NCBI GenBank assembly: GCA_028023455.1
Contig: JAQFVV010000009.1
Location: forward strand, 3,968,001 to 4,032,000
DNA length: 64,000 bases
Reading direction: 5' to 3'
Source: Epiperipatus broadwayi
Taxonomy: Eukaryota; Animalia; Onychophora
The position numbers and the translations under genes are program-made. This document shows, piece after piece, positions 1-64,000 of this stretch (its first letter is position 1; every line of letters begins with the position of its first letter). A model generated the notes under the pieces. That model was not told the origin of the DNA. It saw nothing but the letters and a program-made list of their open reading frames with translations, and did no database searches.

Positions 1-560
1 AAGTACTGTTATCCCCCCCCCCCTAGAATAAATATTCTAGAAAAATGTATTATAAAAAGAACTTTTAAAATAAATTATGTAAATTTGCAGAGCAAATAAA
101 AAAAAATCTGAGATTCTTAGTGGACAGCAGTCAAAAGCAGACAGTCACAGTCAAAAAGAGAAAATGGCTGCCAAAAGTAAAACAATGCATTTCTTAAAAG
201 GAAGAAAATATAATGCTGAACAAAATTAGTTTTAGTAAATTACTTATTATTAAAATTCAAATGGCAAGAAGTTCACAAAGACTTTCATTAGATGAGCTGA
301 AACAAACCATGTGAAGATTAATGAACTGTATAATTATTGGCTGCATGTAAAATAAGATATTTTCATACACTAAAGATATTCCATACCAATTCCCCAAAAT
401 AAACAGGATAAATTATTGTCAGTAGTATAATTTTATTGTACTTGTTACATTATTAAATTAGTGCCTCAGCAAACAAAAATAAACTTGCTGATATTTATAC
501 TCAAGTTGTATATTTATTATTTATTTTCATCTACACAGCTAAGATTGTCTCCTGTGGACA
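1..560 (+). repeat. 5' LTR (left-truncated)
   Basis: Colinear with ~10050-10614 (e.g. gagaaaatggctgccaaaa, ggataaattattgtcagta, ctcagcaaaca), roughly 75-80% identical by eye; ends ...ggACA. Confidence 0.88.
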
Positions 561-575
561 TGGCAGATGGTTCCG
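561..575 (+). promoter_or_regulatory. Putative primer-binding site
   Basis: tggcagatggttcc immediately follows the LTR-terminal CA; a TGG start is the usual tRNA-CCA complement. The priming tRNA was not identified. Confidence 0.55.
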
Positions 576-899
576 ACAACAGATTTTAAGTATAACTTGC
601 CTAGAATATTAAAAGAAAGAATTGTAAGTTTGCATGGAAAAAGTGAAGAGGAAAAATGGCAGTTCCCACTCACAACTTGCATCAATTTGATGTCAGTCAT
701 CCCTCAATGTGGTATATATATATATATATGTAGAGCACGTAGATCATTATATGAAGATTAGTAAAATTGAAGATAATAAGTTTAAAGTTTCAACACAGTT
801 ATTTTTAGCCAATAGCAATGTTCTACAAAATGCTAAGTAACTATGTGATCCCAAGACTTCAGAAGATTTACCAAACAATGAATTAATAGAAAATTTTAC

Positions 900-2085
900 T
901 ACATATTTTCAGCCAGTGAATAAGAAGAGGATAGCTCATTTGCATTTTTGAATGAGAAAACAACTATTGAGAGAGAATTACCAAGATTACAATCTGGCAT
1001 TGCGTATATTGGTCAGACATTGTGAATTTATGATGGACATACTCCTGGATGGTATGTTGGATGACAATCTTAGGAAAACTACTAAATAAAGTGAATATAA
1101 CACACAGAATGGCTATTGCTAAATGTATAGCACATGAGCTAACAACAGATAATGCATCTGAATATCAAGCAATAGCAAATGAATAAAATACCACAAATAT
1201 ATGCAGAGCTAAGATGGATAAATCACCTAAAAAATTCATAAGAAATGAATTAACATGCTATTGTTGCAGAACTGTAGGGCAAATAAAAAAGGGCGTGCAA
1301 ATTCAAATCAAAGAAATGCCATATTTGTGGCATTAAAGAACACTTAGCTCAAGTTTTCAGAAAAGGTGAAAAAGACAAGTCACCCATGAACTTTAAATTA
1401 GAAGCAGACTTTGTAGAAGTTAGAGATAAAGTCATTAAATGCCTCAAACAATAACCAAATTACTTAGAATGTAGCCATTTGTGAAATTAAGGTCAATATG
1501 GAAGTTGTCAGTTGGGCTGGATTATTGATTTTATCTTTGAAAGAGTGGAATAAAATTCATGTTAAATCCAAGCAGGGAATAAAATTGGATAAGACAAATG
1601 TATTGGCCACTGATGTAAATGGAAACAGAATGCAAATATGTGGAAAAGTTTTTGTTTCAGTAAAAGTAAATTAAAAATTTTACCATTGTTTATTATAAAG
1701 AGAGACATTAGTCCACTACTCTTTCAAAACTGGTTTTATCTATTACAAATCTGTCTTAAAATCATTAAGAAGGTTAAACTAGAAACAGAAGTTAGAATAA
1801 AGTTTCTTCAGCTGTTTAAACAGGAAATAGTTGAATTAAAAATAAGACCAGTAGTCGAGGAATTAGCTAAAGGTGCACAACCTACAGTGTATAAACCATG
1901 AAAAGTTCCCCTATGCTCTGAAGTCAAATATTAAAGAGACAATATCATATACTGTAAAAAAGTGCTATCACCTGTAGAAGACTCAATATGGGCTACTTCT
2001 GTGGTCATGGTAGTTAAACCAGTTAGAACTATTCATCTCTGTAGAAATTATCAAATTACTGTAAATAAATATATAAAGGTTTCAA
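900..2085 (+). pseudogene. Gypsy gag (two CCHC knuckles), protease and RT N-terminus remnant
   Basis: Cys/His knuckles at ~1255-1355; MEVxxxAxxxI-like protease motif at ~1500; WATSVVMVVKP..IHLCRNYQITVN at ~1990-2075 matches the Gypsy RT start W(A)xPxVxVxK..RLCxDY. Confidence 0.8.
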
Positions 2086-2184
2086 AGAAATCAAGTCATA
2101 TGTCACATGACCTAATTTAACAGATTTGTATTACAAATGTTATATATAGAACTCGCAAATAAGCTCTTAACAAGCTTTGCAGAA

Positions 2185-2241
2185 TATCTCCAACCCCAGA
2201 CCAGTTTTTGCTACTGGCTTCCTCAATGAGGTACTAGGATA
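2185..2241 (-). ncRNA. Degenerate HHR motif, inverted copy of 2481-2539
   Basis: Minus strand reads cctca-TTGAGGA-agccagtagca-AAAA-ctggTC-tgggg, with core C>T and G>A changes. Confidence 0.55.
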
Positions 2242-2480
2242 TTCAAGCATTAGATTAAAAAATACTAGAACATGCCCAGCACTTTATCTAATGGATAACT
2301 ATTAAGTAGAAAATCTGAAATTTTCAGACATCTATATGCCTTCAAATCCAGGTATCTAACTTAAATAGCCATATGGGACTGAACCAAGTTCAGATATACA
2401 ATATATTAATAACTTTAGCAATAGTTATCCATTAGATAAAGTGCTGGGCATGTCCTAGTATTTTTAATCTAATGCTTGAA

Positions 2481-2539
2481 TATCCTAGCACCTCACTGAG
2501 GAAGCCAGTAGCAGAAACTGGTCTGGGGTTGGGGATATT
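2481..2539 (+). ncRNA. Type-I minimal hammerhead ribozyme motif (family 2)
   Basis: cctca-CTGAGGA-a-gc-cagta-gc-a-GAAA-ctgg-TC-tgggg. Stem I cctca/tgggg is extended by aatatcct/gggatatt; helix III actggt is a decayed ACCGGT; stem II is weak. Confidence 0.7.
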
Positions 2540-3429
2540 TTTCAATGCTTGTTAAGAACTTATTTTCAAGCTCTATATTGTTGCCCCCACACACAACACC
2601 ACTCCTACACATTATATGAGCAAATGCCCAAGGCACCAATTCTATTAATGCATAGAATAATTTAATACTTTATTTGATTTAGAATTAATACTGAGACTCT
2701 TCTACTTATGTCTAACTTATAGCTTAGCTCAATGGAAGGTTACAGGAAATCGATAGCATATAAAATATAAATAAATGAATACTACTAACCATTAAAATAA
2801 AATATATGCCTTATTTATTAATCTACCAAATGATGGAGACCAACAGAGTTTTATTTGTTCAAACTAATAAAATATAATTTCAATTTAATCTCTTCCATCA
2901 TCTAAATATACTCTATATTAGCTCAATATAACTTTGACAGAAAAAAAAAAGCATAATGCTAAATAACTCTACTATTTAGCACATCTTAATCTAAATAGCT
3001 AAATTAATGTTAATCTAGGAATATAAAATCAGATCTCAGGAAATCTGTAATACAGTTTGATTAAAGAAATTATATTATCCAGTAATTTATAACTATAAAT
3101 TATAAAAAAATATAATGGAATAAATTAAATAATGTTTTACTGGGCTAGCAATTAGATAATGAAGGAAATAGGGTATATTTTAATCTCACATCATTATCTA
3201 AATAATAAACTAACTATGCAACCTTGTTATAAGTTTATCAAATGGTAAAGTATTTCATATAATGTTTGGATCAAGGAAACAATATTATCAGATTTCAACA
3301 TATTTATTATCAAATTTATAAAATAATGTATTTATATTGTAATAGATGTGTGGAATGTGGAAACTAGAATACGAATGCATATAAGAATAACTTGAGACAC
3401 AGTTTTGAATAAATAAACAAAGCATTTAT

Positions 3430-6300
3430 TTACATTTGAAATTCAATTAAACATAGCTAATTCACAGTGGGACTGTTTGTCCTGATTTCTAAATTCACAA
3501 ACAAATTTTCCAATCTAAGTTTGAAGTTATTCCTGTTACATATTTCATTATTTATTAATTAGACATTTATGAACATAATTAACAAACAAATAACACCTTA
3601 ATATTCTGACTTTGAACATATCTAGGCTATCTAAATATTTTTATCAGCAAACAACACAGAATAAATAAAATATTATATTATGGGCACAATATACAAGTTT
3701 GAGAGGTTACACTAATAATTATTAGAATAAAGCAACTTAATAAACTTGGCTATCAAGAGAGTAGCTTTAAACAGCTCAATTAAATAATCCCTTTAAATAT
3801 CTACACCTTTCACACATTCAAAAATAGAAATAAAATAATAATCATTCTGATGATTTGATGGTTTAAAGCTTGCTGTAAATTAATATGATTTGATTTAAAA
3901 TATTTACTTCCCAATATATAAATTTAACAGTATTATGCTTTCATATCTGCAATATTATTTGCATTATGCATGTGGGTGTCACATCTTATGTTATAATAAA
4001 AAAGATCAATATTTTTACATATTGTCAATTTACTTATGAATTATTAAATAAGTGTTTTATTCTGGGCAATGTCATAGACCAACCAACAAAATAAACACTA
4101 CTTTCTATTTTAATATTCAATAAAGAATTTAATTTATTTATCTAACCACCACCAACTGGATTACATATAGCTATGTTTCTATGATAATACAAAAATAAAC
4201 ATTCAAGAGAAATTTAAGCACATGAAGAACAAATAAGCTCTTTGGCTAATAAATCAAACAACAACTTATCTAATTCTGAAATATACTATTGGTGTGGAAC
4301 TTGTCTAATCACCAGAACAATGGGGGAAATATCACTTAACTTCATAAAATACCACTTTATAACACATGTATGCAATCTAGAATATACTTCACTCATGGCA
4401 CATACTTAAAAATATACTAAGGGAGAGAATCTTCCATCCCAACAAACATAGAATGTATCAAGAATAATTTTCTTTCTCATAGCTCCTCTATACATTTCCA
4501 TACTATGCATTAGCATATAAATACACATGCAGATAAATTACTAATTCCTTCAATTTTTTCAGAATACAACATTATCCAAAATTAATAGAGAGAAACAGTT
4601 ATAAAACTGAATATTTACTAATTAAATAAAATAATTGCATAAGTCAAACACACATACGCATAAATAAGAGTGTGAAAAATAATTCCAAATTATATAATAT
4701 GCAAATATTGCAGTAAAATAAATGGTAAATTGAAAATATAAACCTTTAGCTTATAACAGACTATCAGCTGTTTTAAAAATTTAAATGGTAATACTTATTA
4801 TGAATGAGGTTTTTCTATTTCTAATACGACTACTCTGAAAACCAAAAATTCTCACTTCGAGATAAAAGAAAAAATAAAATAAAATAAATCCCTCTCTTTA
4901 ATAAAATATCCAAAAAATGAATGTATTTTCTACATAAAGAAAAATCATATTTAAATAATACAATTTTCCAGCATATTCACAATTTTCAAATACACTAATC
5001 TATGATGATCTAGAAGTTCAGGAAATATCACAATTAAATAAGCAAACACATAATAATAAATCTGTCTAGCTATCTATGCTATATCAATAACAACAAATAA
5101 AAAGAAAAATCACTCTTCTTTTTAACTTAAAAAAAAATTCACTTGCAAAGTTTCTTTTCCAAAGTACCAAGATTATTCTAGACGAGTGCATGTTAGTAAG
5201 AACATGAAAGCAAATTCTTGTAGGACAAAACATTTACAATTCAAACTTAATTCAGTAATCTCCAAAGTTCAAAAAGCTAATTGAGTTTACTACTATAGCA
5301 CATGCAGTAATAAATTTTCACAACAATAATAATATGAAAGATAGTTTCAGCTATTTATTGGTTTAATCCTTCCCATTTAAGAAATTCTAGAAATATTTAA
5401 CTCAACAGTACTTTAACAGGTTTCCTAAAGACATTTTCTTTCTATTATTTATAAGTTAGCATACATATAATTAATTCTAGTCCATTACTGATTAATTGTT
5501 CACATGAAATTTGTAATTCCTTAAACACTAATATTTTGTTTTATAATAAATCCAGAACAAGAAATATACAATATTGACATCCTTGCATATGCATATTCAA
5601 TAAATAATAGTAATTAATTAATCCTTGGTAAGTTACATATTTATTTCTTTAATAAAAACATTTTTATAAGCATAAATAATAGACAAAGTTATCATTACAT
5701 AGTAATTTGAAATATAGCATAATAAAGTACACATGCCTTTTCCTGTTTTAATCTGACTTTTGTATAAGCAGAATATAACTTGAACTGAGGGTCTATAGAT
5801 TTTGTTAAACAGTCCTACATAGACTTCCTCAAGATATTATAAAATTCACACAATTTTGTTAAAAGATTATAATGTTCATGCTCTTTCATTTTCTTCTTAA
5901 TTATAATAATAAATAAAAGCAAACAAAGTAGAGCAAATTTATCAGCATAAAGACACATTTTAAAAAAATAGTAATAATATTAATGATAGTGTTAATTTAA
6001 CATTTAACTGGGAATGGAAATGAAGAGATATACCTTTCTTATAATTTAACTGATCATCCTGGCTTAAAACTTTCTGGTAGCTAGAATTCCCATAATAACT
6101 TTTAAAAAAAATCACTTTGGAGTTTAATTTGAATTGATTTCTGGAAGAGTTAGAAGACTTGGCAGAAGCAGAATGAACAAAGCAATGGCTGAAAACAACA
6201 ATAATAATAAACAATTTTTATTACTGATTATCAGTTAAATAGATATCCCTTCCATCAATCAAGAAATCATTTCACCCTCCAAATGTCAACTCCACCCTTT
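3430..6300 (-). mobile_element. Highly decayed CR1/L2-type LINE nested in the Gypsy element
   Basis: Minus-strand remnants in LINE order: APE-like IYRP (~5790), GVPQ-like RQVPHQ (~4300), LxYC (~3690), and a TRxxFKL..R..WN-like 3' region (~3500). Motifs are degenerate. Confidence 0.45.
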
Positions 6301-6902
6301 GCACTCAGTAATGAAGAGAAAATATTTAAGAAATATTTTTTTGAAAAAACAAATCATTTTGACCTTCTAAATTAAATCAAGTCAAATAAAACAAAAAATA
6401 AAAATAATAACTTATTACAATCTTGAAACGAATATTAATTAACTATTAAATAAAATGGTTGGTTATACTATTTAGTTTGTTAAATAATCTACTAATCCAC
6501 ATATCCATTAATCACTCAAAAATATATACTTGTAAAATCATTAAAGATATTTAATGTAATTCAAATGTTTTACTGTAAATGTAATATTATTTACTGTAAT
6601 TAAAATATGAAAATGAAATGAAAAGATGATACAGACCTACATGCATACACATATGCTGCTACATGAATATTAAATCATCTTGACTAAAATATGACTGATA
6701 TGGCTATGGGTTAAATATATTTCACCAATTATAATACCTACTTATGGGTGGTGTGCTAATGAATAATAGATCAGAAAATCACCTAAACAAATACCAACCA
6801 CTATTTAATAAATAAATAAAACAACTTTGCACCAACTTAACTGGTATATCAACAATTCCTGTAATAATCCACCCTCCTTCCTTGCATTAAATACTTCCTC
6901 AA

Positions 6903-7358
<456 letters not shown>

Positions 7359-7819
7359 TGAAAAATGCTTGCAAAAATTGCTACCCAAATTCATAAGCAA
7401 CTCACATATAAGGTTTTAGACCATTAACAGAAAATTTTTTAAAATTTCAATGCTCTTTCTTTTTTTTTTTAATAAAATGCAGCTATTCACTAGTGATACA
7501 ATATAATTTAATTACTTGTGCTCATTCAGAAGGTCACAATATATAACATAAATAAAGGTGCTTATACTGTGCCAAATACATACAAAGTGTTAGCATCTTT
7601 ACAGAAAGTCTCTTTCACAAAAATAGATTTAAAATCTGCATTTTACCAGATACCAATCTCAAAAAAAACCCACAGAATTGTTCATTGTTAATATTATGTA
7701 CCCCCATCAATTTGTATATATGAAAACATTTTTCAGCAAAGATCGATATGTTATTGCAAAACATAGAGTGAGTTATTCTCTACTTTAATGCTATACTTTT
7801 TACTGTCCAGTTAGAAGAA

Positions 7820-9700
7820 GAGCTAACAGATAAAGTGGGCACTAGATTAAACACTGCCAAATGCATTTGGGCAATTGGAATATATGATAAATAAGAATAG
7901 ATAATACCCCAACCCTGAAAAAGTGGGAGCTGTAAAAGAAGTAGCCACTCCTAAGAATGTAAAAGATTTAGAAACATTTCTGGGACTGTTAAATTTTTAC
8001 AAAAGTTTTTTTTATGATAAATCACACATATTAACACCATTGTATGAGTTATTACATAAGGAAAATGCTGGAAATGGAATGAAGAGCATAAAATTGTATT
8101 CCAAAAATCCAAGGACTTATTAATGTTATAAAAACTTTTAGTGCATTATAGAAGTGATCAGAAAGTGATGATTACTAAAGATGCTTCAGATTTTGGAGTT
8201 GGAGCTGTCATCTCATATTGGTATAGTGAAAGCAAACATCTGAATCACTTATGCCTTGAGAACATTATCAACAGCTGAAAAAAATTATTGTCAATTAGAT
8301 AAGGAAGCTCTGGCTATAATATTTGCAATAAAGAAATTTCATTAATACATATGTCAATGGAGTTTTACAGAATGTATGAATCATTACCCTTTACTTGGAA
8401 TTTTTGAAAAAGAATAAAAAATGCTTGTATATGCAAGTCAGAGACTTTTAAGGTGGATTAACATATTAGCTGCCTATTACTATGAATTAGTTTACAAGCC
8501 AATAAAAAAGATTACATATACGGATGTGGATGCCTTACCTGGGAAAGAAAGAGTTTAGTGGAAGTTTACAGAAGTAAACATGTTAGATGCATTAAATATT
8601 ATAGAGAATCTAAATAATTCTAAAGTCACCAAATATATAAATAGAGACCCTGGATATAGTAAACTAAAAAACTGGATCTGAGAAGGATGATCAAAAAGTC
8701 AACCAAGTTGCATTACTATGGTGATTTAGAACACTCACCAGAGTTTGTCAATCTGTAACGGCTGTATTCTGATGATTGAATGAGTACTCATACCAATGAA
8801 AGGATGAAAATAAGTGCTAAAGTTATTACATAAAGGACATCTAGCAGTTATGCAGATGAAGGTGCTCACATGTTCATGTGTGGTGGCCTAAAATGAAACA
8901 GCAAAATTGAACAAACAGTAAAAACCTGCCATGATTGCCAATCTGGCTGATTTACCAAAGAAAGTTTATAAACCATGAATAGTGGCCATGGTAGTATATC
9001 CATATAGATTATGCAGAACTTTGAATAGACATTTAATATTAATAATCATAGATTCATGTAGCAGATGGGCCAAGTATAAACTTGCAAAAACTATAAGTAC
9101 TAAATTTATCATAAAAGCTCTACAGGAAGTTTTTGACACTCATAGATATCCTGAGATCCTGGTATCTGATAATGGAGCAGGGTTTATTTCTGCAGTTTTT
9201 GGAAACTACTTAACAGATAAAGGCATTCATCATGTTTTTATTCTAGCCTATCATCTGCCTCTAATGGACTATTGGAAAAAACAGTCCAAAGTTTGAAATC
9301 TGCCTTGAGAAAAGTAAAAATTACAAATATGGAGAAGTACTGATAGAAATCATGTTCTACCAGCATTTTATTCTAGTGGAACGAACTGTGAAACACCTGA
9401 AGAATAACTGTTTGATAGAAAATGTCATACTCATTTATCTAAACTTTTATCTGTAAAAAGAAATCAGAAAATAGTCCTACTAGTGAAGATATATACCATG
9501 CAAACTTCAAGAAATTTAGAACTTGGCAAAACTGTATAAGTTCAAGATATATTAAAAAAGAACTGGATACCTGACACCATAGGTGACAAAGTATCTGAAG
9601 TCATACAAGTAATTAAGCTCAAAGTGGATTGTGTGTCAGAAGACATATAAATTATTTATGCCAGTGATTCTCTAAAATGTTGATTATGATATATAAAAGA
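7820..9700 (+). pseudogene. Gypsy pol 3' part: RT C-terminus, RNase H, integrase
   Basis: PEKVGAVKEVATPKNVKDLETFLGLLNFY; DASDFGVGAVIS; KNYCQLDKEALAIIFAIKKFH; HxxH..WWPKM..CxxC integrase zinc finger; DSCSRW..ILVSDNG integrase core. Confidence 0.9.
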
Positions 9701-9975
9701 CCTGTAGTAGCCAATCCGCAATCAGAATCTTTGACATATAATGAACTTGAAAAATTTCCCTTTATTGAGCAGAATGATATATTGCATATTGAGTGAAATA
9801 CAGGCAATGAAGTTAAAGTGGATGAAGATGTTGTTGACTGAATAAAGATGAACAATTACCTATATCTGAAAAGTCAACTGAACTAAACATTGATCCTGAT
9901 GAGAATAGAAATATTTCTTTTCCTTAAAGTCAGAGCAATCAGAGAAAGCCTGCCAAATATAAAGATTATTTTCTA

Positions 9976-9989
9976 GAGTGAGGGGAGAT
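9976..9989 (+). promoter_or_regulatory. Polypurine tract
   Basis: gagtgaggggagat lies directly upstream of the 3' LTR. Confidence 0.65.
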
Positions 9990-10614
9990 ATACTGACAAT
10001 GCAAATTGTGTGTAAATTAAGTTTAATTAAATCATGTACATGCATTGACAGTACTAGTATTTTTTCTACCAGAATGATTACTCTAGAAAAAAGTATTATA
10101 AAAAAGAACTTTTGAAATAAATTATGCAAATTAGCATAGCTAATAAAAAGAGTCAGTGATTCTTAGCATGCAGCTATTGAAAGCAGTCAGTTAAAGTCAA
10201 AAGGAGAAAATGGCTGCCAAAAATAAAACAAAGCATTTCTCAAAAGGAAGAAACGATAATGCTGAATGAAGTTGGTTTTTAGTAAATTACTTACTATTAA
10301 AGTTCCCATGGAAAGAAGTTCACGTAGACTTAAATTAGACGTTAAACAAACCATTTAGAGATTAATGAACTACTGTATATAATTATCGGATGTGTGTGAA
10401 TTAAGATATTTTCACACACTAGATATATTCCATAGCAATCTCCAAAAGTAAATGGGATAAATTATTGTCAGTAATATAATTTTATTGTACTAGTTATATT
10501 GTTAAACTAATGTCTCAGCAAACAGAAATAAGCTTGCTGATATATATATATATTCAAGTTGTGTGTGTATTATTCATTTTCACCTACATAGTTGAGACTG
10601 TCTCCCCAAGGACA
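9990..10614 (+). repeat. 3' LTR
   Basis: Homologous to 1-560; ends ...aaggACA at the position equivalent to the 5' LTR end. Confidence 0.88.
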
Positions 10615-10694
10615 AGGCAGTTCTATTACTAAAATAAATATTCAAATATATTCACAGTCATTTAGAAATTCATATTTATCTATTTTTTTGTGGC

Positions 10695-10797
10695 TCTTTA
10701 AAGGGAGGAAGAGATACCTCTTTCATTGCAGCTCATTAAAGGGGAGGGGGATACCTCTTTCCTTGTGACTTTTTAATGAGGAAGGGAAGAAGATACA
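10695..10797. repeat. Short degenerate tandem repeat (~38-40 bp, about 2.5 copies)
   Basis: taaagg(g)gagg..gatacctctttc unit is repeated. Confidence 0.6.
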
Positions 10798-11689
10798 ATA
10801 TAAACAAAATAGCTTTTCTTTGTTAAAAAGTTTGCTGATCCCTGGTCATAGTGCAGAGCTTAAATCATATCGTTCAGTGTTTTTTTTTTTTTGAAATTGT
10901 AAAATAAGTTTATGCTAACTATAAGTTTATAATTAATTTAATAAACATAGAAAGGATAATTTGAAATAAAAAATCTCCATAGATTAGCAATGATTCCTTC
11001 TTTTTATCGGGGCAGTAACATCAAAGTGTACACAAAATGGTCACAGGGATGGATGGCATGAGTACTGACATGTCACACACACATATGCCCCAGTAGCAAG
11101 AAAAAAATGCAAGAACAAAAAAAGCATATAAAGTGAGTAATGAAGCAAATAATAGGTTCAAAAATAAAAGCATACAAACATTTCATCGATCCACAGCAAA
11201 TGATCTGATCAAATTGGATTTGTTCACAGCAACATTGGACTATGGATTACGAGAGTCAAAAGAGCCATGGAATGATGATTCATTAAAAACAATCTTTGAA
11301 GCCTTTAATGGAACAATACTGAAAAAATTATATAATTCATTCAAATGTTTCTTTACAAAAATTGATAATCATTGCGATTACAAACCATTTTTGTAACCTA
11401 TTTAGATTCCCCCAAAAAATATTAATCGATCTACTTACAGTCAAAAACTTATGGGAATTCATTCATTATATAGCTGACCATTCAAATCGTTGATACATTG
11501 GGTTAGGATTTAAAACATGTTCATAAATAATTTTTAAAATTTTCAGTTTATAAAACTGTTTTTGGCTGTTGTTATATTTATGGGTAATGTTAATAGAATT
11601 TTTGGATACAACAATAATGTTTAACTGAAACAAGACAATATATAAATAAAAGGAGAAATATAAAAATATTTAAAAATAATCCATTAAGA

Positions 11690-13550
11690 AGAATTAAATA
11701 TCTGGAATTCTAGTTATGAAAAAGAGTTAAAATGATATAAGAAATAGAGGAACTAATTTAGAGTACACTTTCCACTATTTTGGTTTCTAAAAGAAGCTCT
11801 AAACCCAATGCTGACACAATCAAGTTCTAAATGAAGTCAAATAACACCAGTCACCATTGGTAGTGTTCCATTTATTTTGATCATTAGTTATCTAACTTCA
11901 TTTAGCACTTGGTCATGTTAACAGTGGGTTTGGGGCTCTCCTCAGAAACCAAACTGGCAGAGAGCACTCTTTAAATTAGTACCAAAATAGAACTGTGAAT
12001 TAATAAGAAATGCTTAAAAGAGAAAAATATCAAAATATAAAACCCTTTTAGTTTTTAAAGCAAAGTTGTTTCCAGCAATAAGAAGAAAAGATGAAATTAT
12101 TATTAAAAAAACTGATGACATTATAAATGTATGAAAAAGATCTATAAAAAATTATATATAATAAAGAACAATAAAAACAAAAAATCTTTACAATTTCAAC
12201 ATCATTTGAGTTTCCAAGACTTTTAAATGATAATGTGAGATAGACAATTAAATCTATGAAGAAGAAAAAAGTTCCAGGATATGACAGAATTATTATTAAT
12301 ATCTTAACAGAATCAAATGAGGAAATAAAAAAATATTAGCAAAATTATATGCAAAATGTCTAAATAATAAAAATGTACCAGATGATTGAAAGAATGCAGA
12401 ATTGATAAAGAAGATATTATAAATTACAAACCAATCAGTCTTCTATCAGTTCTAAACATGATCTTTATAATGATAATTATATCTTATCTATAACAAACTT
12501 TGGACCCAAACCAATAAAAAAAAAAAAACCAAGCTGGATTTAAAAGTGGTTTTAATACAGTGGATCACATCTAAACATTGATTATAGTTATAGACAGAAC
12601 CAATGAATATGAGTTACTAATATACTTTGGATTTGTAGATTATGAAAAAATATTTCCATAGTAATTAAAGCTGAGGATTATCAAGATATAAACCCAAAAT
12701 ATTTCTACATTCTAAAAACATTTAATAAAGGCAATAGCAGTGATATTAATTACTACATGTTCACACTAAGAAGATTAACATTGTACAACAAGGTAATTCC
12801 ACATAGTTTTATAAGAAGTATTTTTTAGATCAAAGTGAAAAACTAAGGCTGTTAAGAATATTTAAGTCAACTAGATTTTGCAGTTTATGTAGTTGTTTTG
12901 AGATTAATAATAATAATATTTCAGAGCTTTAGAGATTATTAAAATAATTATTGGATGGAAACAAGACTAAAAATAAATGCTAAAGAGTGATAATCTAGGA
13001 ATACAAAAAGTTAACAATTACATATATTTAGATCAATTTTTTAATGCAAAGAGGAACATTATGAATACAATTAGGCATAAAATTAAACTTGGAACAAGTG
13101 CTTTTAGTAGAAATAATTTTTAAAAAATATGTCTATATGTTTGAAAAAGTTTTTAATAGAAATGTTTTGCCAATATTTACATATAGATCTGAAACTTGGA
13201 CATTTCAGATCATTTAATTAAGCAATTAGAAAAGATTAAAAATGAAATATATGGACAAGAAAACAAATAGGTATTATTAACATCATTGAAATAATTAAGA
13301 CTAAGATGGAGCTGGATGAAAATATTTTTAGAAGTGATAACAGATCGGCAGTTGAAGTTTTAAACTAGATCCCAATAAATTGTAAAAGATGTAAAAAGAA
13401 ACAACATTTGGGAAGGATGGATAAAATAAGATTTATTCAAGTGCATTGGATAATAGACTATGGGTCACAAAAACTGAATTAAACTTGGAGACTATCATCC
13501 TGAAGTGGATTAATAATGGAGAAAAATAATGATGGTTATGATTATCATCA
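11690..13550 (+). mobile_element. 5'-truncated, decayed RTE-clade LINE
   Basis: Colinear with 34800-36635: NYKPISLLS, QAGFKSGF.TVDH, GFVDYEK, YLDQ, FTYRSETW, and tail ggagactatcatcctgaagtggatt. Confidence 0.85.
11751..11980. repeat. Foldback/MITE-like inverted repeat inserted in the RTE
   Basis: Arms ~11751-11837 and ~11895-11980 are reverse complements at ~70% (actaatttagagt...aaatgaagt / acttcattt...actctttaaattagt). Confidence 0.75.
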
Positions 13551-14514
13551 ATCTTATATCCATAGATTCATTCATAACTATTTAAGTTTTCCTCTTTTTT
13601 ATTTTATTTTATTTAAACATTTAGTTAATTTTTAAAAAAAATTTATCAATTATTTATTTAAATTAAACTATTTTAAATACAATAAATGTATTTTTAATTT
13701 AAAAATATTTAAATATGATTTTTTTTTAAAATTTGTTTCATTTGCAAAGATATTCTGCCATTATTTAAAGCATTATACTTGTACATACTTATCAATAAAA
13801 AATTCAGAAATGTAAACAGAATGTACCTTTTAAAAAAAAAGAGTGATTAAAATCATATCCATTTCAAATATACTTCCTCAATGAACTATCGAATACATAA
13901 CTTGTACAACCAAAGAATTAAATTCACTGAAAATTCCCTTTTTATTTTAATTTTTCTGTTGTTTAAAGATAAAATAGTTCAACAATTGATTTACCATCAC
14001 AAATTTATTTATAGAAATCCTAAAAACAATTACTTATTTAAATTAAAACATTTTAAACATAACAAATATGTTTTATTAATAAATATGAAAATTATTTTCA
14101 TTTTAAAGGTTTTGCATTTGAAGTTATTTTCAGATCCAGATGATTTTTTTCTTTCTAAACTGTACCGACTCTATTAAATTGATTTAAAGCTGCAATAACA
14201 TTATTTAGTTGAATTTTTTAATACAATTCTAGTAACATATTCTACAGCTTGTGACTTTCAACATACTAAAACTACCTGAGAAAAACTGTAATTTATTTCA
14301 TTGCTAAGATAAAAACAGATTCCCTGAACTCTTTTGTTATGCCTCTGTTAATATATTTTTGTTTCTTTAAAAAATTAAAAATAGTAAAAATTTTAGAGTA
14401 AATAAAAAGTTGTTAAGAGAATTTAACATTTTTTGATTAAAAATATTTTTATTTTTTTAAAAAAATATTTAAAATTTCATTTAGATATTTTTTGTTATTA
14501 ATTTAATCTGTACA

Positions 14515-14748
14515 TATATATATGTATGATTTATTATATATGAAAGTTGAAAGTTTGTGTGTTTGTTACTTAATTCAACAAATGTCCACCAATCTTGATG
14601 AATCTTGCACAATTTTCTTTTTTTTGAGAATTACATAGCTATAGATTTTTGCTTTATGATACTTTATTGTTTTAAAAAAATTATTAACTGTTAATGTGAA
14701 CAAAGTCATGGATACAGAATTTGAAAGTTTGTGCTAGCAGTGTCTTCT
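14515..14748 (+). mobile_element. Possible non-autonomous Helitron-like (DINE/Lep1-type) element
   Basis: gtttgtgtgtttgttac...ccaatcttgatgaa..ttg 5' motif typical of such elements and a ...cttCTAG end. No 3' hairpin was verified. Confidence 0.35.
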
Positions 14749-15669
14749 AGGGAGTGTTTCATCATCTAAAAATAATATTTCCGATCATTGAAAAAAAATG
14801 TATATATTAAAAAGATTCTGGCAATATTTGTGAAGTTATTAAGAAACAAACCAACAAACAATCATGGTTTTCTACCCCTTTTTATAAATATATTGACTAA
14901 AACATACAAGGATGTAACCACTGAGATTAATGCATGTTAGGGACATCCACAGTAACTATCTTTGAATTGAATGTCCTAACTAATTATAATGGTCAAACCA
15001 GGTACCCAGCCATATTTCCTGACCATTCTTTCTATAAAATGGGTTTATGTAAAGATAGCTTCTACTCCTTATCACTATAGATATTATTTATTTATATCTG
15101 CCATACAGCAGGTTAGGGTGCTATTTCTATAATTAAAAAACATCTGTAGATAAGGTTCAAATCCCTCCCTAGCTTCTTTGATATTAAACCCTCCATTACT
15201 CACAATTGGCTCAAGTAGACATTGCAATGCATCACAGCATAAGCATTTTAGTTGACAACAAACATGAACCACACTTATTTTAATCAAAACAATAATAACA
15301 ATAATAAAAAAACAGTATCCCTATCTCCGTATTGTGATCATATAGACTGATATAAGAAATTCATGGAAAATGACTAGTGACTATTTTTAAATGAGTTACA
15401 TATACAAAAATTAGGTTAGTCCTGAATATTTAAAGACTACAAACGTTCATTCACAACAATGATAACAAAAAAAGTTAATTAATAAAAATACCAAAAAAAA
15501 AAAAAGATTAATAAAAAAATAAAAATGAAATAAATAAAAATATAATAACATATTCATTGATATACAAGTTAAAAATATTAATTAAAAAATACCCTATGAA
15601 ATTATTAATGGATGTGCACTTATGAAATATATAAGATAAAAATATTAATTACAAAATATACTATGAAAC

Positions 15670-16060
15670 GGACACTCATTGCTAAGGTTTACAGCCTTGT
15701 TAAAACTATTACTGAAATAATAGTGAGCGTTTGATAAAATTTATAATTACAACTTTAAATTATCGTAATATATTTCTTTCTATAAGATCTTTTCATTAAC
15801 TCGTAGTAAATCGTAAGATTTCGCGAGTATTAATGTATTATAAGAATTGTGGACTTAATTAGTGAAGTATTTAATAGCTTCACACTCTTAGATCAAAACA
15901 CTTCTGCTTCACCTATTTATATATAAAAGTAGGTCGAAGTAAAGAAGGGATTCTCTCTTTTCTTCATAGCGTAAGCATGTGTTTTAAAGACCTACAGAGG
16001 TCCCTAGTGACGATTTTTTCGGACGCTCATTGCTAAGGTTTACAGCCTTGTTAAAACTAT
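15670..16060. mobile_element. 391-bp structured insertion: 351-nt unit plus ~42-nt terminal direct repeat, 8-bp TSD
   Basis: ggac(a/g)ctcattgctaaggtttacagccttgttaaaactatta at 15670 and 16021; TSD tatgaaac at 15662-15669 and 16061-16068; CpG-retaining; multiple hairpins. Confidence 0.85.
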
Positions 16061-16929
16061 TATGAAACATTATATAATTTTAGTTGTTTCTAAGAGTTTA
16101 TTATGTACTTTAATTACTTATTTTAGGTCTATTAATAAGAAATGAACTAATAAATTTTACCTATTTATTTATTATTGTGTGATTCATACTTTTACATCTT
16201 TTAAATACTTACTTTAAATTCAGCAGTTTGATTTTCTGCAGATTTAACTTCTATAAGGTTTATTCATATGACTGGTTTCTTGATTAAGTCAATTTACATA
16301 GATATTAAAGAAGTCCAGTTATGATGAGCTGAATATGTTCATGTAGCTTCAACTGCCATTGGTTTCTGACCTGCCTTCAGTTTCCATACTTAGAATGATT
16401 CCATGGTTAGAATTTTATTTTTAACAGTTTCCATTTCCATTAAGTTGAAATTCAACATCATTCTCTCGTTTATTGTTTACACACACACTCTCTTTTACTT
16501 TATTTTCTAATTTTAGTAAATGAATCTTTGTAGATGGATATCTTAACTAATGGTAAATATGTTTTAAAAAATTACGAGCTTTCTTTTGATTTAAAGAATG
16601 CTCTTTATGATTATTAGGTACATTGTGATAAGATCAGAACATACACCAGGATCTTAGCTGGCCATCACAAATATATCTATATAAGACATATTTTTCATCT
16701 TTACATGGTCAGTCTGTCTCAGTTCCTTGCACTTCATTTCAGCACTTTAGTTTGATTGTGATTTAAAAGGTCAATGACAAGTAAGACAACACCAGAAAAG
16801 ACAAATTAACAAGACACGTGACAAAATATTTTTAGCTTTTTGATAGTTTTTTTCTTATCACTGATTTTTGAAAAGTACTTTTTTTAATCTGACATAATAT
16901 CTAGCACATAAATTCTTTGCTTAGCTGTA

Positions 16930-19900
16930 CTGTAACTGAAACAAATATAATTTCACTTTAGATTAGTTATATTACAAAGGTATATTTAAAAAAAAATGTG
17001 CGTATGTTAAAAGTTAGTTTATGAATTTGCTCGTATTATTAAATATTTATATTATGTGAGAAATCTAATGGTAAAATGCACGGTAAAGGAAGAAAGAAAA
17101 CTTGTTTTGATGTGTGCAAGAAATTTGAATTGGGAAATCTAAAAATGATATTAAAATTTTGGAATTAGTAATATTTTAATAATTATCATTTAACATCTAA
17201 ATGGCAGCAATGAGTTTGCTTTCTTTCTAAATCATTAACTAATGTAAATAAAAAGAGAGGGGGGAAAAAACTATTTTTTTCCTTTCACTCATTTATCTAT
17301 CAAATCATAATAATTTGTTCACTTATGTATCAAATCATGATATGATATTTGTAAAATTATTTCCACAATATGTAAAGAGAATAAAGAAAATGTTTTGCAA
17401 AAGACATGTTGCATTGGTGAAAGCATATTGTTGAACAATATCAGGTAGAAACAAATAAGCTTGAAACAAGCATTGAAGGGATTCCTGTCCAGTCCAGGCA
17501 GTCTAGTGTATTTTAGTTTATTTGAAGACTCATCTCAAAAAGTGATGTTGTAATGATCCAATGCCGAGGAGAGAAACCACTGATTAAAATTGTTTTTCAC
17601 TGTAACTTGAATAGTCATATCTTGCTAATCATTTTACAGTATTTTTAATACTCCAGTTATAATAGCAAGTAAGATAATTTTATCTAGCAGAAAAGTATCT
17701 ACTATGTGTGGCTACCAGCTAAAAGACCTAGAAAATCCAGTCGGATCCAGAAACTAGCACTGAAATTTGCCAAAACCAGTCAGTGCCTGCCTTAATAACA
17801 TTATGAAGTAGTAAATGGACAGTGATTTAAAAATTACTCAAGACCTACTGATACTATATCCAATGTAATATCACTAATGTTTTTGTTTTTCCTCTAGCAT
17901 CACCAATTCCTAGAAAAAAACTATATTAAAAAAACCATATCTGCAGAAAAACATAATTTGGAACAGTTTAAATATTTCATGTTGTAAGATCTTATCATTA
18001 TAGATATTAAAAGACATTAAACTTAAATTAAAAATATCTATTATTATTATATTTAATATATTGTATATGTATCAATAGTTGTGAGTATATGTGCAACAGT
18101 AATATACAGCTAATTCTCTTTTTACATGATGTTTGGTGCTCAAAATTTATGTGTAAAAAATAAATTGTACATATGGAAAATAAAAAGATAGGTTCCAGAT
18201 GTAAAAAAATCAACAAAAATAATTAAATAAACCATATTAAAAAATTCATTAATGATGTACACTTTTGCATGCTATCAAATTTTACTTCATAAACATTGCA
18301 TATAAATAAAAATGAATTAGAGAAAGATAAATTTCATTTGAAAAATAAAAAAATGTAAGAATCAATGAAATGAAAATTAGGCAGAATTTATAATTTGAGT
18401 TTTGAGATTTTATTTGTTGTCATTTTCTGATAATAAATGCATATGTTTGCATATGATTGGAATACCATTGCTATCACTAAATCTTGCAATATCACTGCCA
18501 TCACCAACAATACTTTGATCATTCGGCTCTTCTTTCATTAAAGAAGTTCTCTTTGTAAACTCTTGAACAATTTATGTGCTGTGGTACTGTTATACTTTTA
18601 TGAATGAATTTACTAATTAATGGCTGGATTTGTATAATGGCTAGGTTTTTATACATGTCTCTATAAGATGACAATAGTGATTTCAGATCTCATTGAAACT
18701 TTGAAGCTCATTTCTCATTAGGATCATACTTGACAAAATGATTACCTAATTGGTTAGCAAGATCAAGATATTTAATTAAATTAGAATTTACACTAGATCA
18801 TCATCTTCGTGAACACTGTCTTCTTTAGAACAGGAGTTTGAAGAACAATATCATTTTCCCCTCATTTAATGCTTTATCAACTAAGAACAATTCATCGACA
18901 TCTTCAGATGACATGATTGAATCTTTCTCCACCAATTGAGTGGGTCATTACCATGATGTTGGAAAATTCAGTCATATTAGAGTTAACAGGATCTTTGCTT
19001 TTCAGATATTCTGGCCAAATAGGTTTCCAACATCCATTCAAAGTTGAAGATCTTAATTCAAGTAATGTTAATCCAAATTGATTCACACAATCCAGAATTG
19101 CAAATTTCATCCACACATCTATGACACTTGATGCTTTAACATTTAATTTGTCCAAAATATATTGAAATGTTCAATTTACATAATAAGTTTTAAATGTTGC
19201 AGTAATTCTTTAGACTAATGGTTGAATCAAAAATGTGGTATTAAGTGACAAAAAACAAAATGATACATTTGGGTATTCCAAGACTGGATGACCATGGAAA
19301 TTATCTAGAATCAATAGAACTAGAAATTCTAGATCTTTGGCATTTATATATCATCTAACTTCTGGAATAAAACATTCATTGAACTACTCCAATAAAATTT
19401 CAGTGGTGACCTAAGCCTTTTTATTTGCTATACAGTAAACTGGTAAGTTATTCAAATCTACATCTTTTATTGAACATGTTTTTTTGGGCTTGATTATCAA
19501 GCAGAGGTTTCAATATGTAATCTTCTGAAGCATTGGATCAGAATACCAAAGTGAAGTGATCTTTTACTACTTTAAAACCACCAGCAGCTTTCTACGATTT
19601 TGCTATGTAAGTTCTACTTGGCATTCTCTTCCAAAAAAGACCACTTTTATCAACATTCCAAACTTGATCAAAATTGTATTCTCCATCTTCAATAATTTTA
19701 GTTAATTTTTTGGAAATTCTTTGGTAGCCATTTCGTCTGTGGATGCAGTTTCATCTGTTATTTTAAGGTTATGAAGTGCATGTCTTTCAAGAAACTTTTT
19801 CATCCTTCCCATACTTGCAAAAAATTTACATTCCCTATTTAACTCAGATGAAGTGTCTGGCTCAATTTCTTTAATTTGTTTGTAAATTTTTAGTGCTGTT

Positions 19901-21260
19901 TGCTTGATGGCATTTCCATCTACTGGTGCTCTTTTTTCTGACATTTCTTCTATCCACATTACTAAGAGTTTTTCCATTTTTTCTTAACAATATTTGTTGT
20001 GTAAAATGATGATTTAGCATTCAATTTTGTTGCAGAATATATTATCTTTCTAATAGCAGCTTTTTTATCTTTAATACTTGTTATAGTAGCTTCATGTAAA
20101 TCAAAATGCTTTTTTACAGATATTGCTCCTTCTCTGGTTGTAAGACAATCTAAAATTTGAATTTTGGTGTCCAAAGAAATTGCTTTCCTCATCTTTTTTG
20201 TAGGTGGATTATTTGACATTATATGAGGCTACAAAAAAATATTTCAGATTTAATTAACAAAATATAAATTCAAAAATATGCATCCAATGTATAACTTACT
20301 ATCTATTGATTCTTGAAAAAATTAAAAAATTAAATTTAAACAAAATTAAATTTTTTTAACATCAACACCAATTAGGAACATTTTTTTTTTAAAAAAAAAA
20401 ACCTAATGTCAAAATGCAAACAAAGCATCAATACCAAAAAGGCACTTCCCCTTTCAAAACAAAACATCAAAAATGTTACAATGCAGACAAGCAAATTCCC
20501 CCCATTTGCAAGAATATTTCCAAAAAGTGGATTTTTGTTTTTAAAATAATGAGAAATAAAAAGACAAAATATTTTTTTTTAATTAGATGATAATAACAGA
20601 TATAATTTTTAAAAAAATTTTTTTTAACCAATCCCGTTATTTTAAAACAACTTATATAGAAAGAAAAATTTTCTTCTTTTTTTAAAACTTATATTATTTC
20701 AAAATCATGCAAAAAAAATTGTGTAAAAAGACAATTAAGTGTGTATTCATTGTTAATAAAGTGTTACATTATTTCTATTAATACATTTAGTTTGGATTAG
20801 TTTATCTAACTCAATTCAAACATTATGCTTTTAGTACCCAATACACTAATAATATAAACAACCCTGAGAAATCATGCAATACACTGCGGGATATATAGGG
20901 ATGGTGGTAATAATTTGTAAATGATGATGATCATGTTTTACTAAGTTTTCTAAAAAACAAACTTTCTATTCAGAAGTTTGACACTTGAGTTTCATTTTTT
21001 ATTTCTATTTTATTAAAACTAAAAAACAAATAAAACTTTTGGGAGAACTTGCATTTATGTCATAAGCCATCATAATTATCATTTGATTAATAGATTATAT
21101 AAATGAATTGAATCATTTTTAAATTTTTATTAATCATTCAACTTTTATCTTATATAAATATTTATTGTGAATTAAGATTTATGGTACATCTTTGATTCCT
21201 GGTTCATGATTACTATTGCATAAGGAAATACCATTACATATTTAGTACCCAACATAGAGT
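16930..21260 (+). repeat. Ancient duplicated segment, copy 1 (16930-18071 + 20738-21260), split by a ~2.7-kb insertion
   Basis: Colinear with 24310-26150 at ~75% by eye (e.g. aaaggaagaaagaaaacttgttttgatg, gagagaaaccactgattaaaatt, aatgatgatgatcatg). Confidence 0.85.
18660..20219 (-). mobile_element. Decayed Tigger/pogo (TIGD1-like) DNA transposase
   Basis: RKAISLDTKIQIL psq-HTH; MEKLLVMWIEE..FxASxG..KFLERH CENP-B HTH; QVWNVDKSGLFWKRMPSRTY and IQPL DDE-domain motifs; stops and frameshifts present; TIRs not recognised. Confidence 0.9.
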
Positions 21261-21576
21261 ATGAACATCCCCTTTTTATACCCAATATGACTTCTGTATA
21301 TTATATATTTGGTGCAACAACATTGTGGCCTGAACATCTCTTTTCTTATGCTTACATTTCATTTATGTGTAATCATATAATGTACTGAATATTAGAGCAT
21401 GAATACATTCAGTATATTGCGGTATATAATAAGTATAATACAATAAATGTTTGGAATGAAAAATAAGATTAGTGTTTATACAAAAAAATCTATGCACTAA
21501 TATTTTATGAAAGCAACAGTTTAAGCCTATATAAGTAAGATAATATTTAATAAATGGCAGTGTGTGTGTATATATA

Positions 21577-22118
21577 TAAAATTAAGAGCATGCTAATTAG
21601 TTCTAAACAACCTTTTTTTTTTTTATTTATGATAAATGCTCTTAATTTTACATATTTGTAAGTGCAAGCTATATATAAGTCATGTGAAATCTGACTTTTT
21701 ATTATTACTATTATTATTTTGCTGTTGGGCTTTGGCTAAATTAAATGGCTAAGCCTACTAATATATGGAGTATCTGAATGAAGTTCAGGCCCATATGATT
21801 TTTTCAGTTGGAGAGCTGACATTAAAGACATGTAGATGTCTAAAAGTTTAAGATCTTCTTCTAACAATTAACTTTTAGATAAATGCTTTGCTTGAGTTGG
21901 TTTTTTGAATCTAATGTCCCAACTCCTCACTGAAGAGACCCATAGGTTGAAACCAGTCTGGGGATGGGGACAATCCAAAATAAAATGATTTGAATGCCTT
22001 CTCTTGTAGTAGCATCTATCATAAATAAAAAAAAAGCTTGTTTAGAGCTAATTAGCATGCTCTTAATTTTACATATTTGTAAGTGCAAGCTATATATGTC
22101 ATGTGACATCTGACTTTT

Positions 22119-22122
<4 letters not shown>
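21577..22122 (+). mobile_element. Retrozyme-like unit (family 2): 421-nt period with terminal redundancy and a central HHR
   Basis: Direct repeat atgctcttaattttacatatttgtaagtgcaagctatatat..gtcatgtga(a/c)atctgactttttatta at 21636 and 22057; HHR at 21925-21963; homologous to the 2.1-2.6 kb unit (tttt.aatctaatg, gtcatgtgacat.tgactt). Confidence 0.75.
21916..21971 (+). ncRNA. Near-canonical type-I hammerhead ribozyme
   Basis: cctca-CTGAAGA-gacc-cata-ggtt-GAAA-ccag-TC-tgggg. Stem I is 5 bp plus distal gtccc/gggac; stem II is 4 bp; predicted cleavage after C21958. Confidence 0.82.

Positions 22123-22188
<66 letters not shown>
22122..22188. repeat. (TA)n microsatellite
   Basis: About 33 TA units read directly. 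Confidence 0.97.
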
Positions 22189-22191
<3 letters not shown>

Positions 22192-22364
22192 GGCAGAGAT
22201 ATATCACATTATTTTGAAGAAGATTGCATATGAAGGGTTGAGACATATGTTTTATTTAATGATGGTATATAAAGAAAAAAGATTTAAATTTGTAATTCTG
22301 CATAAAAAGAATAATCAACAAGAAAATTATAAAACATTGTTTTATGTAGATAATAACAAGAAGG

Positions 22365-23500
22365 ATGAAAGCACAATTAAACGTGGATCCACTAGCAACA
22401 CAAGAACCAATGCAGCCAACTGAACCAGAGCTGATAGAGGGAGAATCTATTCTGACAGTGCAAAAACCAGATACACTTAATAGTAAAATGCTGTATGCAT
22501 TTTTGAGAGAAAAACGAATTTATAAAAGAAATAGAACAAAGAAATAAAGAAATGCTTCTAAATCTATTAAAAGAAGTGCATTTAAAAATGAAAAAACATA
22601 ACAAAGAAATTAGGTAATGCTGAAAAAAGAATTTAAAGAAATGCATTTAAACCTTGAAGAAAAACAACAACAACAACAAAAAAAGATGCTGAGTTCAAAG
22701 AAATGCACTCAAAAAATGAAGAACTGCATTAAAAAATAAATGAAAACTTTGAAATGGTACAAGTGACTATAAGCAGTCTAAAACTGTAAATAGCAGGTCA
22801 AATACAAGATCAAATACAACAGAAAATGGAGTGTATAGAAAGAAGATGACATAGTGATTTAGATAATATGATTCAAAAATATATTGAATCTTCTGAAAAT
22901 AAATTACAGGAAAGTGTGCAAAATATAGTAGAAAGAGTAGAAAAAAGGGGGAGGAGAAAATAAATGAGAGTTTGAATTTAGTTAAAAACCTAAAATTGAT
23001 AATTTAAAAGTAGACTTTTATAATGATGCTATTGAAGACAAAATAAAAATTCAGGCATTCATAAGAACAATGAAGTAGGTGATAATTTTAATAGTAATGA
23101 AACTAAAAATCTTATAGAGGAGTGCCAGAGTTCATTGTTTAAGTAATCTTTTTATCTTTAAGCAACAAGATAAATTCTACTGTCTAAATATTAAAAAGAT
23201 GAATGATGAGGAACATACGAAAAAAATTAAAAATAGAAGTGCTGCTTGATGTTGTAAATCTTATAAAAATAAAAAGGCTAAATAATATAGGAAGATTAAA
23301 AAGAGTAAAATGCTCTAATAGTATCATGACTTTAAATCAATGGATTACCTTTGACATATTGTCAAGTTCTACTGCCAGTGTATTGAATGAAAAAAAAAAT
23401 GGAAAAAATAGAAAGTTGAAAGTAAAATATCCACTCCAGAATGAAAAGAAAATTATATTTTTTGAGTTATTCCAAATGATATCTCCATCACTAAAAACAT
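22365..23500 (+). pseudogene. Frameshifted coiled-coil ORF remnant, probably a retroelement gag/ORF1 N-terminus
   Basis: MKAQLNVDP... continues after a frameshift as E/K/Q-rich heptad-like sequence (NEFIKEIEQRNKEMLL..); no diagnostic motif. Confidence 0.35.
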
Positions 23501-24309
23501 ATTCAGAGAGAGGTAAAACTTAATTTTGTAAAAATAAATGATGGTATATTCTCTGTTGCCCATGAATCTGTTAAAAGGAAAAATGTGTTAAGGAAAAATG
23601 AAATTATATAATGAATTAAAAGATAAAATATACGACAATATCAAAAGTGACATTAAAATTAACAAAAAGAGAAATTATCAGCTTTCTAGAAAGCAAGAGT
23701 GTCTTATGGATAACGTTGAAATAAATAAAAAAAATAGTAATCATTTAAGTGATAAATAATAAATAAACAGCTATAAAACATAGGACCAGAACAGCTAAAT
23801 TGATTTCTGCAGAGAATAAAAAAAAAATTGTTGTTAGTTTGTTTAGATATATTCTATTACTAATGATGTATTGTGATTTGGTTATATATATGAGAACTAT
23901 GTTGTCATGTGACAATTGAAATGTATCTTGTCAAGTATGACCACAACATATTATTTCAAGTGAGTGTTTATTGAATTTATCATCCTCTAAGAATCAAAAG
24001 GGAGCAAGGCTTATATTTAATTTTTGATGGGTTGTGGGTATTTTAACAGAATTTAAACTGAGAGAATTCATCTAGTGTTCATGATTTTATTGTATATCTT
24101 AATGTCCTGTGATGGAATTTTTATAGTTCATAGTGTTCAAATCCTATTCATTCTTTATACAGTTTAACATCAATCAAATCTCTGAACAGTGAAATTTTAG
24201 ATATGTGTATTCTGTAAAACACTACTTATGAAAATAATCATAGTAAGCTTATAACTGAAAAAGGAAAAATTACAACTTCCCATTTGTCCTCATTTTAAAA
24301 AGAAGAGAT

Positions 24310-26150
24310 TTGTAACGAAAACAAATTTGATCACAGCTCAAATTAGTTATATTACAAAGATATATATAAACTGTGTGTGTATATAGTGCATACATATCAT
24401 TTGAATAAAAAAATTAAAAGAAAAGTTAGTTTATGCATTAGTCATATTATTAAATATTTACTTTATAATATATGAGAAACTTAATGATAAAATGCACTGT
24501 AAAGGAAGAAAGAAAACTTGTTTTGATGCGGGAAGAAGTTTGAATTGCGTAATTTATAAAAATCTGAAGCATTTTATACCTTTTTTTAAATGGAGTTTTA
24601 AATAAAATTTTCCCATATTTTTATAGTAAATTTTATGGAAAATTTAAAAATGATTGTAAAATTTTGCAATTGGTAATATTTTAAAGGTTAACATTTAAAA
24701 TTTAAATGTTGCAATGATTTTTCTTTCTTTTTAAATCGTTAACTAATGTTTTAAATAGAGAAAATAAAAACTATTTTTTTTTTTTTCATTCATTTATCTA
24801 CAAAATCATAATAATTTATTCATTTATGTTTCAAATCATGGTATGACATCTGTAAAGTTGTTTCTACAAGATGTTGTGAAAAGAATAAAGAAAATGTTTT
24901 TCAAAAAAAACATGTTGTAAGGAAACAAGTCAAATCTTATAACTAGCGAGTGTCAAATCCATCATTTGGAAAACATGTTAAATAGAGATAAATCAAATAG
25001 TGATAAATAAATCTGGAACAAGCAAGTAAGGGATTCCAGTCCACTACAGGTAGTCTGATCTACTTTAGTTTATTTGAAAACTCATCTCAAGAAGCTGTGT
25101 CACAGTGACCCAATATCAATGAGAGAAACCACTGATTAAAATTTTCTATTATCATTTGGATAGCCATATCTTACTGACTGCTTTACAGTATTTTTTAATA
25201 CTCCAGTTATAATAGCAATTACAATGAGTTTGTCTAGCAGAAAACTATCTACCATGCATGATTAGACAATCAAAAATCATACCAGCCAAAACATTCAGAA
25301 ACTGAATCCCAAAACTAAAGATGAAGTTTGTCAAAACTAGCCAGTGCTGCCTTAATAATGTCATGAAGAAATAAATGACAGTATCATAAGAATAATTCAA
25401 GACCTACTGATATTATATCTTATGTAACATCACTAATGCTACTATATTTTGTCTTTAACATCACCAGTGCCCAGAAGAACAACTACCATCTTTGTCAGAA
25501 TTAATAAAATCTGCAGAAAATTATGATTTGGAAATGTTTAAATATTTTATGTGTAAGATATTATTATAAATATTTTAAGGCCTTAAACTTAAATTTAAAT
25601 TAAAAATATCTTCTACATTATTATCATATTTAATATTTTGTATATGTATACAGTTTATTCATTATTAATAAATTAAATTATTTTTATTAATCTATTTAAT
25701 TTGTGTTAGCTTATCAAACATTATGCTTTTAATATTCAATATACTAATAATAATATTAAAAATCATATGCAGGTACTGTGGTAATAATTTATAAATGATG
25801 ATGATCATGCATTAACAAGGTTTCCAAAAAGTAAACTTTCTATTCTGAAGATTTGGTATCTAAGAGTTTCATTTTTTTATTTTATTGAAACTTAAAAACA
25901 AATAAAATACTTTGGGAGGACTTTTACTTATGTTGTAAATCATCAGTATCATTTGATTCGTATTATTTGATTATATTTAAATTCAATCATATTTTTAAAA
26001 TTTTATTAACCATTCAACTTTCATCTAATATAAATATTGACTATGAATCAAGATTTATGGTACATATTTAATATATTATTGTATATCTTTGGTTCCTAGT
26101 TTAAACCTGTTTACCCTTGCATAAAGTAATAGCATTACAGTACATATATA
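24310..26150 (+). repeat. Ancient duplicated segment, copy 2 (uninterrupted)
   Basis: Homologous to 16930-18071 joined to 20738-21260. Confidence 0.85.
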
Positions 26151-27265
26151 TTTTTAAAAGTTTTTAATTAGTTTATTGCTTTAATTACATTGTTAATTAA
26201 TGCGGGATTTACTAACTCTTCATCTAAATTTTTGCTTAATCAAATCTTATCAAAATTCTAACTATTCAGAATTAAATTTTTTTTCTTATATATATATATA
26301 TTTTTGTTTAATTAATTAAATCTGTGGTTTTCTCTATTAATTTTTATTTTATTTTTTAAAAAATTATTACTTAGTTTATAAAATGTTTATTATTTAATTT
26401 ATTAATATAAATTTGTTCTACTAATATATGGAGAAACTTATTTTATACAATTTTAAACCACTAAACATCATATAGATCACCACTTCATCATGCTTGCACT
26501 TAACTGTTACTGCATGGACAGTTTTGCCTGTTTTATACAATTTTCTTTTCCTTTTTCTTTACCTACATGTACCAATATTAGTGGCAATTGTAGCATACTA
26601 CAATTCATAAGGATAATAAAAATATATTTGAACAATTATTTAAAATATTGTAATGAATTGATTCTTAATTTATTTGCATATTGCTATTACTTTAATAATA
26701 AGTAATTTAGAAAAATCATGTTTGAAAGATTGATCATCTGGTATAGTGAGTATCAGAAATAGGTGTTATAGTATAATTTATATATTTCAATAATAATTAA
26801 AAGATTTTTACTCAATAATCAGGATAAATACTACGGTTCTAAAATAAATAATTCAGGAATATGTAAATTAAAGACAGCTCTATTATGTGTAAGTCATCAA
26901 TAATCCTTTATCATTTATCCTTATATATATATAAATTTCAAAAATCTGTTGTTGTTAAGTTATGAATTTTTGCTTTATGGTTTTAAAAAATTTGGTAATT
27001 TTCTATTAATGTGAGTGAATCCATGGGAACAACTAATTAAAAATATTTTTTAAAACATCATCTTATTTTAGTATTTTATTCTATCAGTATCAGATCGGCC
27101 TAATGTATAATTAATAGTTACTATCTACAAAAAAAACCTGTTCTTTTTACCAATAAATTAATTGGTATTAAATAATATGTATATTGTTAGACTATATAAA
27201 TACAATTTATCCACTACTTTGAATACTTTTTAGCAAAAACCTTTTATTGATCTATATTCATACAC

Positions 27266-27304
27266 AATCTTATGCTTTGATGTCCTGCAGTTTTCTTCAT
27301 AATT
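27266..27304 (-). ncRNA. Degenerate HHR, inverted copy of 27909-27948
   Basis: Minus strand reads aatt-ATGAAGA-a-aactg-cagga-ca-tc-AAAG-ca-TA-agatt. Confidence 0.45.
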
Positions 27305-27908
27305 ATGATGTAATGAACAACATAAAATAAAATACATAACTATATAAATAATACCATAAAAGGTAAACAATAAAATTAATAAAATAATAAAAACATAAAA
27401 TATAACAAAACATAATAAAACTGAAATAAATATAATCAAGCTCAAATAAAATAATTTAGTTAATATAAAATAAAATATACAATTTAAATATAAAATAAAT
27501 TATACATGTGTATTCATAACTGTATACATACATATTTATGAACAATTATTAATTTAAATATATTATTCCTTTTTTTAATAATCTTCTAATTACTTCTATT
27601 TCTTATAAACTTAAACTTTAAGTCTATTATTTCCACCTTTATAAAATACTTAATAATTTTATATCCATGTAATTCTTAATGCAACCTTAATTCATTTAAT
27701 ATTCTTTTTAATATTTAAATCATATACTATCTATTATTCTCTTATTTATTCTTCTGTTATTAATATTTTATCTTTATTTTTTTAATATCTAAAAACTATA
27801 AATATTGCAATATTTTTACTTATCCATTTTTATTTTTTTTAAAGTAAAAAAATGTTTTTATGATATTATTTGTATAGTTATGTATTTTATTTTATGTTAT
27901 TATATCAT

Positions 27909-27948
27909 AACTCTGAAGAAGATTGCAGGACAGTCAAAATATAAGATT
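27909..27948 (+). ncRNA. PLE-type minimal HHR motif (family 3), CpG-decayed
   Basis: aact-CTGAAGA-a-gattg-cagga-cagtc-AAAA-ta-TA-agatt. The two-arm consensus reconstructs CTGAAGA-A-GACTG-cagga-CAGTC-GAAA-CG-TA. Confidence 0.62.
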
Positions 27949-29059
27949 GTGCATGAATGTAAATCAATAAAAGGTTTTTTGCTAAAAAGTGTCCAAAATA
28001 GTGAATAAATTTATATAAGATTTTACAGCAAAATAAAGGAAGTGATGAATTTGGTAATATTTTTGATTGTTGGACTAATTCTCATCTTCAATAAATTAAA
28101 ATATCAAACTTAAATTTCTTTCTTCCCTTTAAATAGTAGTGATAACCTTTAAATGTTTTAATATTTTCAAAATTAAAATACTGTAAATTCTATGCTATTA
28201 TCTTATAAAATCCTGAAAACTGTTCACATCATTTTTAATGATAATCTGAAATTTATGAATTACATTACTGAAGCTTCATTTAGTAAACTCATTTTGAAAT
28301 AAAACAGTGTTCAGAATTGTAAATTATGGTAATACAAGACTTGTAGAGTTTCAGAGGAAACTCATTAAAATATTGACATAATTAGATAACATTTTGTCAC
28401 ACCATATATTTAGATTTAAAAAGAATTACTGATTCTGAAAAATTATTTTGGAGTCAAAAAAATTACCATTATGATTTAGAAACCTTATCATCATTGTAAT
28501 TCTTTGAAATACTAGTTATTAGAATAGATAATACCTTTTTTAATAACGAGGAAAAATTAAAACCAATGAATCATTTCTTCATATCAGAGTTCAATTTTGT
28601 CTTTTTATAATTCTTCATTATTATATCCTTTATATATTTTTTTACATATAATTTATAAACATTTAATGTATATATGTACTTTTGATAAATATTTATACAA
28701 CTATATTAATAATTAATAATTTTTATTAGTCATTTAGTAGACTAGAGATTATCCATACAATGAATAATATTTCTGTAGTGTAATTTTCATTACACCATTC
28801 TCACACAAGGTAGGGACTCTTTTCTATTGGTTTTTATGCTGGGTTTGGGAAAAGATAAAGGGGATTTAGATATAAAGGTTATAGAGTTGACAAAGATTAT
28901 GTTGTGGAAATGGGATGGAGCAGAATATGGGAAAATTTAGAGTGGGGAATGGAAAATAAAGTGGCTAACAGGTTTATCTGGGCATCACATCACATAATAC
29001 CTTGTGGAGGGGTGAAATCATAAACATAGGATCAAAGAGATGCAAAAAGATATATGAAC

Positions 29060-29108
29060 CTCAAGATGCACATTTCATGCATTTGAACCAGCACCCATCT
29101 GTTAGCCC
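29060..29108 (-). ncRNA. Degenerate family-1 HHR
   Basis: Minus strand reads ggctaa-CAGATGG-gtgctg-gtt-caaatgcat-GAAA-tgtgca-TC-ttgagg. Confidence 0.5.
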
Positions 29109-29146
29109 AGATCACATTCTCTTATACATACCTTTGTCATTGTTCA

Positions 29147-29263
<117 letters not shown>

Positions 29264-29529
29264 ATATTATAGTTTAATTGGTATGTTTAAAATTACTGCC
29301 TTCAATTGATTTGTATATATTAATAATTTTTATTAGTCATTTATTAGACTAGAGATTATTTATAAGAAGTGTAATTTTTATTGTATCATTCTTATTCAAG
29401 GTGGGGATTGATTTCTATACCACTTGCAGTGTGAAGTGGATTGAAGCCTGTCCATTAAAGTAGGAGGATTTGCTATCTTAATATATATCTGAGCACTTGT
29501 AGCATATATGTGTAGAGATGGTAATCTGG

Positions 29530-29573
29530 ACCAACTGATGATTGCTGGTTTAGCATGAAATACGTATATTGGT
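29530..29573 (+). ncRNA. Family-1 type-I minimal HHR
   Basis: accaa-CTGATGA-t-tgctg-gtt-tagca-t-GAAA-tacgta-TA-ttggt. Helix III is the palindrome ATACGTAT; the stem II closing pair is mismatched. Confidence 0.75.
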
Positions 29574-29840
29574 GATTATTTATCTTTTCAACATATGTGT
29601 GTTCAAGTGTATTAGTGTTATGAGATAGTGTGGAGAGTGGTGGGTCATGTGAAAGTCTGTGCTCATACCCTGTCTATTACATATATAGACATAGGTATAT
29701 ATAGGCCTGTGTATTTCAGCTATTCACTTTTAAAACTGTGTGATCATAAACATGAACGAAGATATGTGAAAAAAATATATGATACCAAGATACACATTTA
29801 ATGCAGCACTTCTTACAAATATTCATATCATTATTCAGTA

Positions 29841-30450
29841 CATATAGATAAATAAGCATTTATTTTTATAGCGTCTGTATATAATTGTAATTACATTCAT
29901 ATCGGCCTTTCAAGCGAATTGTGCAAATGCTTTGCGAGTGTTAAATAATAAATGAATACCCTCTGACCAATACAAGATATAGAATTTATGCAGGAATAAA
30001 AAGAATCCCTCTTATTCCTACGACTCAAATATTTATATATGAGCAAATCTGAAGTACTGGCACTCGCAAAGCATTTGCACAATTGGCTTGAAAGGCCGAT
30101 ATGAATGTAATTACAATTATATACAGACGCTATAAAAATAAATGCTTATTTATATATATGATTAAGTTTCAGTTGGAATGATGTTTAGTAAATTCTAGAA
30201 AATTTCATCAGCATCATTTATTCAGACATTGTATATAGTAATTTAAAGTGCCGTTCTATCGTCACGCCTTCTGTGCCAGTACTTCAGATTTGTTCATATA
30301 TAAATATTTGAGTCGTAGGAATAAGAGGGATTCTTTTTATTCCTGCATAAATTCTATATCTTGTATTGGTCAGAGGGTATTCATTTATTATTTAACACTC
30401 ACAAAGCGTTTGCATAATTGGCTTGAAAGGCCGATATGAATGTAATTACA
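29841..30450. repeat. Young inverted triplication A-B-A'-C-B'-A' of a CpG-retaining module
   Basis: 29841-29940 vs 30061-30160 are reverse complements with 2 mismatches in 100 bp; 30273-30450 is the reverse complement of 29886-30063 with about 5 mismatches in 178 bp. Confidence 0.95.
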
Positions 30451-30981
30451 TATAGATAAGGAATTATTACAATTTATAGGGAATTATTACAATTTAATTG
30501 ATAAATGTCAAACTTACTGCTCTCCCAACTTTGACAAAAACCACTTAGTGGAAGTATATTAATAACTTTTATTAGCCATTTAATAGACTAGAGATTATCC
30601 ATATAATAAATAATATTTCTGTAGTTCAGCACAAAATGGACATATTGGGGATCATACATCTTTTTCACATTTTTGATCATATGTTTATGATTGCACTCCT
30701 TCACAAGGTATTAAAAGAAGATAGAAACCAGTCTCTACCTTGTATGAGAGTAGTGTAATAAAAGTTACACTGCAGAAATATTATTCATTATATGGATAAT
30801 TTCTAGTCTCCTAAATAATTAATAAAATTAATATACTTCTACCAATTGGTTAGTGTCAAAGTAGTGAGGACAGTAAGTTTGATACTTTGCAATTATACTG
30901 TAGTAATTCCCTATTTATATATATACTAAATATTAATATATACTGAATAATAATAAAGATTTGTGAAAAATATGATATGGG

Positions 30982-31022
30982 CCAACTGATGAATCCTGGT
31001 TCAGCATGAAATGTGCATCTTG
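30982..31022 (+). ncRNA. Family-1 type-I minimal HHR
   Basis: ccaa-CTGATGA-atcctg-gtt-cagcat-GAAA-tgtgca-TC-ttga; predicted cleavage after C31019. Confidence 0.72.
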
Positions 31023-32689
31023 AGGATTATATTTTTTTTCACATCTTTGATCCTATGTTTATGATTGCACTTCTCCATAAGGTGTTAAAAATAGATAGAA
31101 ACCAGTCCCCATCTTGCATGAGAGTGGTGTAATAAAAGTTACACTACAGAAATAATACAACTATATTAATAATTTTTATTAGTCATTCATTAGACTAGAG
31201 ATTATTCAATAATGAGTAATATTTCTGCAGTGTAATGTTCACCACATCACTTTCACACAAGGCTGTGACTAGTTTCTAGCCACTTTAACATATTGTGGTG
31301 GGATGTAAACATGAATATATGATGAAAGACACATGAAAAAGATCTATGATCCCCAAGATGTACACTTATCAAATAAACTCTAGTAATTTGCTATCTGTAT
31401 TGTAACTGTCAGAATTGCACAACCCACATGCTAATCATCAGAGAGTAATCTACTTGTGTATTTCACATTCTGACATCACAGAATACCAACTTTTTTTTAA
31501 AAGCCCACTAAGGTCAGGGGTAAAACAGGAGACTCTTATCTAATTATGCAAATAAATATTAAAAACACAAAATGTACATTAGCATGACTTTAGTCAATTG
31601 AATAAACCTTTCCAACTTTTATTTTAATTATTTTCATTTAACTTATGCACAGATAAAGTATACAGTAATAAAGGTTTAAAATACTTAATACTATTTTAAA
31701 ATACTATCATTAGAATACTATTATTGTCATTAACTGTTAGAATGGATTACAGTCTACTGCATAGGCATTTAACTGTTCTCTATAGTCTCATATGTATTGT
31801 TCTAATGCTGATACAAACTTATAAATTAAGGCTAATCTTACTACTTGCCTGTTGTTATCAACTATAAGTTATGTTATTGGTATGTGATAGGTAATAAAAT
31901 AGTTGTAAAATACAGGAAACCATATCTGTACTACAATAGTTATATAAAAATGCATGCATAGGAATTAACCTTCTACCATGTATATAGCATATAGTAACCA
32001 GCAGGCACATACGTATCACTAAACATGTATGAAAGTAAACTACCACATGTCATTATTTAAAAGAGATAATGATTGTAAGAGATCAGCAGTGGCAAATGAT
32101 GTTACAATCATCTAACATTAATGCATTGCATAAGAATGAGAATCAGATGTAACTCATAACCCAAATTGACAGATACCAGCTGTACATTCTTATCAATAAT
32201 AATTCAAATACAAGATTAGTTAGCTAAAACTTATATCTGCATAACAGTTCCCCAATCTAGCTTGTCTATGCAGCACAATTGCCCTCCATTCATAATTTAT
32301 AGACTTAGTGATAGTGATATAACTAATATACACTTATTAATCGAATGGCAAGAGGCTGTGACTGTGATTACAAGCTATTTGCCTTTTATAAGCTAATTTA
32401 TTACAATTAGCACAGACTAAATTGTGGCATGATATTTAAATGGAACAAACTACAATCTCTTGCTATACCTCCTCCTAAACTGATTAAGAAAAAAATAAAT
32501 ATTCATTAACATATTTCATTAGATAAGAGACAATAATTAACTAAAGATTAGTTTAAAGTTTATATTTATTTTTTCAAAAGATCAGGTTCAGTCTTTAGGC
32601 ATTAGCAACATGGATTCTTTAAAACTATAACGATAGTGGATAAAGGTATAAATCACAATTTCACATTCATTTTGGCTATATAGATATTA

Positions 32690-33200
32690 ATTAGGTCTTG
32701 GTTTGGTGGCTGGTTCTTCCTATAGTACTGAGTATCAGACTTTTTCTCATCTTTGGTGTATACATAGCGGACATATATTCGAATTATTATTCATATGCAA
32801 TGGGTCTCCACCAACTTGACAGAGAAAAGCAGATAATGGCTTTTTTACTCTTGCATAGCAGAACTTGCTGGGATTAGCAGATAAAAATTAATTAAAGGAG
32901 AATAATACTGGCAAAATAAAGATAGGATAATAATAATGAATACAGAATCAAGATAGAATCATAGAAAGATAATCATGAATGCAATTTCCAGCATTATTTA
33001 TATAATTTGGAGTTATCTTATCCATTTCTCATCATTTGGATCTTTTGATCTATTGGGTATAGATAATACAATTATTTTCACTGAGGTCTAAGTTTATTTG
33101 TCTAATACCCTATTTCCAAGCAGCCTTTTTAATTAAATTATTTAAATCACTTCTAAAATTTTAATCTAGTAATCTGTTTACAAACATTTTAATTACTTTT
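32690..33200 (-). mobile_element. Possible decayed 3' end of a non-LTR retrotransposon
   Basis: Minus strand AFLCQVGG....NICPLC resembles a LINE C-terminal Cys motif; nothing else is diagnostic. Confidence 0.3.
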
Positions 33201-33738
33201 CCTAGAGTGTCATTTCCACCTCTTTTTTTATTGTTAAAAGAAAAACCTTTTCTATTTCAAACTACTTTTAAGTTCAATTTAGAATCTATTATCTTTTTTA
33301 AATTTTAGAAAAATATTTTGTATTTAATGCAAAATAACTTTATAATTGATTACACCGTGTACATTATCTGTGTATTAATAATAGATATTTAATTTTTATT
33401 TATAAAAATTTATTAGAATTTTTGAACTTAAATTTTGTTTGTAATTTTTTTTATTTGCGAAAATGAAGTATATATATATGCGCATAGTCCACTCCATATG
33501 TTATTGTGGTTGCAACTGTTATTCATATGTGATTATTCATATAGTATACAAACAGGAATGGGCTGCTCACCAACAGGCACTAGCCAGCGTGGCAAGTTTA
33601 TTGGATTTTTATTTCTGAGTTTAAAATCAAGAAACAACATGGTTTTTTTTCTCAGTTGTCTGATAAGACAGAATGAATGTTTGTGTAAATGATATTTTTC
33701 AAATAGATATATACAATTATAATAGACAAAAATAAATC

Positions 33739-36635
33739 ATGGCCCTTATTCCCAGGAGGCTCTAAAGCCATCAACCAAGGCAATGGTTGGTAGCCGAAGG
33801 TGGAGGGTGCTAAGAATCCCCTGATTTCGGACCAAGGCTGCCATTTGATGATGACTTTTTATTTAGGTACTTACAACTGCAGATCACTTTTAAGTGAAGG
33901 AAGATTGCAATAATTAGAAGAAGAACTGTCTTATATTAAATGGGACATTATTGGACTTTGTGAAGTTAGAAGAAAAGGTGAAGAGACAATTGATTTAAAA
34001 AGTGGACATGTACTGTATTATAAAGGCACAAATATTGAAAATACAAGTGGAGTAAGATTTATTATAAATAAAAAGTGGAAGAACAACATTGTTGAGATTG
34101 ATGGCATATTGCACAGAGTGGCAAGATTAATTATACAACTTAATAGCAGATACCAAATGCAGATGATTCAGGTTTATGCCACAACAGGTTCTCATAGTGA
34201 TGAAATAGTAGAAGATTTTTATATGATCAGAGTAAACAACATTTTAAAATTGTTATGGGAAACTTTAATGCTAGAATTGGTAAACAAATGAAAGTTGAAA
34301 GTGCTGTAGGTAATTTTGATTATGGTATTAGAAATGAGAGAGGATATAGACTTGTGGAGTTTGCAGAAAAAGAAAAACTTTATATTATGAATTCTTTTTT
34401 TGAGAAAAATGTTAAAAGAAAATGGACATGGAAGCATCCAAATGAAGGTACAGCAGAATTGGATTATATTTTGACTAACAGAAAATACATATTTCAAGAT
34501 TGTAATGTTTTTAATAAATTTAACACAGCAAGTGATCATCAATTAATAAGATGTAAGATACATGTTAATGCAAAACTAGAGAGACAAAAAATATTTAAAA
34601 AAAAACAATATTTACCATTGATATTCCTAATCTTCAGAAACATTCTAATGAATTTAAATTAGAACGTACAAATCGATTTCAAGTACTGTATTAGTAGATT
34701 TTGAACAAGATTCAGATTTGAATGAAATTAATATGAAAATAACTGATGCATTTTTAAAAACTGCAACAAAGATAGCTGGTAGAAAAAAGCAACAATTGAC
34801 CAATAAAATTTCTACTGAGACTAGAGAATTTACGAAGAAAAGAAGGAATATGAAGATATACAAAAATGATGCATTAAAAAGAATTGAATATCTCGAATTT
34901 TTTAAAATGGTGCGGAAAAGAGTTGAAAATGATGTAAGAAAGTAAAACTGTGAACTAGTAAGGAAAGCTATAGAAGAGAATAAAAGTCTCAAGAATGTAA
35001 AACAACATTTTGGTATGGGTAGAAAATTTATATCTGCAATAAGAAAAAAAAGATGGAATTATTACTAAAAAGAGAGATGACATCATGAAATGGGTAGAAG
35101 ACTTTTATCAAGAATTATATGGTAATAAAGAACAAGTACCTCCTATATCTATTACATTTTCCAAATTGCCCTGAATTTTAAATGAAGGGGAAGACATGCA
35201 ATTAAATGTATGAAGAAAGGACAGTCTTGAGGTATTGATGGACTTATAATTGATATATTAAAAGAAACAAGTGAAGAAATAGAAAGTTATATACCAAATG
35301 TCTAAATGATAAAGATGTACCAGATAATTGGAATAATGCAGTAATAATATTATTTTAAAAAGGTGATAAAAATATATTAGAAATTACAGACCTATCAGCC
35401 ATTTATCAGTTTCATACAAAATTTTTACCATGATAATTACAACTCATCTACAGAGAACATTAGATTTATACCAACCAAGAGAACAAGCTGGATTTAAAAG
35501 TGGTTTTAGTACAGTAGATCATTTCCAGGTATTGTGAGATAGAAAGGACAAATGCATGAGTTGCCATTATGCTTTGGATTTGTAGATTATGAAAAGGTAT
35601 TTGATTCTATAAACATTTCTTCAGTGATTAAAGCATTGGATCATCAAGATATAAATCCAGGATATTGTCCATATTTTAAAGAATATTTATAATAATGCAA
35701 CAGCAGCAATTAGATTACATAAGGTTACTGGGAAAGTCAACATTGAGAAGGGTGATACAGAGTGACTCCATATCTCCAAAACTTTTTACAGCAGTGCTGC
35801 ATGAAGTATTTTGTGGATTAAAATGGGAAGCTAAAGAAATGAAAATAAATGGAGATTATTTAAGTCATTATATTTTGTAGATGATGTAGTTGTTTTTGCA
35901 AATAATTCTTTAGAGCTGCAGGAAATCTTACAGGAGTTATCAGATGAAAGTATGACTAAAGATAAATGTTAAAAAGACTAAAGTAATGTTTAATCGATTT
36001 GCTCAAAATAGGAAAATAAAGATTGAATATGATGAATTAGAAGTTAACAGTTACAAATACCTTGGTCAGATTATTAATATGGATGGAAACATAATGGATG
36101 AAATTAATCATAGAATTAAACTTGGTTGGAGTGCTTTTGGGGGAAATAACTTGATACTAAAAGGAAATATACCTATGTGTTTGAAAAGGAAGGTTTTTAA
36201 CAAATGTGTTTTACCAGTTCTTACTTATGGATCTGAGACTTGGACACTTAATAGAAGAGCAATACAGAGACTTCAGACCACTCAAATAACTATGGAGAGA
36301 TGCATGTTGGGAGTAACAAGAAGAGATCGAAAACGCGATATATGAATAAGAGAACAAACAGGTGTTACTGACCTCATTGAAAAAATTAAAAGACTTAAGT
36401 GGAGTTGGGCTGAATATATTGCTAGAAGAGATGATAATAGATGGACAATTAAAATCTTAAACTGTGGATTCCAAGTGATTGTAAAAGACCCAGAAAGATA
36501 CATGTGAGATGGATGGATGAAATAAGAAAGCATGTAGGGATGATATGGAGAAGAGAAGCTAAAGCTCAGAGATGGATTGAACTTTTGAGACCTCCATCCT
36601 GCAGTGGATTGGTAATGGTTGCTGATGATGATGAT
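33739..36635 (+). mobile_element. Near full-length, inactivated RTE-clade LINE (APE + RT)
   Basis: LGTYNCRSL..WDIIGLCEVRR, MGNFNARIG, ELDYILT, SDHQLI (APE); NYRPIS, EQAGFKSGFSTVDH, FVDYEKVFDSI, YKYLGQ, VLPVLTYGSETW (RT); ends in a (GAT)n tail; several stops and frameshifts. Confidence 0.95.
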
Positions 36636-36697
36636 ATATATAGATCCAATATATAAAGAACAATGGTTAAAATATGTGTAAGAAATTGTGTTTTGGG

Positions 36698-36737
36698 CCA
36701 ACTGATGAGTAGTGGTTCAGTATGAAATGCATCTTGG
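36698..36737 (+). ncRNA. Family-1 type-I minimal HHR (intact core)
   Basis: ccaa-CTGATGA-gtagtg-gtt-cagtat-GAAA-tgca-TC-ttgg. Helix III is the palindrome ATGCAT; predicted cleavage after C36733. Confidence 0.8.
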
Positions 36738-37059
36738 GTATCATAGATCTTTATCATGTCTTTGATCATATTTTCATGATTATATCCATTCACAAGGTGT
36801 TAAAAGTGGATAGAAACTAGTCGCTACCTTGCATGAGAGCAGTGTATTGAAAATTACGCTACAGAAATATTATTCATTATTGAATAATCTTTAGACTAAT
36901 GAATGACTAATAAAAATTATTAATGTACTTTCATTAAATGATTAGTGTCAAAGTTGTGAGGACAGAACATTGGACATTTATCAAATTTATTGTAGTAATT
37001 TGTTCTCTATATATATATTGAACAATGATAAATATGGGTGTACGAGATTGTAGTTTGGG

Positions 37060-37102
37060 CCAATGGATGAGTGCTTATTCAGCATGAAATGCACAACTTG
37101 GG
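37060..37102 (+). ncRNA. Degenerate family-1 HHR
   Basis: ccaa-TGGATGA-gtgctt-att-cagcat-GAAA-tgcaca-AC-ttgg; core and cleavage triplet are mutated. Confidence 0.55.
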
Positions 37103-40100
37103 GATCATAGATCTTTTTCATGTCTTTGGTCATATGTTCATGATTGCATCCATACATAAGGTGTTAAAAGTGGAAACTAGTCCCTACTTTGTGTGAGAGT
37201 GGTGTAATGAAAATTATATTACAGAAATTTTAATACAACTATATTCTTTCATTTTCTACACCATTTTATTTAATTTGAAATAATCCAATCTTGCTTTGCA
37301 CTACATTTCTTCTATATTTTGGAAATGAACTTTATTATTTGTTAACCCCAGAATTTTGTGATTATATTTCCTTCAATAATTACAAACAATAATGCCCCCT
37401 CTGCCCAACCTTTAAAGAAGACTAGTAAGATTGATGGAATATTAGAGATACGATTTATTTTTTTATTTTTTAGTAATTATTTTTTATATTTAATTATTTC
37501 AAGTTTTTATATATAGATATTTATTCATATTTTTCAAAAATGTTGTAGAATGGAAGTTACTATTGGTTATATTAATAAAAATAAACAACAAATATATTAA
37601 TCTTTAATTGAGTTTTAAGTTTATATCTGGGCTAGGAATGATATAATTTCTACTCCACAAATGATTATCAATAATTATTAATGTATTTTTCTAAAACGGA
37701 TGGTATCAAAGGCGAATGCATGAATCAGTATTTGTAAATCAGAGTAGTAATATTACATATACATAGATTACAATAATATAAAACTTATATACTGTTATAT
37801 CATAATTGTGTCTTTTTATTGGAAGATTTGTACAATTTTTAAATCTTATCCATATTTTTAATTACAGTTAATTGATTAATTACTTGCAGATTTATTACGT
37901 GCAGAATAACATTAAAAGCAGCCATAATTATTTTAATGGTAATTAATTATTCATAGTGCATTTACTAGCGCCCTCCAATTAATATTCTAGATTATTATTT
38001 TAAATTCTCTTTACTGAATATATAAAAAAGTACATTTTATAATCACAATAATTAGTGCAATTAAAAAAAACAAAACAAACAAAGAATTTTTTTTCAACTG
38101 ATAATAAATAAGAAACTTATTATCTCTATAGAAACAAGTTTTGCATTCATTTTGTGGTTTAAGTATGTAGTGCTGATTGATATGTAGCAATACTCTAGGT
38201 GTTAAATGTGTGTATATATATACAGAAAGATTTCTTAATCGAAAAATATATACATTTATGATTTTTATCACAAAACTGATTTTTAAATTATTATTAGGAA
38301 CATTAAGATACAAGTCCCTAATAGTAATCATATTTTCAACATATTACACAGCGGCTTTTCTTTACATTTTTCCTGACCATTAGAAAGAAAATTTTACTGA
38401 TAGTACTTCTGTAATAAAGTGGCAACATTATCCTATAATTCTGAATATCATAAATTATTATGGAAAAAAATAAACAAATACAAGAATGCATAACAACAAA
38501 AAAGATAATAAAAAAAGTCATTTATTATTTACAGAAGGGCTAGCATATGAGAAATATAACTATTAGCTAAAAAACAAATTATAACTGGCAGTAACTAAAG
38601 TGTTGCTCATTATTTTTAGCAAGTAAGGACTACTACTAATAATGAACTAATAGTTATTTTTAAATGTTTGATCAATATACTTGCATTTGGTTCAGATTTT
38701 AAAAGAATATCACTGTCTATTAATAGAAAAAAGGCTAAATAATTAATTTTTTTGCCACTTAAAAATTAGGTTTTACGTATTTACATTTTTATATCAAACT
38801 TTTTTCTTGTCTTAGTCATTTATCATAGAGTTCCAAAAAAAATCACAACATACCTATACAAAAATAAAACTTACAAGTTTTTCTATGCCAGTCTCCCTCC
38901 CACAAAAACAACAATTTTTTTAGCATATACTCTATATAAAGTCATATTAATCTGAAATCTGGTATCCAGGCTTTTTCTAATTTTAAATTTTCAACAATTA
39001 ATTCCTCTCCTCATATTATAAATTCAAAATTAAATAAATAATGTTAAATAAATAAATGTTAATTTTTATCTACAATTTGAATATAGAAATAATTTTTTAT
39101 ATATTCTTTATAAGTATACAAAATATATAAAATGAAATACAAATTCAATTTAGCCTTGCTTTTAGTGCTGAGCATTATAATCATGGCTATTATTATCTAC
39201 TCCCAAAGACTGCTTTAAAAATGTTAATGTTTTTTCTTAAAAACACATCTTATATATTCCAATAATTATTTAATTAGACTTGGTTTATAACATTGTCTTA
39301 AACTAATAATAATCCACATCTCTTTTATTTTTCTCTTCCTGTCATCTTGTTCAGCACAAATAAGATCAACTAACTGTTTGCAAATCAAAAATGTGTTCAA
39401 GTTTCTTTACACGATCTTAATTTTCCTTAACTTATTATATATATTGCCAATTCTTGTTATTATATTAGCTTGGGGTTTACTGTAATATATAGTAGACCCC
39501 CCCCCCCATATGAAAGCAAATATAATTTGTGGGAAATAGCTTTATCAATTTTATCTTTTTTATTCATCAATTTGTTTAATTAGTTGGTGTCCTAAACCTA
39601 CTTTAATTTTTATTTACAATTTTTTTTATATATACTTCTTATAATAGAGGGAATATATGGTACAGCTACCCAAGGCTATTATTTTTTATATTTGCAATTT
39701 CCATCTCATTTTATAGTTAAAATTTTTAATTATTTGTAAAAATTTTTTCTTATATTTGATAATAGCCATAATTATGGGCTCTCATCAAAAATGCATATTT
39801 ATGAGTGTATATATTTTGTTACATTGACATTAATAAAGGTTTTACTGAATTATGAAAATTTTTTGTATACAAAAAATGAATGAAGGTTGTATAATGTGTT
39901 GTTATAAAGATATTGAAGTGTAATTATAGGGTCTGTTAATTTTATATAGAACTGGTAGATGTCACTATGTATGCAATATAGGTTATTTTTGTAATTAAGA
40001 CATATTGAAAAGGGCAAAAAATTAAAATTTTCCAAAAGCTTTTATATGTTATTTTTATGTGTTATGATTATATGACTATATTACAGCTATTTTATATATC

Positions 40101-42595
40101 ATTTTTGTTAGATAAAGATATTTTATTATATCTATGATTTATTTTTTGTATAGTGTATAAATTTATTCTTCAAAATACAGAATATGCTTGTATTTATACC
40201 ACAACAAAATTTTAGTAATGCTATAATTAAAACAATAAATCAAAATTTCACTTGGTAATTTTGTCCAGATAATCAAAGTTTTTGAATTAGTGGTATTCAG
40301 ATTAATGATAATTGTTTAACTGTATGTAAATCCAAACCTTTTTTTTAGCTTGCATAAACTTCCAACATATTCAGGAGTTAGTCATTGGCTAAACTGTAAT
40401 AAAACTTCAAAGAAAAAGTTTGTCATTTAAAACCAATAGGAACATTTATCTGCTCAGAGATAAGACAATTTTTAATTACTATCCTTTACTTCTTCTTTTC
40501 CTAATCCCTTTCTTGCCACTTTTAAAGTATATTATTCAAATTTTTTCTATTGCAAGGTATACATCCAATTCAATTTTATTTCTATGTTCTATCTATATAA
40601 TTTATTTCATAAGTTTTTTCAATATTTAACAATTGTTTTCTATTACACATTCACATAACTTTTAATTCAAATATTTCTTTTTAATTTAAATCAGTTTCAA
40701 TTTATTATATGCATTTTTAAGATCAATGAAAAAAATAATTTGCCTTCCTTGTCTACATATCTGTTGATAATTTTTATTTTTATGTATTTTCAGATATAAA
40801 CACGTGTGGTTAATTAGAACTTTATTTGAACATTTTCATTACATGAGACAATCTATTATTCTAATATAATTACATTTTACTTCAATATTTTTTTTGACTA
40901 AAAAAAAAAAAATCTTTTATTTATTTCTCCATCAATGTTTTCCATTATATTATGAAAAGTAATCTTCTCAAAACCTCTTCCTTCATAGTATCAAAAATGC
41001 ATAAATGAAATATCAGTTTCTTGTGTCTTAATCCTTCATTCTAATAATGACTTTTTCAATCTGTTTCAGCAAAAGATTCAGAATTGCTTTCATGCTGGTG
41101 ATGTGTAACCACAAAGAGACACTTAATTCTTAGACTGTTTAGTAATCATAGAAATGTTTTTAATTATTTTTCTTATTTTAAAGATATAATAAACCAAACA
41201 ATGTGACCATAGTAGTTTACAAAAGTAATTATAATTTAAACAAAATATAAATAACACATTTAATATTTTGACATGTAAACTCAAATTTTTTTTTAAATTT
41301 TTATTTCATGGAATTTTATTGGGAAATTCCCCAATTAGTTTATCAACAGATATTTAATTTGAAAATGTACTTAAAATAAAGAGTAGAGATCAGTGCATAA
41401 AGTTTGTTGTTGATAAAGCGAAATAACCAATTCATTATAAACTGGCATCCTAGCTAATTGACTCAAAAACTAAGTATTAAAAAACAATAAAAAATTTAAT
41501 ATTTATTTATTGTAAATATACAAAAACATTGAAAATCATATTAAATATTATAATTTATGAAAGGAAAAGCACGATATCCAAAATGCCTACAGAAAGTCAA
41601 AACTAAATCCTTGCCCTGATAACTACTCAGGATCATAATCCTGTGGGATTGACCAATTATAAAGTAACATAAAATGCTAGTATATAACTCTCATTTTTCT
41701 CAGTTCAAACATATATATATATAATTCATGGTGCAGTAAATTTTCTACTATTCTTCATATTAGATTTAATCATTTTAGATTTCAATTATTTAGAATTTTT
41801 TCAACTAGTGGGCCATAGACAACCTAAATAATCATTCAATATTGATTGACACATGGACATTTAGCTATTTTTAGAATGGAAAATGCAATAATTTAAACTC
41901 TTATTTCCAGATAAGTTTCAAGCCTTGTGTTTAATGCCTTTTTCAGTTCTGTAGATGGAATGCTATTCAAAAAGATGTCCTGTAGTGGTTGTTTAATACA
42001 ATGATTAGTAATAATCTTTAATGCATTTATCTAGGGAAAATGCTATAATAATTGTATGCACAGAAATTCAATTATCTTTACAATAAATTTTAATAATTTG
42101 ACATTGTTAAATATTAATCAAGTTATAATAGACGTGAGGTTGTTGACGTGATCCAAACGTTAGTATTGTAATGTTATATGAATTTTTAATTTATATACAT
42201 ATATATTGTAGCTGCATATTTATGCCCATAAAAGTTAAATGTTATATTTTAAATAAGACTATTCTTGTCACTTTTTATTGGGATGTATTGGTAGGACCAT
42301 ATTAATTTATAAAAATTGTTCGTGTATTGCTAGTTAAATATGACTTAGAATTAAAATTCAAGTATAACTAAAAGTATATTTAAGTTAACTTATATATAAT
42401 TGAACCAAAGGCAAATGACGGAAAGCCATTATCTCCTTTTATTTTGCCCCATTTCTATTTTAACGCTACTACTAATGATGTTATTTATATTCAAATAGCT
42501 TTAATTAAAAAAAAATTATCTTTGAAATGAGGCATAACTATGAATGGATTAAATATAAATTTGTGAATTTATATTTAAATTACCCCTCATTCCCC

Positions 42596-42960
42596 TTGCA
42601 TCTTGAGGATCACTCGTCTTTATGCATTTAGGCTATACATAGTAAATTATAAGCATAGAAATAAAATGAAGTTGAATTATTTATGTGGTTGTATTTAGTA
42701 ATAATACACGTTTAATTAAAGTTTAAAATATATATCTGGGCTAAAAATGATATAATTTCTAATTAAAAATAATTAGGAATAAATTAAGAGAAGAGTGTCT
42801 TAGTTGTGTGTGTAGAAGTGTAGCATTTTTACAATAAATTATAATTTGAGTTTGATAAATAATGAATAAGTGCAACAAAAACACAGAAGATATTATGATC
42901 TGGGATAAATGACGAGTGCTGATTCAATGTAAAATATATCTCATTGAGATGTCTTTATTC
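42596..42960 (+). mobile_element. Old, strongly decayed family-1 unit
   Basis: Starts gcatcttgaggatca (HHR 3' end) and ends tggg.taaaTGACGAgtgctgattcaatgtAAAAtatatc (HHR remnant) ~340 nt later. Confidence 0.45.
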
Positions 42961-44569
42961 ATGTGATTAAACTATAGATAATAAAATCAAAGTTATTAGT
43001 ATATATTGTACCGGTCCATACTCCCTGCAATTCTTTTCCTAATCTTGCACTGAGCATGAAATGACCAAGATTCAACAGGTAAAGAAATGGATATCAATTT
43101 AGCCAATTGTCCGTACTCATGTATATTGGTACTTCCAGCTAAATTGATAGAAAGAGTGGATTGACAGGAGTCTTCCAGTTAAAAACACCCTTTAGAGCTA
43201 ATATCTTATTTTAATGCCCGAATATTTAGAACAATGGCAAGTATACACCTTTGAAAAATCTATTTACAAAATAGACTTTTGCACGCCACTTCTAGAAAAG
43301 AATCAAAAAATGAATTTTTCACCCTCCTAGAAGGATGTCAATACCATATGTTCAGCAGAGCATAAGAATAAGATTTAGCACCCCGGTAGAGCGATATCCC
43401 TTGTGGCTAGCTCAGTCACTCTACATCTAGGGTCTTCAAATGGGTAAGTTAAATGATTATTACAGGTACGTGGTTGATAAGAAAAGAATACATTTTTATC
43501 AATATAAATAATAATACGAAAACGAAACAAGTTTAATATTATGATTAAATATTTATTTAATCCCAAATACCCACCACCGTTTCATACTAATGATGATATA
43601 ATAAATAAAAAAATACTAAATAATTAATGATCACAAACCCATATATATATTCGAGGCATTGAAATAGATAAAATACAATTTTAAATAAGAAAAATAATAA
43701 ATCCCTAAAGCTATTTACACTGTTTATAAGTAATGGACAAAGTCTGAGCTCTTTTTACCCAGTAGAAATAAATTTTACTTTGTGTGATTTGATATACAGA
43801 TATGAGATTTTTGGTCATACCGGCATATGCTTTTACTGATGACTTGAAAACCTTTTTATTGATAGCAAATATAATAATAAAAAGGAATTATGCATACGTA
43901 TATTTGCATTATGAAATATTTCACTAATTTCATATTTTTCAACATGTCAATAAGGTTGTGTTAGTTCAGATACTATATAGTACGCAACATGAGGTACTGT
44001 ATCTATTCCCTTTTTTGCTGTAGATAAATTCCTATACATGTATATACGTGCAGCACAATTATACACTTACTACTAATTTAAATATAAAGTTATTAAAGGA
44101 CTTGCTTACAGGGAATCTATAATAGATCAATCCCTTGTTACACGCATCATGAGGTGCAGCAGTGACAAAAAAAAAAACTTAAAAAGGACATACGGTTAAA
44201 TACATTTTTTGATATTCAACATGAGATATCGTATTTACCGAATATTATAAGCGTATGTATGCATATATATACATGTATATTTATATATGACAAATTTCAG
44301 GAGTAACAACAAGAGGAAAATGAAGAACAACAAAAAAAAAGAATCTCATTGCAACCTTTGTTGAAAATACTAGAATTTGAAATAGAAAAATTAACTCAAA
44401 AGATTTAAGTAAAAGCTTTATCATTTATGCCCGTAATAACTGTAAATTCAATATACATATGCGAGAGACAACTCTCTCTTTTTTAAATGATTAATAATAA
44501 TAATAATATATTTAATCGGAAATATCAAAGTTAATTATTTCAATATTAATAAAATATCTTAAAATAAAC

Positions 44570-45530
44570 TTATGTCGGCGTCTTCATTCTTCTCCTCTGG
44601 GCTCTGAGTGGGCTTCAAGTCAACTGGTTGTGCGGTGAGGATTTCATCTATTTAGGCATAGGCAAGGCAGCATTTGTCATCATCATGGGCAGCTGGAACT
44701 GGCATGGTCATATCTTGGTGGCTTGGGACAGAGAAAGGGCAGTGCACTGGCTGGTTGTCTACCCCACAGTCATTTTACTGGACTCTCTGGTAGATTGCTT
44801 CATATTTTCCTCTGTTTGTATATGATAATTTTTATTAAATGCTTATTTGCTATCTTGACTGATTCATTAAATCTTAAGAAATCATTAGTTCTTAAAAGAA
44901 CTGTACAATGGATTTCTTCTTAGAAAATATCTGCTGTAGTCTAGTCGATAAATTAATCTCCAAGTGGCTAGATGATTTACCAATTCTGGAGCCAAAGTAG
45001 TGAATGACTTGCCCAGAAAGACTGCCAAAGAATTTAAATTATTTTTTAAAATTTTAAGATTGTCCGTACAAATGAATTTAACATTTTTTTTTTTATTAAG
45101 ATTGCCGAGTATGAATACACTACATAGATTGTATTTGAAAAGAAAATATTCTATCCCTTATTTAACCTTAGGCCAAAAGTTTGCAGTCAAACTGGCATCA
45201 ATCCATCTGATACATTGATGTATTCAATGTAGCATGAAAATACAACAGCACAAATATATACCATATACTGTCCAGGAATGTACATCTGAACAGCATGGTT
45301 AGAGAAGACATTGACTCTTGTCCAATATAGGAATGTTACATCTGCATGGCAAGAACAATAAAAAAAACTCCATAGGAAGGAACTGTTTTTCCATCTTACT
45401 ATTCCCTTCCATAGGCAAAAAGATGTGTGTGGCATATAATGGAGATCCTGCATGTAGCGAACCTCATACTACATCTACTAATTATACCAATATATCCAAT
45501 CCATTGACCTAATTTAATGAAACAAATAAC
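44570..45530 (-). mobile_element. 3' fragment of a non-LTR retrotransposon
   Basis: Minus strand: HAGSPL (QGSPL-like), CHADV (YADD-like), C-terminal DCG..NQPVHCP Cys/His motif, then a GC-richer 3' UTR. Clade uncertain. Confidence 0.45.
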
Positions 45531-45759
45531 CTAAGATTACCCTCCTCTAATTAATTAATATAACTTTACAAATCTATATAGCCATTCATGCCCAACTTAA
45601 ATTTAACATTTATATAAATTCGTTGAACAAAAAACAAAAATCATAAATAAAACTTAAAAGAACAAAAAAAATATATAAATGGAAACGATTTTAAAAAGGA
45701 AATACATCAAATAAAGAGAATAAATAATTTAGTTTGGTCAGATAGGAAATACTATTGCG

Positions 45760-46360
45760 ATAATTTCTGAAAGGTTTAGAATTTCGAGTTTGTTTTGAAA
45801 ATGTTCATAAAGTTCTTACCATTTTTTAAAACATTCATCTTTATCCGTTGCTTGCAATTTTGAATGCGAATTCCCATGCTGTCCTGAAGAGATTTCTATC
45901 CAGTTAGTCATTTTATTTATTCATCCGGAGGTCTTACTTTAGCTGGTCCTCAATGTAGAAAACGATGTCATTTCTTTCTTTTTGCAGAACTGAAGGGATT
46001 GAAGAGTGCGTCTTTTCAATCCCTTCTCTTTCAACTCCACACTAACACATATCACCACCACTATCACACATCTCTCAGCCCTTTCTTCACTCACTTTTTA
46101 TAGACTTTCAGATCCAATGGACATTACGTCATGACGATGGTGATGGTCTTTTCGCTGAGGTCCGATTCCACGAGTGATCTTTTATTGGCCATTCTGATCC
46201 CATTGTTTTTCTCTCCTATCTGACCTTTGCTTATACATTTTAAATGCCCAAGGGCTAGTTTACATTTTTTTTAAGTGTCATAGCATCAGCCAGGACGCGA
46301 ACCTGCAACCCGGGCAACTGCCTGCAAGTGCAAGGCAGTCGCACTGACCTCTCGACCACC
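45760..46360 (-). mobile_element. tRNA-derived SINE
   Basis: Minus-strand head GGTGGTCGAGAGG (A box) ... GGTTCGCGTCC (B box) at 46360-46293, followed by ccttgggca/aatgggat CORE/Meta-like words; CpG-retaining body. The 3' boundary is uncertain. Confidence 0.65.
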
Positions 46361-49300
46361 AATTAAAACAATCATTTCCATTTTTCAATAACATTAATTA
46401 ATTTGTTTTCCAAACTTAGATATTTTTTTATCTCTAAACCTTTTTAAGTCTTTGCTTTTAAAATACATTTTCTATTTTTAATAGTTTTATTTTAATAATT
46501 TTTTGCATCTGTGCGATTTTATATATGAGTTTAGATATTTAATTTTTAATTCTTAAAAAAAGAAAAGAAGTTTTTATTTGCGAACTTTTCTTTTTTCGTG
46601 TTTAATAAAAAATATAATGTAACGGCGTATGTGCCCATTACAATATATATAATTCAGCCTAAAATTAGTTTGAGATACTTAAGCAATAGGCCATTGCAAT
46701 ATATCTTGTTTTATCTATTATATTTAAAGGCAATATTTTAATGTGTAATTTTTTTGGTAATAATTATAATTAATGAAAATATAGAACGATTTCAAACTTT
46801 TGCTAACATCATAAAACCATCAATAACTTTTAGCTTGTAGTGTGCATATATAAATGGCATTAAATAATATAGGAATATTGCTCTATACTAACACTTTACT
46901 ATTTAAATAGATGAAAATATTAGATAATTATCTCATTGTCAAAAAAATAATTAAGATCTCTTTAAAAATATAGCATCATAATATCATAATTTATGCATCT
47001 TATAATCTAATCAGTTGCATAACAAAGTCAAATAAACAACAAACATAAAAGTTTGATTAAATTAGAATTCATTCCCTACTATCATACTATTTGTTAGTTC
47101 TTGATTGCCACTACCTGGGAAGCTTTTGAAAATAACAAATAAAGTTTATCTGACAGATAATTTAGTTAATTATTTCATCATATATGAAATTTAAAGATAA
47201 AGTGGTGGATTAATTTGATTTTTTTTTTGACATATTTTATATAAAAAAATTAAAATTGCAATTTTACATCATTTGATAATGCAATAAAGTCTTTTTAAAC
47301 TTACAATAGCCACATTAATTGTTCTGTGATAATGTGTATCATATTTGACAAGAATTTAGTATTGGCAAAATTTATTTCATGATCAGTATTCAAAAAAAAA
47401 TGTTTCTGTAATAAAAAGAATTGAAAAAATCAATTGTGTACTAAAACACTGCAATATTAAAGTTGCAATATTTTACCAAAATCTATTTAATTTCTTTTGA
47501 AAATCATGGTTTCTATGAAAACACTGTAAGATTGTTTTCCTATTAAACCAGAATAATCGTTACACTAGAAGAAATGAGTATTTTAACTAAGAAATAACAA
47601 TCATCATTTGCATATTTTGAAACCAGCTAAGATATAAATTTTCACCAAAACTAAAATCTTGTCCAGACATGATATACATCATCAGGGGAAGCACTGGAAT
47701 TGTAAAAAAAAAATGTGAATGCATGAATAGGCACCACTTTTTAATCTCTTCTAAATTTTATATTAAATTAATAGCTAATACGGGCTGATGTGTAATTTGT
47801 TTTATTTGTGTATTTACTAATTGCTATTGAACCACCTATACTTCTCAGATGATACATAGCAAATAACTGGATATAAAATAACCTGAAAACTGTACTTACA
47901 CACACATTAATATGTATGTGCCTTAGTGCATAAAAACAACTCATGAAATAAAATATTCAATGTTATACCAGTCAACTTCTGACTTGTAATCAGTTGGTTT
48001 CATTTCAAAGAAATGATTTTCATGAGTGTACAAAATCTTAATATTTCTATAAAATTTGTAACTTGCACTATACATAAGTCTGCAAAGAGTTACTGAAGGA
48101 GCTTCGTTATAATAGTTACTACATTAATCAAATTGAAATCTGGAGGGGGAAGATTTTTTCAGGCAACTGACACGTTCCTTAAGTAGGCTCAGTATTTTTT
48201 GCCGATAATTAGCCATAGTAAGATTGGAAAAATATCTAACAATAAATAAGTAGTTAATTATTTTAAGCTGGAGTGTAAAAAAAAAAAAGTTTGGATATAT
48301 CCAATAACAATAATAATTGAAATATAATGCAACTCTGTCAGAGACACCAGCATCAGTACGTTTTTTTTTTTTTTGTAAAAAAAGTAAATTTTTATATTAA
48401 TACTTTCAACATTTCAAATGAAATCCATCCATACAGTATACTATTCATTTTTAATTATTATAAACAGTATTGGATATAAATGTTCCTGTCATGAAACTAA
48501 TACAGGTAACTTAGTAATGTATTATTTATTGTTGAAGCAGTAATCCTTGATCACTATCATCTGTAATTTATCTTTGTTTGTCATCTTTCACTATCACAAT
48601 ATTTAAATATATTAAAATCTTTAAAGCATTCTTTACATCATTAAGATATACATATATAAAAAAAGAATAAATAGAAATCAATGCTTTTCTAATATTTATA
48701 TATTTTTAATAGTTTTGTAATAAATTTAACTTATAATCAGTTTAAAACATTGTTTAGGGGAAATGAGGTGGGAATAAATATATAAAGTAACTCAATCATA
48801 AACAGAGATGTGCAAAACAAATTATCTTAACTGCTTAATTTTGATTAAACTTTAAAAAAAAAAAAATTTTTCTCTAATAATTTCTCAGATTTAACTCAAA
48901 CATTGAAATTTTGCCACAATAATAATAAAAAGGCATTTTATTCAACTATCTTTAAATCAAAGGAGGGGTACCTTTAATGATAAATTGACACATCATTTGA
49001 TCTATTTAGAAGCTTCATAAAAAAAATGATTATCCTAACTCATCAGAGGTAGTAAAGTTAACAATAATCAAATTAAAGATACAAAGAGTAAGGAAAGAAT
49101 CTCCAAGTTTCAAACCATTGTTGCTATTATATTTCCCCACCCACAATTGCAAACACATAATGGGAAATTGTGAGAATTGGAAAAATTATGTAACAATTCA
49201 CAGTATTTAGATTATATTTCACTACTGTACAATTCTTAGTACATTGAACCAAGAAAATGATAACAGATTAATGAGATTCATGGTATGCGAAATTAGATTG

Positions 49301-52037
49301 ATAAATTTATTATGAAAAATCACATTATTAATTGATGTATTTAATCTTAAAAATATTCCAATGGATTTAAATTAAAACAATTTTAAATGTCTCAGGTATT
49401 GAATGTGACTAATAAAAAGGTATTTTACTTGACGTCTTATAAGATAAATGGCACGATAATAATCAATCCTTAAGCTAGCAACAATCTCAACCTGTAGTCA
49501 AGGCAACCACCCACCTCCTTTAGCATTGTCTTAATGAATAAAATTTTAAAAAAGCAACAATTTAACAGTAAATTCTCATATATGCAGAAAAGAAAAAAAT
49601 GTATATGAAAAAATAATTTAAGATCCAATTAAAATAACAATACAGTAGTCTATTATAATAAAGGCCTCTGTGAATTAATGTTTTTTTTATATAACAAACA
49701 CTATATTTTTAAGACTTAAATTATCAATTTAATTAGCTATTTAGTAATGACAATATTACTTAATTTTTTTTTTCATTACCCAGCTGTATCATAATTCTGA
49801 AAAAAAAATTTAAATTATGTATAAAAAAAAAATCCAAATGAAAAAGCCATAAACTCTTGATGAACATAATTGGCCAACAATTAGGATGTTTGTGCACTTG
49901 TCTAAAGGCTTTTCTGAAAAGCAATCAGAAAGGTGATTAACACAATCAAAGAATAAATAATTTCCAAACCAAAAAGTAAGTTTTACAACTGATTTTAGAA
50001 AATAAAATAAGTCCCAAACAAGAAAGTTATATATATATATATATGGCTAAAACAACATTCTGTGAATACTTTGTCTTTTAGCTGTCATTAAAATCGATCT
50101 TTACAATTTTCCACTTAAATAGTTGTTTGGAACACTGCAGGCCTGGAATGAGTACATGTATTTTCTGAAACTCATTATGTGCATTATAGCATGTTATTAT
50201 AAATAAAATTTTATAAAATATTTACAAATGAATGTATAAATTTATTTTTGTACTTCACATTTCAAAATAAAGTTGCATAATTATAGTGCTTATAAAGTCA
50301 TATTCTCATTTGGGATTATCAAAAGAAAAGCACTTTATTCTATTCCAGTGCCAGCTAAACTAAATTTGTATTATCAGTAGTTACAAGGTAGGGTATTCAA
50401 ACTCATTTCTATTCTTTCTACTAATGAAGCTTGGGATTCAGAGTTGCCAATAATGCATCAGGTAAAAATTTAATACCATTTTATTGTACAAATTATAAAG
50501 TTTGAGAATTTATTAGTCTTTAAGGTTATTATCCTAAGCCAAGTTGTCTATCAAGTTAGATTATCTAAACTGTTTTTCTGAATATTCCATAGCTCAAGTT
50601 GAAATAATTGATCTATTTTTAAAAAATTGAAACTTTTTCCAGTGGCAAACTATTTAACTAAATATTTAAATTTGAAGGAGTTCCTTTTAATGAATATACA
50701 TTGTGTATGTTATTTTACTAATATTGTGAGATTAACACTGGGGTTTTTTTTCTCAAAAGTAATTATTCCTTTCTTAATGTAATCACAGTTAACAGTATAG
50801 TAAAATTAATTTACTTTTAATAAAATTAAATGAGTCATTTTATAAGTAAATTTAGTATTTAATAAAAAAATAAATTAAACAATATTTAAAACTGCAAAAA
50901 CAAATTGATATTAAAAATAGGTGGTTACAAATATATAGCCCCACTTATTCAGATTTACCACCAAAATTTACTGGGTGGTGGTGGGGAAAAAATTGCTTAA
51001 TTAATAAAATCCATGTGTCCAACTTGAGTGAGCTGTTACCACAGGTCATTTATCAGGCAACCCTTTCACCATCTTACATATCTAGTCATATGGTAGGTCT
51101 CTTTTACTTTATTACTAAATTGGTTTGCTTATAATTGCATTTATTTTTTATATACATATCAATTATTTGTATTATATAAGACTTGCTATAATCCACAGGA
51201 GAGCTTGAAATAGGATTATTGTATTTAAAAATGAGAAAAAAAATTGGGGAATAATAAAATGCAATAAATTGAATAGTAGATAGATATTATCTTCCTTAAA
51301 TTTTTTTATCAGGGTTTAATTTATTGCACAATGTTATGATTGGGTATTTTTGTTTTTTTTATAGAATTTAAGCTAACTCTAATTTATGATAGTGAGTTCT
51401 TAAACATCTTCAAATAATTTTAAAAAAGGCTGTTGTATTTAAATTGTCTCATTGCATGCATGAGTATATATATATCTGAAATAGCATGAATTCTACAGGA
51501 TAAAATTAATTTCCTAAAAAATGTTTTTTGGTTTAGTAAGACCTTACATCAGAAAGGTAACCTATCCTCTTCCCCTATATAGACAGATTTACATTATTAT
51601 TATACAAGGTATGCTAAAGTTATTTTATTAATACAATTAATTAAATATTTACAAATAAAATTAAAAAACATTTTTTTCTTTTCAATATTATTTCTTCTAG
51701 AAAAAAAAAGCCACTCATTCTTTAAATCAATCTTGAATAGCTTTGAACTTTTTTTATATCAGATTTCATGGAAACAAACTTAAACCTTTGCTCTGGATAA
51801 TGGATGATTTAACATTAATGCTAATTTGATTTTCAATCCTTATTATTAAAGATTTTCCATTTCCATAATAATTGTTTAGAACTTCTCTATGTTATTCATA
51901 ATTGTTTTATTAAGCAAATCAATTCTGGATTATAGACTGTAAATGTTTCCAAAATATTTGGATACTATGAAACCCATTGCACTATAAATACAGATTTCAT
52001 TTATATATATCCATTTAGAAACATTAGATTTTTACAA

Positions 52038-53870
52038 ATGAATTTATGGTTTCAAAAACAATACCAGAGAATAAAAAATTACACTATTATTAAAAAAAAA
52101 AAAGGTGTAATTGCTTGCATCACCAAAACAATTAGATACAAACAGCTAAACTCCAAGTTCAATAGTTGGAAAAATAAGATTAAAAATACAAAAAAGTTTC
52201 TTGCAGATAATGAAATTGTGTGCATTAAAGAGGACAAGGGTAACAGATTTGTTTTAATGGAGAATAAAAAATACAAAGATAAGATGTTGACACAAATTGT
52301 TGAGTTGGTGGCAAATTTTAATAACAAAATCAAGAGATAAGTTTATTATATCAATATTGAGAGCTCACAAAATTAAATTAACTGGGTGGAATAAGTTCAC
52401 CCCCCCCCCAAGAATGTTTACAAACACTAAATAGCATAAGCCGGGGAGTGCTGTTGAAACTTATGTTGGAATTCAGTGGAGTTCATTATTTTAAGACAGC
52501 AAAATTAGTGAATCAATGATTGGTTGACACTATTGGTTTTGGAAGTTACACCACCAGATCATCTCTCGAATTTGTTAGAAAATTAGTAATATCAAAATGG
52601 ATCCAGATTTTAAGATTGCAGCATTAGATGTAACCGAATTATATGGATCTATAAAGTTTTCTAGACATAATTAGCAAAAAACTTATGGAGAAAAAATGTC
52701 CTAAAGCATGAATTAACTTTATATTAGATTTCCTATCATGGCTTGACAAAAACATTATAGCAATATAAGAAGGGAAATGGTTTACTATGAAAGATGGTTG
52801 GCCTATGGGTCTTCCTTTAAGTGGCATAGTTTCAAGTATATTGCTTAATTATTTTGAACAAATTCTGCCCAAATATTTTGCCGGAACTTCTAAATTAATA
52901 TATACTAGATACATTGATGACATGTTTGTAGCAGCACCATGAAACATAATCTTGAATGTATTAAGAGATATGCAGCCACTTACAAAATTAGCTATAAATG
53001 ATTCATGGGAAAATGAACAACAGGAGGTGAAATATTTGGACTCTCTGATATAGAAATGCAGTATGTCTCAACTACCGGATGTTAATCAAACCTTTAGAAA
53101 TCAGAGGATTCACACACCCCAGATCGAATGCACCTAAATAGTAGGACTGTCAGTGTTTTTGTTTAGAAATCATCAGCTATGCAAATTCGAAGCTGACAGA
53201 AAAACCAACACTACTGATTACATTAAAGATTTGATAAATGTGGGTTTCAAATACAGCACAATAACCAAGAGAATTGAGCAGTTCAACAAAAGATTAACAA
53301 ACAAACGGATTAAAGACAAACCTCACTTAACTCTACCATATATTCCTAAAGTAGCTAATTCTCTTATTAAAAACCTTTCCAAAGAGTTTAAAGTAGGTTT
53401 TCGAACCACACCTAACACAAATAGATTGATTAACAATGCTAAGGATAAAATCAACCTAGAACAAACCCCGCAAGTAGCATACAAAATAACTTACCTACAA
53501 ACAGGTTGTCATGCCACATACTACGCTGAAACTCAGGCTACTGTCAGTGCTAGAGTGGCTCAACAGACATATGTATATAAAAGAGCAGAGAATGAAAATG
53601 AAGGCAGCTTAGTGTTCTTGGATCACCACAGGTTCAAACCCAACAACGCCAAGATTGTGTCCTCTGAGAGAAATACTATAAGGAAAATAAAAGCATATTA
53701 CATCGTGAACAACTTGAACACCATCAATAGACAAGATACACGTTTCCCGATTTCAAAAAAATGGTTGAATTAAATTATTTGCATATGAAACAACTGCTCT
53801 ATATCACTAAAGACAAAGGCTATGAATATGGGAGTTAACATACCCCAAAAGTGCTAAGCCAAATATTATT
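52038..53870 (+). mobile_element. Decayed Penelope-like element (RT + GIY-YIG endonuclease)
   Basis: IVCIKEDKGN..Y..KM; AALDVTELY; KDGWPMGLPLSGIVSSI; TRYIDDMF; ENE..VKYLD; VAYKITY...C.ATYYAETQ..VSARVAQ (GIY-YIG-like); stops and frameshifts present. Confidence 0.9.
53818..53860 (+). ncRNA. Decayed HHR remnant in the PLE 3' UTR
   Basis: ggct-ATGAATA-t-ggg-agttaacata-cccc-AAAA-gtgc-TA-agcc. Stem I ggct/agcc and helix III agtgct (decayed AGCGCT) fit; the core has 2 mismatches. Confidence 0.45.
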
Positions 53871-56800
53871 TATTAGTTTAATAACTTTTCCAATTTGTAT
53901 TAAAGAGCAATATAATTATTAACTAATATTTTGTGAGATGATTGCATGAAGGACAGTTGAAAATGATATATGTATTGAATTAGATTAAAAGATAATTAAT
54001 TTTGTAAATGTGGAATTAAAATTTAAAAAAAAATCCTCATTGGATGTAATTATTATTTTTTTATAGTGTTCACAACAATTTTGTAAATAGAGGAATCAAT
54101 TAGTTAACAATATTAAGCACAATATTTAATAACTTTATATAGTTAAACATATAAACTGGTAGTTTAAGTCCACTACTGTACATTGTTGAAAACATATTTT
54201 CAAAACAGCAGTTATTTTGAGAAGCAGCTGCCTAATGCTACTTAAGTTTCCTGTGGAACATAACAGTCAATAAACATGGTTAAATGATAGAAATTATATG
54301 TGAAGAAAGTGAAAAAGATTTATTAAACAATAATGGGAAAATTAGAAACAACTGTATGAAATCACAGATCAATGGTAAAAAAATACATGGTTATAAAAAT
54401 TACAGATTTAGATTATGCATTAGTAAAATAAAAAAATTCTATGATCAATTGTTAGAAAGCCAAGTAACATTCTAGTAACAAACTAAGCACAATAATTTCA
54501 GACCACATAACATTTTAATTTTATTCAATTAAATATTGACTTATCAGCTTTTGGCTTTAGTCAACTACAGAGCTGAATTGGCTAGTGTAAAATTGTTTCA
54601 AACACTAATAAAAATGAAAACTTTCATATTGGTCAAGTAAAAAAGCAGTATATGTATCTTATTGCCACTACTACATTTGTAAATATAAACTTAAAGTTAT
54701 TTGAAAGATTAAAAAAAAAAAAACTATTATAAATTAAGATTTTTTAAAACTACTATATCAATATAATAAAACTTGGCTTCTTTTAGTTAAATGATCGATC
54801 ATGCATATATACTTCAATAAATAAAATATTTATGACAATTTATATAAAAGCTTACATATTTTAATATTTCCTCATTATCTGAAACATATTCAGTTCATTC
54901 ATATATATATACATGTTATTTTCTTACAGGTTGAAATATGTGAAAACAATAAAAGCAATTCTAACATATCTTACATTATTTCTTTGCTCTTAAGCACATT
55001 GACTGTGTTGTCTTAACCTAATTGTTCTCATATTTACTATAATATAGGCTTTAATGGATTCAGATGCTTACAATTGTTATAAAATATTTAAGGTGGATAT
55101 ATATATATTTAAAATATTAAAGTTAAGCTAGTCAATATAATAAACTAAGTATATCAACTCATAATTGATCACTAGACAGAATTACTTGAAAAATCTGTCT
55201 TGGCAGAGAAATTAATTTTAGCTGAAAATTGGTATTCTTGGCTTATGTACACATTTGGATTTTAAAATGCATGTAGCTGCAATCTCATGTTATATCAGTA
55301 AAAGCTTGAGAACTCTTTCTACAAGAAACATTTTGGCAATCATCCCCCTATTTTCAATATTAGTTTTAAGTGACTATAATAATAATAAGCAACTTTTATC
55401 TGGGGGAGGGGAGATATATTTTGAAGCAAGATGTATTATTTAAAATTAAGAGGTTATAAATTGTTATTGGGATGACAAGAAATGGTAAACTACCACTGCC
55501 AATAATTAAAAGCTACTATTTATTAATTTCAGTCTGCTGTCAACTGAATTTTATATATGTGTATTCTAAATTATACTAGAAATATGTAATTATTTATTCA
55601 AAGATAGCAAATAATTATACACTTCTATGTATGAGAATATTATCAAAAGTCCACTGACATATTAAAGATCATAATGAGGTAACAATCATGTTAGTGGAAT
55701 TTAATTGAAGTGATAATGTACAAATAAAACGCTTATAATTGTAAATTATATTGCTAAAGATTATATTTCCAATTGTACTGAATAATTCTAAATACATATA
55801 AAAGAATATTCTTTTTAGTAATGAAAATAAATATTTGGTTTAACATGCTAATTCAAAAATGTAGATATTTTTCAAGATGTCTTTTTTTTTTTTAATAGTT
55901 ACGTTTTATAATAATAAACTACAATAACGCATTTCCACATTGAGCAAATGGTCATTATTTATATATAGCATAAATTTTGAGCAATATTTTTTGGAAGAAA
56001 AATAAAGTTTATTGTATAACCTGCATAAAATATAGTATACAATAGTAATTTTCTTAAAAGAAATCTACGGTCTCTATAAAAGCTGATGTATTTATATATC
56101 ATAATAAAGATCAAAAATTTATATATTATCTACGTACACACATGCAAGACTTTAAAAACTTTTTGCTAGGAATTAAATTTATAAGTTGTTTTTCCTCAAA
56201 AAATAAATAATAGCAATATTATTCATACTTTTTTTTTAAAATATAGTATTAAGTTATTCGCAGTTCTCTTTTGAATATTGATTAACATTTCATTGCTATA
56301 GAAATCATTAGAAAGCCTTTTCTGTGTCTAAATGAAGATCTCAATTCTAATCGGGTTGCTCGCGACAAAGTTGATCTACAAGAAGGCGGAGCAATGTTTT
56401 AGGTTTCGCAAACTCAATTAGATAGACATAGAAAAGAGATTTTCATTTTCAGCACGTGTTTTGCTGGGGAGCTCAATATTTGAAAGGTGCATGCGCGAAT
56501 ATATCTGCAACACAGTGTTTATTTTTAATAAAAATACGTGGCATATTTCCAATATAAAAAAAAACAAAGGTAAAAAAAAAAAAAGAGATGCAAGCTTTTC
56601 AAAATAGAATTTAGAACTTTTTTTTAAATGAGGGAAGAATTGGAAAAAAACAAAAACAAAAAAAGCACGATTATATAACAGAATTGGAAAATTTTTCGAA
56701 ATATATCATCTATAAGATTTCTTTTTGGCTATACAAACATATTTATATTACATACACTCAAATAATGTGAACAATGTACAATTTTATACTTATATATATA

Positions 56801-56960
56801 TATAAACAAAGGAAATAAATTATATTAGCGATATGCCAAATTTTATATGTTGGTCTTGACAAGGCAACGTACAATATGTCAGCGCACAACTAATAATAAT
56901 AGCTAATGCTCCCCAAGTAAACATTTTTTTTTAAAAAAAAAAAAAGACTATAAATATTTA

Positions 56961-56966
56961 ACTTAC
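56961..56966 (-). promoter_or_regulatory. 5' splice donor (CAAG|GTAAGT)
   Basis: Perfect consensus donor exactly where channel homology ends (RKEFQ, phase 1). Confidence 0.9.
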
Positions 56967-58257
56967 CTTGGAATTCCTTACGAGCTGCACTGACGTTTGT
57001 AACAATATTAGCCACCTGGCCAAGTACGGTGGCAAAAAGAAGTAACCCGAAAACTAATTCCACAATAACAAATATGTACTCATGGTTAGTACGGGGTCGG
57101 GGCAAATCACCTATATTTGTTAATGCTAACGTACTCCAATAAAAGGAGTGTAAATAATCCCGAACTACATCCTTAGATCTTTCGTTTTCGCTTGGCCACT
57201 TGTTGCTTTCAAACTTCTGAGAACATTTAAAATATATACAGGCATTCCAATGGAAAATAACCATCAAGTAATGGACCATAGATAACGATCGAAAAATATT
57301 AGGATAATTAGTATGTCGCTCAGTTCTATCCAAAAATGTCCAAAACCGATAAATTTTAACAAGCCTGAAACATCTAAGAAATGAATTATATCCAATGGAT
57401 AGATAAAGGAAGTCCAGCGGGAGGAGGCACAAGCAATCGATGTAAAACATAGTAGAGTTAATATAATGCTGGCGCAGTTTAACGGCGTCTGTTTGCAAAA
57501 CACCGTCCTCTAAATAGCCGGTGCGGAAGTGAAAGGCGATATCCAGTATATAAAGTAAATCCGCTAAGTAATCAAGAGTAAACCAAGGTAATATAGTTTC
57601 AGTGGATATTTCTTGTAAAGCAAACCTATAAACAATGACCCACAAATTGTAAAGGAAGGCAACACTAACTACCATTGACCAGTAATAACTTAGTCTCCCC
57701 GAGGGATCAAAAACAAATGTCCATTTACAGCCACTCTTATCAGTATTAGAATTTGAATTTTCATATTTTTCAAATTTTGTTTTTATTTCTTTGCGGCGCG
57801 CTTCTCTTACTTTGCGAGTAATTTCAAGATCAGAGTTGCCGCTTGTTTTGTGAATAAAAGCTACCGATTCTTTGGAGAAATGACGCTTTCTCTCCCCAAA
57901 GTGCAGCTTATTGCTCACTATCTCCAGTAAGCTTTGTTTGGACGTTGATTTTCCTTTGATATCATTTGTTTTTCCGGAATAAATAGGAGACGCTAAATTG
58001 ATTTTATTACCGCTAGAACTTAATCTTTGTCCAATGAGACGGGTTCGATCCGAATACGCGACACCTGGAATAATTCGTGGGCCATTAGCTGTGACTGTAC
58101 CGCCCTCCATCTTGACCGATTGCGGATCACTGACCACAGCAATCTCTTCAAGCTCTTCATCTGCATCATGATCTTTAGCACACGGCGTATACTTGACAGC
58201 TGCTTTGCCAGTATCACCTAAATGCCGCCGTGTCAAACCACTCGCCATTTTTTTCAT
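56967..58257 (-). CDS. Cyclic-nucleotide-gated cation channel alpha-type subunit, first coding exon (N-terminus, S1-S6, pore, start of C-linker); resembles the arthropod CG42260-type subfamily
   Basis: Open 430-codon exon with FVFDPSG..YYWSMVVS, FRTGYLEDG, RxFRLxKIYR (S4), ERHTNYPN, FHWNAC, YWSTLALTNIGDLPRP (pore), FATVLGQVANIVTNVSAARKEFQ. The last ~25 aa of the track ORF are intron read-through. Confidence 0.95.
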
Positions 58258-58266
58258 GATGTCCGA

Positions 58267-58335
58267 TCAGGACCGAGTGCGTCGGGCGAAGCCCGCTCGC
58301 ACCCACAACAAACAGAGACTCTCAGCCGCAGCCAT
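58267..58335 (-). other. 22-codon upstream ORF, in frame with the CNG start
   Basis: aaaacATGG context; MAAAESLCLLWVRAGFARRTRS-TGA, then 9 nt to the main ATG. Confidence 0.5.
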
Positions 58336-58372
58336 GTTTTAACAACGACGTAATAATCTCGCACAAAACGCA

Positions 58373-58420
58373 ACTGATATGAAAAGAGAAGAGAGAATGT
58401 TAACCTGTAAGAAAATCAAG
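58373..58420 (-). promoter_or_regulatory. Two candidate 3' splice acceptors upstream of the CNG coding exon
   Basis: ttttcttacAG|g (exon start 58404) and tctcttctcttttcatatcAG|t (exon start 58373). Confidence 0.5.
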
Positions 58421-59046
58421 CTAAACATCGTCAGTTTCGCCAATCAATATGCACATTTAGATTGGCATTGTATCAACATTTTTACTGATGGACAACTTAA
58501 TGAAAACTACTACCGCAGAATTCTAATAAAAGCGCGGGCGCTCTTAGTTTCAATCGTGTGTTCATTTTTTATTACGGTTCTTATTGTTATATAGAAGAAA
58601 AAAAAGATTAATTTAAGACCAGAGATGCTGGCCTACAATCTCTATAAGTTAATTTCATAATAAAATATGAGCGCTTCAAAGATACAGTTTTCTACTAACA
58701 AAGAAGTTTCTTTTGTTCATTTGCTTACGCGAAAGAGAAAAAAAACATTATCAGATGTTACCCATATCTTCAATTTAAAAGTATTAATAAAAATATATTC
58801 ATATTCTTAAAAAAAAAACAGACATTTATATAATGATATAGCATACATTTAGTCATATTTACAGAAGATGGAAGAGTTTATTATTATGAAGGTATTAAGT
58901 GATTTAATAGTGAGGGGAAAAAAAACCAAGGTTTTTTATTATTTATTAATTATCTTTACATTAGAAGAAAATTCATCGAAAATAAAAATTTATTTTATTA
59001 AAAATATGAAATATAATTTGTACAATGTTATTTTACAAAACTGAGT

Positions 59047-59145
59047 TCACAAATAGCTGCCGGATGGTCCAAGAGACGAACTTTTGATTTTGCGGTGGGT
59101 GACAGGAGTGCAGGGAGGTAGACTTCCTACCGGAGAGAGTTGTTC
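59047..59145 (-). other. Candidate exon (terminal coding exon of an upstream gene, or a 5' exon of the CNG gene)
   Basis: Strong T-rich tract plus ctAG acceptor at 59147-59146; GC/CpG-rich; phase-0 frame reads EQLSPVGSLPPCTPVTHRKIKSSSLGPSGSYL*. Confidence 0.4.
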
Positions 59146-59779
59146 CTAGAAAAAAAAAACAAAAAAAAAAAACAAATTTTATTACATATCCAAGCTTAAG
59201 TAAGAGCACACATAAATATAAAACATACAAGTGAATGTCTAGTGAAAAGCAATTTCTATTTTTTTAGTCATTTAGACGAATGGGTGCTACCATTGTTATT
59301 AGTGTATATATGAATGTATTTATATATCTTGGGGCAACATTATAAATATTATTATTATTATTTTCATTTCATTTTTATAAATTTTAATTATTATTATATA
59401 TATTTTACAGAAAGATTCCATATTCCTTTAAACCTATTTTTTTCTTTCTTTAAAATATAAATCCCTTTATTTCTGCGTCTTATTTTTTCATTCCATAGCA
59501 TTGAATGCGCCTTTCAAAATATCGTTATTACTATGAACTTCCCACACTTTTTAATTTTTTTTCTATGCCTTTTTTCTCCTGAACATTTACTCTCTCTTTT
59601 TTTTTTTTCTTTGACAGCAGAAACCTGTATCTTGTTATAAGTTAATCTTATTTATCCATCTTTTTTTTAAAAATCATGCTAACATCCCAAATCTTTCAAT
59701 GATTTTGATTAATCAGGATTCAGATCCAAGCACTACTATATATATATATAATTTACTAAGTTAACTTATCTTATGTTTA

Positions 59780-60330
59780 GTCATTCTAATTTCGAACTCT
59801 TGTATCGTTTACCAAAGTTACATATTTAAATGCATTCATTTCTCAATATTATTATACAGTATTTAATTTAATTTTTATGACTTATCATCCACCTTCAATA
59901 AAAGCTATTTTTTTTCATTCTTACAGAAACTATTATGGATAGTCATTACTTTCACCTCAATAACTTGAGAAAATCATTGAAAAGATGCCTATATACCATT
60001 AACTGATAGAAAATTCTTTTGATTCCTCTCTGAGGTTTTAAAGGGATTGACAAGGGCAAAATCTTAATATCCACTTTCAACATTCTTGTCATTGCAATTA
60101 TTACCATACAACTAACTGATTATATGATAAAAGAATATAGAAGAACCGCTTATCAATATTTATTAACCTGCATAATGAATTTACTGACTTTTATCAATAA
60201 AATAAACACAATGGTTTTAACTCCAAAGACCTTTATAGTTTCCAAGTAAGACATTGATCAGCTTTTCTCGAAGGCAAAATGAGTGGTTGCAATGGGTAAA
60301 TGCATGCCATAACATGAAAACAAACTTCTT
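59780..60330 (-). mobile_element. Possible decayed LINE RT fragment
   Basis: Minus-strand FEKAD, RGIKR..SIS, DD and YxxLG-like words occur in RT order; weak. Confidence 0.3.
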
Positions 60331-60869
60331 TATTTCCATAAACAAACAAAAATAAAATATGGCATTTGTATTTCAAAATCTGTAAAGTCATTAGCCTATG
60401 CAGTATTTGGCTACCAAAAGCATAGAATGCTAAGAATGAAATGACAAACCAATGCTGCTATTTGATGGTGACTCTATTTGGCTATCTATTTCTGTGGATC
60501 ATTTTCAAGAAAAGTTTGTATGAACTGAATGAAAAAGTATCAAATATTAATTAGAATATTTTTAAACATTGTGAAATTAGAAAAAAGAGAATTAATTAAA
60601 AAGACAATCATAGCTTAATATGCATAAGTCACAAATAATGGAAACACAAGTGAAATAAAATCATTAAAACAGGCAAAACTTGCTATACGTATTGCCACAC
60701 ACAGCAAGCTAGAGTAATCAATCGTGATCATGTGAAATAAAATCCATTATAAATACAAGATGAATGTACAACATTATGAAGATTGATGATACATCAGATA
60801 AAAAAACATTATTTAATTTGATATATATCAAATGCAAATAATATAGATTTAGGGCCCCTACAAGTTTTC

Positions 60870-62200
60870 ATTGTGATGAAAAAGAGATGAGATTTGAAAA
60901 ACAGATGAAAGTGTTGTGGGTAATCTAGATAAGAGGAAAGAAATGAGATAGGAATTTGTGGAAAACCTATATATTAAGAACTTTTTTTCTGAGAAAATTC
61001 AAAGCCAAACTGCAAATGAAATATCTAAATAAAAGCACTGCACAGTTGGATTATATTTTGACTAATAAAAAATAAGTATTTCAAGATGATAACAAAAACT
61101 ATTTTTAAACAACCAGTATCAACAATTGATATCTCTAGCCATTAAAAACACTTAAATAAATTTATAAACTAAAAGTTTCAAAATATTTTAAAACATAAAT
61201 AAAAAGACCTTAAAGATTGCTCAGAAATTTGAATGAAATAAAAAAATGACAAATATTCTATTAAGCATTGCTACACAAGTAGCAAGAAGAAATAAGGTAG
61301 CAATTCACCAGTAAACTCTCAACTGAAACAATATTAAAATATTTTTAAAAAACATCCATTTAAAAAAAACTGAATACCTGAAATTCTAGTAAATTATGGA
61401 AAATTATTTAATTTTTTCAGATAATACCTCAGAGCTTCAGGAAATGTTACAAGAGCTATAAGATGAAAAAAGAAAATAGATCTAAGGATAATTGCCAAAA
61501 AAATTAATGTTATGTTTAATAGCTTTATTTTTAAAAAAATAGTAAAGATTGATAAAAATGAATTGGAATAATTTAATAACAATGAATATCTTGATTAGAT
61601 TATTAATTAAAATGAAGACATAATTGATAAAAATGTATGAAATGCTTATGATAAAAAAAAACCCTGTATGTTTTAAGAACTTTTAATAAGTTCTTATTTA
61701 AATAAATCATTTTTTATAGCGCGATGTTTGTAAACTGTAATATTTAACACAGCATTACGCTGTTGCACATGTGCAACAGCGTAATGCTGTGTTAAATATT
61801 AAGTTCTTATTTATAGATGTGACTTGGACACAGTAATAGAAGAGAAATACAAAGACACCAAATCAAATAGCAAGATATAAAGATATCTGTGGAGACATAT
61901 AAGGAAAAACTGAAAACAAAATATATGTAAGAGAAAACAAGTATCATTGAAATCATTGTTAGAATTAAAAGACAAATAGAAGTGGATTATACATGTAGCT
62001 AGAAAAGATGACAATAGAAGTATAACATTCAATCCCAAACAGATTACAAATAACTTAGATATAGACAATATGTAAAATAGATGAATGAGATGAAAAAGTT
62101 TATTGGAATGATGTGAAGAAAAAAAAACCCTATAGATTGAAGAAATTAGATTAAACATGGAGATCTTTATCCTGGAATGTTTTGATAGTGGTTGAAAATC
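60870..62200 (+). mobile_element. Internally deleted, decayed RTE LINE
   Basis: 60870-61400 is colinear with 34270-34900 (cagttggattatattttgactaa); 61810-62200 is colinear with the RTE 3' end (acttggaca, catgtagctagaaaagatgacaataga, ggagatctttatcctg). Confidence 0.75.
61738..61801. repeat. Perfect 64-bp palindrome without spacer
   Basis: taatatttaacacagcattacgctgttgcaca|tgtgcaacagcgtaatgctgtgttaaatatta; all 32 pairs are complementary. Confidence 0.97.
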
Positions 62201-64000
62201 CATAGCCATCTTGAATACTATCATATAATGATAAAAATTAAAAAAAGATGCATGAGGGTGTAAAAAATTTCTCTCTTAAATAAATAATAATGATTAGCAT
62301 TTCTAATATACTAACTTGTTTTCTTTCAAATCCTAATCTCCTTTCTATTTTTTTTTTCTCTTACATTTTTATGAAATAAGTCTAACACTCATCCATATAT
62401 GATTATAAAGATCCATCAATATTTTTAATTTCTTTTGTGAAATAATGTCTTTAAAAGATCACAGTTCACAAAGATGAGTAATGACTCTAAAAGGAAAAAA
62501 GAGTGTACAATAAAGACCAAGAAAGATAAAGAAATCAAATGATGTGAATTATTGCAAATAAATGTCAGTAGCGATCTCTGTTCCCAAATGATGGACTACA
62601 AAATTTTGTTCTCTTAAAAGAAATTTACTTTAAATCTTTCCAATTCAAATTGTGTTAACCACAAAAATAAACAAATTGTTGCAAAAAATTAAATACTTTT
62701 ATGGGAAATCTCAACTGAGTATTCATATTTCATTACTATATGATTTAATATCAGGACTTTTGGATAATTAAAAAGTTGGATCTATACTGCAAAAACAAAA
62801 ACTAAAACAAATAATAGGTTTAAGGATTACCTGATATACACTGGACAGATTTTAAAAATTTAATAGTTATGAAATGATTCAAAATAAGATGGGGTTGTTT
62901 TTATTAGATGAAAATGCAATAGATGCATTAGTAGAATATAAAACTTCAATGTAAGAATGATGGCAGCCAAATACTTTTTTTAAAAAATTAATATAATTAT
63001 AATCCAAATATCTTTTTATATGCAGATTAATAAAACAATTTTAGTTAAGAAATTGAAATTAATACAAATTAATATGTCTTGAAAAGATATCTTTGAAGAA
63101 GACTTTAAAACTAAAAATGATAATGGAGAATAGTAATATATTATGACCAAATATTTTCATATCTTACTTTAGAATACACGATGACCTATAAAATTACATT
63201 AAAAGATGCCATATGAAAAATATTACAGAAAATGAGCAGTGTGCCAATTTTAAACATTCTACAAGGCAGACATAGATTCAAGTCATAATATAGTAATTGC
63301 AAATATCAGGTTTACCCTTAAAAAATTAAAAAAAGGTCATTTCCAGAAATAAAACGTTCTAATTAAGAAAGTAGTGGCAGAAAGAATGAAAATTCATCAA
63401 TTACAATTATGATTACAAAAATAAATTTAGATTTATGAGTGAAATATCTCAATAACGTTTTTAAAAATATCTTCTATTAAAGCTGTGACAAAAAAAAAAT
63501 TAATGGAAAAAATTAGATCCCATAATTCAGAAAATGAGATAGTTATAACACTTAGGTGATTCCATTTGCTACACTTGTACACAATACACCCTTAAATTAG
63601 TGCTACATAAATAAAACAAGAAAAAGTTCATACTTTTATCTTTATTTTGTAGAGTTTGATTTGTATATGACATACTTTTCCACAACCAATTCCTATTCCT
63701 TTGAAAAGTCCAAATTATACAAAATATCTTCTTTTTTTTTTGTATATCTTTCTTTTTATTTTAAAAAAGGTTAAGATTTCAAAATATTTTTAAATTATTT
63801 TTTGTTTCAGCAGAAACTTTTATATATATATATACACACCCACCCACCCATGCACAATATGTTCCAGTGAAAAGATGACTGATTCTCTCTATGAGCTTCT
63901 TGCAATGCCATCTTTGAATCAACAGATTATAAAGTGACATACTTTAGCTATTCACTACAAAATTTTTTTTAAAAGCTAATGTGTCTGGATTGTGAATTAT

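Follow-up and report, generated by a model that had tools for sequence, protein, structure and literature searches.

The 64-kb window, that is, the whole stretch of DNA analysed in this work, carries an insertion of about 391 bases composed of one 351-base unit and a repetition of its initial 40-odd bases, with an 8-base copy of the target on each side. This young non-coding insertion with terminal redundancy is genuine. The reading that it resulted from the recent insertion, as a partial tandem, of a small, non-coding, hammerhead-less and non-autonomous retroelement with a 351-nt unit, copied from a template longer than that unit, has roughly even chances of being correct. The parts of the insertion are located as follows.

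15662..15669, no strand assigned: left target copy TATGAAAC, whose final C doubles as base 1 of the repeat (8-mer background 8.7e-4)
15669..15711, plus strand: terminal repeat copy 1, 43 nt, with 98% identity to copy 2 at a spacing of 351
15712..16019, plus strand: unit body between the repeats, 308 nt, non-coding, where most hairpins and CpGs are located
16020..16062, plus strand: terminal repeat copy 2, 43 nt, in which the G at 16025 completes a 7-bp stem with 15715-15721
16061..16068, no strand assigned: right target copy TATGAAAC, whose initial TA is also the repeat end

The 8-bp target site duplication described in the first-pass annotation was read on both sides of the insertion, and the direct repeat with one mismatch was likewise present, with a length of 43 nt instead of the 42 nt previously given. 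The two repeat copies (CGGAC...CTATTA) are spaced 351 nt from start to start, the insertion comprising 1.12 units, and they differ only by an A at 15674 in copy 1 versus a G in copy 2, which represents a CpG-to-CpA change; in blastn within the window, the repeated stretch reached 49 nt with a single gap. The 8-mer background given above is the fraction of window positions at which an identical 8-mer recurs at the repeat spacing (+/-3), as determined by k-mer self-comparison of the window. The target duplication is unambiguous only for TGAAA, since the final C on the left side and the initial TA on the right side overlap the repeat ends, and the background of a 5-mer match is 2.1%. Additionally, TGAAA(C) in the right flank is similar to the way in which the unit itself continues at 15712-15718 (C-TGAAA-T). 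Direct repeats of at least 30 nt at a spacing of 100-1000 were found four times in the 64 kb, that of the 351-nt unit included, and two of the other three are found in hammerhead-family regions. The left flank is itself locally duplicated at a 67-bp spacing (15560-15601 / 15627-15668), with TATGAAA recurring there; an empty-site argument based on this duplication was not significant (p = 0.085), and local BLAST with 15477-15546 masked revealed no paralogous empty site in the window.

This architecture is the same as that of a neighbouring hammerhead element. The unit at 21572-22124, which contains a complete type I hammerhead (25.7 bits in Rfam, in agreement with the descriptor search), presents a 70-nt partial tandem with a period of about 420, seen in the element at 21636-22124, together with an inverted 5'-truncated piece, all embedded in a (TA)n tract. 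Hammerhead units in the window measure about 400-460 nt, compared with 351 nt for the unit described here. The form of the unit at 21572-22124 is the complex insertion form of Penelope-like elements, which routinely insert as partial tandems, or pseudo-LTRs, with a 5'-truncated copy placed before the full one (PMC8557442). Partial tandems are still formed by Naiad and most Chlamys clades, which are devoid of the hammerhead, and by non-autonomous derivatives (PMC8557442). An adjacent inverted 5'-truncated copy and/or a microsatellite target is frequent in Penelope-like insertions, but not obligatory. It has also been argued that animal retrozymes are non-autonomous Penelope derivatives (bioRxiv 10.64898/2026.07.22.740005), and metazoan retrozymes are low-GC repeats whose target duplications, if any, exceed 4 bp (PMC7229834).

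The preferred reading can be expressed as a sequence of putative steps. A trans-acting reverse transcriptase, which the Penelope-like elements of the genome would most likely provide, would cut TATGAAAC in a staggered manner, and priming would take place on the plus-strand RNA where the target end can anneal, at UA[C]UGAAA. More than one unit length would then be copied from a longer template, which could be a tandem-copy transcript, a circle, or two molecules connected by a template jump, and repair would leave 5-8 bp of the target duplicated. The product would be a 5'-truncated copy of 40-43 nt placed head-to-tail with a full unit, that is, a 43-nt pseudo-LTR. From the DNA we infer that there was an RNA intermediate, which strand is the sense strand, which enzyme was the partner and that the unit is multi-copy. 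Some observations count against a Penelope-type insertion, namely that no second copy was found in the window or in the collections searched, that an inverted partial copy and a hammerhead were not found either, and that the target is not a microsatellite.

Concerning coding content, no reading frame longer than 52 codons was found in the unit, even around the circle or in mitochondrial codes, which agrees with the earlier statement that it contains no ORF. The sequence also bears out that poly(A), terminal inverted repeats and TG..CA are absent from the insertion ends, and an A-rich tail is missing from both of them. The unit has a GC content of 30% and carries nine CpGs in 351 nt, with an observed/expected ratio of 1.13, whereas this ratio is 0.29 in the window and 0.15-0.20 in the flanks, and the hammerhead families found in the window have only 0-0.27, far below the unit. 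Therefore, since CpGs are retained in a depleted window and the sole difference between the repeats is the CpG-to-CpA change, the insertion is young, as had been proposed on account of its CpGs.

These ends were incompatible with several known classes. An LTR retrotransposon, TRIM or plant retrozyme was rejected due to the absence of TG..CA, the absence of a primer-binding site in the CTGAAATAATAG that follows the repeat, the GACGATTTTTT preceding copy 2, which is not purine-rich, and a duplication of up to 8 bp versus the 4-6 bp of such elements. A hAT-type or other cut-and-paste miniature element was discarded because no inverted arms are found at the ends despite the 8-bp duplication, and a Helitron was rejected on end features.

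Regarding its distribution, no second copy of the unit was detected by blastn within the 64-kb window, where the unit showed no similarity to any Penelope-like sequence or to anything else and formed no 351-bp tandem array. Its exact patterns had no match in metagenome, viral or prokaryote genome contigs, nor did its strings in the full text of the literature searched; as for its predicted peptides, the 52-codon frame had no homologue and a 40-aa ORF had no exact match. Between 40 and 59% of the unit's 31-mers were present in four runs (75-115 million letters each) from two species and 34% in a DNA run of a third species, with 0 in runs of two further species from the same studies. Since runs as small as these, from two species, and the DNA run of a third contain words of the unit, it is probably multi-copy or abundant, its family status being read from these word shares alone, with no second copy seen.

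No recognisable ribozyme had been noted in the unit, and this was confirmed by Rfam and by a hammerhead descriptor. Rfam returned nothing under E 1 and no ribozyme at E up to 10, while a circular three-helix hammerhead descriptor, which recovered the hammerhead at 21930 as a control, found nothing credible on either strand of the unit. Searches for hammerhead cores that allowed one mismatch or a swap of the N3:N8 pair had no usable outcome, and neither strand of the circle contained a hammerhead even when the core could have any paired N3:N8. The Rfam scan covered the contiguous genome sequence, so that a motif requiring more than 43 nt upstream together with sequence downstream of the 16062/15712 junction was covered by the hammerhead descriptor alone. 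By-eye threading of an HDV-like double pseudoknot on the 5' domain, in which P1 would run from +1 with G-U wobbles, gave no credible P2 or P1.1 and was rejected, and hairpin-ribozyme loop motifs on the minus strand were also rejected by eye.

The unit is predicted to be strongly folded. As a plus-strand circle it reached z -4.1 to -5.0, below every segment of a background of 118 strand-windows of this window (mean -0.09, sd 1.14, minimum -3.35), and as a linear RNA z -3.6. The plus strand is favoured as the RNA, considering that its circular fold, with 64% of bases paired and 13 G-U pairs, scored z -5.0 versus -3.2 for the other strand. The circle with the G variant of copy 2 is predicted to be 5.4 kcal/mol more stable than that with A. 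Three of the stems claimed in the first-pass annotation were predicted as hairpins, which fold on both strands as DNA palindromes, with boundaries for the z-scores picked post hoc.

15794..15835, plus strand: hairpin whose CpG-rich stem is capped by a GUAA tetraloop, predicted -11.5 kcal/mol, z -3.9
15862..15883, plus strand: hairpin GUGAAG(C)/(G)CUUCAC, predicted -8.7 kcal/mol, z -4.8 (scored as 15860-15885)
15901..15947, plus strand: imperfect long hairpin, predicted -18.3 kcal/mol, z -6.1 (scored as 15899-15949)

The remaining structures of that annotation fared less well, as the gacct/aggtc hairpin is weak and the copy-1 form of the three-way junction, folded by itself, was not significant (z -1.2). 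Together with a T run, this junction might evoke a Pol III transcript.

15671..15732, plus strand: three-way junction resembling a D-armless tRNA, made up of a 7-bp stem, an anticodon-like hairpin (UUUACAG loop) and a T-like arm of 5-6 bp (5 bp as drawn by ARAGORN)
16014..16019, plus strand: T6 run immediately upstream of the second repeat copy; in the circular fold the run pairs with UAAAAU

A better-paired junction is formed when 16022-16062 is joined to 15712-15732 across the head-to-tail junction. The mitochondrial mode of ARAGORN made a tRNA-Val-like call on the dimer at the default threshold, and in the genome sequence at lowered thresholds only; since the same mode made 23 calls in 64 kb, this call is near chance level and, given such a high false-positive rate, can be taken only as a lead. 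Standard ARAGORN found no tRNA in the unit and Rfam at E up to 10 no tRNA, 5S or 7SL match, so a SINE-type Pol III head was rejected. By eye, only weak matches to the A and B boxes were noted (6/9 each). The T6 run could mark the unit's 3' end or act as a terminator of Pol III type, although chance alone would be expected to give a T6 or A6 run with such a base composition.

The comparison with known systems places the unit close to metazoan non-LTR retrozymes, which are tandem repeats with type I hammerheads (PMC7229834). It has in common with them a non-coding unit within the 150-450 bp range (here 351), a low GC content (here 0.30), a head-to-tail arrangement of more than one unit, a target duplication above 4 bp, a highly base-paired unit and the same genome habitat. 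However, their defining hammerhead is missing from both strands of the unit, only 1.12 units are present and known from DNA alone, and its CpG level is far above that of the hammerhead families of the window. Penelope-like partial tandems, including those of Naiad, Chlamys and MRC1 (PMC8557442), share with it the succession of a 5'-truncated and a full copy for which the hammerhead is dispensable, and non-autonomous non-coding derivatives are known among them, the neighbour at 21572-22124 showing the full complex form. In contrast, the 351-nt unit carries neither an inverted partial copy nor a 30-40 bp tail, its target TATGAAAC lies in AT-rich DNA and not in a microsatellite, and its 351 nt are far below the size of the non-autonomous elements described. 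Additionally, canonical animal Penelope elements and retrozymes have the hammerhead that this unit lacks. SINEs are also small and non-coding with a target duplication, and the tRNA-shaped 5' module and T run of the unit might suggest Pol III; however, no credible tRNA, 5S or 7SL head and no A-rich or LINE-derived tail were seen, and terminal redundancy is not a SINE trait.

Considering the alternatives, an event at the DNA level is unlikely, though the likeliest of them. According to this hypothesis, a staggered break would have caught either some 1.1 monomers from a tandem repeat with a 351-bp period, such as a satellite or the subrepeat of an rDNA spacer, or else DNA copied from an extrachromosomal circle in rolling-circle fashion, and microhomology would have created an apparent duplication. 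Tandem arrays do yield a monomer plus part of another, as seen in dispersed satellite arrays and reintegrated extrachromosomal circles, and overlaps of 1-2 nt are found at both junctions. The abundance of the unit in very small, low-depth runs and its conservation in sister species would also fit a satellite or an rDNA spacer, and its hairpins, being palindromes, could be features of the DNA itself. However, a clean and exact 8-bp duplication is more typical of enzymatic staggered cuts, no array of the unit exists in the 64 kb, and retroelement insertion demonstrably makes such an architecture in this genome, as in 21572-22124.

The possibility that the insertion is the footprint of a small circular RNA, retrozyme- or viroid-like, is improbable. 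In that case, unit length would be generated by a divergent or novel self-cleaving motif, or by host enzymes at the tRNA-like junction, followed by ligation and reverse transcription around the circle. The first-pass annotation had treated as established that a monomer plus a partial repeat is what such reverse transcription leaves, and this step proved not to be specific, since Penelope-like partial tandems occur without a hammerhead (PMC8557442). An identical footprint is left when tandem arrays are transcribed or when the template jump is end-to-end. The annotation's inference of a retrozyme-like element was sustained insofar as the architecture matches the retrozyme-like elements of the genome, whereas the circular RNA, self-cleavage and viroid-like replicon that it invoked were left unsupported. 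Several observations are consistent with a circle, namely the 1.12 turns with a target duplication, the plus-strand circular fold and its degree of pairing, the best-paired three-way junction, which exists only across the head-to-tail junction, the right flank, which resembles the template just beyond the redundancy as if priming had occurred inside a continuous template, the CpG ratio of about 1.1, fitting a source that does not decay in a methylated genome, and the presence of unit words in small runs guessed to be RNA. On the other hand, no Rfam ribozyme under E 10 and no hammerhead on either strand of the circle was found, and each architectural feature is equally made by circle-free Penelope-type partial tandems. 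Viroid-like circular RNAs and plant LTR retrozymes share with the unit its size, its strong self-pairing and a redundancy compatible with a circle, but the unit has no ribozyme, viroid motifs, LTR, primer-binding site or polypurine tract and resides in an AT-rich genome of animal type. The bolder version, in which an abundant, hammerhead-free circular RNA of 351 nt would be released at the junction by tRNA-processing enzymes of the host or else by a self-cleaving fold of a new kind, ligated and retro-copied by a Penelope reverse transcriptase, has likewise a slim chance of being true.

A linear unit-length transcript running from GGAC to the T run, such as a Pol III product with a tRNA-like head, would be another, similarly doubtful source. 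It would have been retro-copied with one end-to-end template jump, and the course proposed for it, of low probability as well, has the cDNA start from about position 43, run off the 5' end and resume at the 3' end of another molecule, which is copied in full. Non-LTR reverse transcriptases are known to jump between templates. The 5' edge of the insertion at 15670 falls directly after the T6-equivalent position and 1-2 nt from the 5' end of the tRNA-like stem, and the internal junction joins a 3'-end U6(C) to a 5'-end GGAC, as this course would predict. However, the weak A and B boxes, the blank results of standard ARAGORN and the Rfam tRNA model, a mitochondrial-mode call near chance and a T6 run expected by chance all argue against it.

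It is still less probable that the insertion derives from organelle or foreign DNA copied into the nucleus, for instance from a mitochondrial control-region repeat with a tRNA-like structure. The undepleted CpG, the GC content of 30%, the T run, the hairpins and the mitochondrial-style tRNA-Val-like fold would suit such an origin, and mitochondrial DNA, which is always assembled from small runs, would explain the word shares. However, an 8-bp target duplication is atypical for insertions of organelle DNA, no coding or rRNA signal was obtained with any mitochondrial code or Rfam, the tRNA call is near chance level, and mitochondrial non-coding repeats are rarely about 97% conserved across species. 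Finally, a local rearrangement present as a single copy, in which no mobile element took part and the flanks are identical by chance, although suggested by the 67-bp duplication of the left flank with its recurring TATGAAA and by the lack of another copy in the window, is very improbable, since a 43-nt repeat with an exact and well-placed 8-mer is unlikely by chance, CpG and fold values stand apart from those of the flanks, and small runs from other species contain the words.

The hammerhead defines animal retrozymes and is assumed to be the maker of their unit-length, circularisable RNA. The 351-nt unit presents the insertion architecture of retrozymes, a comparable size and a genomic habitat in common with them, without a hammerhead. 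The finding would be ordinary if the unit were a satellite or an organelle fragment. If it belongs to an active family, however, the partial-tandem footprint may reflect the Penelope-type reverse transcriptase and not a circular RNA, which would advise caution against taking every "monomer plus a bit" for a fossil circle; alternatively, such an active family may point to another processing route for these RNAs. Should the circle hypothesis be true, an animal would be able to produce circles of retrozyme type independently of a ribozyme. With its strong fold and undepleted CpG, the insertion represents a convenient young copy for bench tests.

The insertion at 15662-16068 was confirmed, and the anatomy read by the first-pass annotation, a direct repeat with an 8-bp target-site duplication, was borne out: the terminal direct repeat of the 351-nt unit comprises 43 nt, its two copies differ at one position, and their starts lie 351 nt apart. 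The insertion and the transposon-derived features of the window are as follows.

8982-9296, plus strand: retroelement integrase remnant (core domain rve, E 1.3e-8)
15662-15669 and 16061-16068: target-site duplication of the 351-nt unit, TATGAAAC, directly outside the repeats
15669-15711 and 16020-16062: terminal repeat of the 351-nt unit, copy 1 and copy 2
18904-20219, minus strand: pogo/Tc5-type transposase remnant (HTH_Tnp_Tc5, E 6e-8; DNA-binding domain 19702-19977)
21572-22124: unit of about 420 nt that carries a hammerhead and has the full Penelope-style complex form
34255-34662: endonuclease/reverse-transcriptase fragment

A fraction of 8.7e-4 of the positions in the window have an identical 8-mer at the spacing of the target duplication (±3). 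The edges of this duplication are blurred, since the C of its left copy and the TA of its right copy are common to the repeat; thus, only TGAAA is unambiguous target duplication, and the background of 5-mer matches in the window is 2.1%. Just four direct repeats in the 64 kb, that of the unit included, reach 30 nt or more at a spacing of 100-1000; one of the others is of low complexity, one belongs to the 21572-22124 element and one (30081-30115 and 30416-30450, spacing 335) lies within the cluster of family 1, flagged earlier as a hammerhead-type repeat family. Just left of the insertion, 15560-15601 is repeated in direct orientation at 15627-15668 (88% identity, spacing 67). Each copy ends in CTATGAAA, so that the target motif recurs just upstream; continuation of this flank duplication across the insertion was tested and was not significant (p = 0.085).

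The pogo/Tc5 and rve remnants are CpG-decayed, indicating that the unit sits in old transposon-rich DNA. Across the AT-rich window GC is about 0.27 and CpG is strongly depleted (o/e 0.29), whereas the unit has nine CpGs with an o/e of 1.13, versus 0.15-0.20 in its flanks, 0-0.27 in the hammerhead families and 0.07 in the pogo-like remnant; about 4% of 351-nt windows reach nine CpGs. The only difference between the repeat copies, A15674 versus G16025, is a CpG to CpA change; with G at this position a 7-bp stem is fully paired, for a gain in stability of 5.4 kcal/mol. These observations uphold the earlier reading of retained CpGs as a sign of youth, as CpG retention and this single difference imply a recent copy whose source keeps its CpGs. 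Such a source could reflect uninterrupted recent activity, selection acting on the stems or an origin outside the methylated genome. Besides windows overlapping the unit, the 25 CpG-richest windows listed all fall at 56.8-58.3 kb, in an open reading frame of 455 aa, free of interruptions, that encodes an Ion_trans domain (56890-58257, minus strand, E 5e-29). This ORF, the main CpG-rich stretch of the window besides the unit (CpG o/e about 1.0, GC locally as high as 0.50), may represent an unmethylated gene, a retrogene or recently acquired DNA. Elsewhere, a long codon-like homopolymer block at 6805-7400 keeps several frames open on either strand, with I, L, R, F and V runs, and its Pfam matches were rejected as low-complexity noise; a palindromic hairpin at 61719-61822 matches the MIR6274 precursor model (40.6 bits versus a gathering score of 80, E 8e-5) and more probably represents an inverted-repeat element than a microRNA gene.

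Sampled 31-mers of the unit were recovered at 79-84% in four DNA runs from one sample of organism A, at 40-59% in four runs of only 75-115 million letters (two studies, organisms A and B) and at 34% in a DNA run of organism C. A single-copy neutral locus would not be expected to assemble from runs so small, and a capture target would also be expected in organisms D and E, whose runs from the same studies contained none of these words. The unit is probably multi-copy, or else an abundant RNA or organelle sequence, and the abundant form, judged indirectly from these words, is probably about 97-98% identical to the copy in the window and common to close relatives. Outside the window, exact patterns of the unit gave no match in metagenome, viral or prokaryote contigs, and its predicted peptides matched nothing.

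It was verified that the unit contains no reading frame longer than 52 codons, even around the circle and in mitochondrial codes, in agreement with the absence of an ORF noted previously. The absence of a recognisable ribozyme likewise held. Rfam gave no match at the gathering threshold in the whole window, and on 15300-16500 the best of eight weak matches, none a ribozyme or tRNA, had an E of 1.6. Among hammerhead cores sought in the unit dimer on both strands, allowing one mismatch or a pair-swapped N3:N8, only GUGACGA and UUGAUAA were seen, neither with a usable GAAA or helices, and the one match to a circular three-helix descriptor (G15.1, C16.1 and a 288-nt "helix II") was not credible. 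The same descriptor cleanly recovers the control hammerhead at 21930. Rfam is blind to motifs that need more than 43 nt upstream of the 16062/15712 junction, where the repeat joins the unit body head-to-tail, together with downstream sequence; the descriptor fills this gap for hammerheads only. Therefore, the unit lacks a hammerhead.

Regarding the fold, the linear plus strand reached -79.8 kcal/mol (z -3.6) and the minus strand z -2.3. Folded as circles, the plus strand gave z -4.1 when it carried the base of copy 1 and -5.0 when it carried that of copy 2, versus -2.6 and -3.2 for the minus strand, this asymmetry being due to 13 G-U pairs in a fold with 64% of bases paired. The plus strand lies beyond all 118 background strand-windows of 351 nt drawn from the window (mean -0.09, sd 1.14, minimum -3.35). 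The hairpins named in the first-pass annotation were predicted individually and the structure, as modelled, is real. With the copy-1 sequence, the proposed three-way junction did not reach significance (z -1.2). The version that spans the head-to-tail junction was called a D-armless tRNA-Val(UAC) by ARAGORN in metazoan-mitochondrial mode, but with 23 calls from that mode in the window, or about a 12% chance per unit, it is kept as a shape and not as a tRNA.

The step from monomer plus partial repeat to reverse transcription around a circular RNA, previously termed established, is too strong, since Penelope-like elements typically insert as partial tandems, a 5'-truncated copy followed by a full copy forming a pseudo-LTR, often with an adjacent inverted truncated copy, and hammerhead-less clades (Naiad, most Chlamys) and non-autonomous derivatives do likewise (PMC8557442). 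A preprint also argues that animal retrozymes derive from Penelope elements as non-autonomous forms (bioRxiv 10.64898/2026.07.22.740005). The 21572-22124 element exemplifies this form: its inverted piece (21572-21624) matches 22024-22076 in reverse complement, its 70-nt partial tandem (21636-21705) equals 22057-22124, it adjoins a (TA)n tract at 22118-22190, and it retains no CpG. Its hammerhead (21924-21964) scores 25.7 bits in Rfam, under the gathering score of 34, yet the descriptor shows it to be a complete type I motif (CUGAAGA and GUC, with helices of 6, 4 and 2 bp). A second compact hammerhead-like motif at 36702-36745 (plus strand) also satisfies the descriptor (CUGAUGA and AUC, with helices of 4, 3 and 3 bp), with no Rfam match at an E of 5 or below; cores resembling it at 29535 and 30986, in family 1, fail both. 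Compared with the 21572-22124 element, the 351-nt unit has a like partial-tandem architecture without the hammerhead or the inverted piece.

The right flank, TGAAA(C), resembles the unit's own continuation just past the redundancy, C-TGAAA-T. This 5-nt match suggests a template longer than the unit, within which the nicked target end may have annealed and primed. Such a template might equally have been a circle, a tandem-copy transcript or two linear molecules linked by a jump, and the last of these would fit the T6 run at 16014-19, which immediately precedes the GGAC start and the 5' edge of the tRNA-shaped stem. Foremost among the rivals, and itself unlikely, is the capture, at the DNA level, of roughly 1.1 monomers of a satellite or rDNA spacer. 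A true circular RNA would have to be cleaved by a route unlike the ribozymes searched, and is ranked second as rather improbable. The same low probability attaches to the third, a linear Pol III-type transcript with a template jump. A mitochondrial or foreign fragment is slightly less probable again. Chance or local rearrangement is very improbable.

The original interpretation is thus partly supported. The unit works like the retrozyme and Penelope-type partial-tandem elements nearby, but the defining retrozyme hammerhead is absent and classing it as a retrozyme would be wrong. Until its copies are counted genome-wide, the most suitable name is a hammerhead-less variant of the retrozyme/Penelope-type partial-tandem elements.
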